This document shows positions 1 to 64,000 of a stretch of DNA of 64,000 bases, piece by piece. Location of the stretch: the NCBI GenBank assembly GCA_965644295.1, contig CBFFRP010000284.1, positions 124,001-188,000 on the forward strand, written 5' to 3'. A model generated the notes under the pieces. It searched no databases. It had not been told where the DNA came from and was given only the letters and a program-made list of their open reading frames with translations. Each line of letters starts with the position of its first letter. Within the stretch, counting starts at the first letter, position 1. The position numbers and the translations under genes are program-made. This DNA is from Paraphysomonas bandaiensis. Lineage: Eukaryota; Protista; Chrysophyceae.

Positions 1-265
1 TGACAACTATGTTAGATACACTTTCTGAATATGAAAAATTCCCAACCTCGCTCGTTTTCACCAGAATAAAACTTCTGAAAAATTTGAATAGCTTCATCCT
101 GCAGTATTCCAGACTCAATTTCATAAGGAGAAGGACTACATCACTGGTGAGTCATGTTTCAAGTTGCCATTTGCATTACCTCTCATGGTGAAGAGACAGA
201 ATCGATCCATTTCCTCCAAATCGTGTATTATGACAACCAAATATAACTTTCCGTACACCTACTCT
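1..265 (-). repeat. Exact direct duplicate of 1119-1383 (3' part of the ADAT2 gene); partial tandem duplication with a 1118-bp period
   Basis: 1-265 matches 1119-1383; ORFs 9..191 and 1070..1309 give the same peptide at offset 1118. Identity ends at CTCT, where the sequence switches into the retroposon. Confidence 0.9.
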
Positions 266-780
266 GGGAAATTAACGTGAGCCGCAAACATAGACCGCAG
301 ATATTCTTCTTCCCAGTCATAACGGAATGCTTGTGTGGTACAAGAGGCACCAATAAGTAAGTGTCACTTGTGTAGAGTGTAGAGTGTAGACGTCGTTGGG
401 CCCTGACGAATAAACAGGCATCTGGGATCTGGCACAGAGCCCACCTCTAGGCATCTGGGGTATTGGACTGTCTACTGAAGTCAAGCATCCAGGCTGTTTG
501 CTGTTCACCTCAAGAACTCAAAAAAACTGAAGTCAGCAGATGTCAGGTATATGAACATACTGCTTTCTCACTGCCTTTGCTTTGAGTGATGGAGTGAAAG
601 TAGTTGCACCTTGGTGCTTTCGGCGACGCACTAGCAGATTCCGTAGTTACAGGTTAGTTAGTTACAGGTGAGTTTGTACTAGTTAGTTACAGGTAGACGT
701 CTATCTAGTTTGACTAGTTTTCATCTAGCTACTAAGCTGGTGCTGAATCTTAACGCCTATTGCTAATAAGAAGACTTTCA
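262..780 (+). mobile_element. Ingi-like short non-autonomous retroposon, copy 1 (long subfamily, 5' end lost at the duplication junction)
   Basis: Colinear with 7343-7827 from CTCTGGGAAA-TAACGTGAGCCGC to TAATAAG-AAGACTTTC. Carries a ~80-nt internal segment (CTGAAGTCAGCAGATG...) shared with the 54.6k, 55.3k and 62.4k copies. Confidence 0.85.
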
Positions 781-1064
781 ATAACAGACCTTGGTGTTTT
801 AGTTGTTAATTTCGATAAACTGCAAGGAACCTCTAACTAACTAAGAAAACTCAACTTAAACGCCTTCTTTAGTTAGACAATCCTATAATAAAGATAGAAA
901 AGCAGAGCATTTAGTGGCCTCGTGCTCTGATATTGGTACCAGGTAAATGGTTGATATTAAAGTTGAACGTCATCTCAGGACAAGAACGATGCAATGATAA
1001 CGACTACTAACATGGTTCCAAAACAGTTAGTGTGTTACTATTACAATTTACAGAACCAAGTCAG

Positions 1065-1846
<782 letters not shown>

Positions 1847-2537
1847 GCTGTATATACGCGCTACGACTCTACAGATCTCGAGAAACCACTACTCAAACAA
1901 TGAATCCACGTCTAGATAGAGTATCACAGTGCTGTCTATATGAGTCATGAGATGGAGGAAGAATGGCCACTCTCTGTGTACACCTGGTACAGCAGTGATC
2001 AGCTGTCATTGTGTATGTACTGCTGTATGTGTGTGTCGGTATTTATAGATGTACATGAGTACGTACATTATGTAGGTACGCAGGTTGCTTTTTGGAAAGA
2101 ATTTTACCACTTCATACAAAATTTTGACCTGAAAATTTAGATGTATAAGTATTTTTTTCGTTCCAGAAAAATCTACACAGCAACTCATTTTCCCCATCAC
2201 CTATTTTTCCTACATTGTAGTTCAAATGAATCGCCAACCACCACAAACGATCGATCCAGATCCAACCCGACACCTTTCGTTTCCTCTGCACTTCCTCTTC
2301 CTCTTCCTCTCATATGGAGCTCATCTCACTAGGAGTTTCTCTATATTAAAGTAGAATATACACTGAGATATATAAGTAGAACAATTTAAGATAGATCACT
2401 TATAAATACCCCTCTATCTGATTATATTTCTTATAGTCTGAACTTACGCATGTTTGTTCATGAGGGCATGCAGTAGATTATAAGGATCTTAGTGGCGTAT
2501 CTTATCTTGCGAGATCTCAGTTTATATTTGAATCGTC

Positions 2538-5500
2538 ATGGATGATGGATGCTCCAATGAGACTAATCCATCAATCACTTTCCAGACGACATCAAGCTGT
2601 GGGTCAGTGCGGAGGTCTCAGAGGAATCCTAATGATGCTCTTCTAACTCGATCAGATGTCAAAAGACTCGTAGAGAAAGTTAAAGGGTACAGTGCCGCGG
2701 CCGCTGTTCGTTATTTGTGTTTTAATTGTAGTTGTTTTTAGAAATCATCCGGATACAGTGGTGTTTAAAATTAAGGAGATGATAATGGCGGATATCAGCC
2801 CGGCTGTGTTTGATCAAGTGCTGCTGTCTTTTGAAAAAAACACTGTGTGTCAGGCGATGTACATACAAAACCTTTCACTCGCGATTCGCGACGAACAGCT
2901 TCGACACTTAATTGAACTGTTGAAAACCAAAATGATATGGTGCTTAAATATTGGTGAAAATTATGAAGTGTCGAAGTCCTGTTGGTTGGAGTTTTGCAAT
3001 GCCTTGCCTTCTACCAACATAACGCACCTATACGTCTCCGAGCATGTGATTCCAATTGAGCTTAAGAACAAGATGCGAGAAAATATTCGGTGAGTATTAA
3101 GTTGTATTGTTGTTTAGATTCTTGAGTGATATACCTGCATAGAAATAACCGTAAAAAGCACGACATGCATTCTTCGATCCGTAATATAAAGGTTATATCG
3201 CGGTGTACCAATATGTGGTGGAACCCGATCAATGCCATCAAGCATCAGATAGAAAGCCTTGGGTCTTATGGAAGTGGAGCTAAGACCAAAAAACAAAAGG
3301 CTGATGCTGGAGAGAGAACCGTTTCCGCGGCTCAATTGCTAAGTGAGAACCCATCCCATCCTGCGTACTGGGCAGAAGGGTGCGGAGGTAAAGGGGCAGA
3401 AACGCCCTGGACCTTCAACTGCATATGCAAGGAAATGTGTTCTTCCTATGAGAACTATCGGTATCATCCCACCGGCCCCATGTATGAGTGCACTGACTGT
3501 AAGGTCTGGAGTCATACTGAGTGCATGCTGGGTAAGGTTAGCAATGAGGACCTAGAAGAGCTTACGGTGAGCATGTCGCTGCTACTCTCTCTGTTGTTTA
3601 ATGCTATTCATGAAAGGTGTTGCATTGCAAAAAGTGTGCTGCACGAGTCCGACGACAGAACTTGGCTGTATTACGAGGGATGAATATGGAATGGAAAGAT
3701 GGTCGCGCTAGAAGCAACAGCAGCCTGTCAAACTGTGAGGGTACTCTTGAAGCTGATCGCTGTAAAACAGAGTGCGATGTTGGTCACAGTAATGGCGGGA
3801 ACGAGAATGTTGACAAGCACAACGAGGGAAAGGTAGAGGCCTCCGTAACACAGGGGGGAAGTGGCACAGAGTCCCTTGGTAAGCGAGGGGATTGTGATCA
3901 TTCGTTATTATCAGACGCAACGTCGGACCTTCCGATACCTACCGCAGTGGATTCTCCGACGAAGAGATACAGGCCTACACCTAATCCACATGATAATGTA
4001 CACACGAAGCCACTTCCTATGTTTACTGACTTCCATTTGGACACGTGTGCCGCAACTAATTCACTCTGTGAGGAGCCCGAGCTTGCTCGCAGCGAAGATA
4101 TATCTGGATCTACGGATATAGCAGAATCATACTTTGAGAGAGACTGTGCTGTGAGCATGACTTCACCGATCACTGCCACAAGCAGCCCTCAGCTCCACCC
4201 AAGCAATATGGAGCTGGATGTAACGGATATAACCTTACCTGCACCTGCGGTTTTGGATTGCAACCCAGTGGTTACAGGCCCTGATCGAACCACATGCTCT
4301 GATACTCCCGCTCTCACCCTCACCGTGCCTGAATTGACAGCACAGCAGTCTATATTATCTGTAGAGTCGGAGCCGATTGCTCCAGAGTGTGACGTGGATA
4401 CGAAGTTGCTGACCTCGGGTGTGGCAAATATGAGAACAGGTGATGTTGATGCATCTACTGCATCCGACAGAAATTCTGGGACCACACCGGCCTCTGCGAA
4501 TGCGATATCTACTGTACCAACTGGCCACATATCAGGCGGTCCAATTTTGTCAACAACTGCCCCGTCGTCTTCGTCATCTTCAACATCTTTTCTTTCTGAC
4601 AGCAGAATGCTGTTGAGCACAACTCACACAGCATCTCCGCAGCAATCGCTGCAGAAAGGAATTAATGGCGGAGGGGCTTTCCCTCTACTGACTTCTATCC
4701 TCTCCGCCACAGGGGCAGGAAATGGAAGTCCTGTACCAGGCGATGCTGGAGGAGTAGCGGATATGTCGTACTACCCACTCCGTGATCTCACTAGTCTCAC
4801 ACCAACCATGGACACAATCCCGACCACGTTAAGCACAGTATCTACCGCTGCCGTTACTGCCCCAACACGAAAACTCTCTGTATCATCTCCGTCTAAAACT
4901 GCTCGGTCGAGGTCAGGTAGTGGACAGTCAGTTCGCAGCGCTCAAGGGAGCAAAAACAATTTTGGTTTTGACTCATCCAAAAATGGTTGTCAGACGACTA
5001 TCAATGGAAAGGACGTCGCCGAAAAGAAATCCGGTAGTAGTGCAGCCGCAAGTAGCTCTCGAAAGAAAAGTAACGGTGTGAAATCACCTACAGGAGCTAA
5101 GACTTCTAGAAAGTCATCGACAGGAACGACAAAGGCCAGAGCTGCAACTTTGGATGGTTCTACGACAACGAGTAAGACAACAAATAGAACTGGACAGCTC
5201 GATGCGGGTGTCGGAAAGTACAGCAACGATTCTGTGAAGCATATTAAGAAAGGGCCCGCCGCTGTCCAGGCTATTAAGTCAGAGCTGATCAGAGTTAGTA
5301 GTGCTGTGGCGAACAACGCACACCCTTCAATGACTTTGTCTGAAGCTACTTCGGCGTCGATCAGTCAGGGACAGCCGCGAGATGCTCCTACATCGTCTTC
5401 ATCGAATCAAACCGTTGATCGGGCGGCGGGCCCCACACCAGCCAATTCTGATACAGGAGGCAGTCTAAGTAATGTGAGATCTCTTGTTGATACAATTGTG

Positions 5501-6667
5501 AATGGTGCCATGGTAGTTGCGAACTCAAGGGCTGCTAGTACCATGAAATCTACCGATGATGCCTCGGCAGCGAGTTTGTTGAATGGTAACGAAAGTGGAA
5601 TATCCACAGATGACAAATCGCCGAAAACATGTACTAGCAAGACTGCCTCAAAGCAAAGAGCGGGCTATACGGGTAGGAAAAAAACGGATGCATCTCTGAA
5701 CGGGTCAAGCTCAGACTGTGGCTCTCTACAAGCTTCTGGTAGTGATTTACCTGTTCAAGACGCTAAGAATCAGGAGCCAAGTCGTACTAAGAATTCAGGG
5801 AAGAACTCATGTAAATCTGCATGTACCTCCCCAAGGTCGATAGGTGCGCAGAAGAAGGAGCCGAAAACTACCACTGTTGAATTTGCTCTAAAGTCGCAAG
5901 TATCGGGATCGGTTCCTCCTTTTAAGAAAAAGCGTACTTCCAAAGGAGCCAATTTCCGAATGTTTACACGTGTTTGGCTTCCTGCTTTCAAGATGGAGGG
6001 TAAGATCGTTGAAGAGAAAAATGGAGGATGGAAATACGTGCAATTTGATGTAGGTATTCCTCTTCCTCTACCACCGTCACTTGCATCATTTGTGCCCCAT
6101 TCCCCTCGTTTAAATAAGGGAGTCTTAGATGGCAAGTGGTGTCGTGCATGTGACATGGAGGAGATAGCATGCAATGGCAATAATGGCGCATCGAAAGCAG
6201 ACTCTAAAAGCTGTGATAGATATGGTAGCGATGAGGATGGGGATAATGACAGCACTCGAAGCGATTGTGAGGATGGCAACGTATCGAGCAACATGGGTAG
6301 AAATGGGGGAAGTTACCGCTTTCACTCAGCAGGGTCTAGGTATGACGACCATGTTCCTGGGGAAGACATGGAAACTGGCGAAACGGACGACACGGAATTC
6401 AGTGTGATGAAACGAAAGCGTGATAGGGCAGATAGTATGGATGCTGGGAGTAGCGTGTTCTTCAACAGCAGCATGAGTCCATCTGAGCGCGAGGTCGTCT
6501 TTGCACTTGGTATGAATACTAATCTTGAAGATTCGATGACTGGTAGGGGAGTGTCTGTTGCGATGGGCAGCGCAGCCACCATGGATGATGTGGGTTGGCA
6601 TGCAGTGAATGTTATGGAATATGGCGGTTTTGGTCTTGACGATGAACCCGATGACTGGAACCTATGA
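2538..6667 (+). CDS. PHD-finger protein with an N-terminal LRR-like region and a long Ser/Thr-rich disordered tail (4 exons)
   Basis: Introns ~2687-2741, 3090-3142 and 3567-3616 join the ORFs in frame and build the PHD pattern CICK...ECTDCKVWSHTEC...|VLHCKKC. A small beta-rich segment FTRVWLPAFKMEGKIVEEKNGGWKYVQFD lies near the C-terminus. Confidence 0.8.
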
Positions 6668-7342
6668 ACGAGACATCGGAAGATGTTAGTATCCTGTTGT
6701 TATTGTCCCTTGTATATTAGTCGCTTTATCGTTAATTACCGACAAGAAAGAGTACATGTAGTTAGCATTTTACGACAGGTTTTAGCGCCACGCCCTCATA
6801 CCATCCTTATCCATTGTGTTAATTAGTGCCCTACACTTGAGTAATAATGCAAAAATGCGAAAGCATATTTAATATCAACCTTGGTGGCACTTTCGTTTGT
6901 AGTGGGTGAAGCGCGAAAATGAAACAGAAAATGATAACTGTTTAGAGTTTTGCCCATTTTATCACTGGGATCGTTGAACGGAAGTTAACTCTTCAGACTA
7001 GACAGGTTTTTCTTTTGCATACACAATTGTGCCATTGCATGAAGTACATCGCAACATAGTTTTAGCTGTGATATAGCAACCACTGTTGAATTATTGTATC
7101 TGCAATTGTCATGATGTATTTAACGAATGGGATATATTATTGGACCTAGCCCAGTAGACGCAATAAAGTGGTGTAAAAACCTAAGTAAATATTCATATTT
7201 GCAATTAACACTTTTACTAGGTAGACTAGATGTTTATAGCAGGGCTGCGTAACAATTAATTGCAATTATTAGCTATAGCTCGCGCAAGTTTTATTGCAAT
7301 TAATTGCAATTTAATAGTGCCAAATTAACTTAATTACTTATT

Positions 7343-7429
7343 CCCTCAACAAAGTCGGACTCGCACCTTTTCGTGGTGTTCTGGGGGATAAGTACCGGAG
7401 TTATTTCTCTGGGAAACTAACGTGAGCCG
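7343..7429 (+). ncRNA. Putative HDV-like (L1Tc/ingi signature-type) ribozyme at the retroposon 5' end
   Basis: P1 CCCTCAAC/GTTCTGGG (2 mismatches); P2 CGG-A-CTCGC/GTGAGCCG; P3 ACC/GGT with L3 TTTTCGT; P4 CCGGAG/CTCTGG; J4/2 CTAA with candidate catalytic C at 7417. Confidence 0.6.
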
Positions 7430-7827
7430 CAAGCATAGTCAGCAGATATTCTTCTGCCCACTCATAGCCGAATGCTTGTGTGGCACAAGGGACACCAATA
7501 AGTGTCACTTGTGTAGACGTCTTTGGGTCCTGACGAATAAACAGGCATCCGGGACAGGGCCCACCTGAAGGGTAATAACCGGGGTATTGGGCTGCCTGCT
7601 GAAGTCAAGCATCCGGGATGTTCACCTTAAGAACTCAGAGCGGAAGTGGCCGCACCTTGGTGCTTGCGGCGACGCACAAGCAGCTTCCGTAGCGTTAAAT
7701 AGTAGGATAAAAAAAGTGTGTACTGATTAGTTACATGTAGACGTCTAACTAGTTTGTCTAGCACTCATCTAGCTACTAAGTTGGTGCAGGTTTTTAACGC
7801 CTATTGCTAATAATAAGACTTTCCATA
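7343..7827 (+). mobile_element. Ingi-like short retroposon, copy 2 (full length, 485 bp), nested in the hAT element
   Basis: Starts CCCTCAAC and ends AGACTTTCCATA. 12-bp TSD TAATTACTTATT (7331-7342) / TAATTACTCATT (7828-7839). Confidence 0.9.
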
Positions 7828-7830
7828 TAA

Positions 7831-8230
7831 TTACTCATTACGAGCAAGTCTAGAATCTTTAATCGTACTTGAATTCCACAGAAATTTATTAAAGCGCAAG
7901 AACATAGGGGACTCTAATCGATGAGGTGCCATAGATTTGCGCAGATCACTCATGTTAATTTTTGCTCTACAAAACACCCTTTCTACACAAATAGTAGTGG
8001 AGTAAATATGCTTCAAGCAGCGGTACTTAGTTAGTTTTTGGTAGTTTGCAGTCGGTTTTGTTCTTGGTGCGCTTGGTGTCTTCTCGCCAGTGAGTCAACA
8101 CCATCATCTTCTTTTTTCTCTCCTTCATCAGTTATGTCCAACAAAAAACGTTTGAGTTGCGCCTTCTCAGGTCGAGTGAGAGTGTCCTCCAACCCGCTTT
8201 GGACTTTCACGACCGTACAAAGAACGCAGT
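7831..8230 (-). pseudogene. hAT transposase C-terminal (dimerisation domain) remnant
   Basis: TTICVERVFCRAKINMSDLRKSMAPHRLESPMFLRFNKFLW fits the hAT dimerisation consensus (S..ERxFS.A......R..L.P...E...FL..N). Upstream VVKVQSGLEDTLTRPEK is in a shifted frame. Confidence 0.75.
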
Positions 8231-9914
8231 ACTTCTCTTAATGTAATGATATTTATAAGGAGAGGACAACCTCTTCCCACCATTTGAATAGCCGTTATTA
8301 TAGCCATTCAGGGTGATGGCCATTACAAGGGCAATCATTGGCTATTGACCTAGATGTTTTCCAAGTTCTAATTCTAATATTTTATTTATGTCCAAATACA
8401 TATAGCAAATAATTTCCTATTAATTGCAATTTAATAGCAACCTTCCAGCGAGCATTATATATTATAATTGCAATGATTAGTATGTTCCATGTAATTTAAT
8501 TGCATTCAATTAATTGTTACGTAGCGCTGGTTTATGGTATTCGCCAAGTCAGAAGTCAGAATTACTAATTTTCACTCAAGCATGGAAGCAGAGTGTAAGT
8601 ATCAGTTGATGACACAGATATTATATAGTATACATGCAATACGTTACATTTAATCTTCGAATTCTAATGAGAATTGGGCAGTTTATTGTGGCCAAGTCCA
8701 GTGAGTAGATCTGCAGCTTCCACAGGCATCGAACCCCGCACACTTTGGATGGGCAAGAAGGATGTCATCAGGGTCAACAGAGAGTAGATACTGTCACCGA
8801 AGAGTTTCTCTATGCTTGTAATTAGGCACTATATACGCTATAACCTACCATTCTCGAGCTCATCCTTGTATTTGTTTCTAACAACTGACGGTGAATTATC
8901 GGCGGGCCTCATTGGTTGTTCCCCGAGTACAAAATAGTTCGATTCTTGCGCATAAACCATGAGCCATACTTGGAGTTCTTATTCCCGAAATTTGAAAGTT
9001 GCTTCCAGTCTAAACTACTATTCGCTATCATACCCGAGATCGACATCTCTTTTTAATCATGGTCATATTTACTCAATCTATATCGCCATTACTAGCAACA
9101 AATACAATCAGATCTTAGAAAGTAAAGTGAGGATCTTATATCTTATACAGTCAGAATATTTCACATAATATATCATAATATGAATATATATGTTATATTA
9201 AGAGACTATACATACATGCGTAGAGTACTGTTTGAGCTGGCGATACATAGAATATAAAATATAAAAAATAATACCAAAAATAGGCTTTTTTCTTATTTTC
9301 CGAATTATTTATATCCATTTTACACCCTACAGTTGAGAATCTTCTCTTATATGGCTATCATAGTATTGATTGCAATATATTGTGAGCTACTTTAACAGAA
9401 ACAATGTTGATGGGAATTTTGGCCGGTCGACCAATCAATATATTGTAGAATGTATTGCAATTCAATATATTGTTTTCTCGCCTTGTATCTTATCATCTTC
9501 TCATTAATTCATGTACATTAGTTCATGTAGTTCTGGTGTCAATTGCTGTAGTATTCAACTAGCGGTCAAAATTCAAATCCCTTTAATACATATTTTAATT
9601 GCTTACGAATAGGCAAACTCAACACGGAAAACGAGATGATTTTGAAAGTAAAATGTATATAATCCCAACGAGATCTCAACGATATATAGCGAGATGGACG
9701 CAAACCAACACATTAGTACTTCGCCGGTGTATTACCATAATATACATATGATGTATATATTATTATTAAAAACTAAGCCAACTGCAACAGGTACGAAATA
9801 TACTGCTGCAATACCAGGTTGGTCACTGAACTATGCCAATACTACGAACAACATTACATAAAGCAGTTCTTGTTTCTAAATTCAAAAGGAGAATAGCATA
9901 TACGCTTAACTACC

Positions 9915-10712
9915 CTATATATATGTATCGATTCCACTAAGAAATGGGTGTGATCCATAGGTGTTGTTGTGTTCTGTGCAAAACCTTTTCGGGTCACGTA
10001 CATTCCTGCGAAAATGAGTACACCACTCCCGGAATATAGTAAGCCAATCATCAGCAGAATCTGCCCACGTTAGGTAATATTTATTGTCGCCGAATGCGAT
10101 AGGAACAATGGCACCACCTGCATCTAAATCCAGAAAGGAAACTACACCATGTAAAACACCGGGCCAGTTTGGTTTGAATATATCATCGACCATAATCAGG
10201 CCTCCTGGAGACAACACCGAGAACGCTAACGCCAAGTCATGCCTCGTACAGTCATACGAGTGACACCCATCTATACTGAACAATGAAACACGGCGGCCAT
10301 TTAACAGTTCGCTAATATCTTTTTCACTCATTGCCAGTGAATCGCCCTGATGAATCACGATGTTACTCATATTTAGAGTGCAGTGATCTTTCAAATTTTG
10401 TGTAAATATATGTAAACTTCCATTACCAGAGTGATCATGATTTAAATGCTGCATATCAAAAACATCAATTGCAACCGCAAGGGCTGTGTCGGGGAGATGG
10501 TTGGCCATATGAATAAACGATTTGCCGTGATGGACTCCTATCTCAACTATAGTGTCCAGTTTACCGCGATCTCTCATCACTTTCATTAGATGCCCAACAG
10601 TGTGTGAGGCTACGTACCAGCCCCCCACATTGGGAGGACGAATAGATAGAGCTGTCCGAATATACGATGTGAAGCATAGGATCCACAGTAAGACACTTCT
10701 AATAGACGACAT
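9915..10712 (-). CDS. Class I SAM-dependent methyltransferase (Methyltransf_24-like) with an N-terminal signal/anchor, intronless
   Basis: VEIGVHHGKSF, AIDVF, SIDGCHSY...DL, LSPGGLIMVDD...WPGV motifs; hydrophobic N-terminus. Confidence 0.85.
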   Translation of the reverse strand: MSSIRSVLLWILCFTSYIRTALSIRPPNVGGWYVASHTVGHLMKVMRDRGKLDTIVEIGVHHGKSFIHMANHLPDTALAVAIDVFDMQHLNHDHSGNGSLHIFTQNLKDHCTLNMSNIVIHQGDSLAMSEKDISELLNGRRVSLFSIDGCHSYDCTRHDLALAFSVLSPGGLIMVDDIFKPNWPGVLHGVVSFLDLDAGGAIVPIAFGDNKYYLTWADSADDWLTIFREWCTHFRRNVRDPKRFCTEHNNTYGSHPFLSGIDTYI

Positions 10713-11080
10713 TGACCTCCACTCTATACCACGAGACTCTATACGATTACGGTTGAGCTATTATCTCTATGCGTTAGTTACCTCCAGACGTATGTGTGAA
10801 TTGGATACCGCTCCTCTCCTGAAAATGGGGGTGGAGGGGACGTCAAGTGAGGGTATTGTGGGAGAGGGTGACGCTGGTCGTGTGTCATATGAATATGTGT
10901 ATAGCGTATGGTGATGTGTGGGTGTGTCAAAAGCCCTGTGTTTTTTCCCCAAATTTTGAAAATTTGGACAATTGGTGTCATAGGGAATGACATAAAAGTG
11001 CTATTTTCTTGGGTGTTGTGTCAAAAAACTAAAAGATATGAGACCGATCCTCCGCACAGAGACAGGGCGTATTCATATTA

Positions 11081-11212
11081 TATTTCGGGAATATATTGAG
11101 GTAAAAATACTCTACATAACTGCAATACAACTACGGCTGGAATATTGAAAATTGTTGTCTCAATATTAGAGGCATCTTTGAACAAAAATATTCAAAGGAT
11201 GCCGATAAGGGC
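11081..11212 (+). repeat. ~130-bp dispersed repeat, copy A (copy B at 14833-14962)
   Basis: Shared core ATACAACTACGGCTG...AATTGTTGTCTCAATA...GAGGCATCTTTGAACAAAAATAT-CAAAG-ATGCC. Confidence 0.75.
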
Positions 11213-12567
11213 TTCAAGTTTGTCATTTGGCTGTTTCAAACCTTGTGTTGGGTTCACCCCTTATGAATAATAGATATCTACAATTCTGTCATTTGCTTTG
11301 TTGTTGAGGCTATAAGATCTGTTGTTGGGCGTGAGATGTGCAGTGGTGCTAGTTGTACCTTGCAATATAGAGCTCTGCAGCTCCCTGAGCGTATATTATT
11401 AATGTCCTTCATTCATCGGGCCAGTTAAGGTCGCAGTGAAGTGAGCGCCAACAATACAGTGTGTGCTGTATTTATGGTTTCGCGTGCAGCTATATGTGAT
11501 AGATAGGCGCCAAGTGATCTGTGTGGTGGGCACTCTATGTAGATGGGAACTAACTTCCCATATGTGGATACTTCGGAATAGTAATCCTGCTAGATGGGAC
11601 AGCACCAGCTGTATTTAACCCCGTATTTCTCTAAGGCCGAACCCGTGTATTGGTCCTCCATAACACTCATTAGTCCATATTAAGCGTAATGAGGCCCATG
11701 ATACCAATGACTGCCATAACGTTCATCCTAGCAATGGAAATTCTGTCTTAGCAAACTCGGCAACAATGAGGGTTGGAGTTAGTTTTGATGCTCATTTCAA
11801 GACTACACTCGTGTAGACATCATGATTATTGAATTTTGCTTATTTAGAAGCAATTAAAAAACTATATTTAAGGTTTCTGAATTATGACCGTTACTTGAAG
11901 AATGCAGTAGGTCAAAACAGTAGTACATGAATTAAAGAGATGATACGAATCATGTGAGAGAAACTGAACTATAAACGACTTTATAAAATCATAACTATCT
12001 AATATTAGAAAATTGATTGTTAGTGGTGACGATATAGATTTAGTGAATGATGAATGATGAGAGATATATATCACGATTTCAATTATTAAAGAGTGCAAGG
12101 TATTACAACTTCAGTGGCTTACTTCTAGTATAGAGTATTTGTTAAATTATTGTAAATATAGAGTAACAATGTAGAGATATATGATACGCATGATTTATGC
12201 TGATACGTCACAATGTTGATACAGTATGCAATGCATATGATATATATAGCATGTACAAAGCTTTAAAACTTTAACTAAAACTCAAGTATAGGAAACAAGT
12301 ATCAAGCATATTCAGTTATAAACATATCACAGATATCAGATATACATTATAAATTATAAAGCTAAGATCGACTATAAACGTAATCAATTTTAAGCACAGT
12401 AGACATAATTATTAGCGACACCAAGTAAAGGTGAACAACGCGGATTATCATATGACATATCGTTCTCTAATCTAATATTAATATACTATTTCAACATTAT
12501 ATTAAAATAGGCAGAAGCACAGAAGCACCACTTAGCATTATTATTTTAAAACAAACAATCCCAAAAT

Positions 12568-14511
12568 TCATAAACTAGATTTACTCGAGTGCATCACAAT
12601 ATCAGGGTCCATAAACCTTACCCAATCATCATCCGTGAAAAGATTGGAGTCAATTCTACATTCATATATGTTACAAGAGTTTAAATTCACTAATATACGT
12701 ACTCTAGCAATGCTTCACGTGCCTCTGCAGCTGCAAAGAGTGATCCACATACAGCAATAACTATGCTTTTATTTTTATTCCCAGATTTTAGTGCCAACTC
12801 CCCCGATGTATGAAGCCTGTACAAAGCAGAAACTTTACATAATAGCACACTTGCTCTACTGTGTCACCTGGCTCTTTCTAGTGCAGTCAAAAGGCGCTTT
12901 CCGACAGTTCCCCCATCTCCTGCCTTTGCGAGAGTCTCGTGTTTACACGGCAGCATTAACTTGTGTTGATATGGCTCCGGGACTTTCGCCAGCATATCCA
13001 TTTCAGCTGAAAAAAATTACGGCGCGGCAAAAACTCGGATTCACACTTACAAAGTGCCCGATAATGTCGCGCCTGCACAGGCATGACTCTATCAGCAGTT
13101 TCGAGGATTTCTTGCAACATATTATCTACGTTCTTATCGCGACCGGTGCCAATAAGTACCCAAAGATGCCACTCATCAGCTGAATAGTGGGCCCGTAGAC
13201 CTTGCATACAAAGTTTCACGCTCAGTCCATTGTGACTACCGTCCAGCACTACAGTGTGACGTGCATCACAGCATCGTGATCCCGGACTTTGAACGTTAAA
13301 AGTTTCCATTCTGAAAGGAATTTAGCGAGAAAAAAATGCGTACAAACTCACCTGCACGGCCAGAAGTAGTCTTCCATTCCATCTAACGGAACCTTCAGAT
13401 GAGCACAAACAGCAGAGGCAAGAGTGCGATTTTCTATTTCCACACCAAAAGAGCCTTTTTCACTGAGAAGGCATACACTGTATATTAAGCATACAAAAAT
13501 ACAGCACCTAATCTTAACCTGCGTGCACTAATGTCGACAACATGAAGAGCGGCTTGCTTCACCTCACACTCACGTTGTAGCACTTCCATCGCGTCCGGAT
13601 GCAAATTGCTTGTCGTAAAAACTTCTGACTCTTTTTTGACAATGCCTGCACATAAATTTCATGACTTTTTCAGAACATTACTTTCACACCATACCAGCTT
13701 TGTGCCATGCAATTTCTTTTAAGGAGTTTCCCAATAAATTTTGGTGGTCATAACTTACGCTGGTAATAACGCACGCCCTTGGACTATCCACAAAATTTGT
13801 GGAATCTAGTCTGCCACCAATACCAGTCTCTAATATGACATAATCTACATTTTTCTCAGAAAAATATCTGAAAATAATCTAAGCATTAGTAAAGGGAACA
13901 CTCATGCTCTAACCTCAGCGCCATAGTGAGTAGAATGTCAAAGAAATTAACCCAATTCTCTTCAGATGTGCGTTCCAGTGCCCATTGACCAAGACGCACA
14001 AAATCCTGAATGATGTCAGCTTGTGTGATATATTGGGCACGAATATAAACCTTGTGTGATATTAATTCTCTCCCTATTTTAATCCTCTCACAAGTTGTGT
14101 GTAAATGAGGGCTGGTAAATACACCAACTTTATAGCCATGACCGCGCAGAGCGGCAGCAATATACTCACACGTAGAACCCTTTCCTTTTGTTCCAGAAAC
14201 ATGAATAAACTTCGAGTCTGTTAAACACGATCCTGATTCTCGAACAATACTCTTAAAGAATGAGATCCTTCTGTTGAATTCCTCCTTTACAGCGTCCATG
14301 TTTTTCGGCCGTCTTCTCACAGCGCTGTTAAATAAACGTGTAACGACTTTAGTATAAATTAATTCTGCTGCGCGATGTTGCCAACAAAAAAACATGAACC
14401 CTATAAGCCGTTACATGGTCTTGATGAGGTACACGATGATATATGTTGGTATGTAAACGTACCGCCAGACATCACACTGAAGGCAACCACACCGAATAAC
14501 GAGCTCTGCAT
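12568..14511 (-). CDS. FPGS: Folylpolyglutamate synthase / dihydrofolate synthase (multi-exon)
   Basis: IHVSGTKGKGST, GVFTSPHL...ERI, ETGIGGRLDSTN, VVLDGSHN and VCGSLFAAAEAR motifs. Start and end are inferred from GT-AG splicing. Confidence 0.85.
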
Positions 14512-14832
14512 TGTGATATACGTTGAGGATACTGCTTAACGGATCATTCTAATCAGTGTTTGCATAGAGAGGAATCCAGTGGTTGGAATCGTGGTGGTGT
14601 GATGCTGTGGTGTTGGCTTTCTCCTATGCATAGCAGTGTTCTCTGCATATGTCACATGGGCCCTCCATTTTTATCCCTTCCACAGCAGTACACCGCCGTA
14701 TACAGCAGTATATTACAACACCGGATATCTTCCACTACACCAATTCCAGGCTAAAAGATAAAACCCGGTTTCTCCCACTTTGCTCGGATTCACGTCGTAC
14801 TGACATGGCACGTATCGGCAGTCAGCATCTTA

Positions 14833-14962
14833 TTTTTCGGAAATTAATGGAAGCAAAATTCCTCTAAATTACTAACATACAACTACGGCTGTAATACAGA
14901 TAATTGTTGTCTCAATAAAGGAGGCATCTTTGAACAAAAATATACAAAGAATGCCAATAGGC
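14833..14962 (+). repeat. ~130-bp dispersed repeat, copy B
   Basis: Aligns with 11081-11212. Confidence 0.75.
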
Positions 14963-15089
14963 CATACCATGGGCTGCACATAAGCACTCAGAGCGACAGG
15001 ATTACATATATATTAATCGTCAATATTATGGTGGCTACCTTATTATCTGATTCTTACGATCCTTCTGTGGAGACCACACCCTTCTCATA

Positions 15090-15500
15090 TTGCAGCATTG
15101 CCTCCTTTCCACCACCACAGTATATACCCATCAACTGCAAAGAGGCGTATATTCTGCAAGTATATCGAGAGAAAATGTCAGCTAAATGCAGTTTCTCATG
15201 TAAGAGCATCGAAATCTCACTATCCAGAGCAATCATCGATCAATTTGAAAGGATTTCCTCAAGATAATACAGCAAGAGAAAGCTGCGAATCACATTGCCA
15301 GAATGAAGGTAACAAAACTATCTGAGAGCAGGATACTGGGAATCAATGCTTAGGGATTCCCACAACTGGGATGTACATTCGCTTTGCGATATCTTCTATT
15401 TGTAGTCTACCTCATTGACTATCATCACATTTCTACATTTCAACGGATACGATACGGAGCGCAGTATGAAACATATATATCTTAATGTTCATGCAGCTGC
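15090..15500 (-). pseudogene. Possible decayed 6-phosphofructokinase fragment
   Basis: The minus strand gives DDSQ*GRLQIEDIAKRMYIPVVGIPK-(fs)-ID and later QLMGIYCG, reminiscent of PFK GDGTQRGA...VVGIPKTID...KLMGR. Contains stops and frameshifts. Confidence 0.3.
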
Positions 15501-15970
15501 TCTCTTAACATTCGATTGGTGATTGAAAGACAACCTTAAAGCGAAATACCGAACACCTCTTTGTTTTTGTGTCTTCAGTCAACATTATTTTTTGACACTT
15601 CACTATTGTTACGACATACAATGCACCAATACTACTTCCACTAGATATTACATACATTTTAACTAAGTATATTTTCACTTTTCCCACCCTTACACAAAGC
15701 TTTTCCACATCACAATTGCATGCCAAATGAACTTTTGCTCAGGTTGGGGTCCATACAAATGCATAACCCTTCAGAATTCAAGATAACTACATCGCATTGC
15801 AAGCTCAACATCAACTACACCATAAGAAAAAAGTACGTCATAGTATTCCAGCACATAGAATTAAAGCTTGCCATTAGTATTATAATTAATCGAGTGTTAA
15901 TATTCTGGTACTGCCTACACTTGAAATGCATCCACAGTATCCATACCTATAATACACCTAGAGCACACAA

Positions 15971-17204
15971 TTAAACCTTCGAGTAATCCAGCTTCGATTC
16001 GAGTTTCTTTGATTCCGCAATCTTTCTGGCAGCTTTCATGAAGTCTTCCTCTAGAACATAGTCCCTGTCTGAGCGAATCGCGAAGAGGCCAGCCTCGGTA
16101 CAGATGTTACGCAAATCAGCGCCGTTAAAACCATCTGCAAGCTTAACTACGCTATCGTAGTCTATATCACCACGTTTCGTGATGGATGCAGCATGTATTT
16201 TTAAAATCTCCAATCGGGATGCTTCATTGGGCAAGGGGATCTCGATCTTGCGGTCCAAACGTCCTGGCCTCAGTAGTGCTGGATCAAGAATATCAGGCCT
16301 GTTAGTTGCCATCACTATTTTAACTGCGCCTAGACTCTCAAAACCATCAAGTTGATTGAGGAGCTCCATGAGAGTTCGCTGGATCTCTCTGTCCGCTGAC
16401 GTACCTTCCGAGAATCGAGAGCCTCCGATTGCGTCGATCTCATCCATGAATATTACGCACGGCTGGTGGTCCTTAGCATACCCGAACATTTCGCGAATGA
16501 TACGGGAACTCTCTCCAATGTATTTGTCTACAATTGCTGATGCAACAACTTTAAGAAAAGTTCCATTGATATTTGACGCAAGGGCCCGAGCAAGAAGGGT
16601 CTTCCCTGTCCCAGGAGGGCCATATAAGAGAACACCTTTAGGAGCCTTGATGCCCACGCGGATAAAGAGCTCGGGGTTTGTAAGTGGCAACTCAATTACT
16701 TCACGCAACTCGCGAACTTGTTCGTTAAGACCACCAATATCTGAGAAACCCACACCCGCCGCTTCCTGCTCGCTAAGCATGTTAAACACAGTAGGATCCA
16801 CTTCTCTTGGCATTGGTCTCATTATAGTTAGAGTAGTCATATCCAACGAAACCCGAGTTCCTGGTTTTAATTTAGACTTATCCAGCTTTGTTCGGCACCC
16901 CACCACATATCTAGGACCAGATGATGCCTTTACAATGAACCTTTCGTCATCCATTTGCTTTAACACATCCCCAATCAACTGCCCCACACTTTGAATGGCT
17001 TTCAAGTCTTCTTCAGTTCTTTTATACTCTGCTACGAGATCTTTAACATCTTGTCTCATTTTCTTAACACTATAAATAAAAGTAACGGGTAGAAACAGGA
17101 TGTATATGTGTATGCACGTACTTGGCCTCGATTTCACGATGCTCCATTATTTTGGCTCTGTAAGCCGCAACGGCTTGGGCTCTTTCATCAGTTGGGTCTA
17201 CCAT
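15971..17204 (-). CDS. RPT4: 26S proteasome regulatory ATPase RPT4/PSMC6 (one intron ~17071-17121)
   Basis: [51 protein letters not shown] and KKLESKLDY motifs. First exon is [27 protein letters not shown]. Confidence 0.95.
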
Positions 17205-17678
17205 ACTTCTATTTCAATATAAGGCTGCTCGGTTAGTGTCCTATTAACGCTTATAGGGTCGAGTTGATAGTGAGCTTTCTTTCCTTCGATATATTTATAT
17301 ATGTATATGTATGTATATGTTGTGCATAGTACACGAGATGCAGACATACATACACACAACAACTAGAAATACACACACACAGAGCAGCAACAGTGCAGTG
17401 TAGGACTCTACAGCAGTAGAGTATGTATAGAGGACTACAGGACAAAATACAGTGTGTATACTGCTGTATATACCGTATACATGTACATACATATATGGAA
17501 TATATCATCCACAGCACATATAACAGACAGCTACACATCTCTTCATATATACATACATACATATATATATAGAGAGAGAGCATCTGAGCGTTCACATTCA
17601 TTGTAGCATCGATATCATGTGCGGTGAAACCAATAGCAGTATTTAGTCGCTTGTATTTGTGTGAGTGTATAAGTAGCT

Positions 17679-20600
17679 ATGGATGATTTAGAGATTGAGT
17701 TAGAGGAGCTCAGAGAGAAGTATGAGGCCCTTCAGAGGGAAATGGACATCGTACAGGAGGAGAGAGACGCTCAAGTGAGTCATTTGGAGTCAAAAATGGC
17801 TTCTGAGAAGGCTGCGCTTGAAAAGGAGTGGAAGGGAAAGCTGCACGATATGGATAAAGCCTGCAGGAAAGAGATAAACGATATGTCTGAAGAACTCGAC
17901 ACGATGAGAGTCGCTTTCAATGGAGATGCCAGTGGATGGGTTGCTAAGAAAACAAAGACGGGAAGAGAATATTACGAAAACCTTGAAACAGGCGAAACTA
18001 GAGAGGAGATGCCAGAAGTGCTATACGTTGCAGAGCGTATGTCCAAAGCAGATAAGGCTGATGAATACTTGGATGAATTACAAAAGCTACGTGAGAAGTT
18101 CAAAGACGCAGAAATGAAAAAACGTGAGGCAGAAAACAATTTAAATAAGGCTAGAATGGACATAAATAACTTGCGAACACTGGAGAAAGGCTGGCGGGAA
18201 GCGTCAAAAAGCCTTTCCCAAGAGTTGACAAGGACTGTGAAGTCGTTTGATACCCAGGCTGATGATATAGTTAATGGCATGGGCCGAATGGCGCATGGCA
18301 GCATGCGCCTGTCAACACGAATCCCGGGCGTGCGTAAAGTTACTGCCCTCGTTGCGAAGCTTCAAGACAAGATAGCCACTCAAGAGCAGACTATAAAAAC
18401 GCTTAATGCCAAAAACCGTCAATTGCAGAATGAATTGGATGAGGCGCTAGCTAAGGTGAAACGTTTGTCTGGTGGTATAGAGGAGGAAGTTGAGCGGTTA
18501 GTGAAGAGTATGCGAGAGAAGGTTGCGGATTGTATGGTGCAGGTAATGAAGGAAAAGGCCGCTCGAGCACAGGAGCGTCGACAAATGGCAGACCTTTGGC
18601 CTAAGACCCATATCATGCCTACACTTCTGATGCAGCACCGTGCGCTAGATGACGATGAAATCGCCCGACGACTGAAACGCTCACGGGATATAGAGGCTTC
18701 GAAGGCCCTTGCTCTGGAGATCCGCAAAAATGTATCGGAGAGTAGGAAGTGGACAACGGAATATGACGAATACGGTCGTCAATTCTTCCAACATTCCGAG
18801 ACTGGGGAGACGGAGTGGGAAGAGCCACCCATCATGTCCTACAAGCCCCCTCCCGGAAGAGACGAAATGGGTAATCCCACGCACACAGAAGAGGACCTCA
18901 TGAAGGGTTGGGTAATGAAGACCGACTATAAAGGAGTGGTGTACTATGAGGCTGAGAATACAGGGGAGATCACCTATGACGCGCCATCTTCTTTTAGACA
19001 TATCCCTCCAGGGCGTGAACCAGAGCTCTTCGTTGGGGAGGCTGCGAATATTGTGCTCACTTATATAAAGGGAAAAATTGCCAAGCATGTAGGTCGTATG
19101 GAGAAACAAAAGGCGAAGGAGCGGGGAGAAGAGGTCGAGGGGGCTGAGGAAGAGGAAGAGGAGAACGATAGCGATGACCTATCAAAATACCTCTACGATA
19201 TCGAGACTGTGGAGATGCTGGCCGACGTTTTCGCGGCATCTTTGGCGAAGCCCCAAAAAGGCGCGAAAAAGGGTGAGGTTGCGAAGGAGGTTTTCAAGGA
19301 TCCAAGGCCAGAGGAAGAAGGATACGAAGGAACAGGGGGAGTGTTGGCTATGGAGGGCATGCACGAGCCGAAGGAGAACTATATGGGGCCTACGCTAGCT
19401 GATGTGGACGTTACAGAGGCGTCATTCTCGCAGATCCGTGACATTGTGGAACTGTATTCAACCCTAGAGGAAAAGCTTGAACGACGACTGGTTGAAACAC
19501 GGGGGCAGCTGAAGGATTTTTCCTTCGTGTTGTGTGATATGATGGACCAGAAGCGACGCGAGAAGGCCGAAGAGTTGCGGATCCACAACGAGCAGCAACA
19601 GGCTGAGGAGAAGATGCAGCAACGAATGTTAAAGAAACAAGAGACTATCCAGCTCCTGGAAATGAAACGCGAAGCATCAGCCAGGGGAATATCGTTGGAA
19701 GATGTACAAAAAGAGAGGTCCGCTAGGCGACTTCTGTCTCATGACGATGAGATGTCATCCTTGGGTGGCGATTTCAGTGCGACAGGGGGCGAAGAGGAGA
19801 AGAAGGCGTATACAGATGGGAGAGGAACCCCAAAAGCTGAGGCTCTAGAGGAAGGTGACGAAGAGAAGCGAGATGAAGTTGAAGTGGCTGCTGATTCTGG
19901 TGCTGCCGAGTCTAAAGCGGATAGAGCAGAGGTAGACGAGGCCAAACCTTTGGAGGGCGAGTCACCTACTGGTGTTCCGGCGGAAGGGGTTGTGGAAGAG
20001 AAGCTACCAACACCTTTGCCGCAGGACGGAATGAGTGTACATGCACCGCCCTCGCGGATGCTATCGGCAGAGGAAAAAGGGTCCTGTGGCATGAGCAGAG
20101 ATGAAATGCCATTGATAAATGATAGTAGTGGGGACAGTGTAGTACTCGTTATGGGTGATCCTGATATTGGGTTTGATGCTCCTGCGGACGATACAGGCGT
20201 GAAATATTCCAAGGAGATATTGGATACTACACAGAACTTAGTAAACTTCTCGCTCTTCTGTGGGTACAACAACCTTCGCATGGACCTAACTCCTGAGGAC
20301 CAGACGTACGAAATATCATTACCAGAGCACGGGGAGGTGGATAGTGACGACAAATGGCTCACACATTCGTTCTTCCTCAATATTACGAAGGAACGCGTCG
20401 ATGGAATCAGGGAGGCCACCAGTAAGGTGTTCGATCCGGTATTACATAGTCTGGACTCCAAGCCACTCAATACCTTGAAACTAATTTACAGTGCTATGGA
20501 CGTGCGTAAGCATGAGACTAGACAACTTGTGAGTATGATAAATAGCTTGAACATAACCTTTTCTCACCGTTTTGATCACTAGGACGATCCGTACACACCG

Positions 20601-23600
20601 AGGGTCCTTTTCACACACGACGGACTTCGTCGAGAGCATGCCCTTTGGAAGGCGCGACAAATTATGAGCGAGGTTCTTCGTTTTCAGATTCAGCAGGAAG
20701 CAGTCAAAGAAGGCCACGACAGGAAGGATGTCGTCACTCGCAACTTTGTGGAGAGCAAAGGGTCACACCTTTACATGGCACCTAACCCTACAGACTCGAG
20801 AGCCAATAACGCCCTTGCCGACCTCAAGGTGATATCTGTGATTGGAAAAGATATAGTATTCGAAGGGGGTGGTAGACATATAATATACATTCGCTTTACT
20901 GTCGGCTGTTGGACGGCCAAGACCGTAGCCAAACCCCTGTTGAGCAAGAAACTAAACTGGGAAGACGTAAATATTTCTCTGACCCTCCCAAAACAACGAC
21001 TGCACAGCGACGAAGTGCGTGTAGAGTTGTTTGATGAGAATGAGCTCCGCCAAGACATATGTGTTGGAATGGCAACTAGCCCATTGTCGGTTCTGATGCA
21101 GAAGAATGCAGGAGATCCTGTTGCTTTGGACTTCGATATCAAGGACAGATTCAATGTGCACAGTGGAAACCTGTCGATTACTTTTATAGTAGATCATAGG
21201 GACGATCTAACTGCAGAATCATGCGGAGATAGTGTTCGTGAACATAATAGAGTCAAACTGTCTGAAGAGACTGGGAAGTCAAATTCTACAGTTCGTACTG
21301 TGAACATTGGGGTATCTGTTGGGGATCCTTTAAGCGATAAACATCCTTCTCTCGTGGAAAGTCAAACTTCATTCGCAACTCTTGTAGATGATCTCAGGGG
21401 AGACGGTGCTGATCATGTGAAGCGACTGATTGGGGATATTCATGTGGAAGAAGTGCTGAAACTTGGACACCGAGTGGTTATAAATTCTATGAAGGTGAGT
21501 AAAATATCTCATGTTTTGCTCATATTGATGTTTGTTTCGTAGAAATTGCCTAATTTTAAAATTGCGAACAAGTTCCTGGAGACTAAAGCTAAACTGCATT
21601 ATCATGATGTTAATAACTTCGTTGATGAAACTCAGGAATTATACGTGCTGATTGAACGTGAAATCAAGTTAAAACTTCAAGAAATTGCTAAAAAGAAGGA
21701 GGATTCATCCACTAAGTACCAGACTATGTTAAACAAAAACGCTGACATTTTAGAGGAAGTTAAGAAGATAAATGCCAAGGTAGCTGAAGTTCGAGACCCC
21801 GTTGAGCCTCCTAAAGAGCCTGTATTTGAGCCTTTTCCAGACCTACCATACGTTCCGGAGTTGCCGAAGACGACGGGTCTAGACTCTAAAGGCAAGAAGA
21901 AAAAAGACATGAAAGGCTCTGATATCAAGAAACTAGCGGCTGCTGCTTTGGCTGGAGAACTTGATCAGAAGCCGTGGGATTTCGGAGAGCGTTGGCCGAA
22001 CAATTCTCAAATGACAACTCTAAAGAAAGCAGCTGATACTCGTAACAAAGAAATGGATGAGGAACGAGCGAAGGAGCAGGCCGCTCGAGACCGTGCTATG
22101 GAGTTTTTTACCTCGGCGATGCAGAAATGGGAAATAGAGGACAGAGCTCGGAGGAATGAGTATGAGCGCATGAAGAAAGAGTCTAGAAGAATATACCTAA
22201 AGCTGGACTGCGTCAATGAGCGACAGGCTATCATGCATAAAGAGGTTGCTGGGTACGAGGAAGAGGCGGCTGTGTGGACGCGATTCTTGGATTTCCATAT
22301 GCAGTCAAAGGAGAGGGTGGCTGTGATGCGTGCTAAGCAGCATATGGAAAATGAGCGACAAAAAAGCGTAATGAAAAATATGACTAAGAAATTGTTGGCT
22401 TTATTAGATGCACGCCGACGTGCATACAATCTACCACTAACTGCGTTGAACGAAGTTGAATACCAGGAGTTCTGTGAAAAAGCAGACATTGCTTTAAGAA
22501 CCCTTCGTTTTGAAATCTTAGATTGCAAGCAGCAGCTAATTGCTGAAGGTGTGCGGTTGAGAAACACCTACGATGAGGAGATTTGCTGCTTGAAAAGTGA
22601 GCTCAGCCGCACAAGAATGTTGAGGGAAGTACTGAAGCAAAAGAATTGCATCGATCAGATAGTAGATAGACACAAATACGAGGCGTACAACTTGCTGGAG
22701 GATATGGAAAAGTTGAAGCTAGTAGAGGCTGACAAGGACGACAGAGGAGTTGACGATACTATCGATGACATGGGAGAAAGATACAAAATTGATAAAGTTT
22801 GGTCGAGTCCTGAGATAACTAAGACGAAGAAAATGGTAGACCTGATAATGGGCAAAATCAACCTCACGCAAGGAATGAAAGATTCTGCTGCTATGAGTCA
22901 GCAATGCCTCTTCGAAGTGATGTCAGTTAAGTGGGCTGTTGAATTTGCGCCAGTAAGGGACTCGTGGTGCGAAAACTCAGACTACGAAAGGTCTCAAAAG
23001 TATCTATACGATATGGTGCAGTGGCTTGCCTTGCAGAGAGAAAAGTTAGCCGAGCGAGAGCAGGAGTTTGAGTTGGTGAAGGAACGGGCCAAAATAGAGT
23101 TATTAGCAGTGCAAGATTATATGAAAGTGTCCCGTGAATGTCATGATACGGATACAACTTTGATAACTGAAAGTTCGTCCAAAGTCATCGACGTTGTTCG
23201 AGAACAAATGGTTAAACGAGATGCAGAGTATAAGAAGCATATCTTATCGCTCGAAGAAAATATAACGAATCTTTCCAGAGAATGTCATGAAGTCCGGGAA
23301 GAAAAATACAAACAAGCCCTAAATTTTAACAGCAAAGTTGAATCACTGCTTTCTCTTGTTGCGACTCTGCAAACTACCCTGGAACACCAGTCTGCAGTCA
23401 TGGAAATGGTCAAAGAAGAGCGAGATGAAGTTGTTCTTAAAACTCGTCTGGCATCGGACAGGTTACGTTATCAATTGAGACTAGAAAGGAAGCACTGCGC
23501 GAACCTGTTGTTTATTATACATGCCCAGCGAGCTGTCGTGCAGCGGTTAAACCTCTCTATTACCCAAGGACAAGACCTCCTGGCGGAAAAGGAAAAGCAG

Positions 23601-26180
23601 TGGAAGGCAGAGAGAAGAGAACTCAGGTTGAAAATATGGGAGCAAATGTTCGCTTTTGCTCGTCTTAATACAGACGTTGATGACCTCTTCGAATTCTTTG
23701 CGTGTCGCGTAGCCAATTTATCTGGTGCCCGAAAGTCGATTAATGATAGATTGCGGGAAAATGGGGCTGCTTTGGTGTTCTCAGCCATGTGTCGCAGCCC
23801 ACGTCAGCTTATTCGTAAGTATGCCTCACGAGCGCTTGCAGGCATTGGTTGGGACGGCTACGTTGAGACAAGGGTGATAATGTGGGACTGCATGATGCAG
23901 TGGAAGGTTTACAAAGACCGTATATTGGCAGAGGACAATTCAAGGTTCGACCACGTGCAAGAGCACTTTGTAGAGACAGGGTCAACGGCGGCACTCGCTA
24001 ACTTTGAGCCGCCCCCACCTCAGGAAACTGAATTTCAGCCTGCCCCTAATGCCAGTCTTCGCACTATTATAAAACAGAAAAGACAATGGGCGTTGCGAGC
24101 TCAAAGAAGAAGAGAGGGGCCTAATCTCGAAAATATGCGGAAAATCAACATGGTGGATGGAATCATTCCAACACTTATATCACTTTGTAATGAGGACGGT
24201 AAAGTAGATTGGGAGATCGTGCGTAATGCATCTTTGGCTATCAGTGTTGCCTCCTACGAGGAGGCTAATCTAAACGAAATGGTTGACAACAGTAGCTGTA
24301 TTAACTTGGTGACACGGCTGTGTCGTGATGACGACGCAGAGATCAAAACGCACGGTGCAGTCATTTTAGCTAATATGTGCCATGAAAACGAGCACGCACA
24401 GATTATGTTCGGGCAAGAGGGTGCAATCCGAGTACTACTCGACATGTGTGCATCGTCTATTCCGGACACAATTGAGGCGGCTACTGCCGCACTTACAAAC
24501 TTGACCTGCTTGTGTGATCCTAATTGCCTGAAGTTCCTTGAAGAAGGCGGTGTGGAGGAAATGGTGAAGCTTCTGACAAGTGTGCGCAGCGAAAACTTCA
24601 TGGACACTGATCAGAATGACGAGGTCCAATCCAATGCCTCAGAGATACTAGCGAATATTAGCAGATTTGACTGTGATCTGACCATTCAACACTTCAATGG
24701 AAATGTGATCGATGTGTTGATTCTGGCGTGTGCATCTGTGAATTCTATGGTGAGGAAGCATTGCCCGCTTATCCTGGGCAACATTTCGCAAAGCGAGTGG
24801 TGCCGAAGCGAGATTGGAAAGCGGGGAGGAATTGAAGCTTTGTTTCTTGCTTTAGAAGACAAGGACCGAGCTATCCAGGCGAATGTGTTGTGGGCGCTAT
24901 GCAATTTAATGTGGCACCCTCCCAATCAGGAGAGAGCGGGCAGGTTCATTGCTGAAATTATCCCGTTCTTAACTTTCCCGTGGCTACCAGTGCAGACGAA
25001 CGCGTGTATATTGATTGCCAACGTTTTGTATTACAATAATCCAAATCGCGTTCGGTTTCTCGAGTTCGAGGGATCGATGGAGCTCCTAGTGGACTTAGTG
25101 CGGAAAAACAGTGACTGGGCAGTCACCGAAGCATGCCTTCGTGCACTACTGTCGGTGTCATATATTGATGCTGCAAGCTTATGGCTTGGGACGGACGGAG
25201 ACTGCGTTGAGCTATTCGTTGAGTATCTACAGCCACATGTAATTCCTACGCAGAGTTTTTGTTCCCGATATGCATTGGAGATTATAAATAACATGTGCGT
25301 TCACCACACCGTGCGCCGTAAAATTCTAGACACAGGGGGAACAGATAGTGTCGTTGCAATGCTCGCGCATGAGGATGTTAACGTTCAGGAGACAGCACTG
25401 CAGGTCATTGGCCTTCTAGAGGATGTTACTCCGCCTGAAGTCCTGGCTAAAGCAAAGAAGGACATGGGCATTGAGCGCATGGTCACTCTAACCTCTGACA
25501 AGGATCCTTTAGTGCGTGCAGTGGCTGCCGAGTCCGTTGGTGAGGAGGTATGGCGTGATCCGAATAAGCAGAAGGTGGTAAATGAGCTTGGTGGAGTGGA
25601 GAGTCTACTGGCGATATGCAAGAATCCGACTGAGAATCTGACATCCGTACTGCCAGCGCTTTGGTCCCTGCGTAATTGCCTGCACAACAATCCCACTGGG
25701 CAGATGCAATTTAGAGAATGTGATGGGTGTATGATTGTAATGCGCGTTCTTAATCGGTGCTTGACCGGCGAATTCACAGATCAGAGTGAGAAGGTATTCG
25801 AGTCTTGTCTTGCCTGTCTTTTTGCCGCGATTCACAGCCACGAGCGAAATTCGAGACGCCTGCTTCAAGTGGGACTTGACATGCTGATGGATTTGGCGGA
25901 AGGTCGACTGGCAGATTCAGTCGGTGCCTCAAAAGAGGTACGGAAGGGATTGAGTGCTGTTGGAGTTGTCGCACTAGCAAAATCTATTCTTTCGGCTCTT
26001 GGACCTTACAATTACGTAGTTTGTAAAAATTGTCACAAAAGGCAAAATCTTTGTGGAACTCATTGTATATCGTGTGGCTATTTATTTTTCGTTGATATGT
26101 CGATGGATGGCATGGATGGAAAGGGAAAAGAGGGGTCTGCTAAGTATGATAAACGGAAGGTACGGAAACCCTTTAAATAG
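17679..26180 (+). CDS. ~2799-aa coiled-coil / WW x3 / C2 / armadillo-repeat protein with a C-terminal Cys4 zinc ribbon (3 exons)
   Basis: Introns 20529-20582 and 21495-21542 join three ORFs in frame. WW-like segments (WTTEYDEYGRQFFQHSETGETEWEEP), a C2-like segment (VELFDENELRQDICVG), ARM repeats (GGIEALF...ANVLWALCNL) and CKNC...CISC. Confidence 0.85.
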
Positions 26181-26787
26181 GGAAAAACATTTTATTGATA
26201 TTTGTATAGTAATAAAGTATTGATGCGAATACAGGACATTGCTTTTTTACTTATTTATATGTTAGTAAATAGTATAAAACGCGTGTCTGAATGGGAACAC
26301 TCTGTCATGTGAAAAATACAGTGGTTGGCAGCAGTAGTAATACAAAGCAACGATTTAGCGCAACCAGTTCATAAGAATGAGTGTTAAATTGGATATCAAC
26401 AACGTAAGCTGCAAATAAGATTAAAGGTTAGTCTTGGTATTTAGTAAGGATACACTTGATATTATTAGAGATAAAGATTGAGTGATAAGGCCTAATAGTA
26501 TAATAGCAAGACACGTTTGAGCAGAGCGTTAGCACCACACACATGTGCGTATCTTGTATAGTCGCGTAATAGCTTAGTAATTATTCAGTCTATTTAGTAT
26601 TTCATCGTACATGTGTTGCATTCACGCGTTAAGGGATATAACGTGAATCAATGACTCTTAATAGATGCGATTATAAACCTTTTCTGTAGAGCTACAACGT
26701 ACAACCTCATCATATGGCTATCAAATTTTGACATTGTGTATTGGCTTTGGAACATTTTGTTGGTTTAGATCGTTAAAGAAAAGTGAT

Positions 26788-27276
26788 ATATATATTGAAA
26801 GTCTTATTATTAGCAATAGGCGTTAAAAACCTGCACCAACTTAGTAGCTAGATGAATGCTAGACAAACTAGTTAGACCTCTACCTGTAACTAATGAGTAC
26901 ACACTTTTTTTATCCTACTATTTAACGCTACGGAAGCTGCTTGTGCGTCGCCGCAAGCACCAAGGTGCGACCACTTCCGCTCTGAGTTTTTAAGGTGAAC
27001 ATCCCGGATGCTTGACTTCAGCAGGCAGCCCAATACCCCGGTTACCCTTGAGGTGGGCCCATTCCCGGATGCCTATTTATTCGTCGGGGCCCAAAGACGT
27101 CTACACAAGTGACACTTATTGGTGTCCCTTGTGCCACACAAGCATTCGGCTATGAGTGGGCAGAAGAATATCTGCTGACTATATGTTTTCGGCTCACGTT
27201 ACTTTCCCAGAGAAGTCTCTCCGGTACTTATCTCCCAGAACACCACGAAAAGGGACGAGTCCGACTGTGTTGAGGG
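26788..27276 (-). mobile_element. Ingi-like short retroposon, copy 3 (full length, 489 bp)
   Basis: Reverse complement of copy 2. Perfect 13-bp TSD AAAGAAAAGTGAT (26775-26787 / 27277-27289) and an (AT)n tail. Confidence 0.92.
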
Positions 27277-27519
27277 AAAGAAAAGTGATGTCGTTTTATT
27301 ATTGCATAGACAATTGTGTGGTTCTTGTAACGCATATCGTATGTATCAGAATAGCTCATTTAAAGAATTCTACTGCTTATTTTATTAAAACTGAATTACC
27401 TTTTTCTAGTGACAGAAAACACTTATTTACGATTAAAATAACAGAGCAAACGGGCAAACGTGACACTTAACAAAATTCGGTGAACTATGGTCCAGAAAAA
27501 CGGCTTGCACGTAATGAAA

Positions 27520-28372
27520 CTACGGGTCAGGTTTTCTCCACTTCACAGGCCCTGTATGCAGTGTTCCAAATATTTTGTCTAGAAGTTGCATCTCGGCATA
27601 ATTACAGTGTGTCAGCTGCGAGAAAAGCATTAATATAGCGGATATTAATTATTCCATTTACCTGATGATGAGTTAGATGATACTCGGCGTCCAAAAACCA
27701 CGATCCCGGAACTACAGCATTTGAGTGATCACATACACCTAAACAGCATTGCATGCTCCAAATGCCGGCTAGTACTACTGAAGGCACTGGGGTCAGTATC
27801 ACAGGGATAAGGAAAGTCCCAATGACCTCCATTACAAAAAACTCAATAGGGTGATCATTGAAAGTTGCAAAGGGTGTCATTCTTTCTGGAGTTATATGAT
27901 GCATCTTATGTAAAGCTTTATATAAAGGAGGCTGATGCAACAGTCTGTGTGCGCCCATACGCCATATGAGTCCGATGAAAATCCCCAGAGGGATACCGAC
28001 CCATGTGAGTGGAGATGAATAGAATGACGTGATATCAAGAGGGTCCGTTAATACGAGTTTAGATATCTTAAAATATTTGATTATGAGTACAGACGCAGGC
28101 AGTAACACTAACAAATCTCTTGCAGATGATTGGATATGTCCACTGAGATCGCGAAGAGTCCATTTGGAACTTACAAGTAAGTAATGAGGGTTATATCTGA
28201 AATATACAGTCATGACTGCAGCTAAACTAAAGTATGATATCCACACAGCCACCAGCGGCCCTATAAACGCACTGGTTGCTTCTGTATAGAGGATTAATAC
28301 CGCTGTACAAACCTTCCATAGTAATGAAGTCATAAAGAACCCTGTCTGAGAAATATCTTGAAGGGTTACCAT
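27520..28372 (-). CDS. Fatty-acid hydroxylase / sterol desaturase superfamily protein (2 exons)
   Basis: His boxes HRLLH, LHKMHH, DHS, HLTHH. Last exon LTHCNYAEMQLLDKIFGT follows an intron. Confidence 0.85.
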
Positions 28373-28705
28373 TGAAGTGAGTTGTATATTGTATCGTATG
28401 AGAAACTACGTATAATAGCTATAGATAAGAGGATTCACTTGTGCTTATAGGGTTATGGGTTTGATATCTATGAAGATACTTGGATGTGTTGGTAGAGGAG
28501 GGGGAGGAGTGTATGTGTTGCTTATGATATGAACTGTGCTGCCTGTATGTAGAGGGTAGATACCATGCATGCATGTGCATAGATCTTCATACTGTATATG
28601 CGTATATGTATATGCGTACCTTCTAGTTGAAACATATGGTGCTTAAGAAGAAGTGAGGCGAGGCGGGATAGACTACTTGTAACATATGTTGCAATAGTCA
28701 GGCAC

Positions 28706-29250
28706 TTGGATATGGTTCTATTGGGGAAAACAAGATATTATAGATATACGGTATATAATACAGGGATAGAATACGGAGCTGGTGTGGTCTATGAGTGTGT
28801 ATGTCCACAAGCCTTTGTGTCCACTCTGAGCTGTATATCCATAATATGTCCAAACGATATGTGCAATCATATCCATATCCAACCCTCACCAGGTGTGAAT
28901 GTCGTTGAGATAGGAAAGTCCTTCTCATTGACATGGAGACACAACAAAGAGGTGATACAGGAAGCTGAAGTGTCGTCATCACTCACAATACTGCAGTCTG
29001 AATTAAATGTATCTGTATCTGCTGCATTGGACTATATATGTTTGTTATTAGGTGCTATTTCGTTCAATTGAAAGGAGCAGACGTATCGTTAGGAGCAGTA
29101 TATACGTATACACCTAATCAACCGTTAATATACACCATGAAAAAAATGCTAGTCATAAAAATTAGGCAATGCTCTGTAATGTTCATTCAATACCATGTTG
29201 AATGGGACTCAACGCAGAAAGTATTGGTGACCACAGTAGAAATGAAATGA
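28706..29250 (+). CDS. Hypothetical small protein, exon structure uncertain
   Basis: Two overlapping ORFs can be joined by a plausible short intron. It sits head-to-head with the hydroxylase gene like other pairs. No recognised domain. Confidence 0.35.
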
Positions 29251-29701
29251 TTTTGTACTCTATATTAATGTACTAATCATCACAACTAATTTTCAATGAG
29301 ATACGGAAATAAGTGATTGAAGCTGATTTTTTTTACCTGCTGACATTGCCTTACCCTGACTTAAGATCCTAAATACTTTACTAAGTATACAACAATATAA
29401 TCTAGCTTGGTTTCAGATAGAAAGTTTAGCTGAACTTTTCGAAGTAGTGTAAACTTCTGTATTATTGTGTGTACACCGAGTGAGGCACAGTCACAAGCAT
29501 TCAGTCAGTACATTTTATTCTGCTTTTATTCTCTATATCAACATCAAAGCAACACTTCGTACGTATAATCATGCAGCACTGAATACAACTGGAAACCAAT
29601 CATCTACATTATATAATTATTAAGGAAGAAACCCTAGCCTCAATATAAATACTTTCATAATATACATAAAATCACATGGTAGTGCACTTCTTCACTCGCC
29701 G

Positions 29702-30758
29702 CTAACCAGAGTTTTGATGTGCAGGCATTGACGGACCTATACTCGTTGCGCCTGTGCTAGGCTTTTGTTTTCCTTTCATTGCTTCAGATGGTGCAGGATA
29801 AGGCCTCTGCTGCCAAAGAGGACCCGATGCTGTAGAATCTGCCATTTTTCCATCTGCCCCCATTCCTGCTGTCCATTTCCCCTGTACCGCGTCACACGAC
29901 CAATATTGCTCTTATGCACGAAACGCACACTTACCATGCCACCCGTGGGATCCAGAGGGTCTACATGAATACGTCGCCTCTTTTCTTGTTGCTGTGCTGC
30001 CGTTTCTTTCGGTCTTGTCCTGGCCGAGGTCTGTTTTTCTGTCACGTCACTACACTAACGTTAGTAGGCGTAGAATGAGCATCCATTCCAGCGACTCACC
30101 TCTTAGCCCGCTTTCCGGATACAGGAATATCAGAAGTATCATCCGTACTTTCTGGCCTTGTCCACCTTTTCTCTCCCGTGCCCTGATGGGAATAGTATAT
30201 TTGCCCAGTTGCTGAGTGCACGACAGCAACCCAACCGGGAGGAAGACTATCTTCAAAACTATTGCTATCACTACCACGGCTTGCAGCAATCGGGGCTGGA
30301 CGCTCCCATGACGTCACATTCGTCGACTTATTCCAATAATACGTCTTGCCGCTCTCCTTGTCCACAACAGCCTCCCAATTCGGAGGAAGTTCAGATTTCC
30401 CCTCTCGTGACTTCCTCATCTCTTCCTATATATACCAAATCACTACATGTGACAACAAATACACAAAAATCATATAGTATACCTGCTGCAGAAGTATCGC
30501 ACTCTTCGCAGAGAGTTCAGTGGTCCTTCCTGCAGCCTCTCTGGCCCGCTGTTTACGAATTTGCTCGAGTGTATTATCAGTTGTAAATGTTTTAACGGGT
30601 TTTCTATCGCCTAATGCTTTCGTAGCACCTCTTGTATTAATATCTTTCTCGAATGATGTGGGTCCACATCCATTAGTCTGCAAGTATTCAAGAGCCTGTG
30701 CTCTCTTCTTCTGAGCAGCTAATTCTTTTTGATAAGCTGACTCTGAAAGACTTGACAT
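29702..30758 (-). CDS. PQBP1: Polyglutamine-binding protein 1-like WW protein (4 exons)
   Basis: Two WW domains (LPPNWEAVVDKESGKTYYWN, LPPGWVAV...YYSH) and the C-terminal DPLDP...ADSTASGPLWQQRPYPAP motif typical of PQBP1. Confidence 0.8.
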
Positions 30759-31268
30759 GAGTCTTTAAGTCCGGTTGAGACGATCCCTATTAAATTATTA
30801 CTGCAGCTAATAAGCCTAAGCGCTTTCTGCCTCTGTCTAATAGCTACAAGTAATCTCATCGACCCACCTCATATGCATCCACTGTACAATACAGCCGTAT
30901 AATGTATACAGGTAGGTATACAGGAGATATGTACATACTGCTGTATGTATACCTACAACACTGCTGCTATGTATGTATGTGCGCATGTGTGGACAAATAC
31001 ATAGAATACATGTATACCGCCTACAGTATTCTACAAATATAGTCGTTGTTTTTTGATATGTATATGAGAGGCATACACATACGTACACATCCATATCATA
31101 ACGCATATATATGTATATGTATATCATATCTGTGGATTACACTCAACGTGCATCTGACTTACTGTTCCACTCTATCACACTCTATCCTAAGAGAGGAATG
31201 AGCAAGTAATTCCTTCATCATCGTGTCATATCAAAGTATCAGTGTATCATATAGAAACATACGTACAC

Positions 31269-32945
31269 ATGCCACATACAGAGAATCAGAGACATAACAA
31301 CTCAACCCCACAATCTAGACGAAGGACATCAACATCACTGAGTCCACAACGAAAGTTTAATTCATGTGATCCGTTTAAAAGAGTTCCTCATATGAGTGTT
31401 GCGGGTACGTACCATATATATGAACTGTGTATACTTAACATACGTACCATTTGCTTCTCAGATAATGAAAATATATCTGAATTTGCATTGAATTCTCTTC
31501 TTGGAATGCAAGAGGGTACAGTATTGAGGCCAACGGAACCACTGTCAAAGCGCTTGTTAGTGGAAAATAGTATTATCTCTAGGACACCGTTAAGTGTTCT
31601 ACCGCAGGGGTTTGTATCCTCTCCACCCTCATCGACAGTGACACCATCGTGCACTAAATTAAAAGATCGTGGAAGATTGGGTATAGAACAGAAAACTCCA
31701 AGGAGTGATATGACTCCTTCCACCCCGTTACCTACAATGGTACGAGGCGATTCTGGTTGTCCAGGTCCCACATCCCCACTTACTCCTGCGTCAGCTTTCA
31801 CCCCACGTTCATCATCTTCTTTATCATCAGCAGCATCGCTATTATCATCTCTTTCGTCATCATCATCTCGTAGCGGTGTATCACGGGCGCAGGCCAACTT
31901 GTTTGATGATATCGAACCATTTGTCGTTTACGAATCTGATGAGGAACGGAGTGGCTCTAGCTTGGACACGGATGGTAAGAAAGAAAAGAAGGTCACATTT
32001 GAAACCAGAAGTAAAAGCTCATCAAATCATCAGTCACCTTTATCCTGCTCTGTCGAAATTGACAATGCTATTGATGAGGCGTTTGAATCCTTTTGGGCTG
32101 CTCATGACACCAATCCAGCTCAATATGTGGAAGAAAATGAAGACGACAACACTTCACATTTAATAACCTCTCTTCTGGACGACATGAGCGCAGCAGCAGA
32201 GGATACAGACCTTAGCAGCTTAGACCTTAGCGGAGAGGAACTTAAGAGTAACGAGAAAGCAGCTGAAGTAGAGGACGTAGTTTTCTGTCCGCGTGTGTCC
32301 GATACATCAAGACAGGGGTCCGGGCAAGTTGGACCTACTACAAAACACGTACGGCGTTATCTGTTCGCTAGTTTCTGTCTCGTTTGTATGTATGTATTCA
32401 GCGTTTATCTCAAGCAATTTATTGGTAATTCATCTGCGGAAAGTATACGACCGTCGATAGTTGAAGGAAGAGGGGTTGTACCCTCTCCTCTCCCATGGAC
32501 AAAGAAGACCCACGCTATAGATGAGTCAAGTACCTCTGCGAGATTGTGTTCGGCAGATGAGACTTGGGATACTGTATTATCTTCGCATGAAGAGGGTGAT
32601 ACTTTGCCTGAGGCAGAGGTATTACAGAAGCCGGATATTGCCTTCAATGATAGAGCAGTAGCTCACACAGGGATGCGAGTAACGCTTGGAACAACTCGAC
32701 CACCATCACTCTACTCTATACGTCGTTTCTTTGGCCCACCCCGCCTACCTATTCATCCCAACGAGGAAGCCAGTGAGTGGAACTTATCGCTTCAATCTAA
32801 AGCTCAGCTCATACTCAGAGAGCGCATGGCTGTTGTAATGAGCTCTCTGAAACGAATCTCCAAAATACCCATAACAATAGCGCAATTTGTGCTCCATATT
32901 ATTCAAAGTATAGTACAAAGAAAAAATACTGTGTATAGCAAATAA
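31269..32945 (+). CDS. Hypothetical Ser-rich protein with a single transmembrane segment
   Basis: Long ORF with a probable in-frame 57-nt intron at 31405-31461; TM segment YLFASFCLVCMYVFSVYL. Confidence 0.7.
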   Translation: MPHTENQRHNNSTPQSRRRTSTSLSPQRKFNSCDPFKRVPHMSVAGTYHIYELCILNIRTICFSDNENISEFALNSLLGMQEGTVLRPTEPLSKRLLVENSIISRTPLSVLPQGFVSSPPSSTVTPSCTKLKDRGRLGIEQKTPRSDMTPSTPLPTMVRGDSGCPGPTSPLTPASAFTPRSSSSLSSAASLLSSLSSSSSRSGVSRAQANLFDDIEPFVVYESDEERSGSSLDTDGKKEKKVTFETRSKSSSNHQSPLSCSVEIDNAIDEAFESFWAAHDTNPAQYVEENEDDNTSHLITSLLDDMSAAAEDTDLSSLDLSGEELKSNEKAAEVEDVVFCPRVSDTSRQGSGQVGPTTKHVRRYLFASFCLVCMYVFSVYLKQFIGNSSAESIRPSIVEGRGVVPSPLPWTKKTHAIDESSTSARLCSADETWDTVLSSHEEGDTLPEAEVLQKPDIAFNDRAVAHTGMRVTLGTTRPPSLYSIRRFFGPPRLPIHPNEEASEWNLSLQSKAQLILRERMAVVMSSLKRISKIPITIAQFVLHIIQSIVQRKNTVYSK

Positions 32946-34758
32946 TTTACTTTCAGTTATAGTTTATTTAACCGATTGAGTTGCATTACTTGTTTGAAGC
33001 AAGATTATGAACTTAAGAATAATGTAGCAAGATTCAGTGTACAAAAAATTGAAAAGAACTTTTGCTGCTAAACAATTGTTTTGAACCTGTGAACCATTCG
33101 TGCACACAGCGGCATATTTTACTCTAAATTGTAAGTAGTATGGAATCAATCCTGCTTACATTTTTTATTTTCATTGACGCAATTGGTGACATACATCAAC
33201 GTGCGTTGTTGTATTAATAATCTTTGACAAGCATTACCTTAAGGACTCGTAGGCAAAAGTTATTTTGATGTCTAAATTCTAAATATACTTTCAGTTTATA
33301 GATAACTTTAGATATTATGTTGTCTCTACATAACAATGCTTATTTACTACATTTATCTTACGAAAGAGTCTGGAATAACTATCGTGCATGAAACTATTGA
33401 GTTGTACGTACAATCTTCTCTCATATTTTCCCTTATGCTACAGTAGCACGCATTGGGTGTTGAAATATGTGGTATGTGGTGTACTGCATATATTATATCT
33501 ACTAATGGTACGACATATTTTGAGGCAAAATAGCATCATTATTGGAAATAAGAGTAATGGACATATTAGGTCTAAGTTTATTAGAGTTACGATGTAAACT
33601 GGCAAAGTTTTAGTTAGAGTTAGTAACCACGAGTCGACAATCACTCATAGAGTGAGTATGTGATACTCTGTATATAATTTTCTATCTTGTTCAAACGACT
33701 TTGACATAGCTTAATAGCAAGACGATCACACAGCAACATAATAAGAACTCAGGAGTGAAAGGAACACAAAAACCAATTTTGACGTATTGAAATTGTTTTC
33801 ACGTAGAAAATTTCATCGCAACCATGGCTGCGTAACAAGTAATTATTTTTCAATTAATAGAATATATTTACTATTACCAATTTGAATACGTATATAGTAA
33901 CTACACATAATCATAAGCGGTACAATCAACACGTGGCTAGCTAAAAGTTGGTACTTTTTTTGTAAAAATTATTATAGAATAATAAATATGTTGTGTTCAA
34001 ATGTGTTCACTCTGAGTCCGACAGACTGAATAAACAATCAGCCGGCCTGGTAGAAAGAACGCTTCATTGACAAAGTCAGATACATGCACAAGCAGATCTA
34101 GATTATTCGTGATGGCGAATCACCATTTCTCAACAGCAAATCTGATTTAATACAAAAACAAATGATAAGATTGTTATTATTGATTTTCGCAAGCAAATGA
34201 CACCTCTAGATACCTGAAAAATGTTGATGATTCTGCATGCAAATAGGCATCTTTGGGATGCAATTTAGATCATAAAGCCAGCAGTAATGATCTGAGTGCT
34301 GCGACCGCACCTATACCTATGTACAAACTTCTTAGTTCGGCACTTCCCCACCCGGGTTCTCACTGCATATTCAGCGCTAAATTCCATGTGATACGATGTA
34401 GCTAGTTGGGTTCAGTAGGTATAGCTAGCAAATAACGTATGACTTAAATGCATGAATATTATGTTGAGAGAAAGAATGGTCTACCAGCCTACTTCAGCAT
34501 TGGAAACATCGATGGAGTTTTGCCTATCTATGCTGCTATATACCTCTCCTTAGCTTTGTTTTGACCTGATGTATGATGCATTGGTTCTACGGCATCTGCT
34601 ATATGACCTCATGCTTCTGTAATGCGTAGCTATATGCGAGTACAATTCATGACTAGGTTTAATACTATAATTAGCTAGGTTGAGTCATTTATTGCTTTGT
34701 CTAGGTTTTTACACCGAAAATAGAATGACTAGGAAATTCAACCAAATTGACAAGGTTG

Positions 34759-34948
34759 TAGTGAATGTCTGATTATTTAGCAATAGGCGTTGAGACCTTG
34801 CATCAATTAGTGGCTAGAAGAATGCTAGTCATACTAGTTAGACCACTACCCGTAACTAATCAATACAAACTCTTTTATCCTACTATTTAACGCTACGAAA
34901 GCTGCTTGTGCGTCGCCGCAAGCACCAAGGTGCAACCACTTCCGTTAA
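34759..34948 (-). mobile_element. Ingi-like short retroposon, copy 4 (5'-truncated, ~190 bp)
   Basis: Matches only the 3' ~185 nt of the family. Flanked by an 11-bp TSD TGACAAGGTTG (34748-34758 / 34949-34959). Confidence 0.88.
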
Positions 34949-35543
34949 TGACAAGGTTGAATAATATATTAGTTAGATCCCCACCCGGCTCTACCTAAGT
35001 ACGCGCTCAGAATAGTTCATCAGTCACTCCTATATCTTATATAGTCACACATCAGTAACTCAATTTAATTCCATTGTAACTGTAGTCACCCGTTTAGGAG
35101 TTGACTTCACCTATTCACTTCAACTGCACAATATATATCACATCATATTGCAGAACTCAACAAGCAGTAATGATATATCAAAATTGCTGATATGACTGCA
35201 GTCATTGCATGTTGTTGAGAGTTGAAAATAGCCCTTTTCATTTTGTAACAGGAAATAATAATTGCGATTATAATTCACTTCAGCCCTGAATAATTCAACC
35301 TGAAGTACTACTTATAACTATTTATAATGGAAAAGCAGATCATTTCAACATTGAACCTTATATACGTAGCCATTTCTATGTTAACTGTAACAAAGCTGAA
35401 CTGAGTTTTAAGTGAAACATAATAAAATTTCAAAGCCTTTCTAATTATTAATACAGAGTGTGCTTCCACATGAAACACCATATCCTACACATAATATAGT
35501 CATTTTCACAACAAACATATCTAACACTTGAAGAACAAGAATA

Positions 35544-37037
35544 TCACGACGAGAGAAGAGGCGCGCAACTGATTATTGGCTTTGAATCCACCGTTTCTTC
35601 TTCACAACTACAACTGGCTGTGGAGGAAAGTGATGAAATTAAGGCAAGCTCATCCTCCATATTTTCTTTGTCAGTACGCTCATCTCCCTCTTCGTCAACA
35701 GTATCATCGTCGTCGCTATCGAGGGGAATGTTCATCAGCTCTGCACAATCTAGTATACACAAGCCATCCTGTTCTTTTCCTTCAATATCAGTCCCACCAA
35801 AAACATACAACAATCCGGCCTCCCGATCCATCGCGGCACCGTGGAAAGCGCGTGACCCTGGAGGCATACTCTTATCCGCACCTCGCCAACACACGTCCAC
35901 CTTCGACCATGTCATTGGCCGACAGTTGGTATCCAACAAGTAGAGGTGGTTGAATACATCAGAACAGCTTCGCAGACTCCCACTTCCTTCCACGGCAGAA
36001 TCAGGCGCAGATCCGCACACAACAAGTATAACTCCCGTATCGCCGAGTGCATGGGCAGATCCACCTGTGATAGCTTGCGCATTCGGTCCTTCTCCATTTG
36101 TCGAGATTAAAGACCACTCATAAGACTGTATATCCATCACTTCTACACACCCCTCAGGAACTACCTGCTCATCGTCATCTCCAGTGTGTCCGCCTAGAAT
36201 AAACATGCATCCGTTGACTACAATGGCACAATGCGCCTCCCTTGGTCGAGGACCAGTGTAAAATGCAGTCCCGTCTCCTTTTATCGGCACCTCAGTCCAC
36301 GATACGCGGTGACCATTCTCATCGCTCTCAATTCGTAACAACCATGCATCAGCGAACAATGCTCCGTGCATGCCCCGACCACCGTACACTAGCCAGGAAT
36401 CATCATTGAGAGCACATATCGAGCTATTGAACCGAGCAGGTGGGGAAGGGAAACATGAAGTCACATCCGCCAATTCCCAGCACTTTGATTCGAAGTCATA
36501 AGCACGAACAGCAGATGAAATATCATTTCTACGAGAAATTCCACCGAACACAAATACGCATCCGTTACTCACAATAATATTGGCATACAAAAGCCCATCC
36601 CCTTCATCTGGTGAAGATAATTCTATCCACTTGCCCATAAAATAAATATGAAAATCGCGCTTCAATACTCCATCAGACATGCCTCCACAGACAGCAACAA
36701 TACCGGAGTTTATATCAACACCAACAGCGCATCCTATTCGTGACGATGGAGAATTCTGAGTAACACATTCCAGTGGAAGCTTAATAACATTACTGCTCTC
36801 ATTGTTATTCTCTGATTGGTTGCATAGTAGATATGCCTCTTCATCACTCGACAGATCTCTTTTAGTTTTAGTCGTATGAGAGAAACTACTCGATGATATA
36901 AACTTATGTGTATAGTGCGATATCAATACACTGTTAAAGTGAAAGATGATACCCCCACAGCAGAACATCATGCATGCTATGATGATTATTAAACTATCCC
37001 CGTATTGAATTGGGAGTGACATGTTTGTTCCTTCCAT
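35544..37037 (-). CDS. Kelch-repeat beta-propeller protein with an N-terminal TM anchor
   Basis: Repeated VFGG/VYGG/ILGG...W motifs, PRPREAHCA and SRAFHGA; hydrophobic N-terminus. Confidence 0.85.
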   Translation of the reverse strand: MEGTNMSLPIQYGDSLIIIIACMMFCCGGIIFHFNSVLISHYTHKFISSSSFSHTTKTKRDLSSDEEAYLLCNQSENNNESSNVIKLPLECVTQNSPSSRIGCAVGVDINSGIVAVCGGMSDGVLKRDFHIYFMGKWIELSSPDEGDGLLYANIIVSNGCVFVFGGISRRNDISSAVRAYDFESKCWELADVTSCFPSPPARFNSSICALNDDSWLVYGGRGMHGALFADAWLLRIESDENGHRVSWTEVPIKGDGTAFYTGPRPREAHCAIVVNGCMFILGGHTGDDDEQVVPEGCVEVMDIQSYEWSLISTNGEGPNAQAITGGSAHALGDTGVILVVCGSAPDSAVEGSGSLRSCSDVFNHLYLLDTNCRPMTWSKVDVCWRGADKSMPPGSRAFHGAAMDREAGLLYVFGGTDIEGKEQDGLCILDCAELMNIPLDSDDDDTVDEEGDERTDKENMEDELALISSLSSTASCSCEEETVDSKPIISCAPLLSS

Positions 37038-37686
37038 CTATCTCTTGTTTCTATATATATATATAGGGGTAGAGGCTGTTCGATGAGAGGCGGAATGAGG
37101 GTTGAATATGATACAAATGAACTGCAATCTGACTATAGAAATATCCGAATATTATACCTTAAATAATAGCATCATTTGATGCCTTATGAATCCTCGCTTG
37201 TGATATGAATGTGCTGTGCTGCGATGCTCATGTGATGAGGAGGTAGGTATGTATGTATGTATATGTATGTATATGGAGAGAGTGTGTGTGAGGGGGTTTC
37301 GTTATACGCTTCTTGTGTGTTCAGTGTGCTGCTGCTGCTGCTGTATAATATGCATGTATGTACACTGTATTGCTGTATATTGCAGTTGGTTGAAACGAAC
37401 GAAACAGTCCATTTACCCCATTTCACTACCGCATGTATAGACGGTATACAGGTCTGTATAGTTGTGGAGGTGGGAGGCCCGTTTGTTTCATTAACATGTG
37501 TATGGATGCCCACTGCACCATATACACATACACACATACATACACTGCACTGACATATGCATATGTAACAAGCAGTTCGTAGCAGTCACACTTATTTCTA
37601 GTGTCTGAATTAAACCAGCAGTAGAGTAGATTGTTTCGCTCTATTTCTGCAGCAGTGTGCGCTGTATTCTGAACACATCCGATACA

Positions 37687-39648
37687 ATGAAATTATCAGT
37701 GAACACCAACACCCTTATCGACTACTACATCCTAACATACTCACAGGTCATATGATGCGGAGTGATTGTATATATAGGATTGTGTAGGATATGATTGCAT
37801 GTGTAGGATATGAGTGTTCTTATATGGCATGATTGTCTGTATATGATCGCATGCATGTCTGTGATTGCCTGTATATGGCATGATTGTCTGTATATGATCG
37901 CATGCATGCCTGTGATTGCCTGTATATGGCATGATTGTCTGTATATGATCGCATGCATGCCTGTGATTGCCTGTATATGGCATGATTGTCTGTATATGAT
38001 CGCATGCATGCCTGTGATTGCCTGTATATGGCATGATTGTATCATTACGGATGTAAAAGAGGGTTGTATAGGATATGATTTTCTATATATATAGGATTGT
38101 ATGGATAATGATTAATGTGTATAATATGATTGTATGGGATATGAATATTCAACGATATGATTGTGTATGATGACTGTCTGTATATGGAATGATTGTATAT
38201 ATTATTACATGTATAGGATATGATTGAATGTATTATATATGATTGAATGCATGTAACATGATTGTATAGGATTTGATTTCATGTATAGGATATGGCGCAT
38301 GTATAGGATATTGTTACATGTATGTAATCGGTCTAATATTTGGTTTTCAGATTTCACTTAAACTTTTGGTCCTTGCAATGTCTCTTGCCCTATGTGGTTA
38401 TATGTGTTGTCTCGTTACTGTTATACGGATCCCTTCGTATGTGTTGGATTGTGACGCACTCTTTCACCTCGTTATGTCAGTGTCATTCTTTCCTAGCGTT
38501 ATCAGCATATCTAGTTGTCGGGCTAAAGCGACTACTGTGTCAAGAGTTATACATATTTGCAGTCTAGTTGGAGCCGTGTGCGTTGTCTGCGTACTATGGG
38601 GGCGTGCGACTATGCGGACGGTCTACGCATTAACGCGCCCAGCTGAGAGGTATGGGCTAGAGACGGGCAGGGTGTCCCAAGTTATTGTCACCAATACCGT
38701 TAGCCTCTTCTTATCGTTGGTGTTGGCTGTCTGTTTCCTATACAGAGACTCGCTGCTGACACAGTGCTGTTATACACCCCCTGGAACGAGGTGAGCACAT
38801 CAGTACTGCAGGTGGCAAATATAAAATTGTCTATAGTTCCCCAGAGCATGAAACTGCTGATGACGATGAAAACAGTGAAGTCAGACCACTGGGTGTTTCT
38901 CAGTCAATTACATACGGATCTGCCGCCCCTCCATCCCACTCTCGTCTCCTACGCTTGCACGAGGTAAGACTCCGATAACTCTCTCATATTTTCGTGTAAA
39001 GGTCTAATGCAGGTAGGTGATCGTGTTCTGTGTCGTAGTGGGCGTGGACGAGGCAGAAGGTGGTACAGAGCCACTGTGGCGGCGGTACATGTTCCGCAGG
39101 ATGGAATTACTGGAGTTTATGATGTTGTTTATGCTGACGGAGAGATCGAGAGGTTCAAGTCACCGCTGGATGTATGCGTAGGGAACAGAGAAACAACAGG
39201 TGGTGATTCTGTCTCATCTGGGCTCTTCTTAGCAGAGGGACCGGGGCGTGTTAGCATGTGGTTGCGAGCGGTCTATGTTCACATGGCACTATCTGTGTTT
39301 ACTATCTGCCTTCTGTCGGCCTCTTACATCAATTCCATGTCCCCTCAAGACACTCTGGCGTATACTACTAGGGTATTCTTAGGATGTTATTTTTCGTTGG
39401 CGTTTTGCTATCTTACTACCATAGCGGTAGTTATCTTGGCGGTATTTCGAGACGTCGGAGTTGTAATGACTGGAGTATTCAAAAGCTCTCAAAGCTGTAC
39501 GAAGGTATGTGTGTGTGATCATGGAACGTGTACTTCCACTTACATTGTCTGAATACAGTTGGCTCTGGGTGTCATTGAAAGCATAGTAGGTGTGCCAATG
39601 CAACCACAGCTGTCGAGCACGAAGTCTGTAGAAATGTTTATACTGTAA
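37687..39648 (+). CDS. Multi-pass membrane protein with an internal Tudor/Agenet-like domain (5 exons)
   Basis: Exon 1 MKLSVNTNTLIDYYILTYSQ splices in frame over 37747-38350 to ISLKLLVLAMS. Several TM helices. VGDRVLCRSGRGRGRRWYRATVAAV...YDVVYADGEIE is Tudor-like. Confidence 0.65.
37821..38040. repeat. 51-bp minisatellite (4.3 units) within degenerate TAGGATATGATTG repeats (~37770-38330)
   Basis: Unit TATATGGCATGATTGTCTGTATATGATCGCATGCATGCCTGTGATTGCCTG at 37821, 37872, 37923, 37974 and a partial unit at 38025. Confidence 0.95.
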
Positions 39649-40619
39649 AGTCTTTTTCATTGTGTAGACAACGAAAAATAGTTAGATATCTGTTCTGTGT
39701 TCATTCTAGTGTTAGTAGGTGTATGTCCATCTGTTCCATTATGTTGTACTATTGCTACTCAGAATGAGTATTGTCTTACCACAAAAGAGTTACTAAGTCT
39801 CTTTTCTGACCTCTTTAGTAAATGTCATCTGGTCGCATTCACTGCTGGTACAAAGAGATGAAATTACATACTCACTGTAGAGACGTTTACATACTTCTAC
39901 TGTTGGAAATTGCTCATTCTTAACTAGATCTTAGAGAGAATTTGTCGTTAGACTAGATAGATTAATTAATATCGTTTACATGAAATGTGACAAACAACAC
40001 AATTTCATTTTGTTCCACGCATAATCTCCTACATATGTGAACCTCTCGTTACTAAACATATCTTAAGAGATCAAACTATTTCAGTTTCTCAGTGTCATCA
40101 CAGCATTTGTACATCACCATAATATTTCACTGTATTCTCGTACATTGTCTTCAAGTGACATACTGAATATCCTAGAATATAATCTACTACAGTTCTACAT
40201 GCGATTTATACCGCCTAATGTTGAGAATTGTATCCCTGTACATGTTGGCAAAAATACAACAAATTACTACACCACGGTAAATATCACTGGTCATAATCTG
40301 TTGTCCATATTGTTCCATGATTTAAAATTTAGCCATGTGTGTCATATTTATTTGAATCGATTAGATATATTCTACTGCAATATGTGAGACAGATGAAATG
40401 CTACACAGTTGTAATCAACAAACTTATGACTTAACAACAATCTTTTCTTTCCTCCACTACATCTAATATGCAATACAAATAGAATAATTCAGTTGTTGTT
40501 ATCATAACTTATACCTTATACTATTTCGTAATTTTGTACTTCAATAAAACGTAATATAGAAGTGCTTCCTTTATCTCCATACTGGCATAATATACAACTA
40601 AATTAAGAGTTTTATAATA

Positions 40620-41410
40620 ATATAATTTCGTCGTTTCCTTTCCTTGCTGTGGCCTGTGCTCAAAGTGCCCTTATACTATTTCCTTCCTTGTGTTTGCCAC
40701 CGGACGATGCCCTAGTTTTAGAAGTAGGACTCTTATCGGGTGTTGCCTTAATCCGAACCTTCTCTGCTCCACTGGGTGTAACACTAGAAGCCGAAATGGT
40801 AGAAGGAGCAACACAGCGAAGCAGTATTCGTATTATTTAATTTTGGTTCATCCTTCACAGCATTGGCACCGGGCAATTTCTTTTCTAACTCTAATCGAAT
40901 AGGTTTCTACTTTTAGATCCCTATTTCTGTTTCACCTCTGTCGGCGCTCCCTCTGAAGGGTAATTATCTTCGCTAGCTTCTTTACTTACTTCTTCCTCGT
41001 CGTCCTCTACATGATGCACTTCCTCGGCTGAATCACTGCTACGATCCTCCTCGTCTTCATCAGCGGCACCTTTAGGACCTTTCACATGTTATGTACATGA
41101 GGGTAAAATTTTCTCGTTAGGGCCAGAGACGGGTGAAAGCGCCGTTCTTTGTATCATGTGAATCTAGGGCGTATCATGTGAATCTAGGGCGTCTCACAGC
41201 ACATCCAGAATCATTCACACGTGCGTGCCGCTTTTGCAAAACATACTGTACAACTTGTTCATTCTCTTCGATAGATATTGAACACGTAGGGTACATTATC
41301 ACCCCCCCTGCTTTAGAGTGCGACACAGAGAAGCTCCTTCTATAGATTGACAAGACGCTGAATGTTCTTAGCAAACCGCTGCAGTTTTACGCGTTGATCT
41401 AGTGATATGA
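40620..41410 (-). pseudogene. NOP2: NOP2 (rRNA m5C methyltransferase) pseudogene, C-terminal half
   Basis: ISLDQRVKLQRFAKNIQRLVNL*KELL, SKAGGVIMYPTCSISIEENEQVVQYVLQKRH and PRFT*YKERRFHPSLALTRKFYPHVHNM, then an acidic tail. Contains stops, frameshifts and a 20-bp tandem duplication (41151-41190). Confidence 0.8.
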
Positions 41411-42044
41411 GAGTTATGTCCATCAGTTGTCCTCACAGACCAACAGACTAATCCTGACAATACACTCAAAACCCGCATTATTGTGTTAAAATACTAAAAA
41501 TATTTTACAAAAAATACGCGCTTTTAGCTTTCCTCCCAGCTTTTCAGTTGAGATCCTTTCACAATAAGAGCCCTACGTACAGCAGCACATGGTACAGTAC
41601 AGTATCAATATCGATACATGATACAGCAGCAGTGTCAGTATCTAGATCTACAGCAGTGTATATACCGACATGTTCTGTATTCCATATTCTACAACACTTT
41701 GAACTTTGTATGTGTGTATTCTCATAGAGCTCAACTCTGTATTATATCGTAGTATCTGCTGTATATGCTGCGCTGTTTGTTATGTAGCAGCAAATAATTT
41801 GGAAGGTACATACATACATATACACATACATGAGCCTCTGGCTATCTGCATAGACACGAATCATCTGCTGAGTGAAAGCTAGAATGCAGATGCATGACAT
41901 AAGATTAATAGCCTGATAATAAAATGGTTTATCGCAGTTAGTATGAACGAGGAGCTCTTATTCAATTGATACATACATAGAGAGCCCATCTACGCTGATC
42001 TCTCAATACAACTGCTATAACTAGCAATAAACACTAATAGAACG

Positions 42045-45000
42045 ATGAGTTTTATGATAAGAAGTAGTTTTAAAAATAATTTTTTTAATCAACGTCCTCT
42101 GAATGAGTATCAAGGCTCTGTTAGTTGTGACATCACTGAATTGAGAGATTTGCCAAAGAAAAGATTGAAAAAAGTTTATGTTGTTCACAAACTTGTGGGT
42201 AATAATGGGGGAGATATGACTCAAACCTCTTGTTCGTATTGTCAGCTTTCGTCAAGTGGTAAGGATGTTTTTACACCGAAGGATAAAAGTAGGTCTCGGA
42301 TAGAGTACAATGATATATTTATTACGCCAGATCTTGTTTTGTCTATGGAAGTTATTGTGAAGCAAACGCTTGGAAGGAAAGTGATTTGCAGCCTTCAGGT
42401 CAAAGTGTCCGATGTTGTCAAACATGCCGACTCTGTCAAAGACATCAATTACCCGTTGTCGCCTGGCGGAGAATGTCGTTTGAGTATAGCAGTGACACCC
42501 CCACCTGCCCTCTCGCCTACTCTCTCAGAAAATGACAAAGATAATGAAAATGACACCCCTTCTGCGCCCCGTTTTCTTCGACCGAAGCGTTCAGCTGCTG
42601 TCAAAGACAAAGTACAGGAGGGCGTCGAAGACGAGGTGAAGGAGTCTACCACTGTGGCTGACTGTAGTCCTACAGGTGGATCACGGCCCTTCACCAAGAG
42701 TCTGTCAGCTATCCACGAGCCAACCGAGAGCGAATATATTTCGTGTGATACTAGTAGTATCCTGCCAGAACCTCCTTCTTGTGAGACAGAAGCTGAACCT
42801 ACAGACAAGAACATCGCTTCCTCTGATGCCCAAATTGAAGAACCCTCGCATTTGCGTACTGAAAATTGCGGAGCCGCTAGCAATAGCCCCCAACCAGCAG
42901 AATGTGTAGAGAACAGGACCAGTGAAGACCTACGCTCTCTTTCTAGTACTGGGGGAATAGATCAAGGAGTCGGTGGCAAGGAAATGCAGCAGGATGTGAT
43001 CCCCCCGTCTGAACCCGTGAGGGGACTGTACCGACAGTCTAGTTGCAGTGGGAGTCGGCGGCGTGCTGTGGATGCTGGAGAATTGTCCGGAAGGCCTAAG
43101 TCAGTTACGCGGTGGAATAGTGCAACAGGCGCTTCGCTCACTCGCCAGGCCAGCAGAAGAAAGTCAGATGGAGACCGCGTTCCGTTCAGCAGTGATTATC
43201 ATACCCCTCCCTTGCACCGAACACAGAGTCTGAAGAAACGCCGTGACAGTGATGAGCATACTCACACCCACAGTGGTGACTCCTCTCGACACTCCACCGG
43301 AGCGATATCAAGGCAGCACAGCCTAAAGAAACGTCGTAGTGCTGACGATGAGGACAGCAAACATGCTGTTGCCAGCTCTGATAGTCGAGTGAGCATGGCA
43401 CTCATACGAAAGCTTAGTGGTCGGTCAATGATGTCGGAAGATGGGGATGAGGAGATAGGACTGGTGCGGTCAGACTCAAACCGAAGCCTTCAGAATCGTG
43501 CGTTGAGTTGGTTGGAACAACAAGTAGATGAAGAACCGGATGCAGCAGTCAGTACTACCCCAGTCCTGCGTACGCCGCCTCCACGGGATAGTGAGGAGGC
43601 TATTGATCATGGTGCAGCCAGTCCTAGTATCATGCAGGCACTAGAGTCAGACGAAATCCACTCCCCGGTGCCGTTCGCGCCTGCTTCTAATGGGGGGAAA
43701 AGATCTGCTCCCAGAGGTGTGTTGTACATGCCATCTACTATAGAGGAGGAAGGAAGTGACGTACAGGATCGTGCGAGCCATCTAGCCGCCGCGCTAAAGC
43801 ACGAAGGAGATAAACATGAGCTGCGTGGGCCTGCACGGGCTTTCCGTACGGACATCGGGACTGTTTCATCTCTGACAGTGTCTTCATTTTCACCTGGTCC
43901 CTCCCCGCCGGCCACTCCAAACACAGTACGACATCAAGATTCTGTCGACACTTTCGCGTCCAAGCGATCATATAACAGACGGGGTTCAATATCTACCACT
44001 ACACCGAAGGCTGTGTTTGACGAAGACACCGAAATGAAAGAGGAAAAGGAGCTCGCAACCCCCATAAAACTGGAGACAGAATTGGAGGACACTAAAAGCA
44101 GTTATAACGAGAGTGATGAAGATAATCATGGGAGAAGCAACAATGACGAAGACTTCACACTGAATTTGCCTGGAGAGGAGAAAGAGGGCAGCGAGTACTG
44201 GAGTAAACAGCATGGCACAGGAATTAAATCTGCCCGCCGCGACTCCAGGATAACTCCTCGTAAAAGGAATCGCATGACGTTGACTACCATGCGTTCTGTT
44301 AACAGCTGGGACGAAAAGGAGTCAGTTGCGGATGTAGTAAAGGCTGCCATGCACGAACGTATTGCGAACGAGGATTCGCAGTTAGACGAGTTCGAAGATG
44401 CAGGTAGTGAACCTGGTATAGAGTGTTGGATTGTGGACAAGGGTCAGTTACGCAAGATGGATACTGACGACATTGGAACATTCTATAATGCTGACTGTTA
44501 TATCCTTCTACACACTGAGGAGAATGGTGCGATATCCGAGAAGGAGCTCCAGTGGTCGGTACATACGTGGGTGGGATCCAAAACTGAAAGAGATAAAATA
44601 ACTATCGCTGCTTTCAAAGCCCAGTACTTGTGCAAGTACCTGGGCAACATCCATTTGATACACAATAAAGAGGGTGAAGAGACCGACGAGTTTATAGAGA
44701 TGCTCTACGGAAATATAACTGTAGAGGAAGGATCTATTGCTCAATCAGCTCTCAAACCCTGTCAGATACACGAATATTTCTCCAAAGATGAAACAACGGT
44801 ACGATTACTTAAGATATCATCAGGCAATAGCTCAGTGCTATCTGTGCTGGGTGGATCCTCCGGTGCGCCTTCATTGGAGGCGGTAGCTCTTGACCGCTCG
44901 AACTTGGTTTCAAACTCTGCCCTCATTCTTGACCCTGGAGGGGCAGTCATTTATCAGTGGAGAGGGGCAAGAGCATCCCATGTGGCAAGAGCACGTGCAT

Positions 45001-48000
45001 TTGAGGCCGCTTTCAGTCTAAGGTCAGAGCGGATCAAGACATACCCAGGGTGTCAGATAGAGGTTGTGGATGAAGACAACGAACCAGATGAATTTTGGGC
45101 TGCGTTTAATGTGCATCAGAGCAAAACAGCGGCGAAACGACGGGGCAGTCACAGAAGCACTGGTAGTACTGTCACAAGAGAGACTGAAGACCACAGCACG
45201 GATATTTATGGGTCAGAAAGTGAGGGCTCGGTTTCAGGCACTGAAACCTGTGGATATTCAGAACAGAGTGATATGGATGGAACAATGTCGCTATCGTGCT
45301 CTGAGCTGTCATTCATGGATGATGATGACGACATCATTTACGACATGGATGATATCAAAGGGTATTGTGTAGATCAAATAGAGGGTCATACGGAAATGCA
45401 GCGCAGGCAAATTGCAAGCCAATCGAGGGTTCTCAATCCCCGTGCACTTCGTAATCAGGAATCTTTGGATGTTAGTCATGATGATGACCGGTCTCAACAC
45501 AGTGAAGAGGGAACAAAGAATGTTAGTCTCTACCGTATCGGATATGTTGATGGAAAACTGGAGACTTCGAGATTGTGTGGTATCAACTCTGCTGGGGAGG
45601 ATTTTGGTCCTCCGGACAAGTCCATGCTCGACACGAAGGGCGTGTTTATATTAGATTACAACGAGGAAGTCTATGTATGGATGGGGCGCAAGAGTGCAGG
45701 GGAGCTTAGACTAGCGGGTATGACAGTTGCGAAAGCACTGGTGCAACACTCGAAACCGGAACACGTCAAAGTTGCCAGTGTACTTGAGGGTGATGAGCCT
45801 ATCCTCTTCAAGGCGAAGTTTCCTGGTTGGTACGAGTCTGAACTGAAGCAACAGGTGCTGCACCGGCGCACCACTAGATTCCGCCCGCCCAGTCCGCCCC
45901 CCAAGCGCAGCATAACTGCGGTAGTTAATGACAGCGTCGAGTACATGCGGCGCCGCAAGGCGAGAGCGAAACATGGGCAGAGGAACAAGAAGAGTGCACG
46001 CTATGTGTGCAGGAGCAAGATAGCTCAATATGAGCGACAGCCTCTGGATGATATTTTGGACATGGATGACGGTAAGGGTGTAACAGTGGTTTGGAAGATC
46101 GCCGAAGGGACTCTACGTTCTGTACCTAGAAGCGACCAGGGGCACTTCTGGACACACGAAACATACGTGATTCTGTATGGATTCACACTTCCAGATGGCA
46201 AGGATAAGGAGGATGAGGAGAGCAGCAGTGATGAGGACGAGGAAAGAAAAAAGCCACAGTTTGTGCTGTACTTCTGGCAGGGCCCACACAGTAAGGACAA
46301 AGCGTATACGCAGTGGAAATTGGGAATTCTTCCTGAGAAGAAAAAGGAGTGGGTAGAGCAGATGGGCAGTATGCCTCCCGAAATACGTGTTCAACAAGGC
46401 AAAGAGCCTTTACACTTTTTCAAAATATTTAAGCATAGATATGTGGTTCACTTTCCTTTTCTAAGCATCGTGCGCCAGAAGAACCGTGCCGAAGTCAAAG
46501 TCAGGGAAATGCAGAGTGAAATACTGAGGCGTGAACGAATTAGATCGAGCCGGTTACCTGCACCACGTACACCCATTAGGCGGGTCAGTGGGGTATTTTC
46601 ACCGACCAGCTCGAAGAGCTTGCTCAATGTCGCTCGCACCCCTACTAGGTGCCCGTCGCCTAACAGCTCCATTGCGCCACTCCAGAAAGACCACTCATTC
46701 AGGAGTATAGACTCATCTGTCGCTGACGACGTGGCCACGTATAAGTCGCCGGTGAGCAAGTCGATATTTCACATGGAAATGACCGCCGGGGTCCTGCTCT
46801 TTCACGTCAGAGGAAGTGGGCTCATTGATGAAGACGTCCATGCGGTGCAGATCGAGGCCCGTTCTACTCGCCTCAACTCATCCGATTGTTTCATCGCTAT
46901 TCGCCCATATGGCGCATCTAAGTCATTTGTTTGGCTGTGGGTAGGGAGAGGAAGTCAGTATTTTGAACAAGAAGCAGCTGGATCACTGGCAATGATGCTT
47001 CTTCGTTGGCTGCATCCGAGCACAACCAAAAACCAGGTTCGAGTGGTAGAAGAAGGGGCGGGCGAGTGGTTCAATAAATGGATTGCGAAGTCATTTTACC
47101 GTGCGCTTGGTGGCTTTGATGTTTATTCGAACTTTGATCTATTGCAAACGCCCCGATACTTGCGCCCTCCGGCCCTCCAGTACCCCCAACTATTCCTTTG
47201 CGAGATGCTGCGAGGGGAGTATGCTATTACTATGGTAGAGAGATACTCACAATATGATTTGGTTGAAAGTGGAGCTGCCATATTAGATGCACACTTCGCA
47301 CTGTTTGTTTGGTTTGGAAGGACTTGTGGAGCAGCGCTCAGAGTAACATCAATAAAAGTTGCTCAAAAATTTAGTAAGTGATTATATGTGCGCTTTGTGA
47401 AACAACTTACAGTGTTTTGTTGTAGTGGGGTCTCTGAGAAAAGGAGCGTGTCGGCTGGATAGAAAAGTGGTGGAAGTAGACCAGGATCATGAAAGCGCTC
47501 CTTTTATATCATGTTTCCACGGTTGGTGCGATTGGGAGCTGTTGACCAAGAGATTTGTGGATCCTCGCCAGGTTAGGGTGGACTGCAGAGTGAGGATGGG
47601 CCTGATGGGCGATATGGCGGCTTATGTTGGCAAACCAATTGAGGGATTGAGCAAGTCTCAGGCAGAGACGCTGACAAAGGAGTTTAAGAAAAGACAGAGC
47701 CAAGAAAAGAAGAAGAAGGAGACAAGTCAGCCGGCGACAAAAGAATCCATCAGGAGACGCATCAGAAGTATGATAAAGAAGCGGGAGGAAGAGGAGCTTG
47801 TACTGGCATCTGGTGGAACTCTGAATCAAGAGAAACCGAAACTGGTGGCGGATGCGTCCTACAACTCCCCAGCTGTTGCACCGCCCCAGCCCTCTAAACT
47901 ATCTATCGGTAACATATTTGATCCCAACAGGAATAGATTTTCTCCCACACAATCTGATGGATCAGATGTTGTTGATGGAGACGAGACTGATGATGCGGTT

Positions 48001-48708
48001 GTCCTTACGGATACATTGGGATCTAAAGACGTTACAGAAAATCATCAGCCCGATCCACAGCCGCAAGTATCAAATGTACCATCGTCTGTAACATCGCCAC
48101 ATTCTTCCCCGAAGAAGGACCTTCATCTTAAAGAAGGGAAGAATGATGGTGCAGAAGTGTCGGGAGACGGTGGTACGCCAAAGACAAAGAGTACACGGTC
48201 TTCTGTAAATTCTGCGGGAAAATCACCTAGACAATCGATCAGTAGCCCTGCCAGTAGTAAAGATACTAATGGTGGTCCCCGAGATAGAATACGAAGTGGT
48301 CCTGTTGTCTCAAAGAAAAAGACCTCCATGGCATACAAGAACGTACAATCGCGCTATATGAACCAACCTGCGAGATATTTCTCTGCGATATCTTCTCCAG
48401 CATCTGCAGGAGAAAATGTAGAAGAACGAAGAGGAAGTCACAACGGTGTTCACCGTCCCGGTAGTGGGACACAGAGAGTCACATCACCTCCTTTTGGGTT
48501 TGTGAAGCCCTCCCCTTCTCCTCCGGTCCCTTCACTGGCAAGCACTGAAGTTAAAGAAGGAAGAAAACCGTACATAGATTACCTACGTCCCAAGAATGTA
48601 GAGACGGGCGTTCACTCTTCGGATAAACGGAGAACAAGTATAACTAGAATCATATCAGCCGCTGGAAATAAACAGAGAAGAGGACATAGCAGTGGTAGTC
48701 AGAAATAA
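42045..48708 (+). CDS. Giant gelsolin/villin-family protein (~2200 aa, 2 exons) with a C2-like N-terminus and no obvious headpiece
   Basis: Gelsolin repeats: GIECWIV...GTFYNADCYILL...WVGSK, LDTKGVFILD...VYVWMGRKS, VVWKI...GHFWTHETYVILY...LYFWQG, RLNSSDCFI. An intron at ~47373-47425 joins the last ORF. Confidence 0.88.
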
Positions 48709-50428
48709 CAAATGTCGTAACTGAAAGTACCTTGTATAATGCGTTGTGTATACTAGTGCATTGCTGTGGTTTGATGACTTAATACCGTTTTGATAATAAT
48801 ATTTATCGACATTAGCTTGATAACCTACGATAATGGTATCAATCGATACGCCCATCAACCGAAAGTCTTCTTGTAAAGGACAATAGTTAACAATTGCTGC
48901 AAAATAGTGAGCTATTATTTTTGTCAATAGAATTACTTATAACGACACAGATGGCGATGGATATCGGACAGTTCGTTTACCATATGAAGCTGGTGCAGAG
49001 CATATACATTTAACCGCATGCACATTCGTTACCGTGAAGTTCGGAATTAGATTGCGGTTCTCTTTCGAGTTGGTATAGAAATAAGAGGGGGGTACAACTA
49101 GAAATAGAAATAGGAATGAAGCTGGATGAATAATATATAATATAGCTACATATTTCTAAGCCATGTACATGTAAAGAACTAGCAGTGCGGCAATGGTTTG
49201 CTTTTCAGGAATGGATTTAAAATCTATAGACGGACAGGTTTTCATCTGCGAAGAAACATATTGTGCAGATGCACTCAACGGCTTCCACACTGGAGGGAAG
49301 TGCTGTATTTCCGTAAAACAGATTATTCAGTGAAGTATGTGTGTTGCCCAGCAGCATTGCTGCGAAGGCAGTGAAGCTGGGCACTAAACAGCTCAAATTT
49401 TAGTGACAGTAATTTAAGTATTCATGTGAGCGGAGAAGGGATTTAGATGATTTTAAGGTATTCCAATTGTAACATATCAAAAATGTTGATCTACATATAA
49501 TATTTCGAAAAATCATTTGATATAAATGTTGAATTGTTGAGGACATGATGCATTGCTAATATTATTAGATTCAAAGTAGTGGCATACTCTTATGAAACTG
49601 CAGCGACACCCTCACTCTTTGTATCTGTAAAAAATGTCTTTGTTATATGCCTCCTCAGTTAGATAGCAACTACCTAACTTTAGACTTTCTTCGTACCATC
49701 TACATTTAGGGGTATACGAGTAAACCAACGAGTTTAGCAATAAATGAATTTACTGCGTTCGAATCTAATAGAGAAGTACAACTAGAATATTGATTGCAAC
49801 ATATTACAATATAGTATGAGCTACCTTACCCGTAACAATATTGATGGTAGTCCAGTTCCCGGTAATTATAATAGCATATTACGGCAATTATAATTGGTTA
49901 CCAGGCCCTGGTTACTGAGTTACTCATGCCTGACGTATGACTATATATATGATATATGAATATATGATATAGGAGTGACTGGTGAACTTATTATAATAAA
50001 CATATGTTTTTGAGACACTGTTCACCAGATGCTACATGAATATGTTGTGAAGTGTTGAGATTAATAATTATAAATCTTTCTTGAGTGTACGTTGTGCGAA
50101 ACAAAGCAAGGTTAAACTAAGCAAGGTTAACTTAAGTGTAACGTCCAATTCTAACACACACGACACCAATACGTCCCATCGTTCAATCAGAATAGACTGC
50201 ATATGGAAAAAGATTCTGGCGAATAAAGCTACGAGAGACATATTTCTTGAATATCTGATTTAATTAATCGATTTATAGTTATGGCAGGAGTGGAGTATTC
50301 TCTGGATGATACATCACCCGGGGTAATTATTGAGGTTAAATTGTATTAAATCACCCGCTATTGTTAATATCAAGCAATAGAACGCCGTATTGGAATTTCA
50401 GTCAACAAATCGTCAGTATGTTATGACT

Positions 50429-51975
50429 TTACTTCTTCGCACCGGAGTGTAAAGCCACCGCATACAAAGGCGGAACAGTAATGGACGCAGAGCCGTCACT
50501 CTGAACAACAACCGTGGTAGCACAGGTGGCGACATCATCGTTATCCAACGAAGCAACAACATCACAGTACTCGCCAGAAGATAGGCCAGTATTAAGAGTT
50601 ACAGTCCACTCCGAGGAGCCTCGGTTCATTGCTATGAAAGCCTCTCCTCGTGAGAATGCAATCTGATTACCGGAACCCGATTGCCAGTTTGAAACGGGTG
50701 CATCACCAGCCACTCCCCTCCATTTTACCATGTTTGCTACGCCCGCTTCTCGGTGTTCGCATACCCAGTTCACCCCATCAGCGCAGTACTTTCCTCCTTC
50801 TACTCCAACACCAGGTGGACCAGCATCGGTATCGGTGAAATAGTAGGACGACATTACCCGCACATCACCATAGGGCCAGGCCAGCATAAACATGTTGGCG
50901 AAAGTGTAAAGTGCACCATTCTTGTAGGTGAGCTGTGCGCGGCCGTTGCGTTGAGTGTCATGGTTGTCCTATTCGCAAATAAATTATAACCTGAGTATAA
51001 CAGGAGTAGCAGATCTTACCAGGAACGCACAGGCTTTATCTGAAGGCATCAAACCCCAAGATTCACCAAAACTCTGCAAATTAGTCATACTGTTCTCCGG
51101 AATAATATTTCCGTCGAGGTAATCTGCGTAATAAAACTCCGTCACGTGGCCAATGTCAAAATACTCCGAAGGCTGTACTGCTTCTCCATCACTTCCAATC
51201 ACCTGTCACCAATTCCGTTAACTTAATACACAGTAGGTTATTATAATCCACCTCTTGATTAATGTACAACGACCCAGGGAGGCGCTTCGTGATCCCTGAC
51301 ATCTCACCCGCATCTTGATGCTTGGCTGCGTCGATCCGTATTCCGACCACGCCATGATCAACCATCTAAAAAAGAAGCGAAATTGATGGACGTTGCACAA
51401 TCAGGCATACTTATTACCCCGTTAATATATCCTGCAATCTGCTGTTGCACATAATCACTTGATGTTGCCAAGTCAGGAAGACCCACAAGGTCACAGTACT
51501 GCACATTGTACTTGTCCGAGTAATCGTTCACTTGGCAATTGTGCTGTGTATTGTCCCAATCGTGATGAAAATCATTTGGAGAGTAATACGGGTACTGTCT
51601 GTTGCCGAATGAGGATCCGGCAATTCCAGTTCCAGACCCGGCTGCCATATGATTGATTACAGCATCAGCAATAACTCCAACACCAGCAGTCGCACATCTG
51701 CTGACCATATCAACAAACTCCGTCTCATTACCAGACCTGCTCTGTAATGCATATGTGACAGGCTGATAGCGTGTCCACCACTCAGATCCCTGTATGTGTT
51801 CCATTGGAGGACTTATCTGTACAGTCTTATATCCTTTAGGGCCCAAGAATCCCTCGCACTCATCGGCGATATCCCGCCATGACCATTCAAATAACTGAAC
51901 AGTTGGATCGATATTAGAGGAGAGAGTGTAGGGAAGGGAAAGGAGAGAGGCTGTGATGGTTGTTGAGAGTTTCAT
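50429..51975 (-). CDS. Secreted animal-type alpha-amylase (GH13), 4 exons
   Basis: Signal peptide; VQLFEW, VQISPP, WWTRYQP, DAVINH, LVGLPDL, RIDAAKH, NQEV, DNHDTQR, RVMSSY and WVCEHR motifs. Confidence 0.92.
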
Positions 51976-52608
51976 GGTGATGAGAGGGGTGTTGTTATGT
52001 CTATGAAGTGTGTATATATACAGACACTGCAGTGATGTAATTGCTTGTATGAGCTTATGTATGGAGATCTACGTATACAGTACCATGTGCGTGGATCCTC
52101 AGCAGATCGTACACTGTATGTATGGTATAGTAGCGTAGAATTCCTGTATGTCCATGCAATTACATCATACGCATCACATTCCTCATAGAATATGATACGA
52201 TTTTTTTTTGGGATTCGTACAATAAAAAATACTGAATCTGCGGATTATTGGTGGTGTGTGGGATTTTAAAGGTTGTTTATGGGGGATTTTAAGGAGAATT
52301 GGTGGATTTTTGTTGGAGTTGTTTGTTTCCACTCTCCATGTCAATGCCATATACAGTAATACAGAGTATATTATATACATACATATACATAGGTAAACTT
52401 GGGACTGTGTATACCATCACGGTATACAGTTTACAATATGCAGTGTACACTGGCATATATGTAGATGTACAGTGCTGTGAGGAAGTGTGTGAAGTGTACT
52501 TTATGTACAATCGGAATTTCCTACTCAAGGTGTCATATAGAGCTCTCCATACAGCAGTACTGTGTATCTATCTACCATACCCAGCCCAACCCCTATACGT
52601 ATACACAC

Positions 52609-53782
52609 ATGTCCAACACACTGATCCTGTCACTACTATCACTCCACATACATCACGCTCATACCATTCATAGCCCTATAAGAGCAGGGAACTACAGTGA
52701 ACTGGTCCATGCAATAGACAATCAGGTCTTCTTAGTCCCTCTATCAGACTCCATCATAAGTCATCACATTAAAACATTCGGACATTATGAGAAGCCAGCA
52801 AGAGACACTGTCATGCAGTTCATTGCTCCAGGCAGTGTCATAGTGGACGTAGGTGCGAATATCGGGTCATGGACTGTTCCTATGGCCATATATATGGGCA
52901 AACAGGGTCGTGTGTATGCATTTGAAGTACAACCCGAAACATTCTTATATTTAAATAGTAATCTAGCTCTGAATGGCTTGTCTAACGTATTTCCAATTGA
53001 AATGGGAGTTGGAAACGAAGTTGGTTCAGCTCGAATCTATTCTGTTGTGTTATTTCACGAACCAAACACAACACGAAATGCGGGAGGATTCAGTTTTTTC
53101 TTTCCTCCGCCTAAATCTAACTGGCCTCTTTATGACGTATCAACGATTACGTTAGATGCAATGATGCAACGCAATATGCCATGTCCAGACTTCATTAAAA
53201 TGGATGTCGAAATGTATGAGTTATATGTGCTGCAAGGGTCGGTTCAAGTACTTGAGACATGTCAACCAGTTCTGTACCTGGAATTGGGTTGCCGTCATTT
53301 TGTGAAATCTATAGTGACAATGTTAAACTACTATGGATACTCGATGGCATACATAGCTCCCTTACCTAGTGACGCAGATGCTAGCCATTTAGAGTTTGTT
53401 TTAGAAGATATTCCTATTAACTTGTTGTTGAAAGCCAATACACATCCAAATCTATTAGCCATGCCTTCATATCGTGCACATGAGCTCTACCACGAAGATG
53501 GGAGTAGGCTACAAAATATATATCCTTTGGATTATGAAAGTGGAAAACTCTTGGCAGAGGAATACAACATACAGTAAGTTACTGATACAGTTTTTACGAA
53601 TTTGTAATTAGAATATCTGATGTGAATATTGCAGATACTGCTCCATGGATAGAAAAGTGTGTGAATTGTACACACAAACCGGTGAAGTTAGTGATGATAA
53701 TGTTTATACCTGCGTTGATGGGCAAGTAGAAATACCACTGCAAGATGTAGAGTATTGGAAAACATTTATTACGACACAGTAA
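52609..53782 (+). CDS. FkbM-family methyltransferase with an N-terminal signal/anchor
   Basis: IVDVGANIGSWT, VYAFEVQP and PDFIKMDVEMYE motifs. The last exon is inferred. Confidence 0.85.
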
Positions 53783-54631
53783 TGTCCGTTGATTGTATGC
53801 AGTATGTGTCGTGTGCTCATCCCATATTTGTCCAAGAAAAGTAGAAGATATCCACAAACAACGATATCTTTATAGGCGTTAGTATTTTTTCTTTTTCTAA
53901 AATCTATTGCTCGCGAAGGTGGCGCTTGTTGTTCAAGGCGGTGTATACTTCGGAGCAGACTGGTGTAACAATTAATTGGTGAGAAGTATCCAACTATAAA
54001 AATTGCAATTATTTACTACATATCCAATTATTGATATTGCAGTTAGTTATCAATTAATTGCCTTCAATGCTATTGCTTTTCCGAATAGCTTTCTGAACTA
54101 CAGTCTCATCCCAAAGATGCCAAGCAGAAACGTCTACATTTCAAGGTGTCTAGGTGTTATATGTTTGCAGAAATCACTCATATGTAGAACAAACCGGGTA
54201 AATTTTTGAAAAAGTTGATTGAGTTTAGTTTACAATTTATGATGCATTTTGCAAAAACTAATTCTGTAAGTGTGAAGAGAATATGCTTTTAAAGACATTT
54301 AAAATTTAGTTACAGATCAAAAATGTTAGAATGCAACGGTTAGGTTGACGAACACATATATACATCTACATTCAGTAACAGTTACATTTTTATTAAACAT
54401 AAGTATAGTACAATCGATAAGATATAATATATTCTATGCGTACAAATAATGGGTTTTTACGTTTTTACCTACTATCCAGCGTAAGATACTATATAATATA
54501 GATAAATAACAATTAATAGGTATCACATAAAGAAGTTTAACAATAATAATTAGCAATAATAATTTCAATCGTCATTTTTAATTAAATTAACTGTTGGCAA
54601 TTCAATAAATTATTATGTAGGCGTGTATATT

Positions 54632-55058
54632 CATTAAACTAAGTCGAACTGGCACCATTTAGTGGTGTTATGGAGTTATGAAGGATAAGTACCAAAGAAA
54701 CTACCGTGGGCCGCATATACAGCCAGAAAATAATTTCTGCCTACTCATAGCCCAATGTTTGTGTAGACATATTTGAGCCCTGACGAATAAACACGTATCC
54801 TGTAATGGGCCCACCTCAAGGGAATCCGGGGTATTGGGCTGCCTGCTGAGGTCAAGCATCCAGGATGTTCATCTTAAGGACTCAAAAATCCTGAAGTCAG
54901 CAGATGTCATGTATATCAATATTCTTCTTTCTCACTGCGTTTGCTCTGAGTTTGAGTGATAGAGCGGAGGTGGTTGCACCCTTGGTGCTTGCGGTGACGC
55001 ACAATTACCTTTTGTAGCGTTAAATAGTACGATATCAAGGTTAAGCACTAGTTTGTTA
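54632..55058 (+). mobile_element. Ingi-like short retroposon, copy 5 (diverged 5' end, 3' end missing)
   Basis: AAGTCG-ACT-GCACC-TTT-GTGGTGTT...GGATAAGTACC...GAAACTA-CGTG-GCCG, then a body colinear with the other copies. Confidence 0.85.
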
Positions 55059-55295
55059 AAAATGGCAATGCTAAATTAGTTCTAACTCTTCGACGCTTTC
55101 GACATACATTGTATAGACTTTACTAAAACTAATTCAACTTACAATAACTGAATTAATAAATAGTAACAATAAGTTTACAACATCGTCTATATTCGTCACT
55201 AAAAACAATCATGTCAAACCATACATATTCTCTAAATCTTTGAAGGGATACCGTTCTCAGTTATGATCAGGTCCTCTTTTCCATTGACGTATATA

Positions 55296-55812
55296 TATAT
55301 GAAAGTTTTATTAGTAGTAGTAAGAGGCGTTAAGAATCTCCACCAGTTTAGTAGCAAGATGAATACTAGTCAATAAGCTATCTACCTGAAACTAACTAGT
55401 GCTTAACCTTGATATCTTACTATTTAACGCTACGAAAGGTTATTGTGCAACCACCTCCGCTCTATCACTCAAACTCAGAGCAAACGCAGTGAGAATGCAT
55501 CTGCTGACTTCAGGATTTTTGAGTCCTTAAGATGAACATCCTGAATGCTTGACTTCAGCAGGCAGCCCAATACCCCGGATTCCCTTGAGGTGGGCCCATT
55601 AAAGGATACGTGTTTATTCGTCAGGGCTCAAAGACGTCTACAGACAGTACTTATTGTTGTTTCTTATACCACACAAGCATTCGGCTATGAGTGGGCAGAA
55701 CAATATCTGCTGTCTATGTTTTCGGCTCACGTTAGTTTTCCGGAGAAATATCTCCGGTACTTATCCCCCACCAGAACACCATGAAAAGGTGCGAGTCCGA
55801 CTTTCTTGAGGG
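55296..55812 (-). mobile_element. Ingi-like short retroposon, copy 6 (full length)
   Basis: TSD CATTGACGT(A/G)TATA (55282-55295 / 55813-55826), (AT)n tail, 5' CCCTCAAG and a perfect P4 hairpin CCGGAGA/TCTCCGG. Confidence 0.9.
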
Positions 55813-56410
55813 CATTGACGTGTATACGGTTACTGTATACAATCACTTTCAGTTATACTAAATATTTGTTAGTTAACTGTGATCTCACATAATACATAAT
55901 GTCATACATTGATATGCGATATATACTTATTGTACTGTATTATGTATTTTGCACTGCAAATAGTACCATCATTTACATTCATTTCTTAACGGCTACTTAA
56001 ATGTGCAATTCATAAACGTCATAAACTACATATTAGATAAACTGTGTAGCATCATCATCATCAATAATAATTGCATTCATCATTTTGTAAACTGTTACCC
56101 ATTACGTAAGCCTGTCGGATGGATGTTCACTTCTTGGGTGTGATGGATGGTAGTAGCAGAGGTTGAATCGAAAATCTAATATCGACAATATTCCCCTTCC
56201 AGTGTAACATCAACACTGTCGCTTTGATAGCAGCGTACGGATTACTTCATACGTACTATCGTACGATTATATATATTTATCATATAAGCCGTTTGAATAG
56301 CAATATAACCATTTGAAAAGCCATTTCCTAGCTAAACTATACAACTATGACAAAGATCGATCTTACATGTAACATGTAATGCTGTACATCTGTTTAAAAA
56401 TCCGATGCTA

Positions 56411-58429
56411 TCAATGCATTGCTTCACGTATAATATTAATGCATTCCATTCTATTCGTCGACTCGCTTCTCTTCGCGCGAACTACAAGGCTTCTGCCCTT
56501 GTCATCCGTACAATTCACGTCTGCTCCACTCTGTACTAAAAACTTTACACTCTCTATCTCGCCGTCGTCAACAGCACAGATAAGGGCCGTAGTGCCGTCC
56601 TTTGCCTGCACATTAACTGACGCCCCACATTTCACTAAATATTCCAAGCAGTCTCGCGAGGAATACGCAAACATAAGTGCAGTCCGACCCTCCTGGTCCT
56701 CCGAATTGACATCGCACCCCAGCTCTAATGCGTACTGTATACAGTCCATACGGCCTGACAGCACTGCCCCTGCAACTGCTGACATTAGCAGAGTACCACC
56801 CTCCTCAGACCTATGGGACGCATTGCACCCTGCAGACACAAGAACTTGCATCAGAGTAAGGTTGCCACTCTCCGCAGCCAACATCAATGCGTTTTGTCCT
56901 GAGTAATTCTCAGTCTGAACATCCCATCCCAATCGTAATAAAAGATCTACACCATCTTTTCTTCCTGCATTCACCGCACACAGTAGGGCGTTACAACCCT
57001 CCCGATTCACATCTGTCTGGCCATATTCACCACTAGCTATCAAGATATTCGCACATTCCAGGTGATCGTTTATCACCGCTAGGGATAGTGCATTGTTGCC
57101 GTACTTGTCAGTTTCACTTGACTTTAGGGAGCGCCCTCCCTCCTCTACCATGCGTAGCACAGTCGCATACCCGCATGCAGCACTGGCAGCAACTACCATT
57201 TCAAATGAAGAATCAGGGAGGTCATCTAGCGCAGAGCTATCTCCACAAGCCGCAGCTTGAACTGACGGACTCTCCGCAAATACAGACGATCCATTTACAA
57301 CTGCACGAACCAACTCTCCAGATGTTTCATAATCTCCGCAAAGGGTTTGAAGGTCACTTAGAAGAAACTTTCTGTCATCTTCACTAGAGCACTCGGCAGT
57401 TGCCACATCCATATCTTCAAGTAAATCTAACAACATACTTTTGTCTGATATCAGTCTCACAGTTTTCCTTACGATACCCTGGTAGAGCTCATAGGTTCCG
57501 CACTTTACAATAACAGCCACTCCAGGGTGAGTACGAGCAACCACTAGTTCCGCTAGACACCAGAGTCTGAGTAAGGCCACTTCTTTTCGTAATACGCTGG
57601 ATAGAGATAAAAATCTTTTGTCCACTGCAGAGCATACGTGAAGGAAAGAGCTACACTCCCTAATAGTGTCTGCATAGTCGAGATCAAAATCACCTGGCCA
57701 TTGCCTTACGGCAAAAATGTCTATCCAAACTCTTCTAGTCGGATCTGCTGTGTCAAATACTGCTGCCACAAGATCCCCAAACCGCCCTGCCCATGAGTGT
57801 GAAACGTAGGTAGCGGCTCGACCAACCACTCCACGAGATTGCATGGACTCCAGCTCTACATAGCGACACCGACGACTCTGTGTTGCAGGTAGTACATACT
57901 CCCGACATACCATCCATGTTGGCATATCCCAAATACCATTGGACTCTGCGAACTCAAAGAGCCACCAAATGCTTACACCCCTCTCAACAGAACGCAGTTT
58001 CGCTGCTTCAGTCGGCTGAGTTTCATTTATTACTTGACGCTCACGGGATATTCTTTGCTCATCACATATAACTTCTTTACAATCAATACAATAAAATGAA
58101 TCTGATTTATATCTGATATAACTATGCGGACATTCACGTATATAACTCTGCATAAAATAATCAATCAGTTGTCTCTGTTTGGTTGAGTCAATCACTCCAT
58201 GAGCTGTGAGGACACTTCTATTGAACTCCTCACTGTTATATTCGTATAGTTTCTTGAGTGTTATTCTATCGATTCCTTTTGATAGAAGACTGTGTATATG
58301 ACTGTATAGATGAGTGTGTGGATGAGAGTCGCTGTTGCAACTGTTATCTCTACTAAGAGTATCGATCTCATTGAGGAGTTTATCTGAGGAGAACTCCTCA
58401 TGATTGAATAGAGATGCTCCGATCCCCAT
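56411..58429 (-). CDS. N-myristoylated HET-like (TIR-related) domain plus ankyrin-repeat protein
   Basis: MGIGAS start; YVSHSW...VWIDIFAVRQW...RLWCLAEL; about 6 ankyrin repeats (GNNALSLA, GQNALMLA, GRTALMFA, GTTALICA). Confidence 0.8.
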   Translation of the reverse strand: MGIGASLFNHEEFSSDKLLNEIDTLSRDNSCNSDSHPHTHLYSHIHSLLSKGIDRITLKKLYEYNSEEFNRSVLTAHGVIDSTKQRQLIDYFMQSYIRECPHSYIRYKSDSFYCIDCKEVICDEQRISRERQVINETQPTEAAKLRSVERGVSIWWLFEFAESNGIWDMPTWMVCREYVLPATQSRRCRYVELESMQSRGVVGRAATYVSHSWAGRFGDLVAAVFDTADPTRRVWIDIFAVRQWPGDFDLDYADTIRECSSFLHVCSAVDKRFLSLSSVLRKEVALLRLWCLAELVVARTHPGVAVIVKCGTYELYQGIVRKTVRLISDKSMLLDLLEDMDVATAECSSEDDRKFLLSDLQTLCGDYETSGELVRAVVNGSSVFAESPSVQAAACGDSSALDDLPDSSFEMVVAASAACGYATVLRMVEEGGRSLKSSETDKYGNNALSLAVINDHLECANILIASGEYGQTDVNREGCNALLCAVNAGRKDGVDLLLRLGWDVQTENYSGQNALMLAAESGNLTLMQVLVSAGCNASHRSEEGGTLLMSAVAGAVLSGRMDCIQYALELGCDVNSEDQEGRTALMFAYSSRDCLEYLVKCGASVNVQAKDGTTALICAVDDGEIESVKFLVQSGADVNCTDDKGRSLVVRAKRSESTNRMECINIIREAMH

Positions 58430-58928
58430 GAGATCGATGTATCTGCAGGTGTATGTTTCCAGGTTTCATATACTGCAATGATAGCAATGCAGGTGCTGTA
58501 CATAGCAGTTGAGATGTACTGCAGTACAGAACAGCGTACATATATATGCGCCCGTTATGACCATATGAACGATGTGCGCCCCTCGTACTTGACAACAGTG
58601 TACATGTGTACTCTGTAGACGTAGAAAGTGGGGTCGTGTAGTACATTTCCGACTTTTTGTCTTCAAAACAGAATTTCCGGCTTTTAAGGTCATAGAATGA
58701 TTAAAAAGTTAAAATACAGAGGAGCCAGTTCTTCATACGTACAGAAGATGTGTGTAAGATCCTGCTGTATATGGCATGTAGGTGTGTGTATACAGTAGGT
58801 ATATGTATGTAGGAGTATCTATCAGTGTGGTACACAGTCATACAGCTGAACCATACATACATACAAACAATACAATCTCCTCCACTCCCCTCTATCTATA
58901 CTCATATATCGACCTATCCAATCAACTC

Positions 58929-61814
58929 ATGTCTCATCCCCTCTCCTCCCCTCTCCTCCTCTGTCTGTATCTCTCTCTCTGCATACAGATATCAGCTTAT
59001 AACTATGAGCCTCATAGCGAACAGCCTCTTCGACTATGTGACTGTCATACTACATGTAAAGGACCCATGCTAGTATACTACTGCGGCACAGATGAAGAGG
59101 ATCGATGGAGCAATCCGTGTCAGGAGCAGCAGTATGAGAGCCTTCCATTCTGTGATGAATCCTTACAGGAGCCGATACGCGTACAGGATATTATTAATCG
59201 ACTGTCTGATGATGAAAAACTTGGGACAAACGGTACGTTTATATGGTACCATATCATACGTATCGTATCACGCCATATTTTGTATTCACGACTAATGGTT
59301 GGGCTCATCCATTGCAGGAACATCAACTCCACTATCGAACTATGCAACTGGTCTTCCTTCTGTAGGAATGCGATACGTACAGTGGTGGAATGAGGCACTG
59401 CATGGAGTCGCTATATCTCCAGGGGTGCTATTCGATAAGACTGCGCCATTTGCTACTTCTTTTCCTCAGATAATATCTACAAGCCACAGTTTTAATCGCA
59501 CTCTCTTTGCTGCTATTGGTGCTGCTATCGCCACTGAGATCCGAGCTTTCGCTAATATTGGCCATGCGGGACTCACATACTGGACTCCAAATCTCAGTGC
59601 GTGACGATATTGACAATTGGTAATACGTCTAACACTATGCTTGTAGATATATTTCGAGACCCTAGGTGGGGCAGAGGGCAGGTATCTGTACCGTATCTCC
59701 TGAGTGAGCGTAGTATTATACTTGCCTTTCATTCTGCAGGAAACTCCAGGGGAGGATCCTTACCTCACAAGTGAGTATGTGGCTGCTTATGTGCCCGGAC
59801 TTCAGCACGATCCCGTCCGAGACCCACAGTTTTCTACTCTCAAGGTAGGTACTATTGTGACTGTACAGATATACTAATTCTCTTTACCAGGTATCTGCTT
59901 GTTGCAAGCATTATGCCGCATACTCGTTAGAAAACTATCAAGGTATGGACAGGCATCACTTCGACGCTGTTGTCACCGAGCAAGACATGGCGGATACGTA
60001 TTTGCCTGCCTTCAAGGCATGTGCGTCTCCTGAGCAAGGGGGGGCTTCGTGTATCATGTGTTCATACAATTCTATCAATGGCGTGCCATCATGTGCTAAT
60101 CAACCACTTCTCCAACGCGCTAGATTGGACTGGTAGGTTTAAGTGGGGTATGTTTTCGCCTCTGATATGATGGATTAGGGGGTTTCAAGGCTATATCACC
60201 AGTGACTGCGGAGCTGTGGAAGATATTTACTCAAATCATGAGTACTCTTCTTCTCCTGAGGCTGCAGTAGGTGATTCGTTAAGGGCTGGTATGGACATGG
60301 AGTGCGGAAAATGGCTGAGTGGTTACCTAAAACAGGCTGTAGATAAAGGAGAAGTGTCGATGGATATGGTCACGGAGGCATTGCGGAACTTAGTAGCAGT
60401 ACTTATGAGGCTCGGAAGATTTAATAAAAACGGACCCTTTGACGACATTACCATGGATGCAGTTAACTCTGCGGAGAATCAAATGCTTGCTGCTGATGCA
60501 GCCAGACAGGTGTGTAACATTATACTTAAACTAAGACCAAGGTATGAATAATTTGTGTTAGTCCGTAGTCCTGTTAAAAAATGACCCGCCAATAGGATCT
60601 GACCGGAAGACTACCCTCCCACTCTCTCCCACGGGAATTACACTTGCTGTTGTAGGACCCAATGCTAATGCTACTCGAACTATGCAGGTGTTATATTACG
60701 TGGGTCCTCATTTACTTGTCTGATATGCCACCACAGGGAAACTATAACGGTCCCGCACCATACATCATCTCGCCTTTGGAGGGTCTATCGCGTGAGGGAG
60801 TTCGCACTGTGTATGCTAAGGGCTGCGAAGTTGATTCCATGAATACTGATGGCATTGCGCTCGCCGTTGAAGCTGTGGAGGAATCAGACGCAGTAGTTTT
60901 GGTGGTTGGGCTGAATCAGAGCCAGGAGAAGGAAGGACACGATAGGTCTCTGTTGGCTGAAACAGTTCTGTATTTTTTCTAATTTACTTGTAGAGAGAGT
61001 ATTGCACTTCCGGGAGTGCAACAAGATATGGTGGAGGCGGTATTGAGTGCTGCTGAAGTACAAGGAGTCCCTGTCGTTTTGGTAGTCATGAGTGGCGGAG
61101 CTGTATGCCTGGGATTATATCGTGATGACCCGAGAGTCGGGGCAATTTTATTTGTGGGGTACCCCGGACAAGCTGGGGGCCAGGGTATTGCTGATGTAGT
61201 GTATGGTGATTACAATCCAAGTGGCAGGCTTACACAGACCTTCTATCGTGGGTCATTCGTTGACGAGGTTTCTTTTCTTGACATGGGCATGAGGTTAGTT
61301 TTGCATATAAAGCTCTGTGTTGCTTATGTAGGTAAGTGATGCTGTTGTCTTGCGTAGGAGAACTGTGAACTCTTCTGGTGCTGTCGTTAATCCTGGGCGC
61401 GGGTACAGATTTTATGAGGGAAATAGTGTGGTGTATCCTTTTGGGCACGGTCTATCTTATACCTCATTTTACTACTCCTGGGTGATGGGGAGTGATATTA
61501 AACAGGTGCAATATGGACTCACTGACAAACTGACGGTTCAGTTGGAAGTTTCCGTAAACAATACTGGTGATATGGCCGGATCGGAGGTAGTGCTAGTATT
61601 CCTTGTACCACCATCGAATACAATGGATGGGGCACCAAAGAAAACTTTGAAATATTTTGATAAGATATATCTGGAGCCCGAGCAGCAGCTATCAATTAGC
61701 ATTACTTTGACTGATGAGGACTTCTCCCTGGCCGATACTAATGGTGATGTTGAAGTAGCCCATGGCTTGTGGACGGTCCAGGTTGGAGATCTCACCTCAA
61801 CTATTCTCATATAG
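58929..61814 (+). CDS. Secreted GH3 beta-xylosidase (BXL-like), about 11 exons
   Basis: [84 protein letters not shown] and an Fn3-like C-terminus. Confidence 0.92.
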
Positions 61815-62419
61815 CGTTTGTCGTCGTAGCGACAAATGATGTGGAATCTATGTTAAAATTACAACAACACCTACATACGTACTACTAGCTACTGCGTATT
61901 TATCGCTGATAGCTTCGTAGTCTGTACTTTTGTTGAGTAAAATTCCAATAATAGACAATTTCAACAGTTGGAGGAGTAAAATTCGCAAACAAATTGGAAA
62001 TATAGTATCTATGAATGTATAATATAGTGTTGGTGATTGCTGCTGTGCAGCAACCCCATTATCACAATTGCAATAATTTCCCCTTACAATATTCAGCAAG
62101 TGCCCTGTCTAACTAATAACTAACATAAAAGTAAATACCTTCTTTCGGTAATGTTGCCTCATATATTGCCTGATACTTCTTATGTTCTTAATAGATATCG
62201 CACTGTTTCTCGACAATACTATGAGTACTATTAGGTATACGCTATAATATCTGAAGAGTTGTATTGTTTACAGTTTACGATATACGATTGCAACAAACAA
62301 TTGGCTCTTCGCTTATTACTAATTACTATGGTATGATTTATATTAAGTTACCATGCAGAGTGAATGCACATTCAGGATTAAGACGACTATCATAACCCTG
62401 TAGGATTTCAGATAGCTGT

Positions 62420-62845
62420 GAATGTCTTATTCTTATTATTGTTTGCAATAGGCATCATGTAAAAGTCAGAACTAATTTCGCTTAGGAATTTAACTTACTA
62501 GTGATTAACTCTGAACTCTATTATTTTAGTATTTAACTCTCTACGTAAGCTGCTTGTGTGTCACCGCAAGCATCAAGATGCAACCACTTTCGCTTTATTT
62601 AGTATTCCATGCAAACGCATCTACTGATTTCAGGATTTTTGAGTCCTTTAAGGTAAACAGCCCTGATTCTTAACTTTAGCAGGTACCCCAATACCCCGGT
62701 TGCCCTTCAGGTGGGCCAAGTCGTCCCGGATACATGTTTATTCGTCAAGGCCCAAAGACGTCTTCACAAGTGGCACTTATATCGTACCACACAAGCATGA
62801 TCAGGCTATGAGTGGGACGAACGTTATCAGCTGACTATATATGGG
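62420..62845 (-). mobile_element. Ingi-like short retroposon, copy 7 (old, diverged, 5'-incomplete)
   Basis: Shares GCAATAGGC, AAGCTGCTTGTG-GTC-CCGCAAGCA, CCAATACCCCGGT, TTTATTCGTC and GGCTATGAGTGGG blocks. No clear TSD. Confidence 0.8.
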
Positions 62846-63216
62846 TTTCATGTTTCATATCATGCAGCTTTTTGATTGTATTAAGCAATACATCATTTAT
62901 GTTCATTGATCAAGTGAGGGTACCTCATACCTATGACAGTAATTACTGCTTACAGTAATTTTCAGAAACCAATTTAAATTAAAAGATATTACCAGTAGTA
63001 CGGGTGATTAAAATGACGTAGCACGTGAACAAAATAAAAACACGATCGGTAGAGATAACGAATAACTAGCCACAAGTCAGATATGTCTAATAAATAAAAA
63101 ACTTGTATCTTATAATTTACTCATACCAGTTAATATCACATATACATCTCAGGCTCAAGGGAAATCAGTAGGACGCCTAAGTAGCAGACCACCTTGTGCG
63201 CTCGTCTAAGTGAAGT

Positions 63217-64000
63217 CTACTCAATTATACCATAGAATCGCAAGAGCCAGTAAGGGAGAAGCCATTCCGAAGGTGAGTACTCGACATACCCACCGCCGGC
63301 ATCATAAGCTGAGGCGCTGCTGTAGGAGGAATCAAAGAGGAATGGGTCAACCTGCAGAGTGTTAGACATAAGTATCGATACAAAAATAGGCAAACCATAC
63401 ATTCCAATGTCCTGTTGCTCTTTCCTGCAAAACATACATCAGGAAAACAATAAACACATACTATTTTACGACCTGGGGAGGGCGAATATATCGCATCTGT
63501 ATCTTTGTAGGATCATCTCTACCGTAGTATGGCTGTGTTTCACAATCCCACCTACCAGTGTTGTGTATACCCCATGCAATCATATCAGTCGACCATAATT
63601 GCAAGGACTGTACCGCCCTCTCTACATCGTCAAACTGCACTGGAATCCCGCCAGCCCCAGCAACTGCAGATAACCACAAGGGGGATCGTTCGTTTCGTAC
63701 AATACTCCACCACCGCCTGAGCGAAGGAAGTACTGGTGCCGTCATTTCCTGTAGTGTCCGTAGCCTCAGCTCCCTTTCCTCCTGTCGATAGAACAGTCTT
63801 AATAGAGCACTCGCATACAGCAGTCATATCACACACCTCCAACAGGCCACTCACTTCCTTCTCTAAACGCAACTGCGCATAGAACAGAGTGTGATACGCC
63901 ATAAACCTGCGGACATGATCATCGCACTCGAAAGGGGAGGTAAGAAAGTAGTTACCCGAGTTGGTTGTCGGAGTGGTTATCGTCAAATGGGTTATCTATC
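63217..64000 (-). CDS. 3' part of an uncharacterised protein (runs off the window)
   Basis: Spliced exons DNHSDNQLG|FMAYHTLF...SLQLWSTDMIAW...|VDPFLFD...EYSPSEWLLPYWLLRFYGIIE*. Confidence 0.7.

What the first reader, a model, noticed from the sequence alone, without database searches (positions are those of the whole stretch)
7343..7429. HDV-like ribozyme resembling the trypanosome ingi/L1Tc 77-79 bp signature at the 5' end of a short retroposon in a non-kinetoplastid protist
Seen: full-length copies begin CCCTCAAC-AAAGTCGGACTCG-CACC-TTTTCGT-GGTG-TTCTGGGG-GATA-AGTAC-CGGAG..CTCYGG-RAAACTAAC-GTGAGCCG. This folds as a nested double pseudoknot: P2 CGG(A)CTCGC/GTGAGCCG, P3 ACC/GGT with a 7-nt U..CGU loop, a P4 hairpin whose stem is kept while the loop differs in 3 copies, and J4/2 CUAA. 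Known (recalled from memory): the L1Tc/NARTc/ingi/RIME/SIDER 5' signature CCCTGGC..CACC-TCAACGT-GGTG-CCAGGG..AGTAC..GGAAGCTAAG is an HDV-like ribozyme and internal promoter. The CCC start, CACC-T...CGT-GGTG, AGTAC and GGAA.CTAA blocks line up in order. Inference: an ingi-clade ribozyme-headed SINE in a stramenopile. Caveats: P1 has two mismatches, there is one extra nt in J4/2, and the candidate catalytic C is kept in copies 2, 5 and 6 but mutated in 1 and 3.
Basis: partly seen in the sequence, partly recalled or inferred. Interest (0 to 1): 0.9.

Follow-up and report, generated by a model that had tools for sequence, protein, structure and literature searches.

The report
Ribozyme-headed short retroposon (SINE)
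A 487-base mobile element, present in roughly two thousand copies in this marine protist genome, begins exactly with a sequence that matches the catalytic core of hepatitis-delta-like self-cutting RNAs, so it probably trims its own 5' end out of longer transcripts before borrowing a neighbouring LINE's machinery to copy itself.

Summary
Window 7343-7429 is the first 87 nt of a 487-bp non-coding retroposon (7343-7829) with 10-15 bp target-site duplications, no poly(A), and about 1,900 head copies in the 62.5-Mb genome, many of them identical.

The head carries the full HDV-like ribozyme core: P3 ACC/GGU, L3 U...CGU, AUAAGUAC, GGAAACUAA with the catalytic C at 7417, and a stable P2 and P4. A covariance model built only from unrelated metagenomic ribozymes scores it 47 bits (E 5e-12), within the 30-62 bit range of held-out members. 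The predicted cleavage site coincides with the element's first base.

Two corrections:
- The "Pr77-like" blocks are the generic core of a widespread HDV-like class, found on LINE 5' ends and after phage tRNAs. They are not an ingi signature.
- The two LINE families that share the SINE's 3' 190 nt lack this head.

P1 is better drawn as 6 contiguous pairs (CCCUCA/UGGGGG). That leaves 3-4 surplus nt between P3 and P1, seen in none of 79 reference ribozymes.

Descent from an HDV-like ribozyme is near certain. Catalytic activity is probable (about 0.6) but untested. I class it as a new variant of a known kind.

The parts
7331..7342 (.). left target-site duplication TAATTACTTATT
   Evidence: Repeated as TAATTACTCATT at 7828-7839. 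Comparable 10-15 bp duplications abut CCCTC in L004, L005, L012, L016, L019 and L023.
7343..7829 (+). whole non-autonomous retroposon (SINE-like), 485-487 bp; the last 2 nt are ambiguous with the duplication
   Evidence: The boundaries are shared by 30 genomic copies (q301-787; alignment). There is no ORF. Pol III is unlikely: T4 at element positions 26-29 and T5 at 449-453, and no tRNA, 5S or 7SL hit in Rfam.
7343..7348 (+). P1 5' strand CCCUCA; predicted cleavage is immediately 5' of C7343
   Evidence: Pairs with 7382-7387 in the RNAfold MFE and centroid. Duplex energy -9.8 kcal/mol. C7343 is the first base after the target duplication.
7356..7364 (+). P2 5' strand CGG(A)CUCGC
   Evidence: Pairs with 7422-7429, 8 bp plus one bulged A. 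Aligned as P2 by model R1. Duplex -11.2 kcal/mol, against a reference median of -7.6.
7365..7377 (+). P3 ACC/GGU enclosing L3 UUUUCGU; U7370 (third L3 base) can form the 1-bp P1.1 with A7388
   Evidence: These columns are invariant in the reference set. The third L3 base covaries with the first J1/4 base in the reference sequences (U-A, G-C, C-G; read).
7378..7381 (+). surplus GUUC between P3 and P1 (or a 2-nt bulge if C8-G36 and A7-U37 also pair)
   Evidence: The GGU-to-AGUAC spacing is 13 nt here, against 9-11 nt in 79 of 81 unique reference ribozymes. Model R1 places a 3-nt insertion here.
7382..7387 (+). P1 3' strand UGGGGG
7388..7395 (+). J1/4 AUAAGUAC
   Evidence: Identical to several reference ribozymes (L065, L098, L131, L148). 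AGUAC is invariant.
7396..7411 (+). P4 hairpin CGGAG-UUAUUU-CUCUG
   Evidence: The stem is kept in three subfamilies that differ at the apex. Three of the six diagnostic differences between subfamilies a and c lie here.
7412..7421 (+). GGAAA + J4/2 CUAA + C; the candidate catalytic cytosine is C7417
   Evidence: GGAA.CUAA is invariant in the reference set. The catalytic C is the first position of J4/2 in HDV-like ribozymes (PMC10879173).
7422..7429 (+). P2 3' strand GUGAGCCG
7640..7829 (+). LINE-derived 3' tail, the presumed recognition site for the partner reverse transcriptase
   Evidence: 83-86% identical to the last ~190 nt of LINE-X (5.58 kb) and LINE-Y (8.49 kb). The alignment has 88% mean column identity and includes a near-invariant block of about 70 nt.
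7828..7839 (.). right target-site duplication TAATTACTCATT
26791..27278 (-). second full-length copy in the window; the candidate catalytic C is mutated (GUAA)
   Evidence: Inverted-repeat pairs I1, I3 and I7. R1 hit at 27190-27272, 29.6 bits. Sequence.
55381..55812 (-). third, older copy (~88% identical); core intact, with a 3-nt insertion in the G run
   Evidence: R1 hit at 55723-55808, 34.4 bits.

Best explanation
Window 7343-7829 is one copy of a very abundant, recently active, non-coding retroposon. It is built from three modules: an 87-nt head that is an HDV-like self-cleaving ribozyme, an unassigned body of about 210 nt, and a 190-nt tail copied from the 3' end of resident APE+RT LINEs (LINE-X and LINE-Y).

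Proposed cycle:
1. The element has no Pol III promoter and contains T-runs, so it is transcribed as part of longer Pol II or read-through transcripts. This step is inferred.
2. The head folds into the nested double pseudoknot: P1 7343-48/7382-87, P2 7356-64/7422-29, P3 7365-67/7375-77, a 1-bp P1.1 U7370-A7388, and P4 7396-7411. C7417 catalyses cleavage just 5' of C7343, giving an RNA that starts at the element's first base. The fold and the coincidence with the element boundary are shown. Catalysis is inferred.
3. A LINE-X/Y reverse transcriptase recognises the shared tail and inserts a copy by target-primed reverse transcription, making 10-15 bp duplications. The shared tail and the duplications are shown. 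The recognition step is inferred.

The ribozyme belongs to a widespread class with the core ACC-U...CGU-GGU / AGUAC / GGAA.CUAA. That class also includes the trypanosomatid Pr77/L1Tc ribozymes, LINE-borne ribozymes in metagenomes, and phage tRNA-associated ribozymes. The head differs from them by 3-4 extra nt at the P3/P1 junction.
For: Core match is not chance. The pattern occurs once in the window against 0 in 100 shuffles, and 393 times in the genome against 0 for the reversed control.

Model R1 was built from 26 metagenomic ribozymes only.
- It scores the SINE heads 47 bits, E 5e-12, over the full model length.
- Held-out canonical members score 30-62 bits.
- Two chance pattern hits score 18-28 bits.

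The reference set is a genuine structured RNA.
- Covariation score 0.749 against 0.197 in shuffles, 0 of 500 reaching it.
- All 7 P2 pairs and all 4 P4 pairs show double-sided changes.
- Its members sit where ribozymes are expected: a tandem APE+RT LINE in L131 and directly after a tRNA in L107.

The SINE helices are as stable as the reference ones: P1 -9.8 against a median of -10.5, P2 -11.2 against -7.6 kcal/mol. RNAfold itself predicts P1, P3 and P4.

The base predicted to be +1, which pairs with the G just before AUA-AGUAC, is the first base after the target duplication in independent insertions.

Young, identical heads all keep the core. Subfamilies differ in the P4 apex but keep the stem.

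The tail is shared with LINE-X and LINE-Y, which encode APE and RT. Family sequences are present in poly(A) marine metatranscriptome assemblies.
Against: - No cleavage data exist. The RNA runs available were assembled contigs, which cannot show 5' ends.
- The GGU-to-AGUAC spacing of 13 nt occurs in none of the 79 good reference ribozymes, which have 9-11 nt. No canonical-spacing version exists in this genome. The architecture is therefore untested.
- Published work shows that Pr77-type candidates with 'adequate folding' can be inactive in vitro (TcoSIDER1beta, TbSIDER1beta; PMC4035085).
- The R1 score is partly circular, because the reference set was fished with a pattern that the SINE matches. 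Only the P2, P4 and spacing terms are independent.
- The MFE z-score of the head is 0.0.
- Rfam gives no hit, but it also misses 14 canonical reference examples.
- Genomic copies are neutral relics, so covariation within the family is uninformative.
Confidence: 0.6

Rival explanations
1. Ribozyme relic. The head descends from an HDV-like ribozyme, but the 3-4 nt expansion at the P3/P1 junction has killed or crippled catalysis. The exact 5' end at C7343 is instead set by transcription initiation from an internal Pol II promoter in the head, as Pr77 does in T. cruzi.
For: - The atypical spacing is unique among about 80 references.
- Well-folding Pr77-type candidates can be inactive.
- The CGTG motif that acts as a downstream promoter element at +25 to +28 in Pr77 (PMC4748587) lies at +30 to +33 here.
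- The partner LINEs manage without a ribozyme.
Against: - About 1,900 heads, including many identical young ones, keep every core nucleotide, a stable P1 and P2, and a compensated P4.
- The boundary coincides to the base with the predicted cleavage site.
- No promoter evidence exists outside trypanosomatids.
- CGUG is an obligatory part of the ribozyme core, so its presence says nothing about a promoter.
Confidence: 0.27
2. Ingi/L1Tc-clade origin. The head is a true Pr77 homologue inherited or transferred together with an ingi-clade LINE, and the SINE is a RIME/NARTc/SIDER-type deletion derivative of that LINE.
For: Block-by-block resemblance to published Pr77 sequences of T. congolense, T. 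vivax and Leishmania. This includes the C1-G start of P1, the single-bp P1.1, and CUAA plus one further nucleotide.
Against: - The same blocks occur in about 80 unrelated metagenomic ribozymes, including phage ones.
- LINE-X and LINE-Y share only the tail, not the head or body.
- Two further LINE families sampled have no head within 8-9 kb upstream of the RT.
- There is no poly(A) tail.
- No RNase H was detected in the partner LINEs.
- The SINE body matches no LINE.
Confidence: 0.08
3. Ordinary Pol III SINE, or a chance resemblance. The head is a small-RNA-derived promoter and the 'ribozyme' is pattern-seeking.
For: The sharp 5' end and high copy number are typical of SINEs. A one-mismatch B-box-like word exists, but on the antisense strand and at chance level.
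Against: - No tRNA, 5S, 7SL or snRNA match at E<=10.
- T4 and T5 runs inside the element.
- Core pattern found 393 times against 0 in the control.
- R1 E-value 5e-12.
Confidence: 0.03

Closest known systems
L1Tc/NARTc/ingi/RIME/SIDER Pr77 hallmark = L1TcRz HDV-like ribozyme (Sanchez-Luque et al. 2011, 2014; PMC3185411, PMC4035085)
   Same: - The ribozyme is the first ~80 nt of a retroposon, with cleavage 5' of +1.
- C1-G base pair at the cleavage site, and a single-bp P1.1.
- Shared core blocks ACC-U...CGU-GGU, AGUAC and GGAA.CUAA(+1 nt).
- Also carried by short non-coding derivatives.
   Different: - Here the head is on the non-autonomous element only; the partner LINEs lack it.
- No poly(A) tail.
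- 13-nt rather than 10-nt spacing between P3 and AGUAC.
- Different host lineage.
- Promoter function is unknown here.
HDV-like ribozymes at the 5' ends of R2, RTE, Baggins and other non-LTR elements, and R2 SIDEs (Eickbush & Eickbush 2010; Ruminski et al. 2011, both cited in PMC10879173; PMC3414825)
   Same: Self-cleavage releases the element RNA from a co-transcript and defines its 5' end. Non-autonomous derivatives that keep the ribozyme and the 3' RT-binding region are known (R2 SIDEs). The metagenomic LINE in L131 is an example with the same core as this head.
   Different: R2 SIDEs are internal deletions of their own LINE. This SINE is a chimera whose head and body are not found in the LINEs that supply its tail.
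Minimal HDV-like / theta ribozymes next to phage tRNAs (Kienbeck et al. 2024, PMC10879173)
   Same: Same compact architecture and core nucleotides. L107 and L151 in my reference set sit directly after tRNAs.
   Different: The context differs: tRNA 3' processing in phages against a retroposon 5' end in a eukaryote. The P1/P3 junction is canonical in the phage ribozymes.
Ribozyme-bearing SINE-like elements of Schistosoma (Sm-alpha hammerhead; twister variants of non-LTR elements, PMC8501958)
   Same: Abundant short retroposons that use a small self-cleaving ribozyme instead of, or besides, a promoter-defined 5' end.
   Different: A different ribozyme class (hammerhead or twister).

Membership tests
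HDV-like self-cleaving ribozymes | Strand order P1-P2-P3-L3-P3'-P1'-J1/4-P4-J4/2-P2' (nested double pseudoknot) | tested here: met
   All helices lie in the right order.
HDV-like self-cleaving ribozymes | 3-bp P3 with a 7-nt L3 (U...CGU), and a P1.1 contact to the first J1/4 base | tested here: met
   ACC/UUUUCGU/GGU, with U7370-A7388. This follows the covariation rule seen in the reference set.
HDV-like self-cleaving ribozymes | Cytosine at the first position of J4/2 (the general acid) | tested here: met
   C7417 within CUAA. It is kept in 393 exact-core genomic copies. The rule is taken from PMC10879173.
HDV-like self-cleaving ribozymes | P1 of about 7 bp running straight on from P3' (GGU-to-AGUAC spacing of 9-11 nt in this class) | tested here: not met
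   The spacing is 13 nt: a 6-bp P1 plus 3-4 surplus nt, or 8 bp with a 2-nt bulge. None of 79 references has this. P1 stability itself is normal.
HDV-like self-cleaving ribozymes | Significant score against a family covariance model | tested here: inconclusive
   No Rfam hit, but Rfam also misses 14 canonical class members. My own model R1 gives 47 bits, E 5e-12, inside the held-out range. That score is partly circular, because the reference set was fished with a pattern shared with the SINE.
HDV-like self-cleaving ribozymes | Site-specific self-cleavage that depends on divalent metal and the catalytic C | not testable with these tools
   Only assembled contigs of RNA runs were available.
Retroposon 5'-terminal ribozyme (R2 / L1Tc type) | The predicted cleavage site coincides with the element's 5' boundary | tested here: met
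   Target duplications abut C1 in L001, L005, L012, L016, L019 and L023. C1 pairs with the G that precedes AUA-AGUAC.
Trypanosomatid Pr77 / ingi-L1Tc clade | The same hallmark heads the autonomous LINE and its short derivatives | tested here: not met
   The LINE-X and LINE-Y 5' ends lack it. No head lies upstream of the RT in two further LINE families.
Trypanosomatid Pr77 / ingi-L1Tc clade | Signature blocks specific to the clade | tested here: not met
   The blocks recur in about 80 unrelated metagenomic ribozymes.
Trypanosomatid Pr77 / ingi-L1Tc clade | Partner LINE with APE-RT-RNase H and a poly(A) tail; RT groups with ingi | tested here: inconclusive
   APE and RT are present, plus a SET domain. 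No RNase H by Pfam at E<=5. No poly(A) tail. An RT phylogeny was not possible because no reference RT set was available.
SINE (LINE-dependent non-autonomous retroposon) | Short, non-coding, flanked by target duplications, with a 3' tail shared with a resident LINE | tested here: met
SINE (LINE-dependent non-autonomous retroposon) | Pol III promoter head derived from tRNA, 7SL or 5S | tested here: not met
   No such Rfam match. Internal T4 and T5 runs.

The most novel reading that the evidence does not exclude
A SINE class in which a self-cleaving HDV-like ribozyme replaces the Pol III promoter as the 5' module. The ribozyme was acquired independently of the LINEs that mobilise the element, and those LINEs are themselves unusual SET-domain LINEs. 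The ribozyme would be a functional new architectural variant with an expanded P3/P1 junction. With about 1,900 copies scattered through a marine stramenopile genome, it would also cut any host transcript that reads through a copy.
Probability: 0.45. Interest if true: 0.65.

Novelty: new variant of a known kind. Interest (0 to 1): 0.55.

Why it matters
Ribozyme-headed retroposons are known from trypanosomatids, insects (R2) and flatworms. This would extend them to a marine stramenopile-type protist, with an exceptionally large and young family.

Three points go beyond a new host:
- The ribozyme sits on a chimeric SINE whose partner LINEs lack it. This shows that a ribozyme can be recruited as a free-standing '5'-end module'.
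- The expanded P3/P1 junction is an easily testable probe of what the HDV fold tolerates.
- Roughly 1,900 potential self-cleavage sites in a 62-Mb genome could shape mRNA 3' ends and stability, as proposed for Leishmania SIDERs.

As a by-product, a simple core pattern recovers about 80 covarying HDV-like ribozymes that Rfam 15 does not detect.

Tried and rejected
- **Rfam.** The gathering and E<=10 scans gave no ribozyme hit. I reject this as evidence, because Rfam also misses canonical class members.
- **RNA-seq.** All runs offered were assembled contigs. They show that the family is present in poly(A) metatranscriptomes and that the upstream gene's transcript ends near 6870. They give no 5' ends or junction information, and contigs break at repeat edges anyway.
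- **Covariation within the SINE family.** Copies are neutral and 92-100% alike, so this is uninformative.
- **Search for a LINE with the head.** LINE-X, LINE-Y and two other LINE families were negative. The exact-pattern and CM scans of the genome found only SINE-type heads.
- **LINE clade assignment.** The homologue search returned only unnamed metagenomic relatives. No RNase H was found.
- **Species identification.** The flanking gene matches only an unnamed MMETSP/JGI/EukProt transcript. The atlas search said only 'eukaryote'. A proteasome ATPase points to ochrophyte stramenopiles.
- **MFE z-score of the head.** It is 0.0. This is not meaningful for a pseudoknot.
- **Antisense B-box-like word.** Chance level, p about 0.1.
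- **Metagenome contigs.** None shares the SINE body.
- **Human-DNA rules.** L069 is labelled as a human-skin metagenome contig, but it is a near-duplicate of soil contigs (L059, L075). I did not take it for human DNA. It was used only in the bulk pattern and model tables.

Full report
**1. What is there.** It is the beginning of a dispersed repeat.
- With 300-400 nt of flank added, 30 genomic copies align to the window copy from exactly 7343 to about 7829 and nowhere beyond.
- In the multiple alignment the copies start at the same C of CCCTCAAC and end at ...TAATAATAAGACTTTCAATAT(A). They are flanked by 10-15 bp direct duplications of the target. Examples are TAATTACTYATT in the window copy, TATATGAGCTT in L004 and GCCCAAGCGGT in L019.
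- The element is therefore about 487 bp, not about 370. The A7 run at 7709-7715 is internal and there is no terminal poly(A).
- It has no ORF and no match to tRNA, 5S, 7SL or snRNA models at E<=10. It contains T4 and T5 runs that argue against Pol III transcription.
- Copy number is high. There are 3,283 first-look candidates for the whole element and 1,897 for the first 90 nt, with 13 of the 40 scored heads 100% identical. The core pattern has 393 exact occurrences against 0 for the reversed control.
- Two more full or near-full copies lie in the window on the minus strand, at 26791-27278 and about 55381-55812, together with several fragments.

**2. Who mobilises it.** Reverse-transcriptase hits in the genome led to two LINE families, each defined by pairs of independent insertions.
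- LINE-Y is 8.49 kb with a single 2,746-aa frame. LINE-X is 5.58 kb with a 1,780-aa frame.
- Both encode an APE endonuclease and an RT. LINE-Y also carries a SET domain.
- Their last ~190 nt are 83-86% identical to SINE positions 295-487. The alignment includes a nearly invariant block of about 70 nt and the same terminal ...GCCTATTGCTAA-TAA-AGAC-TTCA motif.
- This is the classical signature of a LINE/SINE pair of the 'stringent' type, in which the RT recognises a specific 3' tail.
- Neither LINE shares the SINE's head or body. Their 5' ends read ACTGGGCGTACTGG... and GCTGACAAAAGAGG.... For LINE-Y, at least 40 copies reach that same 5' end.

**3. Is the head an HDV-like ribozyme?** I first obtained real Pr77 sequences from the literature: L1Tc primers (PMC3185411), and T. 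congolense L1Tco/NARTco, T. vivax SIDER1/ingi and Leishmania SIDER2A (supplement of PMC4035085).

I then turned those shared blocks into a pattern and scanned public metagenomes.
- The scan returned 102 loci, 81 of them unique.
- Nearly all fold as compact, canonical HDV-like ribozymes whose P1, P2 and P4 covary freely.
- On a 26-sequence alignment, P2 and P4 give a covariation score of 0.749 against 0.197 in shuffles (0 of 500 reaching it). All 11 variable pairs show double-sided changes.
- Contexts are those expected of real ribozymes. L131 has two copies 5.85 kb apart bracketing an APE+RT ORF, which is a tandem LINE. L107 has one directly after a tRNA in a tRNA array, the 'theta' context of PMC10879173.
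- Rfam 15 detects none of 14 such examples, so its silence on the SINE means nothing.

**4. How well does the SINE head fit that class?** A covariance model (R1) was built only from 26 metagenomic members, with P2, P3 and P4 as pairs.
- R1 finds the SINE heads over its full length at 47 bits, E 5e-12.
- Held-out canonical members score 30-62 bits. The two pattern hits that look like chance (L094, L100) score 28 and 18 bits.
- The score is partly circular, since the reference set was selected with a pattern the SINE satisfies. The P2, P4 and spacing terms are independent of that.
- P2 is 8 bp with one bulge (-11.2 kcal/mol; reference median -7.6).
- P1 is best drawn as six contiguous pairs, C1-A6 with U40-G45 (-9.8; reference median -10.5).
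- The third L3 base (U7370) can pair with the first J1/4 base (A7388). This follows the single-pair P1.1 rule that covaries across the reference sequences (U-A, G-C, C-G), and L1TcRz is also described with a one-pair P1.1.
- The catalytic-position cytosine is C7417.
- The extra nucleotide after CUAA is ordinary for the class.

**5. The element boundary.** The nucleotide predicted to be +1, the partner of the G immediately before AUA-AGUAC, is the first base of the element as defined by target duplications in independent insertions.

**6. What does not fit.** The distance from P3' (GGU) to AGUAC is 13 nt in the SINE. It is 10 nt in 63, 9 nt in 11 and 11 nt in 5 of the 81 unique references, and the only other outliers are the two chance hits.
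- R1 accordingly inserts 3 nt in the P1' region.
- The surplus (7378-7381, GUUC) is either an unpaired linker between P3 and a 6-bp P1, or a 2-nt bulge in an 8-bp P1 (C8-G36, A7-U37).
- It is present in every subfamily I saw, including old ones. The genome holds no canonical-spacing version apart from two obvious deletion derivatives.
- Published assays warn that Pr77-type candidates with acceptable folds can be inactive, and that a mismatch at C1 or a short P2 cripples activity (PMC4035085).
- Activity therefore cannot be asserted from sequence.
- In its favour, about 1,900 copies, many identical, all begin at C1 and all carry this version of the head. Subfamily-diagnostic changes in the head fall only in the P4 apex and preserve the stem.

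**7. RNA evidence.** The runs holding this stretch are marine poly(A) metatranscriptomes and cultures of the source organism, but all are stored as assembled contigs.
- They show the upstream gene's transcript ending near 6870.
- They show the SINE family present in RNA libraries, with no coverage of the unique flank at 6909-7169.
- They cannot show starts, ends or strand, and contigs break at repeat edges regardless.
- This evidence is neutral.

**8. Host.** The flanking gene matches only an unnamed MMETSP/JGI/EukProt transcript. A proteasome ATPase in the window has its closest named homologues, at 92% identity, in chrysophyte stramenopiles (Mallomonas, Spumella). Together with the marine poly(A) metatranscriptome holders, this agrees with 'non-kinetoplastid, probably stramenopile'. 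The species was not identified.

**9. Verdict.**
- The head descends from an HDV-like ribozyme: I hold this at about 0.95.
- The element is a LINE-X/Y-dependent SINE: about 0.85.
- The ribozyme is catalytically active and defines the 5' end: about 0.6.
- The main rival (about 0.27) is a relic ribozyme whose position now coincides with an internal Pol II start. CGTG, the Pr77 downstream promoter element (PMC4748587), lies at +30 to +33, but it is also an obligatory part of the ribozyme core.
- The ingi-clade reading is not supported. The signature is generic, the partner LINEs lack the head, there is no poly(A), and no RNase H was detected. An RT phylogeny could not be done.

Other first-stage notes on this genome describe the same family. 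They are unchecked and were used only as a lead to look for the partner LINE.

**10. Limits.**
- R1's E-values are rough because calibration was shortened.
- The reference set was ascertained with a pattern shared with the SINE.

Noticed in passing
L050+L056 (G000:C433:106088-114573, minus) and L045+L053 (G000:C440:3935-12421, minus): LINE-Y is an 8.49-kb non-LTR element with one 2,746-aa frame. It carries a SET (histone-lysine methyltransferase-type) domain at aa 820-924, upstream of the APE and RT domains. At least 40 copies share its 5' 400 nt at 97-100% identity. Relatives with the same SET+APE+RT layout exist in ENA metagenome assemblies (P0003, 2,805 aa, 37% identity; P0004). A full-text search found no paper describing SET-domain LINEs.
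   Followed up: partly
L046+L054 (G000:C143) and L047+L055 (G000:C394): LINE-X (5.58 kb, copies 99.5% identical) looks like a LINE-Y relative that lacks the first ~2.9 kb. Its frame is open from its very first nucleotide, and the APE domain begins about 24 aa in. Its positions 47-398 are about 70% identical to an internal part of LINE-Y.
   Followed up: partly
L057-L158 (metagenome contigs): The pattern ACCTNNNCGTGGT-N6-16-AGTAC-N8-38-GGAANCTAA recovers about 80 unique compact HDV-like ribozymes with strong P1/P2/P4 covariation, from soil, moss, rumen, ectomycorrhiza and TARA ocean samples. Rfam 15 reports none of the 14 I tested. Several contigs hold extra copies that miss the exact pattern but score with model R1, for example L131 6019-6091, L059 9622-9699 and L075 9102-9177.
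   Followed up: partly
L107:573-722 and L065: In L107 the ribozyme (649-722) starts 4 nt after a tRNA (573-645) within an array of seven tRNAs, which is the theta-ribozyme context. L065 carries the ribozyme at 700-770, a sub-threshold GOLLD RNA match (1136-1549, 56 bits) and a weak twister-P1 match.
   Followed up: no
window 1-265 and 1119-1383; window 37770-38075: A 265-nt direct repeat, 100% identical and 1,118 nt apart, at the window start overlaps an older SINE copy (about 262-783). There is also a tandem array of five to six 51-nt units at 37770-38075.
   Followed up: no
window 3617-6870: The gene upstream of the SINE has a 1,016-aa ORF in the window but a 1,323-aa MMETSP protein, so it continues 5' or is spliced. 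It is covered without mismatches by RNA contigs that end near 6850-6872. The SINE therefore lies about 470 nt beyond that transcript's 3' end, not inside it.
   Followed up: partly
G000:C169:171632-184454 (minus); C181:36359-37749; C148:53165-54350: There are clusters of two to four identical SINE heads within 1-13 kb on one strand, possibly tandem or nested insertions or segmental duplication.
   Followed up: no

Follow-up and report, generated by a model that had tools for sequence, protein, structure and literature searches.

An abundant ~480-base retroposon family in Paraphysomonas bandaiensis with a predicted HDV-like ribozyme head

The repeat at positions 26788-27276 of the window (the whole 64-kb stretch of P. 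bandaiensis DNA analysed here) raises the question of what kind of mobile element it represents and how such an element is copied. We consider it likely that the repeat is a non-coding, non-autonomous non-LTR retroposon, a SINE in the broad sense, which is built like the R2 SIDEs or NARTc/RIME. This judgement applies to one joint claim that takes together the retroposon class, a ribozyme head, a LINE-copied tail and the corresponding life cycle. The ~480-base family is a further case of a known parasite-of-a-parasite design and not a new kind of element.

Copies, ends and target sites

A blastn search of the window with positions 26775-27289 (minus strand) as the query recovers every one of the seven copies listed in a preliminary description of this DNA. 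When the window is compared with 38 loci sampled from the genome, repeats are confined to 259-787, 7333-7834, 26781-27278, 34753-34946, 54637-55096, 55288-55818 and 62418-62854. The reference copy (26788-27276, minus strand) is a ~483-nt member of a young, long-tail subfamily and is slightly decayed, as evident by the changes G44>A and GCACC>GTCCC in its head (stems P1 and P3, respectively, of the fold described below). It is flanked on the same strand by a 5′ target site duplication (TSD) at 27277-27289 and a 3′ TSD at 26775-26787, both ATCACTTTTCTTT, although the initial AT of the latter is indistinguishable from the (TA)n tail. A second full-length copy (7343-7827, plus strand) has an intact head that passes our fold descriptor and lies between the TSDs TAATTACTTATT (7331-7342) and TAATTACTCATT (7828-7839). 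The full-length copy at 55291-55812 (minus strand) belongs to an older subfamily with 75% identity to the reference, and its TSD is ACGTCAATG (55282-55290 and 55813-55821).

The remaining copies are old or truncated. An old, degenerate full-length copy of the short-tail form occupies 54637-55125 (plus strand); all positions given previously were found again, but this copy, which was thought to span from 54632 to 55058, ends near 55125. The copy at 34759-34948 (minus strand) consists of the tail only, in a variant that resembles the tail of a second family (family B, below), and carries an 11-bp TSD, CAACCTTGTCA (34748-34758 and 34949-34959). Two older copies are likewise truncated at their 5′ ends: the one at 259-783 (plus strand), which carries an extra 71-nt segment, at approximately element bases 66-75, and the short-tail copy at 62419-62854 (minus strand) at approximately bases 88-106. 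No clear TSD is present at the copies starting at 259, 54637 and 62419, which are 5′-truncated or old. Four of the seven copies therefore have TSDs, of 9-13 bp, as had been claimed.

The family extends far beyond the window, as the preliminary description had anticipated. A first look yields 3448 candidates genome-wide, and all 40 that were scored are full-length with 92-96% identity. A 32-base word from the head has 1013 genome matches and a 32-mer from the 3′ end has 586 at up to three mismatches, versus none for the reversed-pattern control in either case. In three DNA runs the element exceeds its flanks in summed contig depth by a factor of 10^3-10^4. In a probable RNA run the element is present at a summed depth of 134-2808, versus zero for a neighbouring repeat and for the intergenic DNA, in data that consist of assembled contigs and are unable to show RNA ends. 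At 26788-27276 no empty site was seen, since the insertion is present in contigs of each of the organisms B, C and D, and hence no polymorphism was observed. Divergence between copies is even along the element (2.6-3.0% per region), which is the expectation for neutral decay, and conservation among copies is thus uninformative on function. Within the 483-nt majority sequence no open frame exceeds 86 amino acids.

The ends of the element are polar and, as proposed earlier, fixed: copies begin with CCCTCAAC and finish with ...TAATAAGACTTTCAATA(TA)n. Among 29 distinct full-length copies in the genome, approximately 24 are flanked by TSDs that differ in sequence and span 10-16 bp (mostly 12-14), and most of these TSDs begin with TA or AT and are fused with the (TA)n tail. 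Truncation is anchored at the 3′ end, as evident by the window copies at 259, 62419 and 34759, which miss 66 to 310 bases and keep the tail. The element is short, non-coding and abundant, as MITEs (remnants of DNA transposons), solo LTRs and dispersed satellites might also be. However, it has neither terminal inverted repeats nor LTRs, its TSDs vary in length where a fixed length would be expected, and its copies have polar ends, 3′-anchored truncation and a microsatellite tail and are dispersed rather than tandem. The pattern of TSDs and truncation effectively refutes these origins, to which we assign a negligible probability.

Descent from a tRNA, 5S or 7SL gene, as in a classical Pol III SINE, is also very improbable. 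The element is indeed SINE-like in its size, its copy number and its reliance on a LINE-type tail, but ARAGORN detects no tRNA in it, Rfam yields no family match at gathering or E<=10 thresholds, a B box is lacking, and a single loose match at base 139 is all that resembles an A box. Such an origin is effectively refuted, and the reported absence of inverted repeats, LTRs and tRNA A/B boxes is upheld apart from that one match. Variable TSDs of 10-16 bp, a TSD-bearing 5′-truncated copy, a simple-repeat tail, the lack of TIRs or LTRs and the lack of a Pol III origin together support copying by target-primed reverse transcription. This was the mode already suggested for a non-coding retroposon, and its TSDs are present genome-wide.

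The predicted ribozyme head

The first ~90 nucleotides of the element fit an HDV-like ribozyme fold comprising P1, P2, P3/L3, P4 and a J4/2 segment with CUAA, and cleavage is predicted to occur exactly at element base 1. This head corresponds to 27187-27276 (minus strand) in the reference copy, where it is mutated, and to 7343-7432 (plus strand) in the copy that provides an intact ribozyme candidate. In the latter, P1 is formed by bases 1-6 and 40-45, P2 by 14-20 and 83-88, and P3 by 22-25 and 33-36, accompanied by the L3 sequence UUUUCGU, a P4 hairpin and the J4/2 sequence GGAAACUAACGU. The arrangement is a nested double pseudoknot in which P1 begins at base 1 and the 7-nt L3 has U at its first and G at its sixth position. 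The putative catalytic, unpaired C of J4/2 (C-N-R-A) lies within GGAAACUAA in all sampled heads. Subfamilies carry three variants of P4, and the stem is kept in each of them.

A generic HDV-type descriptor, written after the sequence had been seen, yields 29 matches in ~394 kb, 24 of which coincide with the start of sampled copies, 21 at base 1 and 3 at base 2, and it is fitted by only 1 of 200,000 shuffled heads. No curated Rfam model of the HDV family matches the head at gathering or E<=10 thresholds, and such models cannot score pseudoknots. None of the above-threshold Rfam matches is to an L1Tc-type family.

The L1Tc ribozyme is experimentally active (PMC3185411, PMC4748587), and its sequence was rebuilt for comparison from the primers given in these reports. 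The core CACC-N4-CGUGGUG...GGAA(A/G)CUAA is common to the head, to the L1Tc ribozyme, to two metagenome types and to three copies from Lapillicoccus. The search pattern fixed P3, L3 and J4/2, which are not counted as support, and did not require pairing in P1, P2 or P4. A helix comparison by script across these distant ribozymes finds that P1 (7 bp) and P2 (7-9 bp) of the comparison sequences differ in sequence and yet are complementary. P4 likewise differs and yet pairs in the SINE, L1Tc and the two metagenome types, with the Lapillicoccus copies compared at P1 and P2 only. Seven other prokaryotic matches to the pattern have neither P1 nor P2, and viral contigs contain no match to it. The metagenome and bacterial examples have exactly the J4/2 motif of the head, and L1Tc has GGAAGCUAA.

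The head nevertheless departs from canonical HDV-like ribozymes. Its P1 has six base pairs including one G-U pair, its P2 consists of 3+3 base pairs around a bulged A, and at most one pair is available for a candidate P1.1. In addition, the linker UUC, three bases long (six in some older copies), joins P3 to the 3′ strand of P1, whereas the comparison sequences have none. Because of this atypical P1, linker and P2, cleavage activity could be weak or lost.

An alternative is that the head is mainly or only a Pr77-type internal RNA polymerase II promoter that starts transcription at C1 with the aid of a CGTG element farther downstream (+30 to +33), and that the ribozyme-like fold is inactive or secondary. 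This has precedent in L1Tc, where the same 77 nucleotides act as both a ribozyme and a promoter with a CGTG downstream element (PMC3383444, PMC4748587). The SINE head does carry CGTG at +30 to +33, inside L3/P3, and its 3-nt linker and interrupted P2 deviate from the canonical fold. However, CGUG is part of the L3/P3 core of every ribozyme compared, including bacterial examples for which a eukaryotic downstream promoter element is meaningless, and no Inr-like TCAGT is found at +1 of the element. We therefore regard a head of the promoter type as unlikely and favour the HDV-like fold as its main identity. Promoter and ribozyme functions of the head are not mutually exclusive.

The element was first read as an ingi/RIME relative, with the CCC start as a hallmark. 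The fixed CCC stands, but it is base 1 of the HDV-like fold, which had been missed. Compared with the Pr77 hallmark, the element has in common the CCCU start, AG(C/U)CGG and the P3/L3 and J4/2 core, and other identity is too short to judge. Because a bacterium and unrelated metagenome contigs carry this core as well, its sharing with L1Tc/ingi Pr77 is, as far as these comparisons reach, a mark of ribozyme class and not of kinship with ingi. The retroposon design and the ~12-bp TSDs of the earlier reading hold, whereas the host falls outside the trypanosomatids, the tail ends in (TA)n and not poly(A), and the core is general to HDV-like ribozymes. The genome is also unlike the trypanosomatid type, as evident by a canonical 46-nt GT-AG intron, genes on both strands and many RT matches. 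One protein of the window is on record from MMETSP.

The tail module and the search for a partner LINE

The 3′ module has a core of ~73 nucleotides (26912-26984, minus strand, in the reference copy) with an outer stem GCGGAAG/CUUCCGU, a hairpin with a CUUG loop and a hairpin with a GNRA loop. Its layout is GCG-GNRA-CGCACAAGC...TAATAA..GAC(A/T)TTCA(A/C)TA(TA)n, in which the terminal stretch reads ...TAATAAGAC(T/A)TTCA(A/C)TA(TA)n; the terminal motif of the reference copy is AACGCCTATTGCTAATAATAAGACTTTCAATA(TA)n (26788-26822, minus strand). The outer stem varies among G-C, G-U and A-U pairs, and covariation is modest, with the observed score reached by 15 of 500 shuffles. The core folds no better than shuffled sequences (z of -0.1 to -0.6), and its exact pattern has no match in metagenome contigs.

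Judged by sequence, the tail is a module common to at least two other short families. One of these, family B, is exemplified by L021:2368-2892 (TSD ATAGCACATTTC; 506 first-look candidates), and both family B and a third type join other 5′ parts to the same tail as the ribozyme-headed family. The 326 nucleotides upstream of the tail in L021 were considered as the 3′ region of a LINE and rejected, as they belong to family B, a separate short family with a fixed 5′ end of its own. Subfamilies of the ribozyme-headed element itself also differ internally. In many contigs element bases 380-465 are swapped for 25-32 other bases, which bears out the earlier report of two subfamilies distinguished by an internal segment of ~80 nt, and at element base 307 older copies are longer by 71-76 bases. 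A relative of 1.06 kb (L004:2086-3144, TSD AACAGTAGTTGC) agrees with the element in the head and throughout the first ~385 nt, and then continues with ~600 nt of different sequence before a related tail that is shorter. The genome contains 98 copies of this relative, 78 of which are exact for a 32-mer, and its unique ~600 nt form a homogeneous family of their own.

The genome contains APE and RT matches at no fewer than 40 places, with open frames of 1000-3731 amino acids free of stops, and words from the element were cross-checked by coordinate against these places. Among the matches listed, exact head words, family B and the 1.06-kb relative show no fixed offset from APE/RT places, and the cross-checks found no LINE sharing both ends of the element. 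One exact head word on contig C25 that appeared to be linked to a LINE was rejected, as it belongs to the 1.06-kb element. The top APE matches (L061-L066) were likewise rejected as LINEs and are cellular CCR4-like genes. Searches with PF00075, PF13456 and PF14529 found no LINE domains.

These data bear on whether the element arose from one LINE by simple internal deletion (RIME/NARTc-like or SIDE-like), with head and tail representing that LINE's own ends, or is a chimera of a free-standing ribozyme module and a borrowed LINE tail. The 1.06-kb relative, with its shared head and first ~385 nt and its related shorter tail, and the 71-76 additional nucleotides at the junction in older subfamilies suggest stepwise deletion. 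On the other hand, the exact head matches listed show no consistent spacing upstream of APE/RT places, and the unrelated heads on the same tail in other families fit tail capture. Moreover, the unique part of the 1.06-kb relative does not lie downstream of LINE RT matches, except for an adjacency on contig C373 that is isolated in the complete list of 98 matches, is unrepeated in that LINE group and was set aside. Derivation from a single LINE by deletion is therefore possible but somewhat doubtful.

Proposed life cycle and relation to known retroposons

A life cycle for the non-autonomous retroposon favoured here can be proposed as follows. The element would be transcribed, probably within longer host or read-through transcripts, and its first ~90 nucleotides would fold as the HDV-like nested double pseudoknot that is supported by comparison. 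The folded head would then cut the RNA directly 5′ of C1, giving the same first base in every full-length copy. The 3′ module, consisting of the ~73-nt structured core and the terminal motif, would be bound by the reverse transcriptase of a resident APE-type LINE, the putative partner. This enzyme would nick targets that start with TA or AT, where the UAUA end of the RNA could anneal, and copying of the RNA in place would generate the 10-16 bp duplications and frequent 5′ truncations whose footprints are observed.

In stringent-type SINE/LINE pairs, such as UnaSINE1/UnaL2 of eel, both partners have a structured 3′ tail that finishes in a short repeat. The element resembles these pairs in having a conserved 3′ stem-loop region and a terminal short repeat that are reused within one genome by several unrelated non-autonomous families. 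However, their heads are of Pol III type (tRNA or 5S), whereas the head here is ribozyme-like, and that of family B is neither.

The NARTc, RIME and SIDER elements, which are trypanosomatid derivatives of L1Tc/ingi with a Pr77/L1TcRz head, are similarly short, non-coding and high in copy number, with TSDs of ~12 bp. They too start with the C of CCCU, devote their first ~80-90 nt to an HDV-like ribozyme that cleaves at element base 1 (as predicted here), and carry the P3/L3 core (CACC-N4-CGUGGUG) and J4/2 (GGAA-N-CUAA). The present host, by contrast, is a marine protist with introns and not a kinetoplastid, the tail has a structured core and CAATA(TA)n in place of poly(A), the sequences of P1, P2 and P4 differ, and a 3-nt linker separates P3 from P1. 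SIDER2 in Leishmania has reportedly been proposed to help shape mRNA 3′ ends. By analogy, the head could be an active HDV-like ribozyme at 1000 or more intergenic places in a free-living stramenopile, cutting read-through transcripts and shaping mRNA 3′ ends, and could with its LINE be a true relative of the L1Tc/ingi 5′ module by deep ancestry or protist-to-protist transfer, but we consider this combination quite improbable.

R2 SIDEs of Drosophila are internally deleted R2 elements and R2/R1 hybrids, which are non-coding, as the present element is (PMC3414825). Their 5′ end is defined precisely by an HDV-like ribozyme, and their 3′ segment is bound by the LINE protein to initiate target-primed reverse transcription, two features that are putative in the present element. 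R2 is site-specific in 28S rDNA and uses a restriction-like endonuclease, whereas the copies described here are dispersed in intergenic DNA at targets starting with TA or AT, have TSDs of 10-16 bp typical of APE-type LINEs, and are two to three orders of magnitude more numerous. Small self-cleaving RNAs also process the transcripts of other retroelements, as they are predicted to do here, with hammerheads in Penelope-like elements and retrozymes and twister variants in LINEs and SINEs of Schistosoma (PMC4209133, PMC8501958). The present class, however, is HDV-like and lies exactly at the 5′ end, and nothing points to tandem or circular RNA intermediates.

Copies of the element make up perhaps 1-2% of the genome, in intergenic DNA, and should be masked and modelled as a family in annotation. 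With more than 1000 natural variants of an HDV-like ribozyme that has an unusual P3-P1 linker, the family offers material for studies of activity. Its tail would serve as a reusable 3′ ‘ticket’ for several short families, and once the partner LINE is found, the rules of RNA recognition become testable. Ribozyme-headed non-autonomous retroposons have so far been found mainly in insects (R2 SIDEs) and trypanosomatids (NARTc, RIME and SIDER). A family of more than 1000 copies in a marine heterotrophic protist would indicate that this design is more widespread.

Copies, abundance and mode of insertion

The reference copy of this short retroposon, hereafter the SINE, lies on the minus strand at window positions 26775-27289, where the flank ATCACTTTTCTTT is followed by CCCTCAAC, ~489 bases of element ending in TAATAAGACTTTCAATATATATAT, and an identical flank. 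A blastn search of this stretch against the window recovered every other copy named in the preliminary description. When the window was compared with 38 genome loci around other copies, its only repeated stretches were 259-787, 7333-7834, 26781-27278, 34753-34946, 54637-55096, 55288-55818 and 62418-62854. The copy boundaries first proposed were mostly right, except that the copy starting at 54632 reaches ~55125 and that two copies are truncated. Target-site duplications (TSDs) had been reported at four copies, and these are indeed present, with lengths of 13, 12 (one mismatch), 11 and 9 bp; the three copies without such flanking duplications are 5′-truncated or old. All seven sit between long ORFs. 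The reference copy is directly adjoined by another repeat (26340-26741), which in DNA runs sums to a contig depth ~200-600 times that of its flanks, reads 0 in a probable RNA run and is missing from 68 sampled loci.

The window corresponds to C284:124001-188000, a contig interval in an assembly of 62.6 Mb. Genome-wide there are 3448 first-look candidates for the element, and all 40 that were scored are full-length, with 92-96% identity. A 32-base word taken from the 3′ end matches the genome 586 times (at most three mismatches) and a head word of equal length 1013 times, compared with 0 for the reversed patterns. In contigs from three DNA runs, the element's summed depth exceeds that of its flanks by a factor of 10^3-10^4. 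The family is real and abundant, and it is probably undescribed; a literature search returned no paper tying HDV-like ribozymes to stramenopile retroposons. In the young subfamily, 30 sampled copies diverge from their majority sequence by 2.8% (1.5-4.1%), and the differences are spread uniformly over the element.

With 483 nt and 48% G+C, the majority sequence carries neither an open frame longer than 86 aa nor a B box. An ARAGORN search of the window for tRNAs came back empty, Rfam yields 0 matches in the window at gathering thresholds and nothing relevant for the element at E<=10, and the element has neither terminal inverted repeats nor LTRs, in agreement with the initial reading of its termini and tRNA boxes. 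TSDs of 10-16 bp, mostly 12-14, flank ~24 of 29 distinct full-length copies, and because most start with TA or AT they run into the (TA)n tail. A DNA transposon was rejected because TSD length is variable, the ends are polar and truncation is 3′-anchored, and these same footprints are indicative of insertion through target-primed reverse transcription, driven by an APE-type LINE. We found no empty site, as each of the three other DNA data sets compared carries the 26788-27276 insertion.

A predicted HDV-like ribozyme at the head

The majority head sequence, CCCUCAACAAAGUCGGACUCGCACCUUUUCGUGGUGUUCUGGGGGAUAAGUACCGGAGAGAUUCUCUCUGGGAAACUAACGUGAGCCG, which covers the first ~90 nt of the element, can be folded into an HDV-like architecture. 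In this predicted fold, P1 pairs bases 1-6 with 40-45 (CCCUCA/UGGGGG), P2 pairs bases 14-20 with 83-88 (CGG-A-CUC/GAGCCG), and P3 pairs bases 22-25 with 33-36 (CACC/GGUG), with UUUUCGU as L3, CCGGAGAG/CUCUCUGG as P4 and GGAAACUAACGU as J4/2. A generic descriptor of this architecture matches 29 sites on both strands of ~394 kb (window plus loci), 24 of which start sampled copies (21 on base 1 and three on base 2), and is fitted by one in 200,000 head shuffles; since it was written after the head sequence was known, these figures measure specificity and are not an unbiased test. P1 and P3 are mutated in the reference copy (26788-27276) and intact in the copy at 7343, and P4 occurs in three variants across subfamilies, with the stem kept and the loop altered. 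Three bases separate P3 from the 3′ strand of P1, compared with six in some older copies.

For comparison with L1Tc, a trypanosomatid LINE, we rebuilt its first 77 nt from primers and text (PMC3185411, PMC4748587), bases 16-24 being less certain as they were read from a mutant table. The two heads have in common the CCCU start, the P3/L3 core CACC-N4-CGUGGUG and the J4/2 sequence GGAA-N-CUAA. The L1Tc head also has promoter activity, with CGTG as a downstream element (PMC4748587), and the SINE, which carries CGUG at +30 to +33, might have a head that is only a promoter. We rank this as a minority view because CGUG belongs to the ribozyme core in all cases, and favor the ribozyme reading.

A search for the core letters only, with no pairing demanded of P1, P2 or P4, matched JGI metagenome contigs at five loci that represent two sequence types (L069:4730-4814, L072, L070:1011-1085, L071:41-115 and L073:902-976). 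Both types are canonical HDV-like ribozymes that carry the SINE-head core, with fully complementary P1 (7 bp) and P2 (7-9 bp). P4 pairs throughout in the L070 type and with one mismatch in the L069 type. In sequence, these helices are unrelated to the SINE and L1Tc helices. Loci of the L070 type agree over the 40 nt that precede the ribozyme and diverge downstream of it, so this ribozyme may stand at the end of a conserved unit. At L069, a 1242-aa ORF with a weak match to Ulp1 protease stops 58 nt before the ribozyme.

Seven of ten matches in prokaryotes were dismissed as chance, having no P1 or P2. The remaining three are nearby copies on the bacterial chromosome of one Lapillicoccus sp. MAG (OZ255840.1; L076, L078 and L082), with a 7-bp P1, (A/G)GGCGAC/GUCGCCU, a 7-bp P2, L3 UCUACGU and J4/2 GGAAACUAA. 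By sequence comparison, the HDV-like fold is real for the class and the SINE head is a predicted member, albeit the least canonical of the compared set, with its 6-bp P1, the linker between P3 and P1, and bulged P2. Because the common core is general to HDV-like ribozymes, it is no evidence of kinship between the SINE and ingi/L1Tc.

A tail module and the elements that carry it

The last ~190 nt comprise a conserved 73-nt core, a variable segment and a terminal motif. The preliminary description distinguished two subfamilies by an ~80-nt internal segment, and this division holds: the long form of the variable segment has 86-90 nt, in place of which the short form has 25-32 nt. In its best fold, the core forms two hairpins, one with a CUUG loop and the other with a GNRA loop, besides an outer stem. 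Across families the GNRA loop reads GCGA, GUGA or GCAA, and one outer-stem pair is G-C, G-U or A-U across subfamilies. Statistical support for this fold is modest: 90% of cells pair, versus 28-66% with slid partners, covariation at least as high as observed arises in 15 of 500 shuffles, and fold stability is no better than that of shuffles.

This tail is modular and recurs in other elements. Family B is a retroposon of ~525 nt (L021:2368-2892, plus strand; TSD ATAGCACATTTC) with 506 first-look genome candidates, in which the SINE tail follows an unrelated, C/A-rich 326-nt 5′ part that has its own fixed start and no ribozyme fold. The family B junction is found in RNA-run contigs. A third type (L007/L010) has in common ~90 nt upstream of the core.

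A non-coding relative of 1.06 kb (L004:2086-3144, minus strand; TSD AACAGTAGTTGC) begins with the SINE head and first ~385 nt, continues with ~600 nt of its own, and ends in a shorter tail in which the terminal motif and the GNRA hairpin are retained; none of its ORFs exceeds 75 aa. This relative is young, as evident by exact matches to a 32-mer in 78 of its 98 genome copies. Most copies contain ~128 nt absent from the L004 copy. Older 0.5-kb copies retain 71-76 nt of the longer element at the junction, an arrangement suggestive of stepwise internal deletion.

Expression, candidate partners and design

Coding words from the window are present in marine poly(A) metatranscriptomes, and one window protein is recorded in MMETSP. 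A contig joint in the RNA run reveals a canonical 46-nt GT-AG intron (27616-27661, minus strand) in the gene at 27602-28372 (minus strand), whose mRNA contig extends to 27396, leaving 120 nt to element base 1. Given this intron and genes on both strands of the window, the host genome is not of the trypanosomatid type. At the end of ORF 21546-26180, the RNA-run contig terminates precisely with the final base of the TAG stop codon (26178-26180), which could mean that the 3′ UTR is very short or that the assembly breaks there. The element is probably transcribed, because contigs holding it sum to a depth of 134-2808 in the probable RNA run versus 0 for intergenic DNA and the neighboring repeat; these are assembled contigs, which cannot show RNA ends.

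Pfam searches located at least 40 genome places where RT and APE domains lie ~2 kb apart on the same strand, in stop-free open frames of 1000-3731 aa that form at least three score groups. Coordinate cross-checks gave no consistent offset between these places and head words, family B or the 1.06-kb element. The proposed mobilization in trans by an APE-type LINE is thus grounded in the traces left by insertion and in the occurrence of LINEs of this type in the genome. Long simple-repeat runs whose frames spell TYIH... (L061:1-280 and L062:1-440) lie upstream of two paralogous, intron-containing CCR4/nocturnin-like endonuclease-fold genes.

The original analogy to RIME-like trypanosome elements fits the element's probable way of working, but as a claim of kinship it is probably mistaken. 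From its sequence, the element is of a known design, a short retroposon with a predicted ribozyme head and a putative dependence on a LINE tail, which is also that of the R2 SIDEs and of NARTc, RIME and SIDER.
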